From NCBI GenBank assembly GCA_019828565.1, contig JAHDYR010000015.1, positions 630,240 to 694,239 of the forward strand: a DNA stretch of 64,000 nucleotides, written 5' to 3'. The stretch is from Carpediemonas membranifera BICM. Lineage: Eukaryota; Protista; Fornicata. Position numbers and translations under genes: made by a program. Within the stretch, counting starts at the first letter, position 1; each line of letters starts with the position of its first letter. Below are positions 1-64,000 of this stretch, in pieces. Below the pieces are notes generated by a model. The model saw only the letters and a list, made by a program, of their open reading frames with translations. It was not told the DNA's origin and did no database searches.

Positions 1-3000
1 GCGGTGTGCGGCGTGTCGACGTTCTCGACGTAGTGACCCACGCTCGACGTCGTGCATGACGGCGATGCGGCAGAATCGCTGTATTCGCCGTTGAAGCAGT
101 TCGTGCAGGACGAAGCGCCTGCGTTCGAGAAGGTGCCAGCTGGGCATGGCTCCTGACCGGATTGGTCTCCCTTCGTCTTGTAGCCAGCAGTCGCGGTCGT
201 GCAGCCGCTGGCGCCGTCCACCGACCACTTGCCAGTGGCGCAGTCGTCTTGGGTCGCGTGCGGCTGGTTGTCGTCGAGGACGAAGTGGCCGGCGTCGGCC
301 TCGACGCAGGTGGCCTTGCCGGTGGCAGGCTGGTAGTGGCCGTTGTCGCAGACATACTGGGTCGTGTGCGCGTCGCCGTCATTCGGGACGTAGTAGCCGG
401 CGGCTGCGGTGTCGCACGAGGCCTGCGCGGGGTCGGGTTGGTACTTGCCGTTGTTACACTTGATGCAGACAGCGGCGAGCGCACTGGAGTAGGTGCCTGC
501 CGCGCAGTCCTCCTGGGCTATGTGGGCGTCGTTGTCGTCGGGAACGAAGTGGCCGGGGGTCGCATCAAGGCAGGTCGACTGCACACTGTTCGGCTGGTAC
601 TTGCCGTTGTTACACTTGATGCAGGTAGACGCGCCGGCCTCCGAGTATGTGCCTGCGGGGCAGTCCTCCTGGCCTGACTGGTCGCTGTTCGTCTTGTGGC
701 CCGCCGTCGCCTGGGTGCAGCTGGACTGGCCGGTGCCGGCATACTCGCCTGCGTCGCACGGCTCCTGCGCGGTGTGCGGCGTGTCGACGTTCTCGACGTA
801 GTGACCCACGCTCGACGTCGTGCAGGACGGCGATGCGGCAGAATCGCTGTATTCGCCGTTGAAGCAGTTCGTGCAGGACGAGGCGCCTGCGTTCGAGAAG
901 GTGCCAGCTGGGCATGGCTCCTGACCGGATTGGTCTCCCTTCGTCTTGTAGCCAGCAGTCGCGGTCGTGCAGCCGCTGGCGCCGTCCACCGACCACTTGC
1001 CAGTGGCGCAGTCGTCTTGGGTTGCGTGCGGCTGGTTGTCGTCGAGGACGAAGTGGCCGGCGTCGGCCTCGACGCAGGTGGCCTTGCCGGTGGCAGGCTG
1101 GTAGTGGCCGTTGTCGCAGACATACTGGGTCGTGTGCGCGTCGCCGTCATTCGGGACGTAGTAGCCGGCGGCTGCGGTGTCGCACGAGGCCTGCGCGGGG
1201 TCGGGTTGGTACTTGCCGTTGTTACACTTGATGCAGACAGCGGCGAGCGCACTGGAGTAGGTGCCTGCCGCGCAGTCCTCCTGGGCTATGTGGGCGTCGT
1301 TGTCGTCGGGAACGAAGTGGCCGGGGGTCGCATCAAGGCAGGTCGACTGCACACTGTTCGGCTGGTACTTGCCGTTGTTGCACTTGATGCAGGTAGACGC
1401 GCCGGCCTCCGAGTATGTGCCCGCGGGGCAGTCCTCCTGGCCTGACTGGTCGCTGTTCGTCTTGTGGCCCGCCGTCGCCTGGGTGCAGCTGGACTGGCCG
1501 GTGCCGGCATACTCGCCTGCGTCGCACGGCTCCTGCGCGGTGTGTGGCGTGTCGACGTTCTCGACGTAGTGACCCACGCTCGACGTCGTGCAGGACGGCG
1601 ATGCGGCAGAATCGCTGTATTCGCCGTTGAAGCAGTTCGTGCAGGACGAGGCGCCTGCGTTCGAGAAGGTGCCAGCTGGGCATGGCTCCTGACCGGATTG
1701 GTCTCCCTTCGTCTTGTAGCCAGCAGTCGCGGTCGTGCAGCCGCTGGCGCCGTCCACCGACCACTTGCCAGTGGCGCAGTCGTCTTGGGTCGCGTGCGGC
1801 TGGTTGTCGTCGAGGACGAAGTGGCCGGCGTCGGCCTCGACGCAGGTGGCCTTGCCGGTGGCAGGCTGGTAGTGGCCGTTGTCGCAGACATACTGGGTCG
1901 TGTGCGCGTCGCCGTCATTCGGGACGTAGTAGCCGGCGGCTGCGGTGTCGCACGAGGCTTGCGCGGGGTCGGGTTGGTACTTGCCGTTGTTACACTTGAT
2001 GCAGACAGCGGCGAGCGCACTGGAGTAGGTGCCTGCCGCGCAGTCCTCCTGGGCTATGTGGGCGTCGTTGTCGTCGGGAACGAAGTGGCCGGGGGTCGCA
2101 TCAAGGCAGGTCGACTGCACGCTGTTCGGCTGGTACTTGCCGTTGTTGCACTTGATGCAGGTAGACGCGCCGGCCTCCGAGTATGTGCCCGCGGGGCAGT
2201 CCTCCTGGCCTGACTGGTCGCTGTTCGTCTTGTGGCCCGCCGTCGCCTGGGTGCAGCTGGACTGGCCGGTGCCGGCATACTCGCCTGCGTCGCACGGCTC
2301 CTGCGCGGTGTGTGGCGTGTCGACGTTCTCGACGTAGTGACCCACGCTCGACGTCGTGCAGGACGGCGATGCGGCAGAATCGCTGTATTCGCCGTTGAAG
2401 CAGTTCGTGCAGGACGAGGCGCCTGCGTTCGAGAAGGTGCCAGCTGGGCATGGCTCCTGACCGGATTGGTCTCCCTTCGTCTTGTAGCCAGCAGTCGCGG
2501 TCGTGCAGCCGCTGGCGCCGTCCACCGACCACTTGCCAGTGGCGCAGTCGTCTTGGGTTGCGTGCGGCTGGTTGTCGTCGAGGACGAAGTGGCCGGCGTC
2601 GGCCTCGACGCAGGTGGCCTTGCCGGTGGCAGGCTGGTAGTGGCCGTTGTCGCAGACATACTGGGTCGTGTGCGCGTCGCCGTCATTCGGGACGTAGTAG
2701 CCGGCGGCTGCGGTGTCGCACGAGGCTTGCGCGGGGTCGGGTTGGTACTTGCCGTTGTTACACTTGATGCAGACAGCGGCGAGCGCACTGGAGTAGGTGC
2801 CTGCCGCGCAGTCCTCCTGGGCTATGTGGGCGTCGTTGTCGTCGGGAACGAAGTGGCCGGGGGTCGCATCAAGGCAGGTCGACTGCACACTGTTCGGCTG
2901 GTACTTGCCGTTGTTACACTTGATGCAGGTAGACGCGCCGGCCTCCGAGTATGTGCCCGCGGGGCAGTCCTCCTGGCCTGACTGGTCGCTGTTCGTCTTG

Positions 3001-6000
3001 TGGCCCGCCGTCGCCTGGGTGCAGCTGGACTGGCCGGTGCCGGCATACTCGCCTGCGTCGCACGGCTTCTGCGCGGTGTGTGGCGTGTCGACGTTCTCGA
3101 CGTAGTGACCCACGCTCGACGTCGTGCAGGACGGCGATGCGGCAGAATCGCTGTATTCGCCGTTGAAGCAGTTCGTGCAGGACGAGGCGCCTGCGTTCGA
3201 GAAGGTGCCAGCTGGGCATGGCTCCTGACCGGATTGGTCTCCCTTCGTCTTGTAGCCAGCAGTCGCGGTCGTGCAGCCGCTGGCGCCGTCCACCGACCAC
3301 TTGCCAGTGGCGCAGTCGTCTTGGGTTGCGTGCGGCTGGTTGTCGTCGAGGACGAAGTGGCCGGCGTCGGCCTCGACGCAGGTGGCCTTGCCGGTGGCAG
3401 GCTGGTAGTGGCCGTTGTCGCAGACATACTGGGTCGTGTGCGCGTCGCCGTCATTCGGGACGTAGTAGCCGGCGGCTGCGGTGTCGCACGAGGCTTGCGC
3501 GGGGTCGGGTTGGTACTTGCCGTTGTTACACTTGATGCAGACAGCGGCGAGCGCACTGGAGTAGGTGCCTGCCGCGCAGTCCTCCTGGGCTATGTGGGCG
3601 TCGTTGTCGTCGGGAACGAAGTGGCCGGGGGTCGCATCAAGGCAGGTCGACTGCACACTGTTCGGCTGGTACTTGCCGTTGTTACACTTGATGCAGGTAG
3701 ACGCGCCGGCCTCCGAGTATGTGCCCGCGGGGCAGTCCTCCTGGCCTGACTGGTCGCTGTTCGTCTTGTGGCCCGCCGTCGCCTGGGTGCAGCTGGACTG
3801 GCCGGTGCCGGCATACTCGCCTGCGTCGCACGGCTCCTGCGCGGTGTGTGGCGTGTCGACGTTCTCGACGTAGTGACCCACGCTCGACGTCGTGCAGGAC
3901 GGCGATGCGGCAGAATCGCTGTATTCGCCGTTGAAGCAGTTCGTGCAGGACGAGGCGCCTGCGTTCGAGAAGGTGCCAGCTGGGCATGGCTCCTGACCGG
4001 ATTGGTCTCCCTTCGTCTTGTAGCCAGCAGTCGCGGTCGTGCAGCCGCTGGCGCCGTCCACCGACCACTTGCCAGTGGCGCAGTCGTCTTGGGTTGCGTG
4101 CGGCTGGTTGTCGTCGAGGACGAAGTGGCCGGCGTCGGCCTCGACGCAGGTGGCCTTGCCGGTGGCAGGCTGGTAGTGGCCGTTGTCGCAGACATACTGG
4201 GTCGTGTGCGCGTCGCCGTCATTCGGGACGTAGTAGCCGGCGGCTGCGGTGTCGCACGAGGCTTGCGCGGGGTCGGGTTGGTACTTGCCGTTGTTACACT
4301 TGATGCAGACAGCGGCGAGCGCACTGGAGTAGGTGCCTGCCGCGCAGTCCTCCTGGGCTATGTGGGCGTCGTTGTCGTCGGGAACGAAGTGGCCGGGGGT
4401 CGCATCAAGGCAGGTCGACTGCACACTGTTCGGCTGGTACTTGCCGTTGTTACACTTGATGCAGGTAGACGCGCCGGCCTCCGAGTATGTGCCCGCGGGG
4501 CAGTCCTCCTGGCCTGACTGGTCGCTGTTCGTCTTGTGGCCCGCCGTCGCCTGGGTGCAGCTGGACTGGCCGGTGCCGGCATACTCGCCTGCGTCGCACG
4601 GCTCCTGCGCGGTGTGTGGCGTGTCGACGTTCTCGACGTAGTGACCCACGCTCGACGTCGTGCAGGACGGCGATGCGGCAGAATCGCTGTATTCGCCGTT
4701 GAAGCAGTTCGTGCAGGACGAGGCGCCTGCGTTCGAGAAGGTGCCAGCTGGGCATGGCTCCTGACCGGATTGGTCTCCCTTCGTCTTGTAGCCAGCAGTC
4801 GCGGTCGTGCAGCCGCTGGCGCCGTCCACCGACCACTTGCCAGTGGCGCAGTCGTCTTGGGTTGCGTGCGGCTGGTTGTCGTCGAGGACGAAGTGGCCGG
4901 CGTCGGCCTCGACGCAGGTGGCCTTGCCGGTGGCAGGCTGGTAGTGGCCGTTGTCGCAGACATACTGGGTCGTGTGCGCGTCGCCGTCATTCGGGACGTA
5001 GTAGCCGGCGGCTGCGGTGTCGCACGAGGCTTGCGCGGGGTCGGGTTGGTACTTGCCGTTGTTACACTTGATGCAGACAGCGGCGAGCGCACTGGAGTAG
5101 GTGCCTGCCGCGCAGTCCTCCTGGGCTATGTGGGCGTCGTTGTCGTCGGGAACGAAGTGGCCGGGGGTCGCATCAAGGCAGGTCGACTGCACACTGTTCG
5201 GCTGGTACTTGCCGTTGTTACACTTGATGCAGGTAGACGCGCCGGCCTCCGAGTATGTGCCCGCGGGGCAGTCCTCCCTGGCCTGACTGGTCGCTGTTCG
5301 TCTTGTGGCCCGCCGTCGCCTGGGTGCAGCTGGACTGGCCGGTGCCGGCATACTCGCCTGCGTCGCACGGCTTCTGCGCGGTGTGTGGCGTGTCGACGTT
5401 CTCGACGTAGTGACCCACGCTCGACGTCGTGCAGGACGGCGATGCGGCAGAATCGCTGTATTCGCCGTTGAAGCAGTTCGTGCAGGACGAGGCGCCTGCG
5501 TTCGAGAAGGTGCCAGCTGGGCATGGCTCCTGACCGGATTGGTCTCCCTTCGTCTTGTAGCCAGCAGTCGCGGTCGTGCAGCCGCTGGCGCCGTCCACCG
5601 ACCACTTGCCAGTGGCGCAGTCGTCTTGGGTTGCGTGCGGCTGGTTGTCGTCGAGGACGAAGTGGCCGGCGTCGGCCTCGACGCAGGTGGCCTTGCCGGT
5701 GGCAGGCTGGTAGTGGCCGTTGTCGCAGACATACTGGGTCGTGTGCGCGTCGCCGTCATTCGGGACGTAGTAGCCGGCGGCTGCGGTGTCGCACGAGGCT
5801 TGCGCGGGGTCGGGTTGGTACTTGCCGTTGTTACACTTGATGCAGACAGCGGCGAGCGCACTGGAGTAGGTGCCTGCCGCGCAGTCCTCCTGGGCTATGT
5901 GGGCGTCGTTGTCGTCGGGAACGAAGTGGCCGGGGGTCGCATCAAGGCAGGTCGACTGCACACTGTTCGGCTGGTACTTGCCGTTGTTACACTTGATGCA

Positions 6001-7634
6001 GGTAGACGCGCCGGCCTCCGAGTATGTGCCCGCGGGGCAGTCCTCCCTGGCCTGACTGGTCGCTGTTCGTCTTGTGGCCCGCCGTCGCCTGGGTGCAGCT
6101 GGACTGGCCGGTGCCGGCATACTCGCCTGCGTCGCACGGCTTCTGCGCGGTGTGTGGCGTGTCGACGTTCTCGACGTAGTGACCCACGCTCGACGTCGTG
6201 CAGGACGGCGATGCGGCAGAATCGCTGTATTCGCCGTTGAAGCAGTTCGTGCAGGACGAGGCGCCTGCGTTCGAGAAGGTGCCAGCTGGGCATGGCTCCT
6301 GACCGGATTGGTCTCCCTTCGTCTTGTAGCCAGCAGTCGCGGTCGTGCAGCCGCTGGCGCCGTCCACCGACCACTTGCCAGTGGCGCAGTCGTCTTGGGT
6401 TGCGTGCGGCTGGTTGTCGTCGAGGACGAAGTGGCCGGCGTCGGCCTCGACGCAGGTGGCCTTGCCGGTGGCAGGCTGGTAGTGGCCGTTGTCGCAGACA
6501 TACTGGGTCGTGTGCGCGTCGCCGTCATTCGGGACGTAGTAGCCGGCGGCTGCGGTGTCGCACGAGGCTTGCGCGGGGTCGGGTTGGTACTTGCCGTTGT
6601 TACACTTGATGCAGACAGCGGCGAGCGCACTGGAGTAGGTGCCTGCCGCGCAGTCCTCCTGGGCTATGTGGGCGTCGTTGTCGTCGGGAACGAAGTGGCC
6701 GGGGGTCGCATCAAGGCAGGTCGACTGCACACTGTTCGGCTGGTACTTGCCGTTGTTACACTTGATGCAGGTAGACGCGCCGGCCTCCGAGTATGTGCCC
6801 GCGGGGCAGTCCTCCTGGCCTGACTGGTCGCTGTTCGTCTTGTGGCCCGCCGTCGCCTGGGTGCAGCTGGACTGGCCGGTGCCGGCATACTCGCCTGCGT
6901 CGCACGGCTTCTGCGCGGTGTGTGGCGTGTCGACGTTCTCGACGTAGTGACCCACGCTCGACGTCGTGCAGGACGGCGATGCGGCAGAATCGCTGTATTC
7001 GCCGTTGAAGCAGTTCGTGCAGGACGAGGCGCCTGCGTTCGAGAAGGTGCCAGCTGGGCATGGCTCCTGACCGGATTGGTCTCCCCTTCGTCTTGTAGCC
7101 AGCAGTCGCGGTCGTGCAGCCGCTGGCGCCGTCCACCGACCACTTGCCAGTGGCGCAGTCGTCTTGGGTTGCGTGCGGCTGGTTGTCGTCGAGGACGAAG
7201 TGGCCGGCGTCGGCCTCGACGCAGGTGGCCTTGCCGGTGGCAGGCTGGTAGTGGCCGTTGTCGCAGACATACTGGGTCGTGTGCGCGTCGCCGTCATTCG
7301 GGACGTAGTAGCCGGCGGCTGCGGTGTCGCACGAGGCTTGCGCGGGGTCGGGTTGGTACTTGCCGTTGTTACACTTGATGCAGACAGCGGCGAGCGCACT
7401 GGAGTAGGTGCCTGCCGCGCAGTCCTCCTGGGCTATGTGGGCGTCGTTGTCGTCGGGAACGAAGTGGCCGGGGGTCGCATCAAGGCAGGTCGACTGCACA
7501 CTGTTCGGCTGGTACTTGCCGTTGTTACACTTGATGCAGGTAGACGCGCCGGCCTCCGAGTATGTGCCCGCGGGGCAGTCCTCCTGGCCTGACTGGTCGC
7601 TGTTCGTCTTGTGGCCCGCCGTCGCCTGGGTGCA
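1..7634. repeat. Coding tandem array of ~9.9 near-identical 768-bp units (256 aa each); continues beyond the left edge
   Basis: Identical ORFs recur every 768 bp (146, 914, 1682, 2450, 3218, 3986, 4754), then every 769 bp after 1-bp insertions. Identity to the unit ends at ...gtcgcctgggtgca (7634). Confidence 0.98.
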
Positions 7635-8972
7635 AGAGCTGGCACCGGCAACCGACCACTCGCCAGATGGGCAGGCGGTCTGGGTTGCGTGGGCGTCACC
7701 GTCGTTTGGAACGTAGTAGCCGGCACTGGCGGTCTTGCACGTGGCCTGGCCCGTGTCGTCCTGGTACTTGCCGTTGTTACAGGGCGACAGGCCGCCCCTG
7801 AATGTCCCAACGTACCCTGCACGGATCTTGAGCGTGTAAATGGTGGCCTTATTGTCGTCCGGTGCTCCCACGACCAGGTGGGCGACGCCTCCGGATCCCG
7901 TCCACAGCGCGACGGAGAATCCGAAGTCAGACCCCGAGTCACCCGACAGCGTCTTCTTCAGGAGCCAGCTACTCCCGCCGTACATGTAGAGGTAGACCTT
8001 GTTCTCGTCCTTTGCCCCGATAGCGGCAAAGGGACCGGCGACCGCGACCGAGCAGCCGAAGCCGGTCCCCGATGTCCCGTGGGGGTGATGGAAGGTCTGT
8101 GACAGGGTCAGAAGGGTGCTGGCCCGCGTCCACGCGTACGCTGCGCTGCTGTCGCTGCCGGAGAAGACCCACGTCCCGTCGATACTGACGCTCCTACCAT
8201 GCCTATTGACGCTACTCGGGCAGAAACTGTGATCCTCATCCACTGACACCGCTGTATGATCATCGTTCTCATAGAAGACGTTGATCTTGCCATCACCCTC
8301 ACCAGGTGCGCTGACAACGCAGTACTTTCCGGCAAACCGGTCACACGCGATAGCCCGCCCGCGGTAGTCATCGCCGTCATGTGACCAGTGGTGCTTGTCG
8401 CCAGAGGGATAGTCACCAGCCTTCTTGTAGTACCAGAAGCTACCAGCGTCGTCGCTAAGGCCAAGGAAATCACCGGGGGCGCCAAAACAGCCTGACCCAC
8501 TTGGGAGCATCGCGACGGAGTATCCAAACTCATCGTTGTTACTTGCTGGAGCAAGATGCTTGAGCTGGGCCCAATTGCCGCTGCCGTCTCTATTGTAGAT
8601 GATGACAGCTCCCTCGTCGCCGCTGTACTCGTCTGCGCCAGAAGCAGCATATCCGAGCGTGCTGATGTCCACAGACCTGCCCAGGTTGTCGCCAGTGTTG
8701 CTCGTTGTGGCGAGGGTCGGGGAGGAGGGCCATGTTTCCGTGGAGCTGTCGTATTCAGCTGTGAAGACCGCGTCTGTGGCATCGGGAGCACCAATAATCA
8801 CCCAGTCACCCGCAACGGAAACAGCGTAGCCGAAATCGCTGCCTGAAGCTCCAGTATAAGTCTTGCTTGTTGTGGTGAAGGTTAAATCGGCGATGACGTG
8901 CGGAGCTAAAGCGATAAAAGCTAAAAATAATGCGAAAGAAGATAGTACTCCTATGCTAAATGGGTTTGTCAT
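1..8972 (-). CDS. Giant secreted/surface protein: signal peptide, FG-GAP (integrin-alpha-like) beta-propeller, then long Cys-rich GCC2/GCC3 (ephrin-receptor-like) repeats; 3' end outside the window; three +1 C insertions break the frame in this assembly
   Basis: ATG at 8972 followed by hydrophobic MTNPFSIGVLSSFALFLAFIALAPHVIA. FG-GAP blades include SDFGYAVSVAGDWVIIGAP, DEFGYSVAM, GFGCSVAVAGPFAAIGA and SDFGFSVAL...LVVGAP. Repeats read CPAGTYSEAGASTCIKCNNGKYQP. Extra C at 5276-5278, 6045-6047 and 7083-7086. Confidence 0.85.
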
Positions 8973-9235
8973 GCTTTTCTAAACCGATCCAGGGCTTTTG
9001 GGCTGGATAGTGGATGTCCCAATTTTCAGCTTTCAAAGACAGCCACAGAATATTCTGGACAGAATCTAGGATCTACACTCTTCACACGTTCACAAATAGC
9101 ACCCCAATCCCCTTCTCGCCCTCTGCCGACGATACCGTGCAATGCGGGTCACCCCGCCAACGGTGGCGGGCACCAGGCCGGGACTCCGGGCAATGTGGCC
9201 CAGTAAAAGCACTCATAGTCCGTCTCCATTTACCG

Positions 9236-12200
9236 TCACCGCTCAAGATGACTGATGCCAAACAATGTCAGCTCAAGCGCCTTCAGATGGTCGAAGAACT
9301 CCTTGACACGGAGTCCGTTCATCGTCAGCATGAACCCAAGCTCAGTCAGGTCGGGTGATGGCATCATGGCTGCGTTGCTCAGCTTCTTGAGCTCCTCGAA
9401 CCTGAATACCAGGTCGACAAAGTCCAGCGTCGCCAAGCTCGACTGCGCAGCCGTCAGCACATCGATGAGCTCGGCCCGGTGCTGGACGAATATCGTGTGG
9501 AAGACCGCCGTGTCCGAGGTCTCGCGGCCCCTCACGTCCTCCCGGAAGCCCGCATCGCACGACGAAGCCCGCAGGCTGAGGTAGCGATCACCCAAGGCGA
9601 ACACCATCTTCTCCAACGCCACACCATATGTGACGCCGGCTGCAATGTACTCGCGCTGCTCGACGAGGGTCTGGGCCTCGGCGAGGACGCCTTCACAGGC
9701 CCCGAGCTGGGCCATGTGCGGGTCGTCGTCGTCGGGCTCCAGACCCTCGTCGGCAAGCGTCGTCATGTGCTCGTGCAGGGTGTCGATGAGCAGGTTAGGG
9801 TCGATCTGGGTGATGATGTCCTTAAACTGCTTCTTTCCTTTCTTTTTGGAGTAATGGCCGATAGAGGCGGCCTGGGCGACCGTCCTGAGGCCCATGTACC
9901 TCTCCCTGATCATCTTACAATCAACCATCATCTTCTCCTGCGGTATGCCTTCCAGCTGGGCGAGTCGGTTGCGGTGACGGACGAAGAGGAGCTCGCAGAT
10001 CTTGCTCGGCGACTCCGTACGGCTCCGGATGGCGCGTTTTGTCGCCTTGTCGAAGAGGTCGGGCACGAAGTCGTCGACCATGCACGCCATGGCCAGCAGA
10101 CAGCGCTCGACCTCCTTCGTGTACAGGCCAGCGTGGTCCTCGGGCGTCAGGTGCGAGTGGATCGCCCAATCGACACCGTTCCGGATGGCGCGGAGGGTCT
10201 CGGGCAAGAGTTCGGGACGCATGTCGAACATCTTCTCGAGTGCGGTTTGCTCGTCCGCATAGTACTCCATCCGAGAGAGAATGTCATCACCTATGATACT
10301 TGCGGTGTACAGCGTCGCGAACCTCGCCGCAAGATCCATCCAGAAGTTCTCCTCCTTCTCAAGCTCCCGGGCCAGCGACGGGATGGCGGCCCGAAGCCCG
10401 TTGACACCCGGCGCCATGAACATCGCCTCCGCCATGGCGCAGGGGTGGGTGTCGGGTTCAAAGACGAACTTAGAGTTGATCTCGCCGAGGAGGGTCGCGA
10501 GACTGGTGATGATGCGATCGCAGTCGACAGCAAGGAGCACGCTGAGCCCCGTCATGCGGCGCATCGTGGTGTTGTCATCCAGCGGGAACTGCTCCTCGTC
10601 TTCGTCCTCCTCTTCATCGTTGTAGTCGTCCCATTCGTCGTAGAAGGCCCGGTGGTCGTAGTTCCGAGCTTTCACGACGGTCTGGGCGGGCGTGTCGTGA
10701 GATAAACGGGGCTTAGCATGGCTGAGGGCGTCGTCAACCTGCCTAAGACCGCCTATAAGGGCGTCCGCAGCGACAGTCCGCATCGCATTGTCGGCCTTGT
10801 CTGCAGGCATCTTGGCTCCCCCGGATACCGTCTTCGCGAGCTTCTTGAACTCCCTGAACTTCGCCCCGAGCTTGTCGAAGTCCACAGGCAGCCTCAGCTC
10901 GAGCACGGCGGGTCTGCAGACGTTGAACACCTCATGGAACAGCTGTGTCGTCCGCGCTGTCCGGCCTGCAATACCCGCCTCGGCAGCAGGGTCGATGGTG
11001 CCCGGGTGGAGCCGGACAAACTTGGCTGCGATGGAGTAGACGAGGGCGTCCACCCTTTGGTCCATCGCCAGCACTCGATCCGGACCAGGGTCCTTGGCTG
11101 GGACAGGCTTGGACTCCTGCTTGCTCTTATCGTTATTAATTGCCTTCGTTTCCCCTGTCAGCGCCGCCAGGATGCCGTCGAGGGCCCGTAAGAGGTCCTC
11201 TGCTCTGGCCTTGGCGAGTCTGCTGCTGATGTCGAGCCACCACGCCTGGCCCCAGACCTGGGCGGCGAGGGAAGGGTCGGCAGCCAGCCTGGCGATGTTC
11301 CTGACATCCCTGAAGCACTGCCCCAGGGCATCCCAGTCATCGCCCCCGGCCCACTGCCTCTGCCGGAGGAGCTTGACAAGCCTCTTCCGCTGGACGTTGA
11401 ACAGCTCATGGAATAGCTTCGCACAAGACTCCGTGCGGGCCGCAGCACCGGCAGCAGTGGCCGAGTCCAGCAGTGGCGGGTTCGACCCAGACACGGCCTG
11501 GGCTATCTCGTAAACCCGCTCGTCGACTCTACCCCCGAAGTCCAGGGCGGTCCTGATCCACTTCCTGCCGGCCTCGTTGGGGGCATCTGATGGTGCGGTC
11601 TTGGCCTTCTTAGGTGTGGCAGGGGTCAGCCCCGTGGCCCTGGTCGGTGCCACTGCGGTGATGCCTTTGGCCTGACGGGACCTGAGGTCGTCCAGGACCT
11701 CCCGCAGGTTCTCGAAGAGCCGGGTCACCCCAGCCTCCTCGAGCCTTGTCCGTATTTCCTTCCACCCGAATGTACCCCACATCTGGGTCGACTGGACAGG
11801 ATTACCGGCCACCTTGGCGATGAGCTTGACCTCCCTGAACTGCCGGCCGAGGTCATCCCACATGCCGGCCGTCGTCGACCGGTTCATATCCAGCAGCGTA
11901 CATGCCGTCTTACGGTGCTCGTTAAACATGTGGTGGAACAGCTTGGCCGTCGCCCCATCCCTGGCCTCGATTCCTGCCCTCGTCGCTTCATCGAAGAGAT
12001 CAGTCACCATCTCATCCATCATGGCTGCGATGTCGTAGATGTACTGGTCCGCCTTCGTCCCGTACGACTGGGCGATCGCGGTCCAGTGGGCCACACGCTC
12101 CTTGGAGGTCATGATGTCCCACGAGGGCTGGGGGGCGTTGGCCGAGCCCCCGGTCACAGCAGTCTTCATCGCTGAAGGCTTGCTTGGGGTATGGGGCAAG

Positions 12201-12643
12201 GAGCGCATGAAAGCCGTCTCCAGCTTCTTTGCGGCTCTGAAGTGGAACGTGAGCAAACCGGTGGTCACCATCTTGACAAGAGCCTCGCGGAGGACAGACA
12301 CATCGTTCTGTTTCGAGTGCAGCGCAGTATTGCGGAGGTCTCTGAGAGTCTTGAAGGTCTGGGCGTAGAGGTCTATGTCAACCTTATCGCCTGTGAGGCA
12401 TGCTAACACCTCATGGCGATGCCGCTCAAAAATCTCATGAAATATGGTCGTAACATACTGATTCTTACGCTCATTCTTCAGAATCTCACGCGCTACACTC
12501 GTATCGTCAGTGATTGCAGCAAAATGAACACCAAGCCTCATAACAGCATGTTCAGACGCAATTCCATAGTTGATAGCAGCAGAAACCCACTTTTCGTTTT
12601 TGAAATCAGCGTTACCCTCTTTTAATGGGTCGAATTCGGCCAT
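9236..12643 (-). CDS. 1135-aa protein of ~7 tandem helical domains, HEPN-like; only the first has RxxxxH
   Basis: Long ATG-initiated ORF with GC3 bias. Internal repeats share TxLFHxxFxxxR and DLGxxFRxxKxxA. Domain 1 has LRDLRNTALH. Domains 1 and 7 begin with the HEPN-type helix AxxLxxxxxYxxAxxxYGxALE. Confidence 0.6.
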   Translation of the reverse strand: MAEFDPLKEGNADFKNEKWVSAAINYGIASEHAVMRLGVHFAAITDDTSVAREILKNERKNQYVTTIFHEIFERHRHEVLACLTGDKVDIDLYAQTFKTLRDLRNTALHSKQNDVSVLREALVKMVTTGLLTFHFRAAKKLETAFMRSLPHTPSKPSAMKTAVTGGSANAPQPSWDIMTSKERVAHWTAIAQSYGTKADQYIYDIAAMMDEMVTDLFDEATRAGIEARDGATAKLFHHMFNEHRKTACTLLDMNRSTTAGMWDDLGRQFREVKLIAKVAGNPVQSTQMWGTFGWKEIRTRLEEAGVTRLFENLREVLDDLRSRQAKGITAVAPTRATGLTPATPKKAKTAPSDAPNEAGRKWIRTALDFGGRVDERVYEIAQAVSGSNPPLLDSATAAGAAARTESCAKLFHELFNVQRKRLVKLLRQRQWAGGDDWDALGQCFRDVRNIARLAADPSLAAQVWGQAWWLDISSRLAKARAEDLLRALDGILAALTGETKAINNDKSKQESKPVPAKDPGPDRVLAMDQRVDALVYSIAAKFVRLHPGTIDPAAEAGIAGRTARTTQLFHEVFNVCRPAVLELRLPVDFDKLGAKFREFKKLAKTVSGGAKMPADKADNAMRTVAADALIGGLRQVDDALSHAKPRLSHDTPAQTVVKARNYDHRAFYDEWDDYNDEEEDEDEEQFPLDDNTTMRRMTGLSVLLAVDCDRIITSLATLLGEINSKFVFEPDTHPCAMAEAMFMAPGVNGLRAAIPSLARELEKEENFWMDLAARFATLYTASIIGDDILSRMEYYADEQTALEKMFDMRPELLPETLRAIRNGVDWAIHSHLTPEDHAGLYTKEVERCLLAMACMVDDFVPDLFDKATKRAIRSRTESPSKICELLFVRHRNRLAQLEGIPQEKMMVDCKMIRERYMGLRTVAQAASIGHYSKKKGKKQFKDIITQIDPNLLIDTLHEHMTTLADEGLEPDDDDPHMAQLGACEGVLAEAQTLVEQREYIAAGVTYGVALEKMVFALGDRYLSLRASSCDAGFREDVRGRETSDTAVFHTIFVQHRAELIDVLTAAQSSLATLDFVDLVFRFEELKKLSNAAMMPSPDLTELGFMLTMNGLRVKEFFDHLKALELTLFGISHLER

Positions 12644-13400
12644 GTTGTGCGAGCGTTGTCACGCAGTTTAACCGATCTACTTCTGTGCTATTGAAGGATC
12701 CAACAATGTGTTTATACTGCGCAACAGCTTCGGAGGAAGTGAGATCATCAGTTCATAGTAGTAGTTCATGTACATCAGTTCATGCATAGCACAATGTGCG
12801 AGTCCTTCATCACCAATCGCTGTCTCTCTGACAGTGACTGCTCCGAAGTTCTGGCTACCCGTAGGCTGGCCGAGTCCCGACTCATCGGGTAGACTGCTCG
12901 ACTCGACTCTACGATGACCGCTGCTGATGTGTCCGTTCACATGGGACCTCATGCATTGTTGCTGCTCAAGCCCATGCCAAGACAACACGGCATTGTTTGG
13001 GCACTGGACGCTGGCTAATGCAGCATAAAGGTGCATGTTTTCTTCCCCCGAGATATGCAGAGATCTGCTTAGCTTGCCTGGTGGAGCATTGAGTGGACTT
13101 TACCATGAACCCGACGGCCGACTGCCACCCCCATGCACACGGGCCACTTGTCTCAAGTCATTACTTCTATCTCATGAGCACTCGCTGCCCCTTATCAACA
13201 CCCAGCGAGATGTCAAGTCCGCAGACTCAATGGAATCAATCCGTTCGAGCCATTGCCGAGAAAACCTTACAACTTGTGTAACCCCGAGAGATAGCAATTG
13301 ATTCGGTAGTATCTTTACAGTCACACCAGGGAGCACGGGGAGAGAACCATCGGAACCATTGCCGGGGGCTTACCCCTAAAGAATAGCCCTGCCTTCCCCT

Positions 13401-15354
13401 TCACAGCCCATGTATGCGGGGAGTCGTGCCGCCCTTCTCCAGCCGGTTCCTGGCGCTGTTGAGGGCGAAGCTCACAGCGTCTGGCCCGACGATGTTGCTC
13501 TGCTCGGCAGACCCCAGCGACGCCACAGTGAGTTCGTGGAAGGCCTTGTAATCCGCCAGGAACCGGTCGGCCACGAGGGCGAAGGCCGTGGTGATGACGG
13601 CCTCGTCCTGCGTGTGCTTGCTGATGCGTTTGATCACGTCGTCCACGGCCTTGTTGAGGTATGCCGAGTGCTGTGTGAAGAGTTTCTTCGCCTTGGCGTA
13701 CGCCGCACGGATCACCCGGCCGTCCCCGTCCTCGCCCTTGCTGGCGCTCGTCATGATGTTGTGGGCCGCGAGGAACTTGATGAACGCCTCAGTGTAGATC
13801 CAGGCGACGTACTTCTTCTGGTTCTCTGTTACCGCGGCCTCGACCGCCTCCAGGTCCCGACTGACGGCGTCGAGGATAGCCCCGCTCGCCTTGTCCCTAT
13901 TCGCGGCCAGCCGATCGGCCAGGTAGCGGTGGGTCTCGAGCACGAAGATGGACCGGCACTTGCTGTTGGTGGCGGCGGCGTTGTTGAGCCACCGGCTGCC
14001 CAACCAGGTCCGACGCCACGCCCGCGGTCACGGTGGATGGCGGGAGGGCAAGAACTTGGCCAATGGCGTCGCATACGTGGCGCACAGGCTCGGGCACGCC
14101 GGCGACCTTGGGGCTGACGAGGGCCGCGAGTGTGGCCACGACGTCCCGGATGAGCGACGCCCCGGCCTCCTTGATCGTCGCAGTCAGCTCCGCAGTGAGA
14201 GTCTCGGCTGCCAGTGCGGTGGCCGTCTCATTCGTGCTGCGGGTCTTGGCTTCATTCAAAGAGTTATCCTTAAACTGCTCGACCAAACAGGCGACACTGA
14301 GGACGAGCGTGGGATCGGGCAGGGTCTTGAGGACCTCGCTGACAACATCTGCCGCCCTTGTGCTCAAGGCCACCACGGCCGCGGGCACGGCCTCCTCCGC
14401 TGCTGGGGTCGACCGGATACCGTCTTCCCCGCCTGCCATGAGCTCTACCAGGAATGGCGCGTCCTGGGAGAGCGTCGCGGCGAGGATGGCGAGGACTGTG
14501 GCCGCGTGCTGGCCGAACTGCTCCGCGCCTGTGTACCCGGCGAGTGCGGCGACCTCGTCGTCGACGTCCGCCAGCATGATGCCCTCTATGGTCTGCCGCA
14601 GCACCGCCAGTGTCGAGGCGTGGTGGTCTGGGTCGATGGCGCCCAGCAGCGACAGCACGGGGCCAAAGGGCGACAGGGCGTTTGTCAGGGGGTACCGCTC
14701 CGTCCGGGTCTGCAGCTGCATGAAAAAGTGGGCGAGGGTGCGGACGTTGGGCTCGAGGAAGTCCGAGACCTTGCTGCCGAGGACTCGGCCAATTCGGTCA
14801 ATGCGGGCCCGCTGCTCCTTGATCGCAGCCATGCCCTTCAACTCACTCTGCTCCTTATCAGCAGCAGTCTTAGCTGCATAAACTGCCTCACATGCGCGTT
14901 GGAGGTCCTCCTGGCCAGTGGACGATCCGAGGGCGAGCTGCTCAATGTAGTCCGGCGTCAGGTAGTTGGGGACGCTCGTGTTGTCCAGCATCGCGCGTAC
15001 ACGGGCGTAGAGGGCCTGCTGGTTGTCTGCCTGGATTCGGGTGACTGAGGAAAGCTTCTCGACGCGCTCGGTAACACCAGCGACATTCCGCATCGGCTCG
15101 GAGGCTTCCTGCCACCACTTTTCGAGCTTCTGAACGTTGGCAACAAGATCATCTATCCCGCTAATGAGCCTATCCATTTCATTCCGCCTGGCTTTGAGGT
15201 GCTTGACGTTCTCCATGTCTCTTGAGACGCGCTATTGGTAGAGATCGTTCTCAAACGTATCAGGATGCAATCGTTCCTTTCTACTAGCGATATATTCGGC
15301 TAAAAGCGCCTCTTCTGTTGCGCCTAAGAAGATTGGCATTGACGCGTTCGTCAT
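13401..15354 (-). CDS. SEC3: Exocyst subunit Sec3/EXOC1 (no N-terminal PH-like domain), interrupted by an in-frame TAG (15232-15234) and a frameshift near 13990-14030
   Basis: FENDLYQ*RVSRDMENVKHL...IDDLVANVQKLE...IQADNQQAL...LKGMAAIKEQR matches the Sec3 coiled-coil region as I recall it. The C-terminal part continues in the 13401-14003 frame. Confidence 0.7.
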
Positions 15355-15671
15355 GATCATAAACTGCACACTGCGATTGCCCAGGACGCTGACGCCGGTA
15401 CTGGAGAAAGTATGCTGCATAGTTCATGCCTTGTGCATTAAATTCTAGTCAGCCAGGCACTATCAAGTGTTGAATGCCGATCAAAACATGGCGGGTCCCA
15501 TTGTGTGTCCACGTGGCATCATCCGAGAAGATGCTGAGACCAGTCGCCAGACGAATCGACAAGACTCGATTGCTTCGCACAGAGTCGTCGCCCACCCCAA
15601 ACAGGAGGTGAACATTGGGCTGATGGAGACTAAAGGATGTCATATGAGTGGAAGCAGTGACCCAAGACTGC

Positions 15672-17447
15672 ATGTATTCACGTAAATCGACATGCGCAGA
15701 TCTGACAAAACGAACACTAGCACAATTTTGGAGCATGTATCCACATGCAGCCATTAGAACCGACATATTATCACCTACAAGCACAAATAATTCGTCATCA
15801 CTTCATTCTTCTGGGAGTAAGAGTGAATGCTTGATCCTTTCGTCTCATCGTGCACGTGGAAGCGAGGAGAGACTGAACATCCCCTTGAACAAGACGATCA
15901 GTCATGAATATGCGAGATTGGCCAGTGTGCCGCTTCATCTTGTCCCCTGGATGTTCTTACAATTGTTTGCCCGTCTGATCCCGGACCGCCTCCTGGCCAC
16001 GGCCCCCCATTTCATAGACATGCTCACTATTATCCTACTCGGCAGCAACAGCGCACTCACCGCGTTCGCTTTTTGCGCCCCCCTCACGTTTTCCGTCAAT
16101 GCGGTCTTGCTCTGCATCGGTACTGCGCTTCAGGCCGTCGTTTCCAGCCGGTTGCGGGCTAACACCAGCGATGTAAGCCAGTTAGTTACCGAGACCTTGG
16201 CCGTTGGCGGTCTGTTCGCGCTTGTTCTCAGCTTTGCCGGTGTGATTTCCATTTACCCCTTTATGCTCCTTGTTGGCGCCCCAGGAGACGTCATCCGCGA
16301 TGCGGTTCCCTACATGATCATCTGGTGGCTCGGGTCGACTCTGATCTCTCTCAAATTTACTGCGGTTGGCGTTGTCCAGGCTTTTAGTCGAAACCGAGGC
16401 CCGGTGGCCCTGGCGCTGCTTCACTCCACCTTCAGGGCCCTCTTGTGTCCCGTGCTGGTTGCTGTTATCGGGTTGCCTGGCGTAGCCGTTGCAGAAGTCA
16501 TTGTGACGGGGGCCGAGGCATCCATTGTCATAGCTCTGCTGGCGGCCAAGTTCCACCTCCTGCGTCCGACCGAGGTCACCGTTCACACCACTCTGGCCAA
16601 CGTCGTGCTGCTCGGACGCACTGCCCTGCCGTTCCTGGAGACGCTGCTCCCGTTCCCCCTGACGAGCATCGCACTCACCGCTGTCCTGGCCCGGTACGAC
16701 ACCGTCCTCGTCACGGGGTTCGCCGTGGCGGCCAGGATTGTTGAGTACCCAGTGATCACCTGGCCTGTGTCCGCTGCCATGGTCGCCGCCCCGTTTGTGG
16801 CGGACAACGTCGCTGCCCGACGGATGTTCCGGACCCTTGTCGGGCTGGCGCTGGCCGTGGTGCTCGTGCTGGTGCCCATAGAGGTAGCCTGGCTCGTGCT
16901 ACTGGCACCAGCCCGCGCCATCTTCGGGCTGATTTTGCCGGCTGACGCTGCCGACTCCGCCGCGCTTTACCTCCGGATGACCTTGCCCGGCGTCGGCATA
17001 CTATGCTCCGTGCTCGTCCTAGCTGGCCTCCTCGCGGTCACGGGCCACGGCGAGGTCGGGGGCGCTATGATCGTGGTCGAGGGCGGGATTCAGGCGGCAG
17101 CAGTCGTGCTGGCCTCCGTCGCGACCCATTCAGTCAAAGCTGTCTTCTCCGTCTACAGTATCGCCCCGGTGATATTTCTCGTCGTGGCGCTCTTCCTAGT
17201 TTACCTTATCATAACCCGCCGGGACGAGGATGCCCGAGCACCGCCCGGCGGGCTGTCTTCTCCTGCCGATCTTGACGACTTCTACTTCCCACAGGACAGA
17301 CGGCAGTTTGAGGCCTCTGTTGACAAGCTTCTGACTATTTCCGTATCCGACTCGGACCAGCCTATTCTACAGCGGATGGAGTACGACTTCTCGGTGTTGT
17401 CACTCGCAGACAACGAGAGCTCGGGGTCATCGGATATCGATGGCTGA
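15672..17447 (+). CDS. MATE-family multidrug/toxin efflux transporter (start uncertain)
   Basis: Many TM segments. ALTAFAFCAPL, LVGAPGDVIRDAVPYM, IGLPGVAVA and VTGFAVAARI resemble the two MatE halves. Confidence 0.7.
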   Translation: MYSRKSTCADLTKRTLAQFWSMYPHAAIRTDILSPTSTNNSSSLHSSGSKSECLILSSHRARGSEERLNIPLNKTISHEYARLASVPLHLVPWMFLQLFARLIPDRLLATAPHFIDMLTIILLGSNSALTAFAFCAPLTFSVNAVLLCIGTALQAVVSSRLRANTSDVSQLVTETLAVGGLFALVLSFAGVISIYPFMLLVGAPGDVIRDAVPYMIIWWLGSTLISLKFTAVGVVQAFSRNRGPVALALLHSTFRALLCPVLVAVIGLPGVAVAEVIVTGAEASIVIALLAAKFHLLRPTEVTVHTTLANVVLLGRTALPFLETLLPFPLTSIALTAVLARYDTVLVTGFAVAARIVEYPVITWPVSAAMVAAPFVADNVAARRMFRTLVGLALAVVLVLVPIEVAWLVLLAPARAIFGLILPADAADSAALYLRMTLPGVGILCSVLVLAGLLAVTGHGEVGGAMIVVEGGIQAAAVVLASVATHSVKAVFSVYSIAPVIFLVVALFLVYLIITRRDEDARAPPGGLSSPADLDDFYFPQDRRQFEASVDKLLTISVSDSDQPILQRMEYDFSVLSLADNESSGSSDIDG

Positions 17448-17663
17448 CCGCACGATGGGGCATAATGTTGGATTATTTTTAGCACGCCTTCGATAAACGA
17501 CGGCTGTTGTCAGTTCCCTCGTGATTGTTCATGGCGCTGACATACAAACAGATGTAGTAAACAAGCTTAATAAACACGTAAAACAAGGCTGGGGCGACCA
17601 TCAGCTTGGTCCCGAGCCCTCGTCGGGTCTTTGGATGTCACGCCACCGTACGACGTGGGGACA

Positions 17664-18443
17664 ATGTGTCTCATCGGTGTTAAGCTCTCTGCTGACGGCT
17701 ATATAGTCATTATTGCTAACAGAGATGAGGATTATCAACGTTCAAGCCGAAAGATGCACTGGGCGGATGGAACTAACGGAAGCCGCATCCTGTGCGGCAG
17801 GGACGAGCTAAACAACGGAACCTGGCTCGGAATATCGGACCATGGCCGTGTTTGCGCCCTTACGAACATCATTGGCCGTCCATTATCGCTTGATGCGCCG
17901 TCGAGAGGAAGGCTGGTGACGGCATATCTCGAGAGCACCCTGACGCCGACGCAGTTTGCGGAGACAATCAAGGCAGACGAGTACAACGCATTCACTCTTC
18001 TCATGGGCTGCTTTGATGACTGTGGAATCTTCCGCCTGTTCTACTACGACTCTGCCTGCCAGACCGCGCATGACGTCACTGACCAGATTCATGAGGGATT
18101 CGTCACCAGTAACGGGCCGTTGGCTGTCACTAACAGATGGCCCCGCGTGAATAGGCTCCGAAAAGCCCTGGCGGACTGCCCCACAGACGTTTCGAAGCTT
18201 CTCGGTCTGATGGGCGCATCAACGCATCCGCCTGTACCGCGTGCTGATATCGAGTCCGCACTTTGTGAGTCAATCAGGGTTGACGGAATCGAGATCGGCG
18301 ATATCGGCACGATCGCATCGACAGCCATTGTCATTTCCCCGCATGGAAAGGTGACAGCGGCGGAGAGGACGTTCACTAGACCGGGAGACAAGGAGGGTAG
18401 CACCCTTTGTTTTGAGTTTGCGCTTGATTTCTCTGAAATGTGA
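17664..18443 (+). CDS. TANGO2: TANGO2/NRDE family protein
   Basis: MCLI start, ANRDEDYQR, GRDELNNGTWLGI, ALTN, SRGRLV, YNAFTL. Confidence 0.92.
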   Translation: MCLIGVKLSADGYIVIIANRDEDYQRSSRKMHWADGTNGSRILCGRDELNNGTWLGISDHGRVCALTNIIGRPLSLDAPSRGRLVTAYLESTLTPTQFAETIKADEYNAFTLLMGCFDDCGIFRLFYYDSACQTAHDVTDQIHEGFVTSNGPLAVTNRWPRVNRLRKALADCPTDVSKLLGLMGASTHPPVPRADIESALCESIRVDGIEIGDIGTIASTAIVISPHGKVTAAERTFTRPGDKEGSTLCFEFALDFSEM

Positions 18444-18510
18444 CATCAGATCCGGTTTTCTTCCTCCGTCCACCGTTGACACCTGTTGACCAAGACACCT
18501 GGAACTCGAA

Positions 18511-19470
18511 ATGCTTGTACTTGCTGCTGATAAGGTTGATGCTTCCGCCGTTGAGGCGATGACCGCGATGGGATACACCGTTGACGTGGACCCCAAGCTC
18601 ACGGACGCCGATCTGCCCGCGCACATCGAGAAGTACAACATCCTCATCGTCCGCTCCACCAAGGTCAAGGCTGATACCATTGCCGCCGCCAAGAACCTCA
18701 AGATGGTTATCCGTGCCGGCGCTGGCACCTCCACTATCGACGTCAAGGCCGCCGCCGCTGCTGGCATCCCTGTCTGCAACACGCCCGGCCGCAACGCCGC
18801 CGCCGTCGCTGAGCTCGCCATCGGCATGCTCGTCTGCTGCGATCGCCGCATGCCCCGCGCCATGCGCCACCTTGCCCAGGGCGAGTGGAAGAAGGGCTCC
18901 TTCCAGGTTGCCCACGGCCTCCGCGGCCGCACTCTCGGCGTTGTTGGCCGCGGCTTCATCGCCCGCTACGTCGTTGAGGGCGCCAAGGGCCTCGGCATGA
19001 AGGTCAAGATGTTCTCTGCTGGCCTGACCGAGGAGGACGCCAAGGAGCTCGGCGTTGAGAAGATCACCGACAAGAACGAGCTCGCCTCCTGCGACGCCGT
19101 CTCTGTCCACATGGCCTACTCCGCCAACAAGCCCGAGACGTTCCACTTCATCGACGCCGACTTCCTTGGCAAGATGCGCGACGGCGCCATCCTTGTCAAC
19201 TGCGCCCGCGGCGAGGTCGTCGACACGGCCGCCCTCAAGGAGGCCATCAAGACCAAGGGCCTCCGCGTCGGCTGCGACGTCTACGAGAACGAGCCTGTCA
19301 AGGCCGACGACGTCTTCGTCGACACTGAGCTCGCGGAGCTTGTCGAGGTCGCCACCCCCCACATCGGCGCCTCCACCAACCAGGCCAGCGAGGCCGTCGG
19401 CGAGGAGGTTGTCCGCATGATGGAGGTCTTCATCAAGGACGGCAAGGTCGAGAACTGCGTCAACATGTAA
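18511..19470 (+). CDS. D-3-phosphoglycerate dehydrogenase-like D-2-hydroxyacid dehydrogenase (short form, no ACT domain)
   Basis: IRAGAG, NTPGRNAAAVAELA, GRTLGVVGRGFIA, VNCARGEVVD, DVYENEP, TPHIGAST. Very strong codon bias suggests high expression. Confidence 0.9.
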   Translation: MLVLAADKVDASAVEAMTAMGYTVDVDPKLTDADLPAHIEKYNILIVRSTKVKADTIAAAKNLKMVIRAGAGTSTIDVKAAAAAGIPVCNTPGRNAAAVAELAIGMLVCCDRRMPRAMRHLAQGEWKKGSFQVAHGLRGRTLGVVGRGFIARYVVEGAKGLGMKVKMFSAGLTEEDAKELGVEKITDKNELASCDAVSVHMAYSANKPETFHFIDADFLGKMRDGAILVNCARGEVVDTAALKEAIKTKGLRVGCDVYENEPVKADDVFVDTELAELVEVATPHIGASTNQASEAVGEEVVRMMEVFIKDGKVENCVNM

Positions 19471-19524
19471 ATATCCGTATTCCGTGCGACGTGCTTTACT
19501 GCTGGCGAACGATTCCTCTCGCCC

Positions 19525-20363
19525 TCACGTCTCGAGAACCTTGGTGGTCCTGCCGCCGCGGGGGGTCATGCGTTTGATCTGCGACTCCAGACGCTTCAGC
19601 GCCACCTTCTGGTTGACCTCCGCGGTGAGGCATCTGAACTGATCCAGCCGCCGCTCGGCCTCGAGCTTCAGCTTCTTCTTCCTGGACTGATACTGGGACC
19701 CTCTTCTGACGGCCTCGGGGGCCTTGTACTGGGGCCGGTAGAACCGGAAGCAGTAGTACATGTCACTGATCTGCCGCTGGGACTCGGACGACGGCTGCCG
19801 GACCCGGTACGACCGTGTGAAGAGGCGCTTGCCGTGGACCACGTGCAGCAGGTTCACGCGGTGCATCTCCTGGTCCGAGAACTTGTACGCCCAGCGGATG
19901 CACGGCGGCACACACTCGGCGGCCTGCTTGAAGGTGATCTGGAGGAACCCATGGAGCACCTGGAGCATCTCAGCGTCACTCTTGGTGTTGTGGTAGAGGT
20001 TGATAAAAAACTCCCGAAGTGGGAAGATGCGCTCGAGACGGTCGGCGTTGTAGTAATAGTTGTGCTTCCCTCCCATGTCAAGCGGGGCGATGTTGGGCAG
20101 ATTCTTCCGGTTCGCATGGAAAAGAGAGCGGAAGAGCGTGTAAGATGAAGTCAAATCGCGGTCTTTCTTCACTCGGAACACGAGCTTTTGGTCCAGCGCT
20201 TCTGAACTGTATGCTGTGCCGAGCTCACTTCGATCCACTGTTGCTGTATGAGCAGCTCTGCTGAGCACAAACTGAGTGTGGGAACGGTAGCCTGAAACTG
20301 TTCTCCAACGCGTGTCCTACTCTTTTTCGTGAGACCGCCATTGGTTGCGCTACCGTAGGCCAT
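19525..20363 (-). CDS. ELM2-SANT-like chromatin regulator (MIER/RCOR/MTA type), two exons
   Basis: Exon 1 RVGEQFQATVP is the ELM2 motif. A 29-nt intron at 20244-20272 joins it in frame to ORF 19525-20268. FSDQEMHRVNLLHVVHGKR...DMYYCFR is SANT-like. Confidence 0.7.
20244..20272 (-). other. Spliceosomal intron, 29 nt
   Basis: gtttgtgctcagcagagctgctcatacag. Removal fuses two ORFs in frame (PTL-TTVDRSEL). Confidence 0.8.
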
Positions 20364-20534
20364 TTTTCACGGATAACGTTAAGCTGCACATGCGTTTCTG
20401 GCTCGAGGGAGTGCTGGGCTGACGGGTCGCGCTACTGCTCCGCGCGTTTATGGCGTCCCATAGTCTTTGGGCTGCGTTATCCGGCGATGACATAAACTGC
20501 ACGTTACAAGACAAGCCGATGAGGACATTCTGCG

Positions 20535-20852
20535 GTGCAATGCGACGACTGCCGCCGAGTCGATAAGGAGCGGGAGGCCAATGACAGACCCAGAAAGGAA
20601 CTAATGAGGAGCGTAAATGATCTCATGTTGCCGCTGATCCAAGGACGGCAACCGCGCCGCATGGTGCTCGAGATCGAGAGGGACGGCGAGGGGAAGCTGC
20701 ACGTGAGACAGCTCCCTGATGGGCCGAGTGCGGCACCTGAGCACACGCCGGTACAACGCAAGGCCAGTCGCAGCCCGGCGACGAAGCGGAGTCCCGAGCC
20801 CTCGGACGACGAGTCATCGGATGTTGAATACATAGGGTCCGCCTCGGAATAG
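20535..20852 (+). CDS. Small hypothetical protein (start uncertain)
   Basis: GC3-biased ORF with an acidic C-terminus (SDDESSDVEYIG) followed by TATAAA; no recognised family. Confidence 0.35.
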   Translation: MQCDDCRRVDKEREANDRPRKELMRSVNDLMLPLIQGRQPRRMVLEIERDGEGKLHVRQLPDGPSAAPEHTPVQRKASRSPATKRSPEPSDDESSDVEYIGSASE

Positions 20853-20919
20853 GGGGTCGTTTATAAATTAGCGGATACACTGACAGGATCTGGTCTCAGC
20901 CACACCCTAACCGCACTAT

Positions 20920-23808
20920 TTATATGATGTCGAAGTCGAGATCCCCATCGGAGTCGCTGTCCTCGGCCGCTGGCTCCGCAGCTCTCTTCTCGGGGGCAGT
21001 GGCCGGCGCCCTCCGGACGGCCGGGGTCGCGGGTTTGGTGGCCTGGGCAGCCGGCTTAGGGGCCTCCACTGGCTTGGGGGCCTCCTGCTGGGGCTTGGCC
21101 TGGACGACTGGGGCGGGGGTCTCGGGGGCCGGGGGGCGGTTCTGTCGACGATCTCCACTGGGACGGGAACGGCGACGAACACGGTGTCGCTCATGGCAAT
21201 GGCCTCGGCAGCCTCGGCGGACTCAACCCGCGCCATAAGCCCGCAGGCCGGGGCCTGGACGCCCGGCATTACCGAGAGCTCGGCGAGGAGGGCCTTGACG
21301 AGAGTGACTCCGCCCCTGAACGCCTCGAGGAGGGTGACCAGGCTCTCGAGCAGGGCCAGCCGGAGTTCGGGCGTGCGGGTGTGCGAGACGAGCGCGGCGA
21401 GGGTCATGCGGTCGGGCACGGCAGCCTTGCCGCCCTTGCCGCCGCGGGCGAGGCCGAGCATGGCGGTGGTGATGACGGGCACGCTGCGCCTGGGGCCGCC
21501 AGGGACGGCGACGGCGGTGTGGAAGCGGTCGGACAGCCCGCAGCAGAGCTTGACCAGCCCCTTGAAGAGGCCCTCCCGCACCCGCTGGGAGAGGAACGGC
21601 GCCGTCCGGTCGAGCAGGGCAGCCAGGGCGTGGGCCGCGGCCAGACGGTCTGTGATGGCCAGGGCGTCGGGGTCGGTGGCGGTGATCTCGTAGCCGTCAA
21701 CCTGCACAGTCGCCCCGAGTCGGGCGGCGACCACGCCGACGAGGGTGTTGAGGAGGTTGACGTTCACGACGTCGTCGTCGACGGGTCGGGTCAGTGCAAG
21801 CGGGCTGGTCGCGGGGCTGGCGAAGAGGTTCGTGGCAAGGTCCATGGCAGCTGAAACAACTGAGCTATCAGAGCGTGGGTTCGAGAGAACACCGCACAGA
21901 GTTTTGGTCACTGTCTCCGGGAACTGCAGCAGCGCGCCCCGCTCGGCCATAGCAGTCAGGCAGCGGAGGGCCGCGGCCCTGATGGCATCAACTGTCGCCA
22001 GGTCCGCGGTGGCGTTACGAGATGCGGCGAGGGCGTCCTGGGCGGCCGCGATAATCTCAGTGGTGGGCAGGTCGAACGACTCGAGCTGGACGAACCGGCC
22101 GGCGATGATGGGGGCGGGCAGGGGCTCCCGCAGTACCCGCTCGAGCAGGTCCCAGGGCAGCAGGGGCGACGAGCACGACACAGTGAGGGGCTCGGCGCCC
22201 AGACGGCCGTTGGGGTCGACGGTGGGCAGGCTGAGGGCGAGCTCGGCGGCGTCTGAACCCATGTCGAGGCTGTCGAGCGCCGCCCGGCCCGCACCGAGGC
22301 ATGCAGTGACCGTGGCGGGGACGAGGGTGCGGAGACTGTCGATGGACCTCGCCTGGACGACGGCGAGCCGGGCCAGCAGGGCGGCGGCGTCCTTGGTGTA
22401 CGGGCCGGCGACCGCGGCAGCAGCGAGCTCGGGCACGGTCTGGCGGAAGATGCCGTCCGTCATAGGGGCCCCCAAGACCGCCGTGAGGGCGCTGGCGTGC
22501 TCTGGGAGATGGCTTGTCCACGTCGTCGCGATGGTCTTGCGCTTGACGGTGGGCCTCTTGCCCTCGGGCAGGTCGTCGATCGTGGCGACTGCGACAGTGA
22601 GCGCTGCGAGGTCGGCGACCGACAGCGCCTTCAAGGTGTTACCAGCGGCGTTGGCGGTCATCTCTGCGACGACCCTGGCCGTGGGGGCGGGGGCAGGGGC
22701 GTCACTGGGGGCCAGCAGGGAGACGCCGAGAGCCCGGCTTGTCTGGGGGACGCCCGTCTGCTGGGACCGGAAGATGACGGCGCCGGTGATAGGGGATGGC
22801 GGGGTGTAGAGAATGTCGTCGGACTTGGTCCAGTCGATGAAGATCGCGGACGTCGGCGCGTCTGTCCGCAGAGAGGCGTCCATGGACTTGGCCGTCCCGT
22901 CCAGCACGCTGATCATGTGGACGCCGCTGCGGACCACGGCGAGCTGGGTGCCGTCCCGGGAGATGCAGATTGACCTGACCGCGGCGGCCGTCTGCTCCGA
23001 GGAGGGCCGGTCCACCCGGGTCCGCTGGCCGGTGTGGATCGACAGTCGGTTGACCGTGCCGTCCGTGGAGCCGGTGTAGATGACGCCGTCGACACCCGCG
23101 GCGGAGCAGGAGAGGTCTGGGACGTCGAAGGACCGCACCGCAGACCGGGAGGTGCCGCCGACGGAGAAGAGCTGGACGGGACCGTGGCGGAAGGACGCCA
23201 CGAAGCCCGTGGCGCTGACCCAGTGGATGTTGACGAGGTTGGATGCCGAGGAGATGCGGTCGACGCGGTGGGTGGCATCACCCTCGCCGAGGAGGGTGCT
23301 GAGCGCCATCACGACAATCTCGGAGCTCGCACCAGCCGCAATGTTGCCGTAGTTGGACGCCGTCACAGCTGCGACGGGTGATGTAAAGAGCTGCGCCGTC
23401 TGCCGCACGAGGTCGCCCGTGTGAGCGTCCCAGATAATGAGCGTCCCGCCCTGAGTGCCGGCGATCACATAGGCCCCGTCGGGAGTTATCTCAAGGGCAG
23501 TGAGGGTCTGGCTGTGCTTGGAGTGGGTGGAGGCCATGATGACGGGCTGCTGCGAGAGGTGCCAGAGGATGAGGCCGGCGTCCTTCGTGCTGCGGTTCAC
23601 AGCAAGAATGGAGTCCTTGTACTGCTTGATAGCAAAGAGTCTGCGTTAGATTTGGACGTGTAGAGTGTACAAACTCGCCTTCGACGTTCTGTGTCTGCAT
23701 CCGCTTGGGTTTGAGCGTATAACGGATTCTCTGGGTATCCCACGCGCACAGAGCAGCGTCCTTTCCCTTGAAAGATGCCAGGATCGTGTATGAATCATTG
23801 TTTGCCAT
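20920..23808 (-). CDS. WD40 protein of WDR18/Ipi3 type fused to a PELP1/Rix1-like helical region; one intron; homopolymer frameshift at ~21131-21136
   Basis: LTALEITPDGAYVIAGTQGGTLIIWDAHTGDLV is Ipi3-like. LRTLVPATVTACL and RLALLESLVTLL are Rix1-like. The shifted tail reads APETPAPVVQAKP...EDSDSDGDLDFDII*. Confidence 0.6.
23641..23674 (-). other. Spliceosomal intron, 34 nt
   Basis: gtttgtacactctacacgtccaaatctaacgcag (CTAAC branch point next to CAG). Joins the ATG at 23808 to the long WD frame. Confidence 0.85.
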
Positions 23809-24003
23809 CGCTATGCCTGGCTGGAGTGAACACGTTCAAGAGAACGAGCCTTAAAGTGCCCGGATAGCTGGAGGCGAGTGGTAGGCCATGCGCGCTGCTC
23901 GCACCTCCTACAACGTCTGGTCCGATGCGGCAGTCCTATTGAGACCGCCCCGCATAAACATTCCATGGGCTTCCCAACGTCCAACTTCGCTGGTTTGTTT
24001 AGA

Positions 24004-24987
24004 CTAGTAATAAATGCCGCGTGTCCTGTGCATGGGGACGGTGAGGGCCTCCTCGGGCAGGGTCTTCACCCAATCCCACAGATAGAAGTCCACCAGCGCC
24101 GCCGTCTCCCCCGCTGTCCTGGCGACCATGTCAGCCGCAGCGATGCACACGCCTCTGATCTCGGCCTCCATCGGGCACCCAGGCTCGAGCAAGCCTCCCT
24201 CGCCGGCAGTGTTGAGCTTGGCGAGGAGGGTTTCGGAGTATCGCAGGACGCCCTTGAGGGCGAGGGCTTGGGGAACGCGGTAGTCCGCGAAGACCGTGAT
24301 GCTGCCGATGTTGTCGAAGGAGCCGATATCCTCGCCGTTATGGGACGCCCACAGGTCGGCGACGCATATCTGCGCCCTCTTGTAAAACACGACCGGCCTG
24401 CCCTCGTAGACGCCGCGGTCAGAGAAGGATGAGAGCGACTCGCCCAGCAGCGACGCCAGACGGACGGCGTCCCGCTCACATGACTGGACGACGTTCCTGA
24501 ACGTCCCGTCGTACTCGGCCATCAGCCAGCAGCCTGCATCCCTCAGTGCGGCGGCCCGTTCCTTGAGCAGGGGACAGAGGCGACCTGAGGGGGAGGCGAA
24601 CACCGCAGCCATGGTCTCGTCGGTGATGGTAGCGTAGTAGGACGGCGTTGTGATGGGAATGCCGCTGTCCAGGGCCTTGTTGATGGCTGCGACGAGGCTC
24701 CAGTAGCCGCTCCAGACACGGCCGCGGTACTCCACGATGACGGGCGTCCCGTCATCATACCAGAAGGAGAAGTTCAATATATCCACTACAAAGACCCAAT
24801 CGGCCGTTGTTTCGTCCGGAGTGCTGGGGTTCAGCTCGTGGGATCCCCAGACGGCCGTGTTGCAGAGCCCCTGCGATTTAGACGAAACTATCTCTGCTGC
24901 AAGACGCTTGACGGAATCTTTGTCGATTGAGACGTGTTTGCTGCGCTCAGTAATCCAGTATGCGCTTTCAAGCACGGGGTTCTCCAT
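24004..24987 (-). CDS. QNG1: Queuosine salvage protein / queuosine 5'-phosphate N-glycosylase (DUF2419, C9orf64)
   Basis: DILNFSFW, GYWSLVAAI, FYKRAQICVADLW, TVFADYRVPQAL, EAEIRG, DFYLW, HRTRGIYY*. Confidence 0.95.
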   Translation of the reverse strand: MENPVLESAYWITERSKHVSIDKDSVKRLAAEIVSSKSQGLCNTAVWGSHELNPSTPDETTADWVFVVDILNFSFWYDDGTPVIVEYRGRVWSGYWSLVAAINKALDSGIPITTPSYYATITDETMAAVFASPSGRLCPLLKERAAALRDAGCWLMAEYDGTFRNVVQSCERDAVRLASLLGESLSSFSDRGVYEGRPVVFYKRAQICVADLWASHNGEDIGSFDNIGSITVFADYRVPQALALKGVLRYSETLLAKLNTAGEGGLLEPGCPMEAEIRGVCIAAADMVARTAGETAALVDFYLWDWVKTLPEEALTVPMHRTRGIYY

Positions 24988-25118
24988 CACTCAGCAGTTA
25001 CCGAGTCGCCCCAGTCTACTGTCTGGATGGCCCAAGGGAGATAACGCGGCACCGCCGCATCCCCCTAAAGTCAGTCAGCCTCAACCCGGCCCTGATTTAG
25101 AAACGTCAACCTCAGCCC

Positions 25119-26243
25119 TCATCCCTTGAGCCTCTGCTCGGCTCCAGGGCAGACCGCCGCCATGGCCGCCGCGACCGCACTGACGCTACTTCCCCTGATA
25201 CACACACGGGCCCGCTCCTCAGGCACCAGCACGCTCGTCCCGTCCGGCCCCACGAACGGGCTCACCCTGACAGGGCCCACGGTCGCCGGGGCGGTCCGCT
25301 CGAACCCGGCCGCGGACAGTGTGGACTCGGTCGGGGCTTGGAACCCGGTGTCCGACTGCACCTGCCTCGTCATGAACTCCCTCGAGTCCCGGGCCGAGTC
25401 GAGCACGGCGATGCCCGTCTCCTCGTACAGCACCGCCGTCGCCCGGTCACTGTGGAGTGTGGCCGCCAGGTACTGGGCAGGCACCTCGGCCGGGTCGAGC
25501 TCTGGCACTGAAAGTCGGGGACCCACGACGCTTCCGTACTTTCCCGCGGCATACTCTGTGGTGTGGATGCCGTCGGGCTTGGCGGCCAAGAAAAGCATTG
25601 GCATCTGTGTGAATGCCTGTATTCTCATGATGTTGGAAGTATTATCGCATACGAGCCCGACGTCCACCTGAGTGTCGAATATGGTGTCGACCAGGGCCAG
25701 CCGGGTGTACGCAGACATGTACATGCCGCCCTCGAGGGTGAACGAGGCAGGGTCGTTGTAGTATGCCACCGTGGGGATGCACGAGTGGTGGTGGCAGCCG
25801 TTGTGGACGTATATATGCCTCTTGTGTGCCACAGACAGCAACCAGCAGCAGCACATCCGGCAGGCAGAGTCCTTGACGGTCTCCAGCTCGGTCTCGAGGC
25901 TGGTAACGGTGAGTATCCCGAACAGCGTCACGTCCTCTCCGGGGTAGACGGACCGGAACACAGGATAGCAGGGGGGCGGCTCGTTGTGGGACACGAACGC
26001 GCTCAAAAGATCATATGGTATGTGCACGTGGCAATCCTCGAGCTCTGGGTGCTTGTCCATGAGTGATATGCACTGTATCAAGGCAACGCTGTTCGAAACG
26101 AGCACAGCATGGACCTTGGACGTGTCTAGGGCCGGCAGCATTGAATCACAGACGCTATCAATGTGAAAAAGAACCCTAATTCCGCATATCTCTATGATAG
26201 ATACCGTTAATCCGTCGATGAGGTATTTTTCAAAGCTCACCAT
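25119..26243 (-). CDS. Divergent inactive metallo-beta-lactamase/beta-CASP protein, INTS9-like
   Basis: DTSKVHAVLVSN and VYPGEDVTLFGILTVTSL...CWLLSVAHKRHIYV resemble the INTS9 N-terminal MBL segments. No HxHxDH motif. Confidence 0.5.
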   Translation of the reverse strand: MVSFEKYLIDGLTVSIIEICGIRVLFHIDSVCDSMLPALDTSKVHAVLVSNSVALIQCISLMDKHPELEDCHVHIPYDLLSAFVSHNEPPPCYPVFRSVYPGEDVTLFGILTVTSLETELETVKDSACRMCCCWLLSVAHKRHIYVHNGCHHHSCIPTVAYYNDPASFTLEGGMYMSAYTRLALVDTIFDTQVDVGLVCDNTSNIMRIQAFTQMPMLFLAAKPDGIHTTEYAAGKYGSVVGPRLSVPELDPAEVPAQYLAATLHSDRATAVLYEETGIAVLDSARDSREFMTRQVQSDTGFQAPTESTLSAAGFERTAPATVGPVRVSPFVGPDGTSVLVPEERARVCIRGSSVSAVAAAMAAVCPGAEQRLKG

Positions 26244-27121
26244 GCCCACTCGACCACGATGGGCTAACCTGCGGTGTCGGGGCCGGTGGAGCTGAGGTGT
26301 ATGTGAGTGCGGTATGCCTTCACTGAGGGTCTATGGGCCTTGTGCGTTTGCCAGTCGTGCAAGAGAGTCGCCTCTAGCCAGGCCGTTGCTTGGTCTCTTA
26401 TTCACAGTCACATCACAGTCCGCCATATTGCAGGAGATATCAACACTTAGCATGTCTAGAGAGTCACAGTGTTGTATCGTCGATGTCTGGCTTGTAGCTT
26501 TCAGCATGGTGGAGTGACAGGTCGATCCGGCCATCAAACTTGTGACGATGGGCTGGCTGACACAGGACGCCGACATGGAGACCGTCTGGCCGGGCTTTCA
26601 GTCCGTTAGCAGCTAGAGGTCGCCTGGTGGGCCGAATGCGTACAATGTGCCGTGTTGTTGTGAAGCAACACTTCATGTCACCCGGAGGAAGGACGTCGCG
26701 ATGGCAAAACATATAGCCATTCTTGGATGAGTCGTAACAGGCAGCGTTCGTCGGTGTCTGTTTCCCACCAGCGGGGCGGGTCCCATCCTCCCGGGCGATC
26801 GACTCCACCCTTTGCTGCAATGATTTATGATGCATTCTGTTGAACTCACTTGTCGTCCTTGCCGATCACGAGTTAAACATCTACATCCATTCGATTCAAA
26901 TCTCCGCCAACTGGGTTGACTCAGCACGACAGGGTCATGCTGCCAAGATGACATGGCAGCCCACATCAGAAGCGTGTGGGTCAACCGCGCGGTCTTTCGT
27001 CAGGGTTACCGTGGACAGGCAGGCCATTCGACAAGTCATCCCGAAGCACCAACCTATTACACCATATCAAACTGGTTTTACAAAAGCTATGATCAAGAGA
27101 TATGATCAAGGAGATCCGAGT

Positions 27122-27751
27122 CTAATTCGAAACTCCAAGCGCGTCTAAGTTCCGTATCACGTGTGCACGGGCGGTCACAGTCGCTGGGCTGAGGTCGCTA
27201 AACAGCACCGGGCCGGACTCCCGGTGACGATGCCCGCGCACCTGTGCCATGTGCAGAGGACTCGTGCGGTCCGCGCTAAAGGAGGCGGGACTGGAGCTGA
27301 GGCTGCGGGCCAGTGTCTGGGGGATCGGCTGGTCCGGCTGGTCGATGCAGGCCCGGGCGGTGTCATTGAAGGCCTCAGCGTCCCCGAGAAGGGTGGCGAA
27401 CATGATTGGGTCATCGTGTTTGAGGCCGTCTATGTGCCGCCTGAACTTGTCGAGAGGGCTGACAGGCGTCGACAGGGCGAGACGGGGCGGGGTGGAAGGG
27501 GTGGAACGGCGGGCCTCGGCGACCGGCGTGGTGGGCTGGGAGCGGTAGTGGAGGAAGGTCTGGACATTGACAGGGACCATGGCGCCGCTGCTGGACTTCA
27601 CGTAGACCATCTGCGCCGCCTGGATTTGCTGGACCGTAATACCCGCAGGAAGAGCTGAATCCTCACGGATAGCGGCGGTATGGGATAATCTATTGGTGTG
27701 GCATGTAAGGGGCAGCATACTTTCGCTAGACGCATGTTGGCGAACATGCAT
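27122..27751 (-). CDS. Hypothetical protein
   Basis: 209-aa ATG ORF with GC3 bias and an S/P-rich composition; no recognised domain. Confidence 0.45.
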   Translation of the reverse strand: MHVRQHASSESMLPLTCHTNRLSHTAAIREDSALPAGITVQQIQAAQMVYVKSSSGAMVPVNVQTFLHYRSQPTTPVAEARRSTPSTPPRLALSTPVSPLDKFRRHIDGLKHDDPIMFATLLGDAEAFNDTARACIDQPDQPIPQTLARSLSSSPASFSADRTSPLHMAQVRGHRHRESGPVLFSDLSPATVTARAHVIRNLDALGVSN

Positions 27752-28113
27752 TGTCCTGTTTACGACGCTAGAAGAGTCAATGTAAGATTTGTTTGTTGTG
27801 ATGCATACTTTCGTTTGTTATTGAGAAGCTACTCGCCAGTGAGCTCTTTTGACAGACCATTTTCACTGACAGAAGACCAGTGATCTCATTGCAGCCACGC
27901 TCTGATTAGGTCATTTGAAATGAGATCCTTCGAGATTCAGCTGAATTCCGTGATTCTAGTTGCAGATTCACATGTGATATGGTTTGACAGAACGAGAAAT
28001 GCACTTCTGGCCCCACTCTTTCGACTTGCAGACGACCACCGACCGCACCTCCCAGGCTAAACCACGGCGGTTTATCTCGGAATCTCTAGAAAATGAAAGC
28101 GTCAATGAAAGGG

Positions 28114-29376
28114 CTAGACAATGAAGGGCACCATCGACGTCCGGGCCCGTTGGAACGGCTCGAGGCTTCGGTTCATGGCCGTGCGGCGGCGACACAGAGG
28201 GCACGTCACCACACGGCGGTGTTTGCTCTGCTTGGCCTTAGGCGTGTCCTCGATGTCCGCGTGCGAGTGGAACTCCCACTGTGCCACGCAGTTCTCACAG
28301 AACGTGTGTCCGCACTCCATCTGGATGGCCTCGCCCATGTCAGTGCGGCACACGGGGCACTCGTTCATCACCCCGGGCTCAGCGGCACCCCCCAGGTCAA
28401 ACCGGGTCTTGTTGTGGACGAGGATGCCGACCGACGGCTGCGGGTTCAGCAGGAAGCGGGAGACACTGCCCAAACGGTAGAGGTGGGGGTACAGCGACAC
28501 GGCCTTCGTCCCACCGTACACTGCGACGAGCAGGGCGGCCCTCCACCCGCTGGCCCCCGACACGAGCGTCCTGATGACCACAGGAGTGGGGAGCACCGCG
28601 CGCCACAGGACGGCGGCCCAGTCGATGGGGGCGGCCATGCCGTACGCCTTGCGCTGGGGGAGGCCGAGGGAGCACGTGGCGACGAGGGCGACGGACTTCA
28701 GGGCCAGGGCGACGGACATCACGAGCATGTTGGCGATGTAGATGGCGCCCACTGCTGTAAAGACGTCGCTCATGCGGGGCGGCAGGAGTATGGCGGTGGA
28801 AAGGCCCTCGCTGTGCCCGACGAAGAGGACGAGCGCCATGCCAGCAGTGATGGGGGCAACGCACGCGGCCATGAAGATTGGTGCAGCAGCCCGTGCTCTG
28901 TGCAGCAGGATGGCTCTGTTGAAGATGTGGTTCTGCGACAGGGCGCACATGGAGCAGAAGAGGGCCATGAGAGTGACCGAGGGCTGGAACATGTACACTA
29001 CCGCCACGGACACAACGAGGATCACCACAACCTGCGACAGCCCGAGCTCTACGTTCACTAGGGAGTCCGGGGTGAGGCGGATGCGGCGTCGGGCGATGCT
29101 CGAGACGAGGTTGGTGATGGCGTTGTTGGACGAGACGGCCGCGGAGACGTTGAAAGTACTAGCTAGCTTGTTGACTGCATCTTGCATTACTGGATCATCT
29201 ACGCGTGGAATAATGGAGTAGCGGTGCAGTTCGGGCGTGTTCGCCTCGGAATTGAAGCGTTCGGCGTTCCTGCGGCTCCTTGTGACGTCAAGGCTGTATA
29301 GTGATGATGCAGAGTCTGAATGCTCGGCGTCTGAATGTAAGTCGCGGACGCTGCTCGTCTGTTTTAAGTCCCTCAT
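28114..29376 (-). CDS. Multi-TM RING-finger E3 ligase (RNFT1/2-like)
   Basis: Several TM helices, then C3HC4 RING CPVC...CGHTFCENC...TCPLCR. Confidence 0.8.
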   Translation of the reverse strand: MRDLKQTSSVRDLHSDAEHSDSASSLYSLDVTRSRRNAERFNSEANTPELHRYSIIPRVDDPVMQDAVNKLASTFNVSAAVSSNNAITNLVSSIARRRIRLTPDSLVNVELGLSQVVVILVVSVAVVYMFQPSVTLMALFCSMCALSQNHIFNRAILLHRARAAAPIFMAACVAPITAGMALVLFVGHSEGLSTAILLPPRMSDVFTAVGAIYIANMLVMSVALALKSVALVATCSLGLPQRKAYGMAAPIDWAAVLWRAVLPTPVVIRTLVSGASGWRAALLVAVYGGTKAVSLYPHLYRLGSVSRFLLNPQPSVGILVHNKTRFDLGGAAEPGVMNECPVCRTDMGEAIQMECGHTFCENCVAQWEFHSHADIEDTPKAKQSKHRRVVTCPLCRRRTAMNRSLEPFQRARTSMVPFIV

Positions 29377-29522
29377 CGTGGGATTGTTGTGAAGCCGACA
29401 GTCGCCGAGTCAACAACGACAGGACCCTTAGTTCAACATGCCATAGGGGGGATACACCACGGACGGACATCTCTCACAGCCCCTCTCACCCGAGCGAGCA
29501 GTTTACGCCTCACAATTTGCAA

Positions 29523-29858
29523 ATGCGTCTTTCACTGAAGCTGAAGCTTCTAATCCTCACAAACTGCGCCAGTACACTTTTAATCCTCGATCTGCTTTCC
29601 ATGACGCTCTTCTTCAACCCTGAGCTGCCCTTCATGCGGTCAATTTGGGGGCCACCATCCTCGTCCGTCCTGGCCTTCATCCGCCACGTTCTGTGCAACT
29701 ACACTTCCATTTGCTGCGTAGGAATGGGGGCGTATGCCAGTGTTTCCGTCGGTTGGAAGCTCTTCACCTTTGTCGACACGCCGACGGCTGCCAAGGAGCT
29801 CTCAGAGGAGATCAAGGAGGCCAAGGCGTACCTGGCGGACCACGGGTTCAAGAAGTGA
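29523..29858 (+). CDS. DPM3: Dolichol-phosphate mannosyltransferase subunit 3
   Basis: Two hydrophobic segments and the C-terminal GAYASVSVGWKLFTFVDTPTAAKELSEEIKEAKAYLADHGF typical of DPM3. Confidence 0.8.
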   Translation: MRLSLKLKLLILTNCASTLLILDLLSMTLFFNPELPFMRSIWGPPSSSVLAFIRHVLCNYTSICCVGMGAYASVSVGWKLFTFVDTPTAAKELSEEIKEAKAYLADHGFKK

Positions 29859-29895
29859 GCAGCGTGCCCTGTATATTTAAACCAGCCCCGCCCAT

Positions 29896-30546
29896 TCACT
29901 CTGTGTTCGACAGGTAGAGGACGGCCAGCCCTATCGCCATCGCACCAAGGAAGAACACCATCGAGATGCACACCCCGCTCATCTTGCTCTTGTTCTCCCG
30001 CTTGGCCAGGATGTACTCCATCAGCGCCGTTCCGGACCGCCGGAACATGTCATCCAGGTCAGCGAGGGCCCCGACGGCATCCCGACACTGTCCAAACCAC
30101 GTGTCATGCTCAGCCAGCAGGGCGGCCTTGGTCGTGTCGGCCTCGAGCTCCTCCCTGCGGGTGTCGAGGAATGTCAGGTGGTCCTCGATGGAGTGCAGCA
30201 CAGGACGCAGCTCGCCCGTCAAGAGCTCGGCAGAGGATGCCCCGAAGTATAGCTGCGTGTTGCTGCGGAAGAACTGGCGGTATCCGGCGAAGTGGGCGGC
30301 GACGCGGTCCATCAGGTCTGTCTGCAGCATGTTGGCGAGCTCAGCGTAGATGGGGGCGTGAATGATGTTTTCTTGGAGGTTGTTATCCTCAACAAAGCGG
30401 ATGTAATCAGCTAGAACGCCCTGGATCTCCTCTAAATGGGATGAGTATGTGCGTTGGCGCGTCTCTGCGTCTTCCAGAAGCTCATCCGGCTTCTTGTGCA
30501 CTTCTTTCCACTTTGGCTGCCCTGTTCTCTCTGCTGGCTTTTCCAT
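29896..30546 (-). CDS. Hypothetical tail-anchored helical protein
   Basis: 216-aa ORF with a single C-terminal TM (VCISMVFFLGAMAIGLAVLYL) preceded by basic residues. Confidence 0.6.
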   Translation of the reverse strand: MEKPAERTGQPKWKEVHKKPDELLEDAETRQRTYSSHLEEIQGVLADYIRFVEDNNLQENIIHAPIYAELANMLQTDLMDRVAAHFAGYRQFFRSNTQLYFGASSAELLTGELRPVLHSIEDHLTFLDTRREELEADTTKAALLAEHDTWFGQCRDAVGALADLDDMFRRSGTALMEYILAKRENKSKMSGVCISMVFFLGAMAIGLAVLYLSNTE

Positions 30547-30712
30547 GTTCCTGTTTGGACTTGATATTGTTGATGTGCTCGTGATGGCCGTTTTTAGCCA
30601 GCTCTAGGTCAAACTAGCTCACTACACGACTCATACACCCGCGCCTCTCTCTCATAAAGTGGTAGCTGGGCCCATTCTTCTGGCCGCATTTTAAGGATCA
30701 AAAGACGAAGCG

Positions 30713-33151
30713 ATGATCATCCATCGGCTGAAGACGGAACTCTCGGATGGTTATCTCCTGTCATTTGGCGATGATACTGCGAGATTGAACATATTGCTTG
30801 GTTTTTCGGTTCCGCTGAAGATTCTCCACCCAGAAAATGACCGCCAAGCCACACTGCAGTTCCTGTCGGGTGTATTCCCCCGTGAGGTGCTTCTGAATTC
30901 ACCAAATGGCCCTGAGATGGACATCCACCTGATTATTCTGCCCCAATCGACGCGAGAGTTTGTATCCGGGCTGCCCGTGCTCTTCCCCTTCCTCCACCGC
31001 CGCTTCACCACCGGTCTCACCCGCATAGTTGCTACACAAGGCACTAGCAAGCTGATGAGCATGACCCTTTACGACATCTATGCGTCCTACCTGCATACGT
31101 TCTGTCAGTACCCCTCGACGGACAGGACGATGGCGCAGGCCACGACACTCGACATCGTGGACGCCCTGGCATCACACACTATCGCCACGTCATTCAATGA
31201 GCAGACCACCCTTGAGTTTGGCCCGATGACAGTGACGCTCGAGCCCGTGTGCGCCGGCGGGGAGATCGGCAGGGCCGTGTGGGTCATCGCCCTGCCCAGC
31301 AGAGAGCGCTTCGTGTACATGACCGGCGTAGCCATGGCGTCAGACGGCCTCACCCCCGTATGCAACGCGACTGACCCGGCCATCCACGGCGCCGCGTACG
31401 TTTTCATCGACCCCAGGGTCACCGGGCTCGACCCCGCCATCCCGGACGCCCCCAACTATCCACTCGGGCCCGGCTTCACCGACCGCGGCCGGCTGGACTA
31501 CTCCGTCGCCCAGCTGTGCGACTTGGCCGCCACAACCCTGGCCGCGGGCAACGACGTCCTCGTCCCCACCCACGCCCCCACCGCCATGGTCGACCTGCTC
31601 AGACGGCTGGACGCGGCGTGGGGTGATGTCCAGTCCCTCGCGTCGCCGCAGGCCCCCTCGCTTGTCTTCCTGTCGCCCGTCGCCCACTCGATCCTCAGTG
31701 TCGCCCGGGCGTCCATGGGGTTCATGGCGTCGGAGGCCCTGGCGACGTTCCACAACGGATGGACACCACCGCTGCCCCTGCCCAACATCCGCGTAGCCCA
31801 CGACATGGCCGAGCTGCGGGCAATCGCGGCCCCCCGACTCGTGGTCGGGTCGATGACCGCAGACCTGCACGCGGGACTGGCCCACAGCTTCTTCCTCTCC
31901 ATGGCGGACAAGGCGGGCAACCTGGTCGTCCTGCCCCACGCCCCAGATCACGCCGGGTCCGTCCTGGGCACGCTGCACGCCCTGAGGACCGCCCCCCGCC
32001 AGAACTCCGCGCTCCGGGTGAACGTATGCAGCCTCGTCCCGTCTGAGGGCAAGGCGAGCACCGTCCGCATTGTCGACACCGTCGAGCAGACCACGGGCCC
32101 CGCCGATGCCCCCAGGACTAGGGCCATCGAGCCCACCCTGACGGCCGATGGGGAGTACGTCCCCTTCCTCGTGCCCAAGGACCTCAAGGAACGGTGCGAG
32201 GCATTCGTCCCGCCCATTGCCCGGCCCATGGACGTGCGGAGGCCGGACAACCGCCCCGCCGCAGCACACCCCTCGGCCGCGGTGGCCCTGGAGCTGCCCG
32301 ACCCGGACATCGTTATGGATCTCCTTAGGGACAGCCAGGTCGGGCTGACACCCGCGTCGGTGGAGCTAGAGCCCCGGTTCACCAACCTCGGGCATATCAG
32401 CAGACTCAAGCACGACGGATTCGGGGCCCTCCTCGAGCTGCAGACCGCCCCCGCCCCTGCCGCGGCCAAGACCGTTCGGGCAGACAGCTTCGTGGCGGCC
32501 CAGGAGGAGCGGGACCTTGAATCTGGCGTCCAGCTCGTCCAGAAGACGATCGACGTGGCCGTGCGGTGCCAGCTCGCGGCACTGCCCCTCCGGATCCACG
32601 CGACGCTCCCCAACCTCGCCAGGGCGCTCAAGGCCATCGCGGGGCCGGGCACTCGGCTGATTGTAGACGGGCCGGGCCTGACTGACGTCGGCAGGGCCAC
32701 CGGCTGCGAGGTGCTGGCCATCCCTGACTCCGCCCGACTCGACGTGGCGACCGGGCCCGTGTCCAAGCCCGTCAGCATCGGCAGGGCCCTGCTGGCGTCG
32801 ACCACGATGCAGTCTGTTGGGGGAACCTCGGTGGGGCGGCTGAAGACGATGATCACACCCGAGCAGACCGACACCGGCTACAAGTACGTCGCGACTGAGC
32901 CTCTCCCGCTCGGACTGGGCGGTGTCAAGCTGTCACAGTACTCCTTTGGCCGGCTTGCTGAGGCCCTTACGACGGCACTGGCCGGGTCAACTGTAGTCCG
33001 GGAGACCGACGACGTCCGTGTGAAGCGGGATGGGGAAGAGGTTGTGGTGAGGTACCAGCACCAGACGTCGACGTTCATCGTCGATGGGCCGCTATGCGCG
33101 CTGCAGTTCGACGTGCAGAACGCCATTGACGGTCTCATGGTGACGCTTTGA
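30713..33151 (+). CDS. CPSF2: Cleavage and polyadenylation specificity factor subunit 2 (CPSF100)
   Basis: AGGEIGRAVWVI, GNDVLVPT...VDLLRRLDAAW, PRLVVGS...DLHAGLAHSFF...NLVVL and C-terminal VDGPLC; inactive MBL/beta-CASP layout. Confidence 0.8.
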   Translation: MIIHRLKTELSDGYLLSFGDDTARLNILLGFSVPLKILHPENDRQATLQFLSGVFPREVLLNSPNGPEMDIHLIILPQSTREFVSGLPVLFPFLHRRFTTGLTRIVATQGTSKLMSMTLYDIYASYLHTFCQYPSTDRTMAQATTLDIVDALASHTIATSFNEQTTLEFGPMTVTLEPVCAGGEIGRAVWVIALPSRERFVYMTGVAMASDGLTPVCNATDPAIHGAAYVFIDPRVTGLDPAIPDAPNYPLGPGFTDRGRLDYSVAQLCDLAATTLAAGNDVLVPTHAPTAMVDLLRRLDAAWGDVQSLASPQAPSLVFLSPVAHSILSVARASMGFMASEALATFHNGWTPPLPLPNIRVAHDMAELRAIAAPRLVVGSMTADLHAGLAHSFFLSMADKAGNLVVLPHAPDHAGSVLGTLHALRTAPRQNSALRVNVCSLVPSEGKASTVRIVDTVEQTTGPADAPRTRAIEPTLTADGEYVPFLVPKDLKERCEAFVPPIARPMDVRRPDNRPAAAHPSAAVALELPDPDIVMDLLRDSQVGLTPASVELEPRFTNLGHISRLKHDGFGALLELQTAPAPAAAKTVRADSFVAAQEERDLESGVQLVQKTIDVAVRCQLAALPLRIHATLPNLARALKAIAGPGTRLIVDGPGLTDVGRATGCEVLAIPDSARLDVATGPVSKPVSIGRALLASTTMQSVGGTSVGRLKTMITPEQTDTGYKYVATEPLPLGLGGVKLSQYSFGRLAEALTTALAGSTVVRETDDVRVKRDGEEVVVRYQHQTSTFIVDGPLCALQFDVQNAIDGLMVTL

Positions 33152-33274
33152 GGGGCGGGTTTGTTTATCATAAAGCATAGCTGGTGGTGCCGAGTCACGG
33201 GAGTCCTGGTCTGGAGTTGCTCGTGTGCATGTCATGGACGGGATATCAAAGAGGACTGCGGGGGTGCGCGATCA

Positions 33275-35519
33275 ATGCCTGTTGACATTGAAGACTCTGT
33301 AGCTAGGAATGGCAAGTCTCGGATGCCTAAGGCCTTGACGGCCACGCTCTTTGTCGCCGACGACAAGGTGGTGCATCCGCTCCAAAGAATCAACCCCAAC
33401 TCCATGAAAACGATCGATACAGTGTCTTTTGAGGATATATTTGAGCTCTCGCTCTTTCAGGAGGTCGTTGACGCCCTCAGCGCCGCATCCAGAATTACCT
33501 CACAGATGCTGACGCCGTCGGGCGACGAGGGGATCACAGACCGACCCAGCAACCTCCCTGTGCTGTTCAAACGGATATGGGACCGGATACAGTTCACCGC
33601 TGAGGCGGCGGAGCAGACCTTGGGTCCATGGGTCGTGGCCATGAGTCAGCGCGCGGGGCTCCATGGCGCGGAGGTTACTATCCATCTGTCCAGGAGGGTG
33701 CTGGCAGTGTGGGTCGTGTGCGGCGTGCGACTCCCCGACTCGCCGCTCCCGCCGTTCATCCGGGACCTGTGTCTAACACACGGTATCGATGGGGCCGCGG
33801 CCGAGGGGCTGTGGGCCGCCATGCCGGTGATGACCGCCGAACAGTTCGCGGACAAGGTCGGCTTCGTCAGACTGTTCGCCACACAGATGTCGACGTTGGC
33901 ATCGCGGAGCTTCGCCAGCCGGGTGTCAGTCGTGTCGCTGAGGGAGAAAAACCGCTTCCTCAGCGAAAGGACCGTGTTCCTCGAGTCTCTCATCCAGCAG
34001 CGCGGCAAGGACCTCATACAAGCCAACCAGCAGCTCAGCGCCTCCCTAGCCACACGGCGTCTCTTCCTCAGCCGCGTCAGCCACGACATGCGGGGCCCCC
34101 TGCTCGGCGTTGTCGGCACGGCCCAGCTGCTCGAGGATGACGTTCAGACACAGATACTATCAGATGTTGAGCGGCGGTCGAGTCTGAAGATAATGAGATC
34201 ATCAGTGGAGATTCTGCTGTCGTTCGTGGACAGTCTGCTTGACTTCTCGACTTTGGTCAGCGCAGATGATAGCCGACCGCTGGTCACTCTCGAGGAGAAA
34301 CCGGTCGATCTTCGCGCCTTTACCCCCAGCGTAGTGTCGCTCTTCCACGCAGTTATGGTCCAGAAGGAGCTTGCAGTGTCGATCAACATATCTAACAGCG
34401 TCCCCAGCGCCATCATGATAGATCCCGTCCGGCTGGCCCAGCTGATGACGAACTTCATGGGTAATGGAGTCAAGTTCAGTCAGCCTGGGGGGAGGATCGA
34501 GGTCCACGTCGATAGGATCGACCCAGGATCGCTGCCCCCGTGTATGCCCGAGGGGGCGTACGCGATCATCGCCTCCCCCACCCTCTACTCTACCCAGACG
34601 CTGCCGTCGGACGAGGAACCAATGGTCACCCTGCACTGTCTCGCCGAGCTCAAGGGAACGCTGCCTGCCACGGACGACGCCACGGCTCTCATCAGCATTG
34701 TCGTGGCGGACACGGGTCCGGGCATCAACCCCGCCCAGCTGTACGATATCTTCTCCGCATTCGCCCAGCAAGAGATCTGGACCTCGAGGGTCTACGGTGG
34801 GTCGGGACTGGGACTTTCGATGTGCAGGTCCGTGTGCGTCGACATGTACGGCGGCGTGATTGCTGCCACAAACCGGCCCGACGGCGGGGCTCTGTTCGCT
34901 GCCTTCCTGCCCATGAAACTGACTGACGAGACACCAGTCGACCCCTTCAAGGAGATGCCATCGAGCCATCCATTGTTCAAACACAAGGCCAGGTCGCGGA
35001 ATCCGCTGCTGTCTCCGCACCTCGACCCCGTCCCACACGAGGTCCCGCAGGATAGCCCTGACTTTATGGACCCGAGCCAGATTCGGATACTGGTGGTCGA
35101 CGACCTCGACGTGAACAGGGTCATCGTCGGGCGACTGCTTAAGATGGCGCTGAGACGGACGGGACGGCCCTACAGCATTTCATACGCATGCGGTGGGTAC
35201 GAATGCCTGCAGCTGACCGAGAAGAACACCTATGATATTAGTATGCCCCCGTTACCCCTGTTACACAGTCCTCCTCGACCTCCACATGCCCGATCTAGAC
35301 GGCACAGAGGTCGTCCGCCAGATAAGGGCCAGGGAGCGCGACCAGCCGGGCGACCTGGGCCATCAGCCTGTCCTCGCCCTGAGTGCGAGTGACCCCCAAG
35401 TGCTGGCCGAGCTCTGCACCGAGGAGGGGTTCGACGGGTTCCTCCAGAAGCCTTTCAAACAGGCCGAGCTCGACAGCATACTCCATAAGTTTGGCGGCAG
35501 CACTAATAGCTTGTCATAA
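33275..35519 (+). CDS. Hybrid sensor histidine kinase (HisKA, HATPase_c, receiver), two exons, no obvious TM
   Basis: H-box VSHDMRGPL, N-box QLMTNFMGNGVKFS, G1 DTGPGI, G2 GGSGLGLSMC, receiver ILVVDD...YDIILLDLHMPD...KPF after removing intron 35241-35268. Start ATG is uncertain. Confidence 0.92.
35241..35268 (+). other. Spliceosomal intron, 28 nt
   Basis: gtatgcccccgttacccctgttacacag. Removal restores the receiver phospho-Asp motif YDIILLDLHMP. Confidence 0.9.
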
Positions 35520-35564
35520 TTTATAAACAGAAAGGGATGCCATAGAAAGAAGCTGCTTGCTTGC

Positions 35565-36410
35565 CTACCCCAGGCGCATTATGATCATCGCGGGCAGAGT
35601 CATGAAGAGTACTAGGCCCTCCACCATGCTCGCCACGTTGATGCTCATCGTCAGCATGAGGACTGTGACGCGGACGGGGTGCTCCCCGATGATCGTCTCC
35701 GTTGCGACAGGGAGCGAGAGAGGCTGGTGCGGGGTTTGGGGGTCCGTCGGAACAATGGTCGGGGTGTACTGCACTGGCGACGGGAAGGCCGACTCGACCT
35801 GCTGCGACAGCCGTGGCCGGGTGATGGTGAGGCCGATGCCGTCGATGAGCGCGAGTGTCAGCTGGACAAGCCCTCCGCACCACAGCACGTTGACTATCGT
35901 GCCTGCGTAGTAGCTCAGCGCTGCAGAGATCAGCAGGGCTGTGGGCATGAACAGGTTGGCGCCCACGAAGAAGAAGACCGACGCCACGGCGGTGCGCCAA
36001 AAGTATTGCTCGGTGGCGGACCGTGTCTGGAACTTATCCCTGTCGTCGCCCCCAACAACAGGGCTCTGGAGCAGTAGCTGGGGCGTCGTCATCTTGCGCC
36101 GGGGGCCGTCGCGGATGTCGAGGCGGAGGAGGTAAGCGGGGCCGGGGGAAGACACTGAAGACACCGTCTGCTCGCTTGCACAGGAGCGCACTGATTCTCG
36201 GGAATCAGACTCACAGGCTATCTCATGGTGCCCTATGAGCGGAGAGGCCGTTACTGCCTCACGTAGGACGCGGGGACTGCCGCTGTCATCCGTACTTGGC
36301 GGTGTGCGTTGCTCCGTTGAAGATTGTGATATAGTGATCTCCACATCAGACGGACTGAGCTCTGCTGAAGCGGAGGCAGCTTGGAAGCTCCCCAGCAGGT
36401 CGAACACCAT
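35565..36410 (-). CDS. Unknown multi-TM protein, paralog 1 (disordered N-terminus, C-terminal TM bundle)
   Basis: NVLWCGG and MVEGLVL are shared with the ORF at 60133; VEG is also shared with the ORF at 39147. Confidence 0.7.
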   Translation of the reverse strand: MVFDLLGSFQAASASAELSPSDVEITISQSSTEQRTPPSTDDSGSPRVLREAVTASPLIGHHEIACESDSRESVRSCASEQTVSSVSSPGPAYLLRLDIRDGPRRKMTTPQLLLQSPVVGGDDRDKFQTRSATEQYFWRTAVASVFFFVGANLFMPTALLISAALSYYAGTIVNVLWCGGLVQLTLALIDGIGLTITRPRLSQQVESAFPSPVQYTPTIVPTDPQTPHQPLSLPVATETIIGEHPVRVTVLMLTMSINVASMVEGLVLFMTLPAMIIMRLG

Positions 36411-36581
36411 CTGTGGTTAAACTGGAACAAGATTTCCGCTAAATTCCGACCATGAGGACCGGGTGTGACTGGAGACACACTCTTGCCTTGCCGCCAGCTG
36501 ACCCCAAACCGTGAGTAGTCCCTTTTTATTTTTGTAGTCAAATCTCAGATCACCCGAGGTAAAGTGCGAAAAAGTCAAAGG

Positions 36582-38345
36582 TCAATCATCAAACATCAAC
36601 CCGTTCGCCGCGTCGTCGATGCACCGCGCCACCACGCCTGCTGCTCGCACGAGAGTGTCCGGACTGACCTTATCGGGGGTGTCCTCCCTCGTGTGGTAGT
36701 AGGGCAGCCCCATGTAGAGGTCCGGGATGAAGAGCAGCGTCACTGCGTCCACACCGCCTTGAGAGAACACCGCGGCGTCAGTCCCGCCGTCGAGCAGGCC
36801 CAGGGACCGCGCCTCCATCGACCCGCCCATGTCCAGGAAGTAACTTACCAGATCCGCCGAGTGGGATGTCCGCGTCGTCCGCTCCCGGTCGAGGATGATC
36901 GTCTTGGACCCGGACCCGACCCCGTCCAGGTTCACCATGAGGACTTGGCCGCCCGAGGCTCTGATGGAGTCGAATTCCTCGTGATGGGAACGGAAGTAGG
37001 CCCTGGCGCCACGGAGACCGCACTCCTCGCTGCCAAAGGAGACCAGACGCACCTCAAGATTGTTGCGGTCAAGGTTGGTTTCGACTGATTTTTCAAGATA
37101 CGTTTTGATACATTTGCCGAGACCGGCGAGGACTGCAACGCCTCCGAGATTGTCCATCGCACCGGGAACTCTGTTACCGCCGAACAGGAACAACAGCGGC
37201 GTTACACTGCCGAGGGCCCCCAGGAAGAGGCCCAGGACCGCCCGGGAGGCTATGATGTGACCTAAAAGTGCGGGAAACCACACGGCGGCCACGGCCATGG
37301 CCACGCCGACCAGGGAGGAGAGTGTTATCCCCGTAACACTGAGCACGGCGGAGACGGTGAACAGCCAAGGATGGCGGTACCGCAGCCAGTACTCCGGGGC
37401 CGAGTCGTGGTGGGCTGAGACAATCAGGAGGCTGCGGGGCGGACCGCGGGTCGAGGACAACACCGGTGTCTTGGGACTGGCGACTGACTCGTGCGGCGTC
37501 ACGGTGAGGTCGGTCTCGGTGTCGCTGAGGGCCGTTTCGCTGTCCGAGCAGACCTCGATCGTTGGGCGGGGGACGAAGCGGGCTATGGCGTTCATGCTGG
37601 TGTGGCGGGGGAAGAGGGGGTTGAGTGCCTCGCCGTACATGAAGAAAGTGTGCACAACAACGAAGACAATGACACCAACAAGCGCTAGACAGAGAGCAAG
37701 CGGCCAGTAAAGCACGGTTGAGGACGCAATAAGAGCGTGGCGTGTGTAAACAAACAACACCACGGCCACCGCCCCGAGAAGGAAGGCCATCCGGAGCCAG
37801 CTGAAGAACAAAGCAGGGTGAGTCTCGAACTCCTCAGCACTCACCTCAGCGTGCGGCAGAAGGCCCTCGAAATAGCGCTGCACGGCCTTACCGCGCATGT
37901 ACTCCTGCCTGGTGCCGGGCATGCCGGGGCCGGGGTCCGCGCAGATGCTGGAGACGACCGCGTGCATGTCACTGCCGAGGTCCTCGGAGGAGAGCACTAG
38001 GAGACGCAATCCACCTATACACTGCGGGGGGAGGTTCTGGGCCATGCTGTTCCGCCGTTCGATGAGGTCCTGTGACGCTGTCCGCCTTTGAACATGGCCC
38101 CGTGGTGTCCGGGGAGTTCTGGGAGTTCTAGGCGAGCGCGGTGACCTCCTTTGCGTCGCTGAACTTGGTTCCTCATCGATTTCGGCGATGGGGAGGTCTT
38201 TCAAGGCGAACATCTGTGGTTGGCAAAACCCGCCGACGGACCGATCGGCTGCCACGATTGAAGCGGCGCGAGACAATCGAGACTGTTGAACTGCATTTGG
38301 CAGGGCGGGGGTTGGCTTGGGGAGTGGACTGCGTTGAGTTACCAT
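36582..38345 (-). CDS. Membrane-embedded M28-family zinc metallopeptidase
   Basis: SAHHDS, PGAMDNLGG, FGSEECGLRGA, VNLDGVG, YHTREDTPD, with TM insertions. Confidence 0.88.
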   Translation of the reverse strand: MVTQRSPLPKPTPALPNAVQQSRLSRAASIVAADRSVGGFCQPQMFALKDLPIAEIDEEPSSATQRRSPRSPRTPRTPRTPRGHVQRRTASQDLIERRNSMAQNLPPQCIGGLRLLVLSSEDLGSDMHAVVSSICADPGPGMPGTRQEYMRGKAVQRYFEGLLPHAEVSAEEFETHPALFFSWLRMAFLLGAVAVVLFVYTRHALIASSTVLYWPLALCLALVGVIVFVVVHTFFMYGEALNPLFPRHTSMNAIARFVPRPTIEVCSDSETALSDTETDLTVTPHESVASPKTPVLSSTRGPPRSLLIVSAHHDSAPEYWLRYRHPWLFTVSAVLSVTGITLSSLVGVAMAVAAVWFPALLGHIIASRAVLGLFLGALGSVTPLLFLFGGNRVPGAMDNLGGVAVLAGLGKCIKTYLEKSVETNLDRNNLEVRLVSFGSEECGLRGARAYFRSHHEEFDSIRASGGQVLMVNLDGVGSGSKTIILDRERTTRTSHSADLVSYFLDMGGSMEARSLGLLDGGTDAAVFSQGGVDAVTLLFIPDLYMGLPYYHTREDTPDKVSPDTLVRAAGVVARCIDDAANGLMFDD

Positions 38346-38487
38346 CCCTCTGCCTCAGATGCGGGAGAGGAGGCGATGCTTCGTCATCACGGGCAAGACT
38401 CTCTTAACTATTGACAGAGACATACCCGACACTCATTCTGAATTCCAGAGATATTTATGTGAATCACAGTATATCATCTGAGGCTGT

Positions 38488-39254
38488 CGTAAATGAATCT
38501 CCTTGCACCTCGAACCAATGATACTTGATTCTGCCGCCGAATGATCGCGAAAACAGCCTTTCCGAACACACCGCTCGCAATGAGCCCGATCGCAAAACCA
38601 AAGGGCCGCAAACAGCGCGTTACGTGGACGGAGGAGCTGCACAAGAAATTCGAGGACATCGTGATGGACGTGGGCATCCGCTCCGCCCAACCGCGCTACA
38701 TCCTGACGCTCATGGACACCGACGGCCTCTCGCGCGAGAACGTCGCGTCGCATCTGCAGAAGTTCCGCCACAAGATCATGCGGATCCACGGTCTCGCCTC
38801 CATTGACGACCTCAGCGACGAGCACGGCATGCGCATCGACGAGATCCGCGAGCGTCTTCCCACGCCGCCCCCGCGCAGACGCAGACGCCGCCGCGTCGAG
38901 CCCTCGCTCGCGGCGCTCACCCAGGTCGCGTTCAGCGAGTTCACGCCCACGACGCAGTCCGACGCGTCGCCGCCAGCCACGTTCGCCGCGCCGACCGGGC
39001 GCCACGTGGTGCCGATCATCGGCGACCCCGACAGACACCACAGCCTGCCCGCATTCCTGCTACACTAGACCACCATCCGAGCTCTCTATGTTATGCTCCG
39101 ATAAACTGCACTGCCTTGGTCTCTTTATGCAGACGCCGCGCCGTCTTCACGGCACGATGAACGAGCCGACCGCCACCACGTTCACGGCCGCCATGAACAG
39201 GATGCCCTCGACCAGGCCTGCCCCGGCGATGATGATTCCAAGCCAGGCGAGACG
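38488..39254 (+). repeat. Left arm of a 767-bp inverted duplication
   Basis: Reverse complement of 59178-59944. Ends checked by eye (cgtaaatgaatct... / ...agccaggcgagacg). Both copies give identical ORF translations. Confidence 0.95.
38541..39068 (+). CDS. GARP/SHAQKYF-class Myb transcription factor (ARR-B B-motif-like), copy 1
   Basis: RKQRVTWTEELHKKF...AQPRYILTLMDTDGLSRENVASHLQKFR. Confidence 0.92.
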   Translation: MIAKTAFPNTPLAMSPIAKPKGRKQRVTWTEELHKKFEDIVMDVGIRSAQPRYILTLMDTDGLSRENVASHLQKFRHKIMRIHGLASIDDLSDEHGMRIDEIRERLPTPPPRRRRRRRVEPSLAALTQVAFSEFTPTTQSDASPPATFAAPTGRHVVPIIGDPDRHHSLPAFLLH

Positions 39255-39812
39255 GCGGTGGGGCGGGGTCGGTGAGCTCCTGGCCCTCTTGGGGTTGATC
39301 TCCATGGTGTAGGCCATGCCGATGACCACGGCGGATTCAAGCATCTTCATGAAGCCAAGGATCTGGATTGCGAGGATAAGGATACGGATGTTGAAGTAGA
39401 GGCAGGCCGCCCCAAACACCAGGGCGAAGGGCACGATCACACAGTTGAACAGGAACAGCGTCGCCGTGGCCTCCACACACAGCGCCCGGGCACGATTACC
39501 GGGCTTCTCGGCGTACAGCGGAGCGTGGTCGACGTCATACCCCGCGTCGGGGGACGGCGGCATCATGGGGGATGCGAACTGGATGTCGTCATGGTTGGTA
39601 GGATAGTTCGGAGGACGATACTTCGCATGTTCATTGTCACTACTCGAGCTGCTGGAGCTGGATGAGCCCGCTGTATCAACTTTCTGCGGAGAAAGAAGAG
39701 AATCTTGCTCGGCTGGACCCATGGCTGGTATTGGATCACGCGGGGCGTCATATGGGCTTGATATGTATGACGTAGTACCATAGTCAATGTCGTAGTTGAT
39801 ATCGTCGGTCAT
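39147..39812 (-). CDS. Unknown multi-TM protein, paralog 2
   Basis: Tyr/Pro/Ser-rich N-terminus with PPNY, then FNCVIVPF...LYFN...LVEGILF. Confidence 0.7.
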   Translation of the reverse strand: MTDDINYDIDYGTTSYISSPYDAPRDPIPAMGPAEQDSLLSPQKVDTAGSSSSSSSSSDNEHAKYRPPNYPTNHDDIQFASPMMPPSPDAGYDVDHAPLYAEKPGNRARALCVEATATLFLFNCVIVPFALVFGAACLYFNIRILILAIQILGFMKMLESAVVIGMAYTMEINPKRARSSPTPPHRRLAWLGIIIAGAGLVEGILFMAAVNVVAVGSFIVP

Positions 39813-40408
39813 GTCCACCACTGTCTCCTGAGATTGAGAGGATTAAAATTCTGGATTGAGCTCAGATCGGCCGGATTGGGAGATATTGTGGACTTAGCGA
39901 GTTGGGTCAATTCCCATCGGATGGTCAGACAAGCCGGGCTGCCCATCAACGCCCGTGGTTGACTGCAAACCCAGCTACACGGAACAGAAGAAGCAAGCAC
40001 TGCCCACTGCGCCCGAACTGCAGGATGTCCCCAAAATGTATGCAGCATGAGCACAACACCGGGTAACTTCTGCTCAAATGCACTCTCAAAATGCAGTTTA
40101 AGGAACAATGATTGAAATGATCTGGTACAGGAGGCAGCCCCAAGCTATGGTATGGAGGGGCGATTCAACACCTACCTAGCACTTCCTAGAGCTGATATGA
40201 CGTTTCCGCGAATTCCCGACGTCGGTCAACGCGGTTCCTGGTGTGACCCAAACTTTGAGATCTCTGCCAAAGCTGTCCACTGGCCAGTCAGGGGTCAACT
40301 ATGTCCATGAAACAGCCACGTTGAAGCCCGTCCTGCCATTTATGTGACGAGCTGGGCCCTTTATGATCCGCATGTATCATCGTCTCGAAACGACTTCGTT
40401 GCAGCGAA

Positions 40409-41866
40409 ATGTCTCTCCTGGAGAGCATCGCTCTTCGAGGAACGCTGTGCGTACGATCCTCATTACCAAAACATCGTGTGTATGAAGCATACAACCTGAT
40501 AGACCTTCCCCCCCACATATGTAGCTGCATCTTTCTCTCTCTCGGCCTCCGCCCAATGGAGGAAGCTTACTGGTTCATGAATCGCACCACAGTCATAGCA
40601 GCGATCGAAGGCATTAATGGAGAATCGACACGCCACGTTTCGTCCTCGGGCGTTGTGACCCATTATTGCGTTGTTGCGGGCCGGCTCTTCCAACGCACTT
40701 ACAAGCCGTTCCCGGACACTAACGACGATATAGCAACGCTTGAGACACCTTTTGTCCGTATTTCCATCCCGCCCGTCATCGCCATCACGACGAACGCCCA
40801 CGAGGACCGGCCCTCCTTCGGGACACTCGCCCTGACAACTCACGGACTGTACGCCTGGGGCTGTAACTCTTCCTGCCAGCTAGGACTCAGCAAGCCCACA
40901 GTCCACGAGCCGCAGCGGGTCCGGCTCACCCGTTGCCCAAGTGTGGCCGCCGCCCTGGCCGCCTGCCCCAGGTACCTCCGCTACGAGGTGTTCCGGGGCA
41001 TGTGGGCCGGGCCAGACCAGTCCTTCGTCAACACCACGGCTGGGCTCGTGGCGTCCGGATGGAACTACTGCGGGTGCCTCGGCCTCGACGCCCGGTGCCA
41101 GGGGGTGGCCGAGTTCACACCGGTCCGGTTTCCCCCGTTCAGCGGTATCACCAACGTGTCCCTATTCGGCATGTCGACCGCCGTCTTCGTGGGCGACATG
41201 TGCTACGTGGCAGGTTGGAACGACAGCTGCAGGCTCGGCTTGTCGAGCGGCAGCACCATCGACACGTTCACACTGCTGCCATTCATGGTCTCGGACATCC
41301 AGTGCGAGAACTTCTTCTCCTTTGTCATCACGGGCGGTCGTATCCAGGTGTACGGCCACGTCACTGACCCCTGCATCCTCGGCCTGCTCCCCAGTTCGTC
41401 CGGCAGCAAGAAGCGCATCAAGGGACTCGACCTGCGCTTCCCGTGGCCGGTCACCCGCTTCTATGCCCACCGCTCAGTCTACATCTGTCGGGCGGACGAC
41501 CGGCAGTGGTTCATCCAGGGCAGGAACTCCCACGGCGAGGTCGGGGCCGGGGCCATGGGCGAGTGGGTGACCGACTGGCACCGCCTGCCCTTCGCCGTCG
41601 GTCGCGTCTACAGGGGGCACCATGCCACGTGGATAAGGGACACCGACGGCCAGCTGTGGGGCTGCGGGTGCAACGCTGGGGGCCGGCTGGGCGTGGGGTT
41701 GTCCGAGTCGTGCGTGCGGACGTGGGCCAAGGTCGTGGGGACGCCCCGCCTGCTCACCATGGAGACGCCACGGCCCTGGAAGCTCGACGGGCAGCTCACA
41801 GTCGTCAGGCGGGCACGGAAGGCCAGCCGTACCAAGGCAGAGAAGAGGCGAGATAGTGAATCCTGA
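40409..41866 (+). CDS. RCC1/BLIP-II-repeat protein
   Basis: LYAWGCNSSCQLGL, ASGWNYCGCLGL, AGWNDSCRLGL, QGRNSHGEVG, LWGCGCNAGGRLGVG. Confidence 0.85.
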   Translation: MSLLESIALRGTLCVRSSLPKHRVYEAYNLIDLPPHICSCIFLSLGLRPMEEAYWFMNRTTVIAAIEGINGESTRHVSSSGVVTHYCVVAGRLFQRTYKPFPDTNDDIATLETPFVRISIPPVIAITTNAHEDRPSFGTLALTTHGLYAWGCNSSCQLGLSKPTVHEPQRVRLTRCPSVAAALAACPRYLRYEVFRGMWAGPDQSFVNTTAGLVASGWNYCGCLGLDARCQGVAEFTPVRFPPFSGITNVSLFGMSTAVFVGDMCYVAGWNDSCRLGLSSGSTIDTFTLLPFMVSDIQCENFFSFVITGGRIQVYGHVTDPCILGLLPSSSGSKKRIKGLDLRFPWPVTRFYAHRSVYICRADDRQWFIQGRNSHGEVGAGAMGEWVTDWHRLPFAVGRVYRGHHATWIRDTDGQLWGCGCNAGGRLGVGLSESCVRTWAKVVGTPRLLTMETPRPWKLDGQLTVVRRARKASRTKAEKRRDSES

Positions 41867-42032
41867 AAGGGGGTGATGCAGAGGCTTGCATCGTCCCGCC
41901 ATAAAGCATTTTACGGAGGAGCAAAATTTTAACACGGGTGCTACCAGTGGCCTCCGTTTGCCCTGTGTGCCACGTCATCGTGTCCAGCAGGGGCGTAGGG
42001 CGACTCGGCATTTCGAGTTTTCACTCACAACG

Positions 42033-45000
42033 ATGAAGAGCCAATTCGTAACGACAGTTGCTGACACCGGCAATTCTGTCGTTCTACGTTGGCAACCGAA
42101 TAAGAAGCAGCTTGCAGTAGCGAATGGGAACACTGTGTCATTCTTCGACCAGCATGGAGCGAAGACCTTTTCATACGACATTGACGGCACGATTAAGGAC
42201 ATACAGTGGTCATCCGATTCGGCTATCCTCGTCATTTTACCATACGGCTCCAAGGAGCGGCGTCCCGTTGTCTATCTATTGGACGTCAAGCTTAAGAACG
42301 CCGCTGTCCTCAACGTCACCATCCCGTACCCTACATCGATAGCATGGAACTCCCGATCCCACCACCTCGCCATCGGCACCACGAATGGCCATCTGATTCT
42401 GTACAACCGCATCACCTCACACATGGAGCGCACGCTTAACAAGCACGACGGCGACGTTGAGCACCTTGCTTGGACAGCTCAGAGCAGTCAAATTGTCTCT
42501 GCTGGGGCCGACGGCACCGTGTGCATCTCCGATGTGCAGGGAAACACCCTCCGCACCCTCAATGTCCCCCGGGCCACCGCCCTCGGGACCGGCCTCGTCC
42601 ACGGCCAGGAGACTCTCGCCATTGGCACGCCCAGCGGACTGCAGCTGCTGCAGGGCATGGAGTCGCCCAGCCCCCTCACGGCGACCGTGCCACAGGTGAC
42701 CAGGATCCTCGTCGGTGACAGCATCGTCACCGCCTCCGCCGACGGGACAGTCACGGCGCTCGACACAGACGGCGAGACCCAGTTCCAGCACCGCTACCCG
42801 ACGCTGCAGACCATCATGGCGGACCCCAGCAGTCTCTTCGTCGTCACGGGCAGCGCCGTCCACGAACTCACCCTACACACGTGGGCCAAGGCCGAGACCA
42901 CACCGGTGCAGGGGGCGTCAGGCGCTTCCATGACATCCGACGGCAAGTTCCTCAGCGTGCACCATGGAGGGTCGATCGAGACGTTCCTGGCGAAGTCCAC
43001 GGTGCTCGTCGCCTACTGCTCGACGAGGACGGCCTTCCTGACCGGCCTGGCCACCGTGACCGTCAAGGACTTCAACTCAGAGCAGACCCAGAGTGTGAAG
43101 TTCGCCGCCGAGCCCGCTCTCCTCGCCATCAGCGACACCCACGTCGCCAGTGTCACCGGGCTCGAGCTGGCCGTGTTCAGCCTCAACGGATCTGACCCGA
43201 CCCAGACGCTCAGGCAGACCCTGAAGGACAAAGCCACTGACCTCGCCCTCACCTCCGGTCACGTGGCCGTGCTGAGCGGCGGCGTGGCGACGGTCCTGCC
43301 CCTCAACCCGACCGTCACCCAGCAGCACACCATACCGGCAGACCCACAGGCCCGGGAGCTCGGGGTGAGGGTGACGGCCCTGTCCGGGGCGGGGGCCGTG
43401 CTGTGGTTCTCGACGGCGTCCCCCTCGAGGGGCGGCACTCTGGCTCCCTTCGTCCCCGCGACGGGAACTACCGGCCCGGCCATCAACCACACGCTCGGGG
43501 TCAAGCGGATACACGCCAAGGAGACGGGGACGGCCGTCGTGTTCGTGGACACCAAGTCCTCTGCCTTCTACGCCGACGCCGTCGCCCAGACGTTCGTCCC
43601 CATCAACCCGGACGTTGTCCTCGAGAAGCCCGCCGTCGCCAAGGTCGAGAAGCAGTCGCCCGCCCCACCCACCCCGCAGAAGCCGGCGGCTGACCTCTTT
43701 GACGACGGCGTGCTTGACCAGTTCACGCCGTACAAGGCGCCCCAGGCGGAGGAGGAGGACGCCGAAGAGGCGCCGCTGCTAGACGTCGAGCCGGTTGGGC
43801 CTTCCCTGCCGTACGCCGTGATGCGGGCATTCGGGGAGGACGGCAAGGTCCTCTGGGACAGGTCTGATGTCTTCGGGATCTGCGTCGCCCAGTCGATGCC
43901 GATGCCCGCCCAGACGCCCGACGGGTCGCCCTATGTACGCCCCATCGTCCAGCTCTTCTCCGCTCAGACCACCGAGGGCGGGCTGGCCGTGCTTCCGGTC
44001 AAGACGCTCGACATCGACCCCCAGGCCCAGCCCGTCGCCATCGCCGGAGAGACAGCGGTCACCGTGCTCCACGGCGAGCTGCTCCACGTCCCCATGGCAT
44101 CCCACCGTGCGCTGTTCGAGGCCAGGCAGGGCAGTGTGGCGTCCGGCCCCACTGCCATCCGGGCCATAGGGGAGGCGCTCGACTCGTTCGACCTGGAGGC
44201 CGCCTGGTCTCTGCTTATGCCCATGGCGTGCGACCCCGACAACTTCATGCAGGTCCGGCCAGACCTGTCTGAGGACGTCACTGGCCTCATCGAGCGGTAC
44301 GCCGTGCTGTGCATCCACCTGACCGAGCTCGAGCGGGCGGCAGCGGCCTATGTGCTGCTCGGGAACCACTCTGTCGTCGCCCACATCCGCCTGTTGGCCC
44401 GGGACACGGAGCACGGCGACCAGCGGGCCATGCTCCAAGGCCATGCCAACGTCCTGCTCGGCAAGATCGACGCCGCCCAGCAGTGCTACCTCCGCGCCGG
44501 GAAGCCCGAGGAGGCCGTCCTGGTCCGCCGCGGGCTGTGCAAGTTCGACGAGGCGATCAAGCTGGCCCAGTCGACCGAGGGCTTCGACCCCCTCACCATC
44601 CTCCGCATCAAGGTCGACCGCGCCCATAGTCTGGAGTTCCAGTCGCTGTTCGACGCGGCTTATGACGAGTTCAGCGCCTGTAGCAGGGAGCTGACGATGA
44701 TGTATCAAGGCATGACGGCCGACGAGCAGCGGTTCACATCCCAGGGCCAGGCGGTCCGGCCCCTGCTCGCTGTGACGCAGCAGGGGCTGGCGAGGACAAG
44801 CCTGACGTCGCGCGTGTGCGACGAGGTGACTGCGCTGACCATCTGCGAATCCGAGTGGAGCACGCCCAGGCTTCAGGGCGAGTGCGCCGCCATGCTCGTC
44901 AAGCTCAAGAAGTTCGCATCGGCCGCCCGTTTGTACGAGCTTGCAGGCCAGCCTGCCCGTGCCGCGGGTATCCTCATCAAGCTGAAGGACGTCGCAAACC

Positions 45001-46541
45001 TGCGTCGTCTCATCACGCCGACAGCCGACTACGTCACGCCCGCACTCAGAGAGCAGTTCGGCAACCTCCTCGCGGCCAACGGGCACGACTCCGAGGCAAT
45101 CATGGAGTACCAGCGGGGCGGGGCGGAGTGCGTCATGTCGCTGACCAAGCACGTCATCAACAAGCGCCCACAGGACGCCCACATCGCATTTGACGCAGCC
45201 CGCCAGCATCATCACGCCAAGGCCGCGGGTATGCTGTCCCGCCATGCGTTGACCACCGGTGACTATCGCGCAGCGGTTGAGATGGCGCTGATCTCAAGAG
45301 ACCGGGAGGCGGCCAAGAGCCTCGTCCTCGACCACCACACGGCCCAGACGCCCCTGCTGGACGTCTTCCTCGCCAACATCACTGGAAAGAAAGATGCTGA
45401 ACTCGCAGGCCTGGCACAGAACATGATCGACCGCGGCGCCTTCAGTGAGGCAGGGAAGATTTACGCAGAGCTCGGCGACCTGACCCACGCGGTCGACAGT
45501 CTGCTCGAGTCGGGTGAAGACGAGGACCTCAGCCTCGCAGTCGACCTCGTAGGCGGTATCGATGTTGAGGCGGACCCCGAGTCGATCAAGCCGCTGAGGA
45601 AGGTCGTCGAGGTCCTTAAGGGCGAGGCCGATGGGCAACGCCGCGACCCCCGCTTTATCTTCCAGCTGTATGTCGTCCTTGGCCAGTACGATGAGGCTGC
45701 CGCAGTCGCTCTCGCCGTGGCCGCCCGTGAGATCCAGTCAGCCAAGTTCGCCGACGCCGAGCGCACCATGTGGCTCGTTCTCTCGCAGTTTAAGGCCCGC
45801 AACATCCCGGCGCCGTCCGAGGTCCGGGACCGCTTCCTCTTCCTCCACCGCTACAACATCGCCAAGGAGCTCGGGGGCCGGCGACAGGAGCAGGCCAAGT
45901 ACGTCCAGCTCGCCGCACGGAACCTGCTGCACGCGACGACTGCGATCGGGATGCTGTCCGAGTCGAGCGCCATCTCGCTAAGGATCGCGGCGTTCCGGAT
46001 GGCACAAGCGGCGAAGATGCCTCAGGCGATGGCCAACCAGGCGCTGAGATTCGTCAACGCCTTCCCCGACAGTGCTAAGCGCGAGATCATCAAGAAGCGC
46101 TACCTGGACGAGAAGGCACCCATCGGTTCTGATGCCCGCAAGGCCATTGAGCGGCAGTTTAACCTACTCGTTGCTTACGCCCTTAAAATGCACAAGGAGG
46201 CCCGGGTGAAGGCGCACGAGGAAGGGGTCCCAGCGGGCAAGATGCTGAAGGAGATGTGCCGGGCGACGGACCCAGACGAGCAGACGCCATGCCACGTGTG
46301 CGGCACCCCGCTCGACCGGATGGCGACGACGTGCCCACGCTGCCAGTCGTTGCTTGAGATCTGCAGTGTGACGGGGCAGCACATGGTGGCGGACGACTGG
46401 GCCTCGTGCAACTGCTGCGGTATGCCCGCCCTGCTGCCGGAGATCGCCGCGCTCAAGGCAGCCCGCGGCGCGGCAGTGTGCTCTGTGTGCGGAGGGACGG
46501 ATGGGTTTGCGGAGGGCGCGCCTCCAGGCCCCAGGCTGTAA
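42033..46541 (+). CDS. WDR19: Intraflagellar transport protein IFT144/WDR19
   Basis: N-terminal WD40 (LAIGTTNGHLILYN...KH), TPR-like body (LQGHANVLLGKIDAAQQCYL), C-terminal Zn ribbons (CHVC..CPRC..ICSVTGQHM..W..C). Confidence 0.88.
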   Translation: MKSQFVTTVADTGNSVVLRWQPNKKQLAVANGNTVSFFDQHGAKTFSYDIDGTIKDIQWSSDSAILVILPYGSKERRPVVYLLDVKLKNAAVLNVTIPYPTSIAWNSRSHHLAIGTTNGHLILYNRITSHMERTLNKHDGDVEHLAWTAQSSQIVSAGADGTVCISDVQGNTLRTLNVPRATALGTGLVHGQETLAIGTPSGLQLLQGMESPSPLTATVPQVTRILVGDSIVTASADGTVTALDTDGETQFQHRYPTLQTIMADPSSLFVVTGSAVHELTLHTWAKAETTPVQGASGASMTSDGKFLSVHHGGSIETFLAKSTVLVAYCSTRTAFLTGLATVTVKDFNSEQTQSVKFAAEPALLAISDTHVASVTGLELAVFSLNGSDPTQTLRQTLKDKATDLALTSGHVAVLSGGVATVLPLNPTVTQQHTIPADPQARELGVRVTALSGAGAVLWFSTASPSRGGTLAPFVPATGTTGPAINHTLGVKRIHAKETGTAVVFVDTKSSAFYADAVAQTFVPINPDVVLEKPAVAKVEKQSPAPPTPQKPAADLFDDGVLDQFTPYKAPQAEEEDAEEAPLLDVEPVGPSLPYAVMRAFGEDGKVLWDRSDVFGICVAQSMPMPAQTPDGSPYVRPIVQLFSAQTTEGGLAVLPVKTLDIDPQAQPVAIAGETAVTVLHGELLHVPMASHRALFEARQGSVASGPTAIRAIGEALDSFDLEAAWSLLMPMACDPDNFMQVRPDLSEDVTGLIERYAVLCIHLTELERAAAAYVLLGNHSVVAHIRLLARDTEHGDQRAMLQGHANVLLGKIDAAQQCYLRAGKPEEAVLVRRGLCKFDEAIKLAQSTEGFDPLTILRIKVDRAHSLEFQSLFDAAYDEFSACSRELTMMYQGMTADEQRFTSQGQAVRPLLAVTQQGLARTSLTSRVCDEVTALTICESEWSTPRLQGECAAMLVKLKKFASAARLYELAGQPARAAGILIKLKDVANLRRLITPTADYVTPALREQFGNLLAANGHDSEAIMEYQRGGAECVMSLTKHVINKRPQDAHIAFDAARQHHHAKAAGMLSRHALTTGDYRAAVEMALISRDREAAKSLVLDHHTAQTPLLDVFLANITGKKDAELAGLAQNMIDRGAFSEAGKIYAELGDLTHAVDSLLESGEDEDLSLAVDLVGGIDVEADPESIKPLRKVVEVLKGEADGQRRDPRFIFQLYVVLGQYDEAAAVALAVAAREIQSAKFADAERTMWLVLSQFKARNIPAPSEVRDRFLFLHRYNIAKELGGRRQEQAKYVQLAARNLLHATTAIGMLSESSAISLRIAAFRMAQAAKMPQAMANQALRFVNAFPDSAKREIIKKRYLDEKAPIGSDARKAIERQFNLLVAYALKMHKEARVKAHEEGVPAGKMLKEMCRATDPDEQTPCHVCGTPLDRMATTCPRCQSLLEICSVTGQHMVADDWASCNCCGMPALLPEIAALKAARGAAVCSVCGGTDGFAEGAPPGPRL

Positions 46542-46726
46542 ACTATTAGTGTTGTTGGCGGCTAATCTAGAAGATGGGTGTTTGGCCCAGAGAAAGAAAA
46601 ACTACCAGGGGCGGACAAAAGCGGAGCTAGGCGTGCATTGGCGGCACCAATAGGCCTTGCTAGGGCCTGCTTCCCACGTTTCGTTTTTTCTGCAAAATTT
46701 CTAGCACACACAAGCGTCTTGGACTC

Positions 46727-49700
46727 ATGGACTTAGGAGCTACCCTCGTTGTCTCAACGAAGCTAGCGACTGCTTCTCCAGCCCATCGAGCCACAGAGAA
46801 ACCAAAGAACGTCAAGTCGATCACGCAGAGCCGCATGATCGAACCCAAAGTCCAGGTGCCGTTCGAAACTGCCCCTGGCAAGATACCACGCAAGATCGTC
46901 ATTGAGCGGCGTAAGCGTGAGTTCGCTGCACTTGACATAAGCGAGCTTATTGGCGACCAGCCCGTTTCTGGGCAGCCCGAGGGAGCAACCGACTACTCGA
47001 CCATGCTTCCCCTCCACCTCTTCGACGACACGTCCTTCGAGGAACGCAATCCGTCCGAGTGGTTTGCGCTGGGCAAGGACGACTCGTTCTTCGTGCAGAC
47101 GCTGCTGGACGGTGAGTGGGTCAGCGCCGAGGCCGTCAACTACAGAGAGACCGACAATCACTATCTTGTCCAGCTCGAGGAGACCCGCAAGCGCTTGTGG
47201 GTTCCTCGCATCATGATGTACATCCTTGGTGAGAACCCGTTCAACTTCGCCAAGCGCTTTGAGTACGCGCTGAACTCCCGTCGTGACGCCGAGGCCAACG
47301 TCCGCTACAACTTGTTCATCGACTCCATGCCCAACGACGACATCGAGGGCCTGTCCAGCGAGAATATCACCGGGATATCCGAGCTTGCGACCAACAGCCC
47401 CGCGCTGACGGAGTTCAACAGAAAGCACCCAGGTTACCTGCGGGACCTCGTCGACGAGATCCAGACCAAGCACTCGAGGGCCATCAACAAGATCGTCTTC
47501 ACGTCCTATCTCCGTTCGAACCCCGACACGGTGGCCGAGCTGAACCTCAGCCTGGTCGACCTGAAGACCACTCCGCCCCCCGCCCCAGAGAGAGGCCTCG
47601 TCCCTATCCCGCCGTACGACTTCAAGGAGCGGCTCGACTCGCTGATCTTCAACACGCTGCTGAACCGCTCCGAGGTGGTGCGGGCCCTCGACACGGTCAG
47701 GGTGGAGTGTAACAAGGTCATCAACCTCAACGTGTTCTACACCGCGGATCCCGTCAGAGGGACCCCCAAGCCCCTGACCCTCGAGGAGTTCCTGCAGACG
47801 GAGACCCAGGCCATCGGGACCGCCAAGGGACAGCTCGCCGAGCAGTGGGTCGTGTACCTCAAGAACGGCATCAAGGGCGCCATCAGCAAGTGCGGCAAGG
47901 GCTGGTTCAACCTCCAAGAGTCCTCGTACGACGTCTACGTCGTCTCGAAGCTCCGCCGCCTGCTGACCCTCGTCACCCTCGTCATGCAGGACACCACGCG
48001 CTTCCTCATGGAGGCGAGCCTCCGCAGATTCACGGCGTTCATCGTCAACAGCTGCGACTGGCGCGTGGAGATCACTGACACGGCCGCGGTCGACTCCTTC
48101 CACACAGACAACACCGTCGACCCAGACACTGGCCGCCCCGGGCTCTACAGACTGCGCGGGCCCCTCTTCCAGGTCAGCCTCCAGATCGAGGAGCGTGAGG
48201 CCGCCATTGAGGCCGCTCCCGCCCCCGAGGCCGAGGACGAGGCCAAGGGTGCCCAGCCGGACAGCACCGAGTCCGACGCCGACGAGGAGGCGCCCCCGGA
48301 GGTGACTCCGCATGACTACGAGTTCACCTTCAGCCCCCGCCTGCCCGAGTTCGTCGACGTGACGTCATCTATCTTCGACAAGGGCCTGTCCGCCACGAAG
48401 GGCATTCCTCAGCTCGAGTCCCAGTTGATGGAGAACATCTACTGGTCGACACAGCTCGTCGTCGCCTCCGTCACCGCCCACGAGCCCCACGTCCAGGCCA
48501 TGAAGCTCGAGGTGCACCGTGCCGTCTCAGAGGCCCTCGCGCCCGTGTGGCAGTACCAGGAGCGGTTCGAGAAGTACATCCCCTTCCTCAAGGCAGACCC
48601 CCAGCTCGAGATTTTCGAGATCCGCCGCCAGAAGCTGCGGGCTGAGCAGCTGATGGCCAAGGTCCGCGAGCACGAGGCCGCCATCGAGCAGGTTTACGAG
48701 CAAGTGCCCGAGCGCGTCCAGGTCGGCGCCTTCGTCATCAACGTCTCGCACGTCCGCCGCTTCATCGCCGCCAGGCACCAGACCCTGCGTGACGGCATCG
48801 CCGGGCTCATTGAGGAGCGCGCCCGCCAGCTGGCCGACGAGGTCACGACGAAGTTCGCCGAGATCCACGGCAACCTGACGCACAAGTCCCGTACGATCGA
48901 GGAGGTCAGCACCGCTCGGGAGTTCATCGGGACGATCCCCAACAAGCTGAGCGAGAACGAGCCTTTGGTCACCACGACCCTCGAGTATTTCGACACGCTG
49001 GAGCTGTGCAGCGGCCTGCCGAACGACCTGCTCAAACTCAGGTGGAAGACGTTCGCATGGCCCAAGACGATCACGGACCAGATCGATGTCACGCGGGACG
49101 CCCTCGAGGCAGACGAGGGCCGCTTCAAGGACTCACAGATCGCAGAGCAGGACCGCTTCCGCAAGCAAGTCGAGCAGCTTTCCCAGCAGGTCGCCCAGTT
49201 CCACGTCAACAAGGACGTCGAGAAGGCCGAGGAGATCGCCGAGGAAGCCGAGCAGCTGCAGCGTAACCTCAAGCGGTCCGAGGACAAGGCCAAGCTCTTC
49301 CAGACCAGAGAGACGCTGTTCGGTCTCAACCGCACAGACTACGACGGCCTCACCCGAACCATCAAGGAGTTCGAGAAGTACACCGCGTTCTGGTACACCG
49401 TCCGCGACTGGCGGCGGGGCAAGACCGCATGGATCGATGGCCCCCTGCACGAGATCGACGCGGAGGGCACAGAGAAGAAGGTCATGGACCACTATCGGGC
49501 TCTGTACAAGTCCGTCAAGAGCCTCAAGGACTACCCAGAGTTGGCCAAGCTCGCGGAGGACACCAGGGCCGAGGTCGAGGAGTTCAAGCCCGTCGTGCCC
49601 CTCATCATCGCCCTCAGGAACCCCGGCATGCGGGAACGGCACTGGGACGCGATCAGCGAGGACATCGGGCAGCCACTCAACCCCGACGAGGACTTCACTA

Positions 49701-52700
49701 TCGCCCAGGCGCTCGATATGGGGCTGCTGGAGCACATGGAGGGCATCCAGAAGACGTGCGACGTCGCCAGCAAGGAGTTCTCGATCGAGGAGGCGCTCGA
49801 CAAGATGCAGGGCGAGTGGAAGAACATCCAGCTGGACCTCCACGCGTACGGTGAGACCGGCTCGTTCGTCCTCAAGGGATCCGACGACATCCAGCAGGTG
49901 CTGGACGACCACATCATGATGACACAGGGGATGGCCTTCTCCGCGTTCAAGAAGCCGTTCGAGGAGCGCATCGCCAAGTGGGAGCAGACGCTCTCGACCA
50001 TGGGCGAGGTGCTTGAGGCCTGGATAGAGTGTCAGCGGGCCTGGCTGTACCTGGAGCCCATCTTCTCCTCAGAGGACATCATGCGCCAGCTCCCCACGGA
50101 GGGCAAGCGGTTCAGGACGGTCGACGTCATGTGGCGCAAGCAGGTCAAGATGGCGCACCAGAACCCCCACGCTATGACTGTTCTCGCGCAGCAGTCGCTC
50201 TTCGACAAGCTGCAGGAGGCCAACGCCTCGCTCGACCTTGTCCAGAAGGGGCTGTCCGACTACCTCGAGACGAAGCGGAAGGCGTTCTCCCGGTTCTACT
50301 TCCTGTCCAACGACGAGCTGCTCGAGATCCTCTCCCAGACGAGGGACCCCAGAGCAGTACAGCCCCACCTCAGGAAGTGTTTCGAGGCCATCGCCTCTGT
50401 CAAGTTCGAGGAGGACTCCCAGATCACCGGCATGAACTCCCTGGAGGGCGAGTTCGTCCCATTCCATCAGGGGATGTACCCCAAGGGCAACGTCGAGAAC
50501 TGGATGTCCGAGCTCGAGACGACGGTGCTGTCCTCGGTCTACGACACCCTGAGACGGGCCATCGAGGAGTACCCGACCATCCCCAGGCGGGAGTGGGTGC
50601 TCCGGTGGCCCGGCCAGATCATCCTCGCGGCCTCCCAGGTCTACTGGGCGCGTGCCATCGAGGAGGCCATTACACAGGGGCCGGACGCCCTGGAGCAGGC
50701 GTACAAGGTGCTGCTGGGCCAGCTGGTCGAGCTCACCGACGTCGTGCAGGGCAAGATCTCCAAGCTCGACATGACGACGCTCTCTGCGCTCCTCACCATC
50801 GATGTGCACGCCCGTGATGTCACCCAGAAGATCGTCGACCAGGGCGCGTCGTCCATTGACGACTTCATCTGGATGTCCCAGCTGCGCTACTACTGGACCG
50901 AGGAGGAGCAGTGTGAGATCAGGATGGTACAGACGGTCCGAGTGTACGGCAACGAGTACCTCGGCAACTCGTCCCGCCTCGTCATCACGCCCCTGACGGA
51001 CAGGATCTACATGACCCTCATGGGGGCAATACACCTCAACCTGGGCGGCGCCCCCGCCGGCCCCGCTGGCACGGGGAAGACTGAGACCACCAAGGACCTC
51101 GCCAAGGCCTTGGCAAAGCAGTGCGTCGTGTTCAACTGCTCAGAGGGTCTCGATTACCTCTCCATGGGCAAGTTCTTCAAGGGGCTCGCCATGTCGGGTG
51201 CATGGAGTTGCTTTGACGAGTTCAACCGTATCGACATCGAGGTGCTCTCCGTCATCGCCCAACAGATCCTCACGATCCAGCAGGCAATCATCGCCAACGC
51301 CGAGCGCTTTATCTTTGAGGGCACCGAGATCTCCATCAAGCCCACGTGTGGTTTGTTATGATCCCTAGTTCACTCTCACACAGCCATCTTCATCACCATG
51401 AACCCGGGGTACGCCGGCCGAACTGAACTCCCCGACAACCTCAAGGCCCTCTTCCGTAACTGCAGTTGCATGGTACCAGGTGCGTTACTTCCCCCCATCT
51501 AACCCAGATTACGCCCTTATCGCTGAAATCCGACTCTTTTCGTACGGTTTCACCAAGGGCAAGGAGCTTTCCCGCAAGATGGCGGCCACCTTCAGGCTCT
51601 CCTCCGAGCAGCTCTCCTCACAAGGTTCGTCCCACCCCCACCGCTTACCACAGATCACTATGACTTCGGCATGCGTGCCGTCAACACGGTTATCCAGGCC
51701 GCCGGCAACCTCAAGCGGCAGCACGGCGCAACCACGCCCGACGATGAGGATATCCTGCTGCTGCGCGCCCTCAAGGAGTGCAACCTTCCGAAATTCCTCG
51801 GCGAAGACATCCAGCTGTTCGAGAACATCATCAATGATCTCTTCATCGGCGTGACCCCGCCCGATGTGGACTACGGACAGCTCATGGTCGCCCTCAAGGA
51901 GCAGACGGTCGCCTCTGGCCTCCAGCCCGTGCCTAACTTCCTGCACAAGTGCATCGAGATGTTCCAGACTGCCACCCTCCGTCACGGCTTCATGCTTGTT
52001 GGCCCCACTGGAGCGGGTAAGACTGCCATCCTCGAGACCCTGGCCAAGGCCATGTCGTCTCTCGCAGCCCAGAAGGTCGAGGAGTTTGAGGAGGTCAAGA
52101 TCACCAAGATGAACCCCAAGTCGATTACCATGGCCCAGCTGTACGGCGCCTTCGACGTCAACACCAAGGAGTGGTCCGACGGTATCCTCGCCACGCTGGT
52201 CCGCCGCGCTGTGGCGGACACCCGTCCCACTAAGAAGTGGATCGTGTTTGATGGTCCGGTCGACGCCATTTGGATTGAGAACATGAACACCGTGCTCGAC
52301 GACAACAAGAAGCTCTGCCTGACGTCCGGTGAGATCATCGCGCTCACGCCAGACATGTCGATGATCTTCGAGGTCGAGGACCTGGCCGTCGCATCCCCGG
52401 CCACGGTCTCCCGCTGCGGCATGGTCTACATGGACCCCGCCATCACGGTCCCCATCAGCGCCCTCGTCGACTCCTGGCTGCAGACCGTGCCCGAGCACGC
52501 CCAATGCGTCAGGGAAGAGCTCGGCCACCTCTGCGACAGCTTCATCGTCAAGGGCATCCAATTCGTCCGCAAGAACTGCCGCGAGCTGATCAGCACCGTC
52601 GACTCGAACCTCGCCAAGTCGATGTTCCACCTTATGGACATCTACCTCGATCTCTTCAAGCCCAACGAGCTCGGCAAGGTCGACGAGGAGGCAGTCGCTA

Positions 52701-55700
52701 AGCTTCCCACGTCCATCCGCCCCATGTTCGTGTTCAACCTGATCTGGTCGATCGGCGCCTCGATGGACGGCGCCAGTCGCCCCAAGTTCAACACGTGGCT
52801 GAGAGACTGTCTCGTCGAGCACAACAACGCCTTCACCGCCGATGCCGCGATCCCCGCGCTGACGCTGCCCGATGGCTCTGTGTTCGACTTCCACTACGAC
52901 CACGTCGAGGAGGTCTGGACCGGCTGGATGGACCGTATCCCCGCGTACAAGGTCCCCGAGAACGTGCCCTACAGCGCCATCATCGTCCCGACCATCGACA
53001 CCGTCAGAAACGGGTTTATCCTCAAGAAGCTCGTCGAGGCCCACCACCACGTGCTCTGCGTCGGTAACACCGGTACGTCCAAGAGCGTCGTGGCGACCAA
53101 CTATCTCCTCAAGGACAGCGCCGACCATATCATGCCCGTCATGATGACATTCTCCGCCCGCACGTCCGCGAATCAGACCCAGGACATCATCGACGGCAAG
53201 TGCGACAAGCGCCGCAAGGGCGTCTACGGCCCCCCGACCGGCCGGGAGTTCGTCATCCTCGTCGATGACACGAACATGCCGTCCCGCGAAGTGTACGGCG
53301 CTCAGCCCCCCATCGAGCTGCTGCGCCAGTGGGCCGACCACGGTGGATGGTACGACCGCAAGCTGCTACAGTTCCGCCGCATCGTAAGCACCACGCTGCT
53401 ATGCGCCGTAGGTCCCGCTGGCGGTGGCCGGAACCCCATGACCAATCGCTTTGTGCGGCATTTCAACTTCCTGTCGTTCGCCGACATGGATGACAAGTCG
53501 CTGTACACCATCTTCCACACGATCATGGCCTCCTTCATGGGCAGGAACCTGCCGGCCGACCTGCACAGCCTCAGCAGCCCCATGGTCCAGGGCACGATTG
53601 CCCTATTCAACACGATCAAGCGGACGCTGCTGCCGACCCCCACGAAGTCCCACTACACATTCAACCTGAGAGATCTCTCCAAGGTGTTCCAGGGCGTCTG
53701 CATGGCGGACCCCAAGTCCATCCAGGAGGTCCCCCGGCTGCTCCGGCTGTGGGCCCACGAGGCGACCCGCGTCTTCCACGATCGTCTCATCAACGACGAG
53801 GACCGCGACACGTTCAAGGGCATCCTTCGAGACAGCATGGAGACGACCTTCAACGAGTCCTGGGACGAGGTTGTGGGCGAGAGGCGCCTGGTCTTCGGCG
53901 ACTTTATGATCCCTGGGGCAGACCCCCGCAAGTACGCGGAGGTGGACGACATGGTGAAGCTCAAGACGGTCGTGGAGGAGTACCTCGACGACTACAACCA
54001 GCAGAGCATGCCCATGAAGCTCGTGATGTTCCTGGCCGCTATAGAACACGTCGCCCGCATCTCCCGCGTCATCAGGCAGCCCCAGGGCAACGCCCTCCTG
54101 CTCGGCGTCGGCGGGTCTGGCCGGCAGTCCCTAACCCGTCTGGCCGCATTCATGGCCGAGTACCAGCTGTTCCAGATCGAGATCTCGAAGTCATACGACA
54201 TGAACTCATGGAGAGACGACATCAAGAAGCTGATGACGTCAGCCGGTCTCGAGGGCCAGGCAGTCGTCTTCCTCTTCACGGACACGCAGATCGTCGACGA
54301 GGCCTTCCTCGAGGACATCAACAACCTGCTCAACAGCGGCGAGGTGCCCAACCTCTTCGAGCAGCAGGAGCTCGACACGATTTACGTCACCATGCGCCCC
54401 ATCTGTCAGGCCGAGGGCCTCCCCCTCACCAAGCTCTCCCTGTTCCAGAAGTTCGTCGCCCGCGTTCGCGACAACATCCACATTGTCCTGGCGATGTCCC
54501 CGGTCGGCGAGCAGTTCAGGAACAGACTCCGCATGATGCCCGCCCTCACGAACAACTGCACCATCGACTGGTTCGCTGAGTGGCCTGAGGAAGCTCTGCA
54601 GTCCGTCGCCCGCGAGGCCATCCGTGACCTCGAACTCGGCGCGGAGTCCACCGGCGACCTTGTTGTCGAGATGTGCGTCTCGATCCATCAATCCGTCGAG
54701 AAGTTCAGCCGCCTATACAAGCAGGAGCTCCGCCGCATCAACCACGTCACCCCGACGTCGTACCTCGAGCTGCTCCACACGATTTGCAGCCTCATGTCCA
54801 AGAAGCGGCACGAGCTGGCCACACAGAAGAGGCGCCTCGTGATCGGCCTCGAGAAGCTTGCGTCCACCGCCAATGAGGTGCAGGTAATGCAGGACGAGCT
54901 CGTTGAGCTGCAGCCCGTACTCGTCGAGACGGGCAAGAAGGTCGAGGAGATGATGGTCCAAATCGAGAAGGACAAGGCCGTCGCCGACGAGACCAGGAAG
55001 GTCGCCGTCGCCGAGGAGACGGAGGCGTCAGCCAAGGCCGAGGAATGCCAGGCGATCAAGGACGACGCCGAGAAGGACCTCGCCGAGGCCCTGCCCGCTC
55101 TGGAGCTCGCGGTGCAGTCCCTGAAGCATCTTCAGATCAGCGACATCCGCGAGGTCGCCAACTATAACAATCCGCCGTTCGGTGTGCGTCTGGTGATGGA
55201 GGCCGTCTGCATCATGTTCGACATCAAGCCCAAGAAGGTCGACGACCCCAACAACGTCGGTAAGAAGATCGACGACTACTGGGTGCCGTCCAAGAAGCTT
55301 CTGGGCGACCCCAAGGGTCTGCTTGACTCTCTCTTCAAGTTTGACAAAGACAACATCCCCGAGAAGTCGATTAAGAAGATCCAGCCCTACGTCGCCAACC
55401 CCGAGTTCACCCCCGCCAAGGTCGAGAAGGTGTCCAAGGCCTGCACGTCCATGTGCATGTGGACCCACGCCATGTACAAGTACCACACCGTCGCCAAGGA
55501 GGTCGCCCCCAAGAGAGCACGCCTTGCTGCGGCAGAGGAGGAGCTCGCCGTTGTGTCAGCCAACCTCGCCAAGACCAAGGCCGCCCTGGCCGATGTCGAG
55601 GAGAAGATCCACAACCTCGAGACCACGTACCAGGAGAACGTCGAGAAGAAGGAGGAGCTCGCGGCCAAGGTCCAGGATACCGAGGTCAAGCTCGACCGTG

Positions 55701-58700
55701 CCCACCGTCTCATCGGCGGGCTGGGCGGCGAGAAGTCACGGTGGGAGGAGACTGTCGAGAAGCTCAGCGCCGACGAGGTCAACCTCGTGGGGGACATGCT
55801 CGTCGCTGCCGGCGGCGTGGCGTACTTTGGTGCGTTCACGGCCGACTTCAGGCACCGCATGGCGAAGACGTGGTACGAAGACATGGAGAAGCTGGGAATC
55901 CCCTTCACCCACGACAGCACGGCCCTCAGCGTACTCACAGACCCCGTCCAGGTGAGGAACTGGCTGGCCTTCAACCTCCCCGGCGACTCCCATTCCGTAG
56001 AGAACGCCGTCATCATGAGCCAGGCCCGGCGCTGGCCGTTCTTCATCGACCCCCAGGGCCAGGCGAACAAGTGGGTGAAAACGATGGAGAAGGATAACAG
56101 CCTCGACGTCATCAAGCTCTCGGACAAGGACTACCTCCGCACGCTCGAGAACGACATCCGCTTCGGCCGGCCATGCCTCATTGAGAACGTCGGCGAGGAG
56201 CTCGACCCCGCCCTCGAGCCTATCCTGCTGCAGCAGACGTTCAAGCAGGGCGGCCAGGTGTCGATCAAGCTCGGCGACTCAACCATCCCGTACCACCCCG
56301 ACTTCAAGCTCTACCTGACGTCCAAGCTGCCCTCCCCCAACCTCTCGCCCGAGCTCTCCGTCAAGGTGACTCTGCTCAACTTCGGTATCACCAACGACGG
56401 CCTCGAGGACCAGCTGCTCGGCCTTGTCGTCCGCAAGGAGCGCCCCGACCTCGAGGAGATGAAGGCGCAGTTGGTGCAGTCCAACGCCCGCATGAAGAAC
56501 GAGCTGAAGGCCATCCAGGACAAGATCCTCGAACTACTCTCTCAGTCCGAGGGCAACATCCTCGACGACGAGGTCCTCATCAACACTCTGCAGCAATCAA
56601 AGGTCACGTCCGAGGAGATCCAGCAGAAGGTCGCCGAGGCCGAGGAGACGGAACGCGACATCGACCACACAAGAGAGGAGTACCGGCCAGTCGCCCAGCG
56701 CGGGTCTGTGTTGTACTTCAGCGTCAACGACCTCGCCAACATCGACCCGATGTACCAGTACAGCCTCCAGTGGTTCGTAGCACTCTTCGCATCGTCAATC
56801 GACGCCGCACCCGGGTCAGCTGACCTTAAAGTGCGTCTAGAATCTCTGGACAGCACGTTCTTGTACAACCTGTACAAGAACGTTTGCCGCTCGCTGTTCG
56901 AGAAGCACAAGCTGATGTTCTCGTTCCTACTGACGGTTCGCCTCCAGATCTTCGAGGGCCTCCTTTCCGACGAGGCGTACCAGTTCCTCATCAACGGTAC
57001 GACCCTCGCCGAGCCAACGGAGCCCAAGCCCGAGTGCCAGTGGGTCGACGACAGCATGTGGCTGCAGCTGTGCGGCCTCCAGCACCACGCGGAGTTCACG
57101 GAGATCCTCACCAGCGTCAAGGCCGACCTGGCCGGCTGGAAGGAGTACTTCGACGACGAGCAGCCCCAGAGCCGCACAACCCTACCCCCGCCGTTCGGGG
57201 ACTCGACCACCCACTTTGACAGGCTCATGATCCTGCGCTGCTTCAGGCCCGACAAGGTTGTCGACTGCGTGACTGACTACATCGTCGAGAAGCTCGGCCA
57301 GAAGTTTGTCGAGCCCCCGACGTTCAACCTCGCTGACATCTTCGAGGACTCGAACTCTGTGACGCCCCTCATCTTCGTCCTCAGTGCCGGCGCTGACCCG
57401 GCAGGCGAGCTCATGAAGTTTGCCGAGGACATGCACATGGCCCGGAAGATGGCGTCGATCTCTCTTGGCCAAGGTCAGGGCCCCCGCGCCGAGAAGATGA
57501 TCCAGGACGGACAGGAGCGCGGCATGTGGATCCTGCTGCAGAACTGCCATCTCGCCGTGTCATGGTTGCCATCCCTCGCCCGCATCGTCGAGAGCATGGC
57601 TGGCGAGGCCGGCCGCATCAACAAGGACTTCCGCCTGTGGCTGACGTCGATGCCATCCAAGGACTTCCCGGTGCCCGTGCTGCAGGACGCGATCAAGATC
57701 ACGAACGAGCCCCCCAAGGGCCTGAGGTCCAATCTGCTCAGGACATGGTCTGGCTACGACGACAGGTGGCTGGACGAGGCCACCACCCGCCCCGGCCAGT
57801 TCAAGAAGATCCTGTACGGCCTCACGCTGTTCCACGCCATCATGCAGGAGCGGCGTCGCTTCGGGCCCCTCGGCTTCAACATCCAATATGAGTTTACGAC
57901 CAGCGACCTCGAGGTCTGTGCCAAGCAGCTTGTTATGATCATGGACAAGTACCAGGACATCCCCTATAACGTGCTGCAGTTCCTGTCTGCGGAGATCAAC
58001 TACGGCGGCTCTGTGACGGACGATTGGGACCGCCGCGCCGTCAACAACATCATCCAGGTCTACCTCATCCCTGATGTCCAGGATGACACCTACAGCTTCT
58101 CTAAGTCGGGCAAGTACGTCTCACCCGCCGTCGGCACGCAGAAGGAGTATCTCGAGGTCATCAAGGGCCTGCCACTCAACCCGCAGCCTGAGGTCTTCGG
58201 CATGCACGCCAACGCCGACATCACGTGCGCCCGTCAGGAGACGCAGGCCATGTTCGACGACCTGCTCGACCTGCAGCCCCAGACAGCCTCTGGCTCTGGC
58301 CGCACGCGCGAGGAGATCATCGACGAGCTCGCCGCCGACCTCTTTGACCGACTCCCGAAGCGCTTCGACGTGGCCGGCGTCAGTACCCGCTACCCGACGG
58401 TGTACGAGGAGAGCATGAACACCGTGCTGACCCAGGAGTGCACGCGGTACAACAAGCTCATCAAGGCGATCGCCACCAGCCTGCCCGACCTCCGCAAGGC
58501 CCTCAAGGGCATCGTGGTCATGTCTGAGCAGCTCGAGACCGTGGCCGACGCGCTCTTCAACAACCGCGTCCCGACGTCGTGGGAGGGTGTTGCCTATCCG
58601 TCCCTGAAGCCCCTCGCCTCTTGGTTCAATGACCTGCTGCAACGAATCGACTTCATCCAGGACTGGATTGATCACGGAATCCCCATGTCCTTCTGGATCT

Positions 58701-59158
58701 CCGGGTTCTTCTTCCCGCAGGCTTTCCTCACCGGCACTCTCCAGAACTTTGCCCGTAAGGAGCGCGTGTCTGTCGACGCGGTGTCTTTCAAGACAATCAT
58801 CGTAGACACCATCGACCACGAGGACGTCAAGGAGAAGCCCGCAGACGGCTGCTACATCTACGGCCTCTTCATCGAGGGCGCCCGTTGGGACAGCGAGCGG
58901 CACCTGTTGGCGGACTCGAGGCCCAAGGAGCTCTACACGACGATGCCGATGATCCACCTGTTCCCTGTGTCTGAGCGCGTCATCCCCGAGACGGGCATCT
59001 ACCACAGCCCTGTGTACAAGACCCTCACCCGTGCTGGTACACTCAGCACCACGGGCCACAGTACGAACTACGTTCTGGCCCTGGAGCTGCCAACAGACGA
59101 ACCCCAGCAGAAGTGGATCATGCGCGGCACCGCCATGGTCTGTGCCCTGCAGTTCTAA
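46727..59158 (+). CDS. DNAH1: Axonemal inner-arm dynein heavy chain, DNAH1-like, four exons
   Basis: [12 protein letters not shown]-terminus. P-loops [32 protein letters not shown]. Removing three introns restores [23 protein letters not shown]...VPDYALIAE...[13 protein letters not shown]. Ends at [14 protein letters not shown]. Confidence 0.93.
51351..51383 (+). other. Spliceosomal intron, 33 nt (dynein intron 1)
   Basis: gtttgttatgatccctagttcactctcacacag. Contains an in-frame stop; removal gives [12 protein letters not shown]. Confidence 0.92.
51480..51507 (+). other. Spliceosomal intron, 28 nt (dynein intron 2)
   Basis: gtgcgttacttccccccatctaacccag. Removal gives MVPDYALI. Confidence 0.92.
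51625..51653 (+). other. Spliceosomal intron, 29 nt (dynein intron 3)
   Basis: gttcgtcccacccccaccgcttaccacag. Removal gives [12 protein letters not shown]. Confidence 0.92.
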
Positions 59159-59177
59159 GTGTGTAAATAAGCTTTTA

Positions 59178-59285
59178 CGTCTCGCCTGGCTTGGAATCAT
59201 CATCGCCGGGGCAGGCCTGGTCGAGGGCATCCTGTTCATGGCGGCCGTGAACGTGGTGGCGGTCGGCTCGTTCATCGTGCCGTGA
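59178..59285 (+). pseudogene. Orphan 3' fragment of the multi-TM paralog 2 gene carried in the duplication
   Basis: RLAWLGIIIAGAGLVEGILFMAAVNVVAVGSFIVP* is identical to the end of 39147-39812, with no upstream part. Confidence 0.85.
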
Positions 59286-59363
59286 AGACGGCGCGGCGTC
59301 TGCATAAAGAGACCAAGGCAGTGCAGTTTATCGGAGCATAACATAGAGAGCTCGGATGGTGGT

Positions 59364-59891
59364 CTAGTGTAGCAGGAATGCGGGCAGGCTGTGGTGTCTG
59401 TCGGGGTCGCCGATGATCGGCACCACGTGGCGCCCGGTCGGCGCGGCGAACGTGGCTGGCGGCGACGCGTCGGACTGCGTCGTGGGCGTGAACTCGCTGA
59501 ACGCGACCTGGGTGAGCGCCGCGAGCGAGGGCTCGACGCGGCGGCGTCTGCGTCTGCGCGGGGGCGGCGTGGGAAGACGCTCGCGGATCTCGTCGATGCG
59601 CATGCCGTGCTCGTCGCTGAGGTCGTCAATGGAGGCGAGACCGTGGATCCGCATGATCTTGTGGCGGAACTTCTGCAGATGCGACGCGACGTTCTCGCGC
59701 GAGAGGCCGTCGGTGTCCATGAGCGTCAGGATGTAGCGCGGTTGGGCGGAGCGGATGCCCACGTCCATCACGATGTCCTCGAATTTCTTGTGCAGCTCCT
59801 CCGTCCACGTAACGCGCTGTTTGCGGCCCTTTGGTTTTGCGATCGGGCTCATTGCGAGCGGTGTGTTCGGAAAGGCTGTTTTCGCGATCAT
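59364..59891 (-). CDS. GARP/SHAQKYF-class Myb transcription factor, copy 2 (identical to copy 1)
   Basis: Identical 175-aa translation. Confidence 0.92.
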   Translation of the reverse strand: MIAKTAFPNTPLAMSPIAKPKGRKQRVTWTEELHKKFEDIVMDVGIRSAQPRYILTLMDTDGLSRENVASHLQKFRHKIMRIHGLASIDDLSDEHGMRIDEIRERLPTPPPRRRRRRRVEPSLAALTQVAFSEFTPTTQSDASPPATFAAPTGRHVVPIIGDPDRHHSLPAFLLH

Positions 59892-60132
59892 TCGGCGGCA
59901 GAATCAAGTATCATTGGTTCGAGGTGCAAGGAGATTCATTTACGGCTGGCAGGCCGATATACTATACCTCATGTAAATCGGTATCCCTGGAAACGACGTT
60001 GCACTGGATTCAGCGGTATGTCCTCGTGCCTTTGGAGGTAACACTGCACGGGGTTTCGTCAATTGCTGCTTCCGGGTTAGGGCGCATGATGAAGGGGTGG
60101 CACAACACGATGATTTATACCGATTACGCCGC

Positions 60133-60852
60133 TCAGCGCAGCATGGCGCCGAACAGCATGAGGATTGGGAAGGATGTGATACACAGCACTCCCTCGACAA
60201 TGTCGAAGATGTTGAGGCCTATGGACAAGGACGTCAGCGGGCGGGGCCTCCGCTTCATCTCACGGGGCATGGAGACCAAGACGAAGACGAGAAGGGTGAT
60301 GGAGAGTGCGATCTCGAAGATGCCGACGAGCCAGAGCACATTGAAGTAGAAGCCGAACAGTAGCCCTGGGACAAGGATCAACGCCAGGCTCAGCGGCACC
60401 AGGAGGAAGTTGAACACGCCACACATGATGAACGTCATGATCCGCACGATCCTGTGGACCTGCAGCTTGCGGGCCTGGCGGGGGTCCTTATCGCCGGGCT
60501 TGGGCGCGCCTGAAAAGACCGGGGGCGGCGGTACTGCCGACTGCTGCATGGGCATGGGCGGCTGCGCCTGTGGCTGCGGCTGGAACTGTGGCGCCGGGGG
60601 CATTGGTACGGCGGCGGGAAGTGGCTGAGAATAGCCGCTGTCCGAGCGCTCAAACGGCGCAGCCGCGTAGTATGGCGTCTCCTGCTGTGTGTTGTACTGC
60701 CCGTAGTTCACGGTCTCATACGCAGGGGCCGATGGTGCTTGGCCATACGGTTGTTGGTTAGGAACGCCGTAGGGGCCTGCTGCGTCCATGCCTTGAGGTT
60801 GAGAGTAGTCATAGTTGTTTCCATAGTTGTTGTAGTTGTAGTTATCTGCCAT
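60133..60852 (-). CDS. Unknown multi-TM protein, paralog 3
   Basis: N/Y/Q/P-rich N-terminus with PSAP, then FNFLLVPL...FYFNVLWLVG...IVEGVL. Confidence 0.75.
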   Translation of the reverse strand: MADNYNYNNYGNNYDYSQPQGMDAAGPYGVPNQQPYGQAPSAPAYETVNYGQYNTQQETPYYAAAPFERSDSGYSQPLPAAVPMPPAPQFQPQPQAQPPMPMQQSAVPPPPVFSGAPKPGDKDPRQARKLQVHRIVRIMTFIMCGVFNFLLVPLSLALILVPGLLFGFYFNVLWLVGIFEIALSITLLVFVLVSMPREMKRRPRPLTSLSIGLNIFDIVEGVLCITSFPILMLFGAMLR

Positions 60853-61197
60853 CCAGAGGTTTTCCTGGTCTCTTCAACAGAATGCTCTCAATTTGGAGAT
60901 TAGATCACAGCCTGACCCGGTCGTCATCACGGACAGGGCACCACGACATAGCATTCACTCATGGCATGTAAACAAGTCACGCTAAGCCCACGGCTGCCGC
61001 GGGTCTCCAACAGTCCGCCCATCTTCAAGAATGGTCATGACACGAGCTCATTGACCCGAGAAGACCCGGCTGACGGACTGCTACGGCCTGTGGGGTGGCG
61101 ATGCCGACCCATTCCCTTTTTTCATCGACTGATTGAGGGAGGATTTGACCAAATCCGACTCGACAATTATGGAAGAAGACATCACTCTTGTGATTAG

Positions 61198-62290
<1,093 letters not shown>

Positions 62291-62895
62291 ATTCTGTGAT
62301 TGATTTATGATCGGTGGCAGGCAATACTGGGACTTCCGGATGAGGGAGATAGGGCAGTACAGCCGGCACGGAGCAGTACTACTACGAGCAGTCCCAGAGC
62401 AGTCTATTCTGTTGCGCAGTGTAAACACAACCGCGAGCCGGGCCAGCAGGCATGAGTAGAGATATTTTGCTGCGGCGTAATCCCCCACTCTCCGTTCTTC
62501 GGTGTAGTCCTGTCTGAAAGCTTGCTTGATGGAGGCTTTGATCGTATATATCTCCATCTTGTTGCGCACTACTGGTGTGCAGCTGATCATTGATGAAGAT
62601 GACATATAAGAGCCGACGATGAACACCATTACCAGCCTATACAAGTGTAGAAGTGAATTTAATGCGGAATAGAAGACAATGAGACGACGTGTGAGCTTGA
62701 GATTGTGATGTTTGCAGCTGTGCTGACGTCCACGAAGAAGACGCTTTGTGGAAGCCCTGGAGAAGACGATCTCCCTACCGACTTAAGACGTGAGTAGGAG
62801 GGAGACAGGGCAGTGTTGCGCAGTATAAACACATTGTTGGACCCTTCAATAGCACATATTCGCCTAGCCTAAAGTGCACAGCAGAGAGACACACA

Positions 62896-64000
62896 ATGAC
62901 GAGGACGACAATCGAGCCTATTTCCACGCTTCCTGTGAAGGTTGCTACAGATGAGAGCTCTAATAATTACCAAGTAACCAGTGAAACCGCCACTAGGGAC
63001 GTGGAGAACCTGCACCGCGCCTCGGGAAATTACTTCGAGACAAACGCGCGCTGCCCACACAAGATATTCCTTCGATTTAGCAACGCTCGGATAATTACGC
63101 ACGTGTACATGAATCTTCACCGCTCGGACCAGTCATACTGCCCCAAGGTAGTCCGTGTGCACCCAGTGCTCGCCTCGGGTGAGTCCCAGCCCGCGTTGGA
63201 GTACAAGCTCGCCCACCGCACCGGGTGGTTTGTCCTTCCGACCGGGACCAGTGAGTCTGTGACGGAGGTGACCCTCACGGTGGTCAAGAACCACAGCAAC
63301 GGCCGCGACTGCCGTATCCGGTGTATCAGAGTGCACTGCGAGCTCGACACCAGCAAGCCGCTCGAAGCTGTCCTGCTCACTGCCAGTGGTGTTTCATTCA
63401 GCGCCATCCACCCTGACACGGGCTCCGTCCCGACAGATTGCACACTCGCCATGGCCGACGGCGAGCTCAACGCCCATAAGGCTGTGCTCATGGCCGCGTC
63501 TGAGTACTTCCGGGCGATGCTGGTTTCCGGCATGCTGGAATCTGGGGGGCGGGTGAGTCTGCCGGACATCCCGACTGAGACGATGCGGGCCGTGATTGAC
63601 TTCATATATCTGGGGACACTCGAACTCAACTGCGGCAAGGACGACGTATTTGAGATCCAGACACCGCAAGGCGAGACGCTTCTCTTCACCGGACCAGTCG
63701 GGTTCACCCTGAACCTCTTCGTCGTGGCACAACGGCTGGCCCTCGGCGGGTTGTGCGGCAGCATTGCCTCGTGGATGGTCCAGAGCATCTCCCTGCTTGC
63801 ACAGACGGACTCCTTCGTCGGCTTCATCACAGCGTTTACGGACAGCCACCTGGACAAGGTCTGCTCGGCTTACCTGCTGCTCAACCCCATCGCCGCCCTG
63901 TATGACGGCACGCTCGACCGCATGGGGGACGGCGTGCTGCGTACCTTCGTCAGCAAGCTCATCGGCACTGAGGCCGTCCAGCAATTCAACATGCCCGAGA
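62896..64000 (+). CDS. DOC/APC10-domain plus BTB/POZ-domain protein, runs off the right edge (absent from the ORF track)
   Basis: Open frame from ATG 62896. NYFETNARCPHKIFLRF...DQSYCPKVVRV...TGWF...NHSNGRDCRIRCIRV is DOC-like. TDCTL...AHKAVLMAASEYFRAML..GMLES...VIDFIYLG is BTB. Confidence 0.8.
   Translation, partial: MTRTTIEPISTLPVKVATDESSNNYQVTSETATRDVENLHRASGNYFETNARCPHKIFLRFSNARIITHVYMNLHRSDQSYCPKVVRVHPVLASGESQPALEYKLAHRTGWFVLPTGTSESVTEVTLTVVKNHSNGRDCRIRCIRVHCELDTSKPLEAVLLTASGVSFSAIHPDTGSVPTDCTLAMADGELNAHKAVLMAASEYFRAMLVSGMLESGGRVSLPDIPTETMRAVIDFIYLGTLELNCGKDDVFEIQTPQGETLLFTGPVGFTLNLFVVAQRLALGGLCGSIASWMVQSISLLAQTDSFVGFITAFTDSHLDKVCSAYLLLNPIAALYDGTLDRMGDGVLRTFVSKLIGTEAVQQFNMPE

Follow-up and report, generated by a model that had tools for sequence, protein, structure and literature searches.

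Cas13, Csm6/Csx1, RNase L, Ire1, Las1 and many toxin and abortive-infection systems have a HEPN domain as their nuclease part. HEPN RNases work only as face-to-face pairs with two half-sites; in the RNA-guided Cas13, two HEPN domains of one chain, both with Rx4H, make up one composite site. The hallmarks of the domain are an Rx4-6H motif where helix 3 ends, an insert separating helices 2 and 3, a kinked helix 4 and an acidic residue in helix 2 (PMC3710099).

Here we analyse a gene of Carpediemonas membranifera contained in a stretch of 64,000 nucleotides (the window, to which all positions refer). An initial annotation had read its product as a tandem array of about seven HEPN units, one a putatively active RNase and the others catalytically dead, and knew of no described protein with this layout; we likewise found none with the same layout (tandem HEPN units, one motif). 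As judged from a predicted model, the protein adds an architectural variant to the known HEPN superfamily, and the layout of one active unit among dead copies is plausible.

Results

The gene and its start codon

The open reading frame at 9236..12643 (-) was confirmed as a single exon encoding 1135 residues followed by a stop codon, and every sequence string quoted in the initial annotation was located at its given place in this protein. The frame starts at the first ATG downstream of an upstream stop; since the open frame counts 1140 residues, M1 is the most upstream ATG. The deposited gene model has 1101 residues and begins further in:

12539..12541 (-): M35, start codon of the deposited model

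The two start candidates were compared. Starting at M35 would cost unit 1 (see below) its helix 1 and half of its helix 2, and residues 9-34, upstream of M35, are matched by an HMM built from paralog units only and are modelled with a pLDDT of 89-98. We therefore propose M1 as the probable start codon in place of the deposited M35.

Carpediemonas membranifera is a free-living protist of the metamonads. Logan contigs from one 2017 run of this organism were the only read data found to contain the gene. They cover 9234-11835 without joints and leave the 5' 0.8 kb of the reading frame uncovered; the RNA status of the sample was guessed. With the run type so guessed, the 3' 2.6 kb of the gene appears to be transcribed and unspliced. 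The neighbouring genes encode a Cys-rich surface protein and a Sec3-like protein. A search for related loci with a neighbouring histidine kinase as the query gave no match.

Repeat units

The protein was divided as follows:

12194..12643 (-): unit 1, residues 1-150; predicted HEPN fold, sole complete R-N-x-x-x-H; leave-one-out HMM E 3e-18
11669..12103 (-): unit 2, residues about 181-325; without RxxxxH (A in the R104 column, N in the H109 column)
11153..11590 (-): unit 3, residues about 352-497; without RxxxxH (R-N at +4/+5 from the anchor F, off the motif position)
10724..11086 (-): unit 4, residues about 520-640; without RxxxxH
10592..10642 (-): acidic low-complexity linker, residues 668-684, read from the translation
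10208..10576 (-): "unit 5" region, residues about 690-812; predicted helical
9719..10201 (-): unit 6, residues about 815-975; without RxxxxH
9239..9691 (-): unit 7, residues about 985-1135; nearest to unit 1 and the paralog units; without RxxxxH (S, N and M at the three columns)

By sequence comparison, the 1135-residue protein is made up of six secure units (1, 2, 3, 4, 6 and 7) that are related beyond chance. Firstly, pairwise Smith-Waterman alignments of these units, scored against shuffles, gave z values of 2.6-37.5 for every pair except 1-6, the weakest pairs being 4-6 (z 2.6) and 1-6 (z 0.4, alone not significant). Secondly, leave-one-out HMMs recovered all six, with E values of 5e-13 to 5e-26. 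Thirdly, the same six were recovered by an HMM made from four paralog units only, i.e. from outside this protein. Units 1 and 7, initially singled out as the most alike, do resemble each other closely (z 15.4), yet no pair is closer than 2-3 (z 37.5).

The seventh unit originally proposed, unit 5, behaved differently from these six. Its leave-one-out HMM gave 0.8 bits (E 0.02), Smith-Waterman alignment reached z 4.0 with unit 3 only, and hhalign found no match between it and the family. The AF2 model of unit 5, computed with the family alignment as input, is helical with a pLDDT of 52, too poor for a fold search. Unit 5 is predicted to be helical and is only a candidate relative of the other units.

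Predicted fold of unit 1

Unit 1 was the only unit modelled with confidence (AF2, pLDDT 92.7, pTM 0.85). The model has helices at residues 6-15, 19-44, 48-82 (insert), 90-108 and 112-128 followed by 130-147. The insert between helices 2 and 3 comprises residues 45-89, and helix 4 is kinked (112-128 and 130-147); four separate HEPN hallmarks coincide in this one model.

An exhaustive VIA structure search with the unit 1 model was run against 48,161 chains. Ranks 1-18 were almost all chains of the HEPN superfamily, and the top 13-15 nearly all. The best match was 2hsb (Z 10.5, rmsd 2.4, 111 residues), and further matches included 2jpu (Z 9.2), 1ufb (Z 8.9), Roquin (Z 8.7) and sacsin (Z 8.1); a second VIA comparison gave 2q00 (Z 10.2). 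HepT toxins matched with Z 7.3-8.2, AbiA and Csm6 were likewise among the matches, and the C-terminal domain of Swt1 gave Z 5.7. Unrelated helical bundles came a step below the HEPN chains, at Z 6.7 or less; as a caveat to VIA, generic helical bundles too can score a Z of 8-10. In a rough register check that took the C-terminal ends of the VIA ranges as its starting point, H109 fell 1-5 residues from the catalytic His of HepT proteins, and within 1-2 residues of it for 7ae2, 7ae6 and one 5yep alignment. The catalytic His was taken as H107 in 7ae2 and 7ae6 and as H102 in 5yep, the latter derived from Y104 in RX4HXY.

Other structure searches were weak or negative. Foldseek against the PDB with the unit 1 model gave no match at E <=1e-3, with all E values above 0.4 (2q00, 7bxo and 4nqf were among those listed). 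The ESM Atlas structure search returned only TM scores of 0.27-0.43, from unrelated families, and the ESM Atlas feature search with unit 1 scored at most 0.87 and pointed to no family. A HEPN fold for unit 1 is supported by its predicted model and by the leading VIA matches. The assignment first made for all the units is thus upheld for unit 1, the AF2 model being HEPN-like while Foldseek did not follow it.

The motif and conserved residues

The residues of interest in unit 1 are:

12317..12334 (-): RNTALH, residues 104-109 (R104/N105/H109); canonical HEPN Rx4H with N after R
12551..12553 (-): E31, the acid of HEPN helix 2 (the long N-terminal helix), placed by column comparison
12416..12442 (-): F68-H69-x-x-F72-x-x-H75-R76, the best-conserved motif of the family, within the helical insert that separates core helices 2 and 3

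In the unit 1 model, RNTALH takes up the last turn of helix 90-108 (core helix 3), with H109 as the first loop residue. Going by this AF2 model and the rule of PMC3710099, the RNxxxH of unit 1 lies at the catalytic motif position of the superfamily, where it had been placed initially. The alignment that placed the other units beside it did not stand: counted from the near-invariant F97, R104, N105 and H109 lie at +7, +8 and +12, and the strings first compared started at +3 in unit 1 and at +0 in the others, three residues out of register. The K/R residues of units 2-7 that had been equated with R104 align to R101, at +4, where a basic residue is common to the units. With the register corrected, column comparison still leaves RxxxxH in unit 1 alone. 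R, N and H occur together only there, the same columns in the other nine units holding R once, N once and H once; neither units 2-7 nor the paralog units contain a complete RxxxxH, and the complete motif is absent from 10 of the 11 family units. Because unit 1 keeps all three residues and they are nearly lost elsewhere, their retention looks constrained rather than accidental.

A second motif was considered at LRAIRNGVDWAIH (residues 816-828) and rejected: seven residues separate its R from its H, and in the alignment it falls on helix 1 of unit 6.

The conserved acidic residue proposed for the long N-terminal helix was borne out in part: at the E31 column, 8 of 10 units have E or D. Ex3[KR] is complete only in the one-unit paralog, and unit 1 has E-x4-R; hhalign pairs E31 with the E of Ex3K in PF05168 members in a local alignment that is not significant. 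The best-conserved residues of the family are hydrophobic or belong to the FHxxFxxHR insert motif, outside the catalytic triad.

Sequence searches and family distribution

Pfam, PDB and hhalign searches did not connect the sequence to any HEPN family. In a Pfam scan, neither the full protein nor any single unit gave a significant match (best HEPN E 0.16, for one unit), and PDB sequence and profile searches with the same queries were likewise without a significant match; PADLOC reported nothing relevant. For hhalign, the family was compared with 27 PF05168 and 28 PF01934 (HepT) domains from Chloroflexota and Cyanobacteriota genomes, with non-significant P values of 0.27-0.8. PF05168 and PF18731 had no significant match in the Carpediemonas genome.

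A homology search with the full-length protein returned only itself, and one with the 11-unit alignment returned nothing at E <=10. The seven-unit profile, run against 1.84 billion representative proteins, retrieved the paralog P0002 besides the protein itself, and nothing else. The only relatives among these representative proteins are two paralogs from the same genome, one with three units and one with a single unit. In these searches the family is confined to one genome. Neither paralog protein has a complete RxxxxH motif. Language-model features placed the one-unit paralog with PF05168, PaREP1 and DUF4145 clusters (HEPN clan), at a score of only 0.80.

Discussion

Function of the array

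In our best explanation, which we hold with about as much belief as doubt, the protein is an array of HEPN modules in which unit 1 is catalytic together with a paired partner and the motif-less units support it. It would be a Carpediemonas-specific, cytosolic or nuclear protein in which low-complexity linkers connect six HEPN-fold four-helix modules and a degenerate helical one. The array probably arose by internal duplication of one HEPN unit; units 2, 3, 4 and 6 appear to form one group, and the terminal units 1 and 7 to group with the units of the two paralogs. Unit 1 alone would carry the full HEPN RNase half-site, consisting of R104, N105 and H109, where helix 3 ends, and of E31 in helix 2, and would perform metal-independent HEPN-type endoribonuclease chemistry. 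This chemistry should require face-to-face packing with another HEPN module, possibly unit 1 of a second molecule or a motif-less unit of the same chain, and the motif-less units may be RNA-binding, scaffolding or regulatory partners. From its motif and model, RNase activity of unit 1 is plausible, the call being about even. The chain has only one Rx4H half-site, where HEPN RNases use two, and a homodimer prediction with two copies of unit 1 scored 0.02, which is evidence neither way.

That single half-site is also what one would expect of a protein with no catalytic role, a reading that we rate somewhat lower but take seriously. All units would then bind or scaffold RNA, nucleotide or protein, as is the case for the HEPN domains of Roquin, sacsin and the C-terminal domains of nucleotidyltransferases, and the RNTALH of unit 1 would be a relic. 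A complete motif is missing from ten of the eleven family units and from both paralog proteins, so that catalysis is not the conserved feature of the family and the idea of it as a common family function is weakened; the strongest conservation lies in hydrophobic residues or FHxxFxxHR and not in the catalytic triad, and the non-catalytic Roquin and sacsin are among the good structural matches. What such a protein accommodates poorly is the joint retention in unit 1 of the three motif residues and the helix-2 acid, which is unlikely without constraint.

Two further readings can be suggested, although we think it unlikely that the protein is a self-contained regulated RNase of a new type or that its motif-less units are active through their insert histidines. 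Firstly, motif-less sister units of the same chain may keep the half-site of unit 1 in inactive pseudo-dimers, and the binding of RNA or another trigger may free it or let a second molecule complete it in trans. Secondly, the motif-less units may not be dead: Anantharaman et al. proposed insert histidines as an alternative active site in AF0298-like HEPN-T proteins, and by analogy the histidines of FHxxFxxHR may play this part here.

We regard as very improbable that the protein is no HEPN homolog but a lineage-specific helical-bundle repeat of convergent up-down topology with a coincidental RNTALH, for while sequences and profiles give no significant link to HEPN families, generic helical bundles can attain Z 8-10, and the Foldseek E values (all above 0.4) and ESM Atlas TM scores (0.27-0.43) are poor, nearly all of the top 13-15 structural matches belong to one superfamily before a step down to other bundles, four HEPN hallmarks coincide in the unit 1 model, the canonical R-N-x-x-x-H sits at the one place expected in the superfamily, and the language-model neighbours of the paralog are all of the HEPN clan.

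A natural array of six or seven HEPN modules with one intact half-site would be a new way to build or regulate such an enzyme. It would also be an uncommon example of a HEPN family that originated and grew inside a single protist lineage. Pairing of the motif-less units with the active one, should it occur, would make the protein a natural model of pseudo-dimer control in HEPN nucleases. For annotation, three "hypothetical" Carpediemonas proteins gain a candidate fold and a testable function.

Comparison with known systems

The best structural matches are in the HEPN-T clade, for which we compared PF05168, AF0298 (2hsb), PaREP1-type proteins (2q00/2jpu) and TT1696 (1ufb): Z 10.5, 10.2, 9.2 and 8.9 over about 110 of 120-130 residues. 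Common to HEPN-T proteins and the unit 1 model are a short first helix, a long second one, an insert ahead of helix 3 and a kink in helix 4. Aromatic and acidic residue lie 12 apart in unit 1 (W19 to E31) and in PF05168 members, in an alignment that is not significant, and the distance from the conserved insert His to the motif Arg is 35 residues here against a median of 34 in 22 PF05168 sequences. The Carpediemonas units differ in having no detectable sequence or profile similarity to HEPN-T, an extra helix in the insert and the family-specific FHxxFxxHR. HEPN-T proteins are single-domain, prokaryotic and usually encoded beside a minimal nucleotidyltransferase, whereas six to seven units stand here in one eukaryotic chain.

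The HepT/DUF86 toxins of HEPN-MNT pairs (5yep, 7ae2, 8xdj; PF01934) match the predicted fold of unit 1 at Z 7.3-8.2. Unit 1 departs from their RX4HXY, reading H-S-K and so lacking the Tyr two residues past the His; there is no MNT partner among the neighbours, and the PF01934 profile does not align. HepT proteins, unlike the Carpediemonas protein, are not tandem arrays.

Cas13 is alike in carrying several HEPN domains per polypeptide; the present protein has the motif in one of six or seven units, has no guide-RNA machinery and is eukaryotic. [quoted passage not shown] These proteins each have one HEPN among other domains and are widely conserved, while the Carpediemonas protein is composed of HEPN-like units only and belongs to a single species.

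A repeat family in C. membranifera

The ORF belongs to a small family of repeat-unit proteins. A profile of its units, searched against 1.84 billion representative proteins, returned nothing beyond the ORF protein itself and P0002, a deposited paralog, and word-seeded searches yielded no further relatives. A six-frame search of the C. membranifera genome (G000; 24.24 Mb, 69 contigs) located two paralog loci. At HMMER sensitivity, the family is restricted to this organism. Its members are:

Window 9236-12643, (-): the ORF, 1135 aa
L002:1231-3032 (G000 contig 1, about 1195376-1197177), (-): P0002 (KAG9395205.1, J8273_0425, hypothetical protein, 529 aa), three units, spliced
L010:1441-2301 (G000 contig 2, about 110829-111689), (+): single-unit paralog ORF, 286 aa, from the six-frame search

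In the single-unit paralog, the HEPN-like unit is followed by a disordered Pro/Arg-rich stretch and then, at the C terminus, by a hydrophobic segment resembling a tail anchor.

The initial annotation had divided the ORF into about seven related units. Using its motif positions as unit borders, pairs were scored as z against shuffled controls. Units 1, 2, 3, 4, 6 and 7 are mutually related far above shuffles, most pairs lying at z 4-37.5; pairs 4-6 and 1-6, at z 2.6 and 0.4 respectively, carry little weight taken singly. In leave-one-out tests, HMMs detected all six (E 5e-13 to 5e-26), and an HMM built from the four units outside the ORF protein recovered the same six, with top scores for units 1 and 7. 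Unit 5 (residues about 690-812), however, scored 0.8 bits in the leave-one-out test, reached z 4.0 against unit 3 alone and was not recovered by the HMM of the four outside units. Its AlphaFold2 model is helical with a pLDDT of 52, and it may be a decayed unit. Thus, six of the seven units stand. Units 1 and 7, described as most alike, are indeed mutual best partners (z 15.4), but the closest pair overall is 2-3 (z 37.5). In a maximum-likelihood tree, a moderately supported split (83/87) places units 2, 3, 4 and 6 on one side and units 1 and 7, with those of the paralogs, on the other; it is consistent with an array that expanded internally, by duplication, between two older units at its ends.

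Units 2 (11669-12103) and 3 (11153-11590) carry an extra Trp-rich segment after helix 3, of the form Q.WG...W..I..RL, which is weaker in unit 6 and absent from units 1, 4 and 7. It is a subtype-specific insertion of internal units.

Start codon and surroundings of the ORF

Upstream of M1 the frame is open for just five codons, making M1 the earliest possible start. The deposited model, P0001 (1101 aa), begins at M35 and lacks residues 1-34 (start region, window 12539-12643). Residues 9-34 match an HMM built from paralog units alone, and the model includes them in the unit 1 domain at pLDDT 89-98; homology and model together favour M1 at 12643 over the deposited M35 as the start. Contigs from a 2017 C. 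membranifera run, a run only guessed to be RNA, span 9234-11835 with no joints and no differences, leaving the 5’ 0.8 kb of the ORF uncovered. The best-covered of them stops two bases past the stop codon, with no coverage at 9100-9233; should the run be RNA, this would point to a very short 3’ UTR. The ORF is flanked by unrelated genes, downstream one for a Cys-rich surface protein and upstream one for a Sec3-like protein. One further feature lies upstream of the ORF:

Window 12683-12726: repeat of ~44 bp, 40-83 nt upstream of the ORF ATG; also present at about 62814-62856

This element is a dispersed short intergenic repeat, present in the genome at no fewer than 45 sites (first look: 134 candidates) with 92-98% identity; some copies form close pairs, inverted or direct. 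It adjoins unrelated flanks in the 2017-run contigs.

Unit 1 is predicted to adopt a HEPN fold

AlphaFold2, given the 11-unit alignment, modelled unit 1 with a pLDDT of 92.7 and a pTM of 0.85, all five models exceeding 89. Its helices span residues 6-15, 19-44, 90-108, 112-128 and 130-147, with a helical insert at 48-82 and a loop at 109-111. HEPN proteins have a four-helix up-down core, with frequent helix 2-3 inserts, an often kinked helix 4 and an acidic residue in helix 2 (Anantharaman et al., PMC3710099). Foldseek returned no match at E 1e-3 or better, the highest-probability rows being 2q00, 7bxo and 4nqf. When VIA-align was run exhaustively against 48,161 chains, almost all of ranks 1-18 were HEPN-superfamily chains.

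Table. HEPN-superfamily chains among VIA-align ranks 1-18 for the unit 1 model
2hsb (AF0298): Z 10.5, rmsd 2.4, 111 residues
2jpu: Z 9.2
1ufb: Z 8.9
Roquin: Z 8.7
1wwp: Z 8.2
Sacsin, AMPylated HEPN toxin, ST0689, YutE: Z 8.1 each
4nqf: Z 8.0
HI0074: Z 7.6
SO_3166: Z 7.5
HepS, AbiA, 7ae2, Csm6: also in the top 18

A second look gave Z 10.2 for 2q00 and at most 6.7 for unrelated bundles (GIT1, She2p, vinculin tail, BRIL). For helical bundles a Z of this size is no proof; the near-monopoly of HEPN chains among the best-ranked matches carries more weight. The HEPN fold proposed for the units is therefore well supported for unit 1 by model and structure comparison, and the family is very probably homologous to HEPN.

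None of the sequence methods used ties the family to HEPN. The best Pfam hit was PF05168 at E 0.16, for one unit, and PDB sequence searches gave only noise. Scans of the C. membranifera genome with PF05168 and PF18731 produced no significant match. Alignment by hhalign to 27 PF05168 and 28 PF01934 domains gathered from bacterial genomes gave P 0.27-0.8, the sole local pairing placing E31 opposite the Glu of the Ex3K motif. By language-model features, the named clusters nearest to the single-unit paralog are HEPN, PaREP1 and DUF4145 (score 0.80), which is only a lead.

The complete motif is confined to unit 1

In the unit 1 model, R104 and N105 occupy the final turn of helix 3, H109 is the first residue of the loop and E31 lies within helix 2. 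A rough register, counted from the C-terminal ends of VIA ranges, puts H109 within 1-5 residues of the HepT catalytic His, and within 1-2 where the comparison is with 7ae2, with 7ae6 or with one 5yep alignment; the HepT residue is H107 in 7ae2/7ae6, and in 5yep it is H102, as worked out from Y104 of the RX4HXY motif. With the near-invariant F97 as anchor, R, N and H of unit 1 stand at +7, +8 and +12. In units 2-7, position +7 is A or S and position +12 is N, D, G, I or M; the basic residue common to these units lies at +4, in the R101 column. That only unit 1 has the motif is thus borne out in register, although the strings originally compared were misaligned, starting at +3 for unit 1 and at +0 for the others. 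No paralog unit has the full motif: R is retained at +7 in one of them, and the single-unit ORF, with a canonical E-x3-R in helix 2, keeps the His at +12 and has Asn in place of Arg. For unit C of P0002, the unspliced ORF reads ...RRAVHPGH and the deposited spliced protein ...RRASGLG, so that the presence of a His after the basic pair turns on how the intron is called. Across the ten-unit alignment without unit 5, the helix-2 acid column is E or D in 8/10 units. The strongest family signature lies in the insert, F-H-x-x-F-x-x-H-R (F72 10/10, FH 7/10, H75 7/10, R76 8/10).

Possible catalysis and comparison with known systems

R, N and H occur together in unit 1, and each is nearly missing from the other nine units. 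The full motif at its canonical place there, almost absent elsewhere, points to constraint on unit 1 and hence favours catalysis. HEPN RNases require two half-sites, and unit 1 as an active RNase would be partnered by another HEPN module, in the same chain or in a second molecule; we consider the chances of this roughly balanced. Against it, the ORF chain holds one half-site, and the full motif is missing from both paralog proteins; a unit 1 homodimer prediction returned no answer and weighs neither way. The single half-site and the incomplete paralog motifs would suit a protein that is as a whole a non-catalytic HEPN-fold scaffold or binder, but the constraint suggested by the complete motif in unit 1 speaks against this, and we regard it as the less probable reading, though a serious one.

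Literature on tandem or multiple HEPN domains yielded only Las1 and Csm6 papers, none on Carpediemonas, in line with the initial view that this layout is undescribed; we know of no protein with six or seven HEPN units. The best structural match of unit 1, AF0298, represents a type for which an alternative active site has been proposed, from a conserved His of the helix 2-3 insert (PMC3710099). The ORF family likewise has a conserved insert His, and the H69-R104 spacing is 35 residues, compared with a median of 34 from insert His to motif Arg in 22 PF05168 sequences. By this analogy, the insert histidines are a lead to a possible AF0298-like alternative site.
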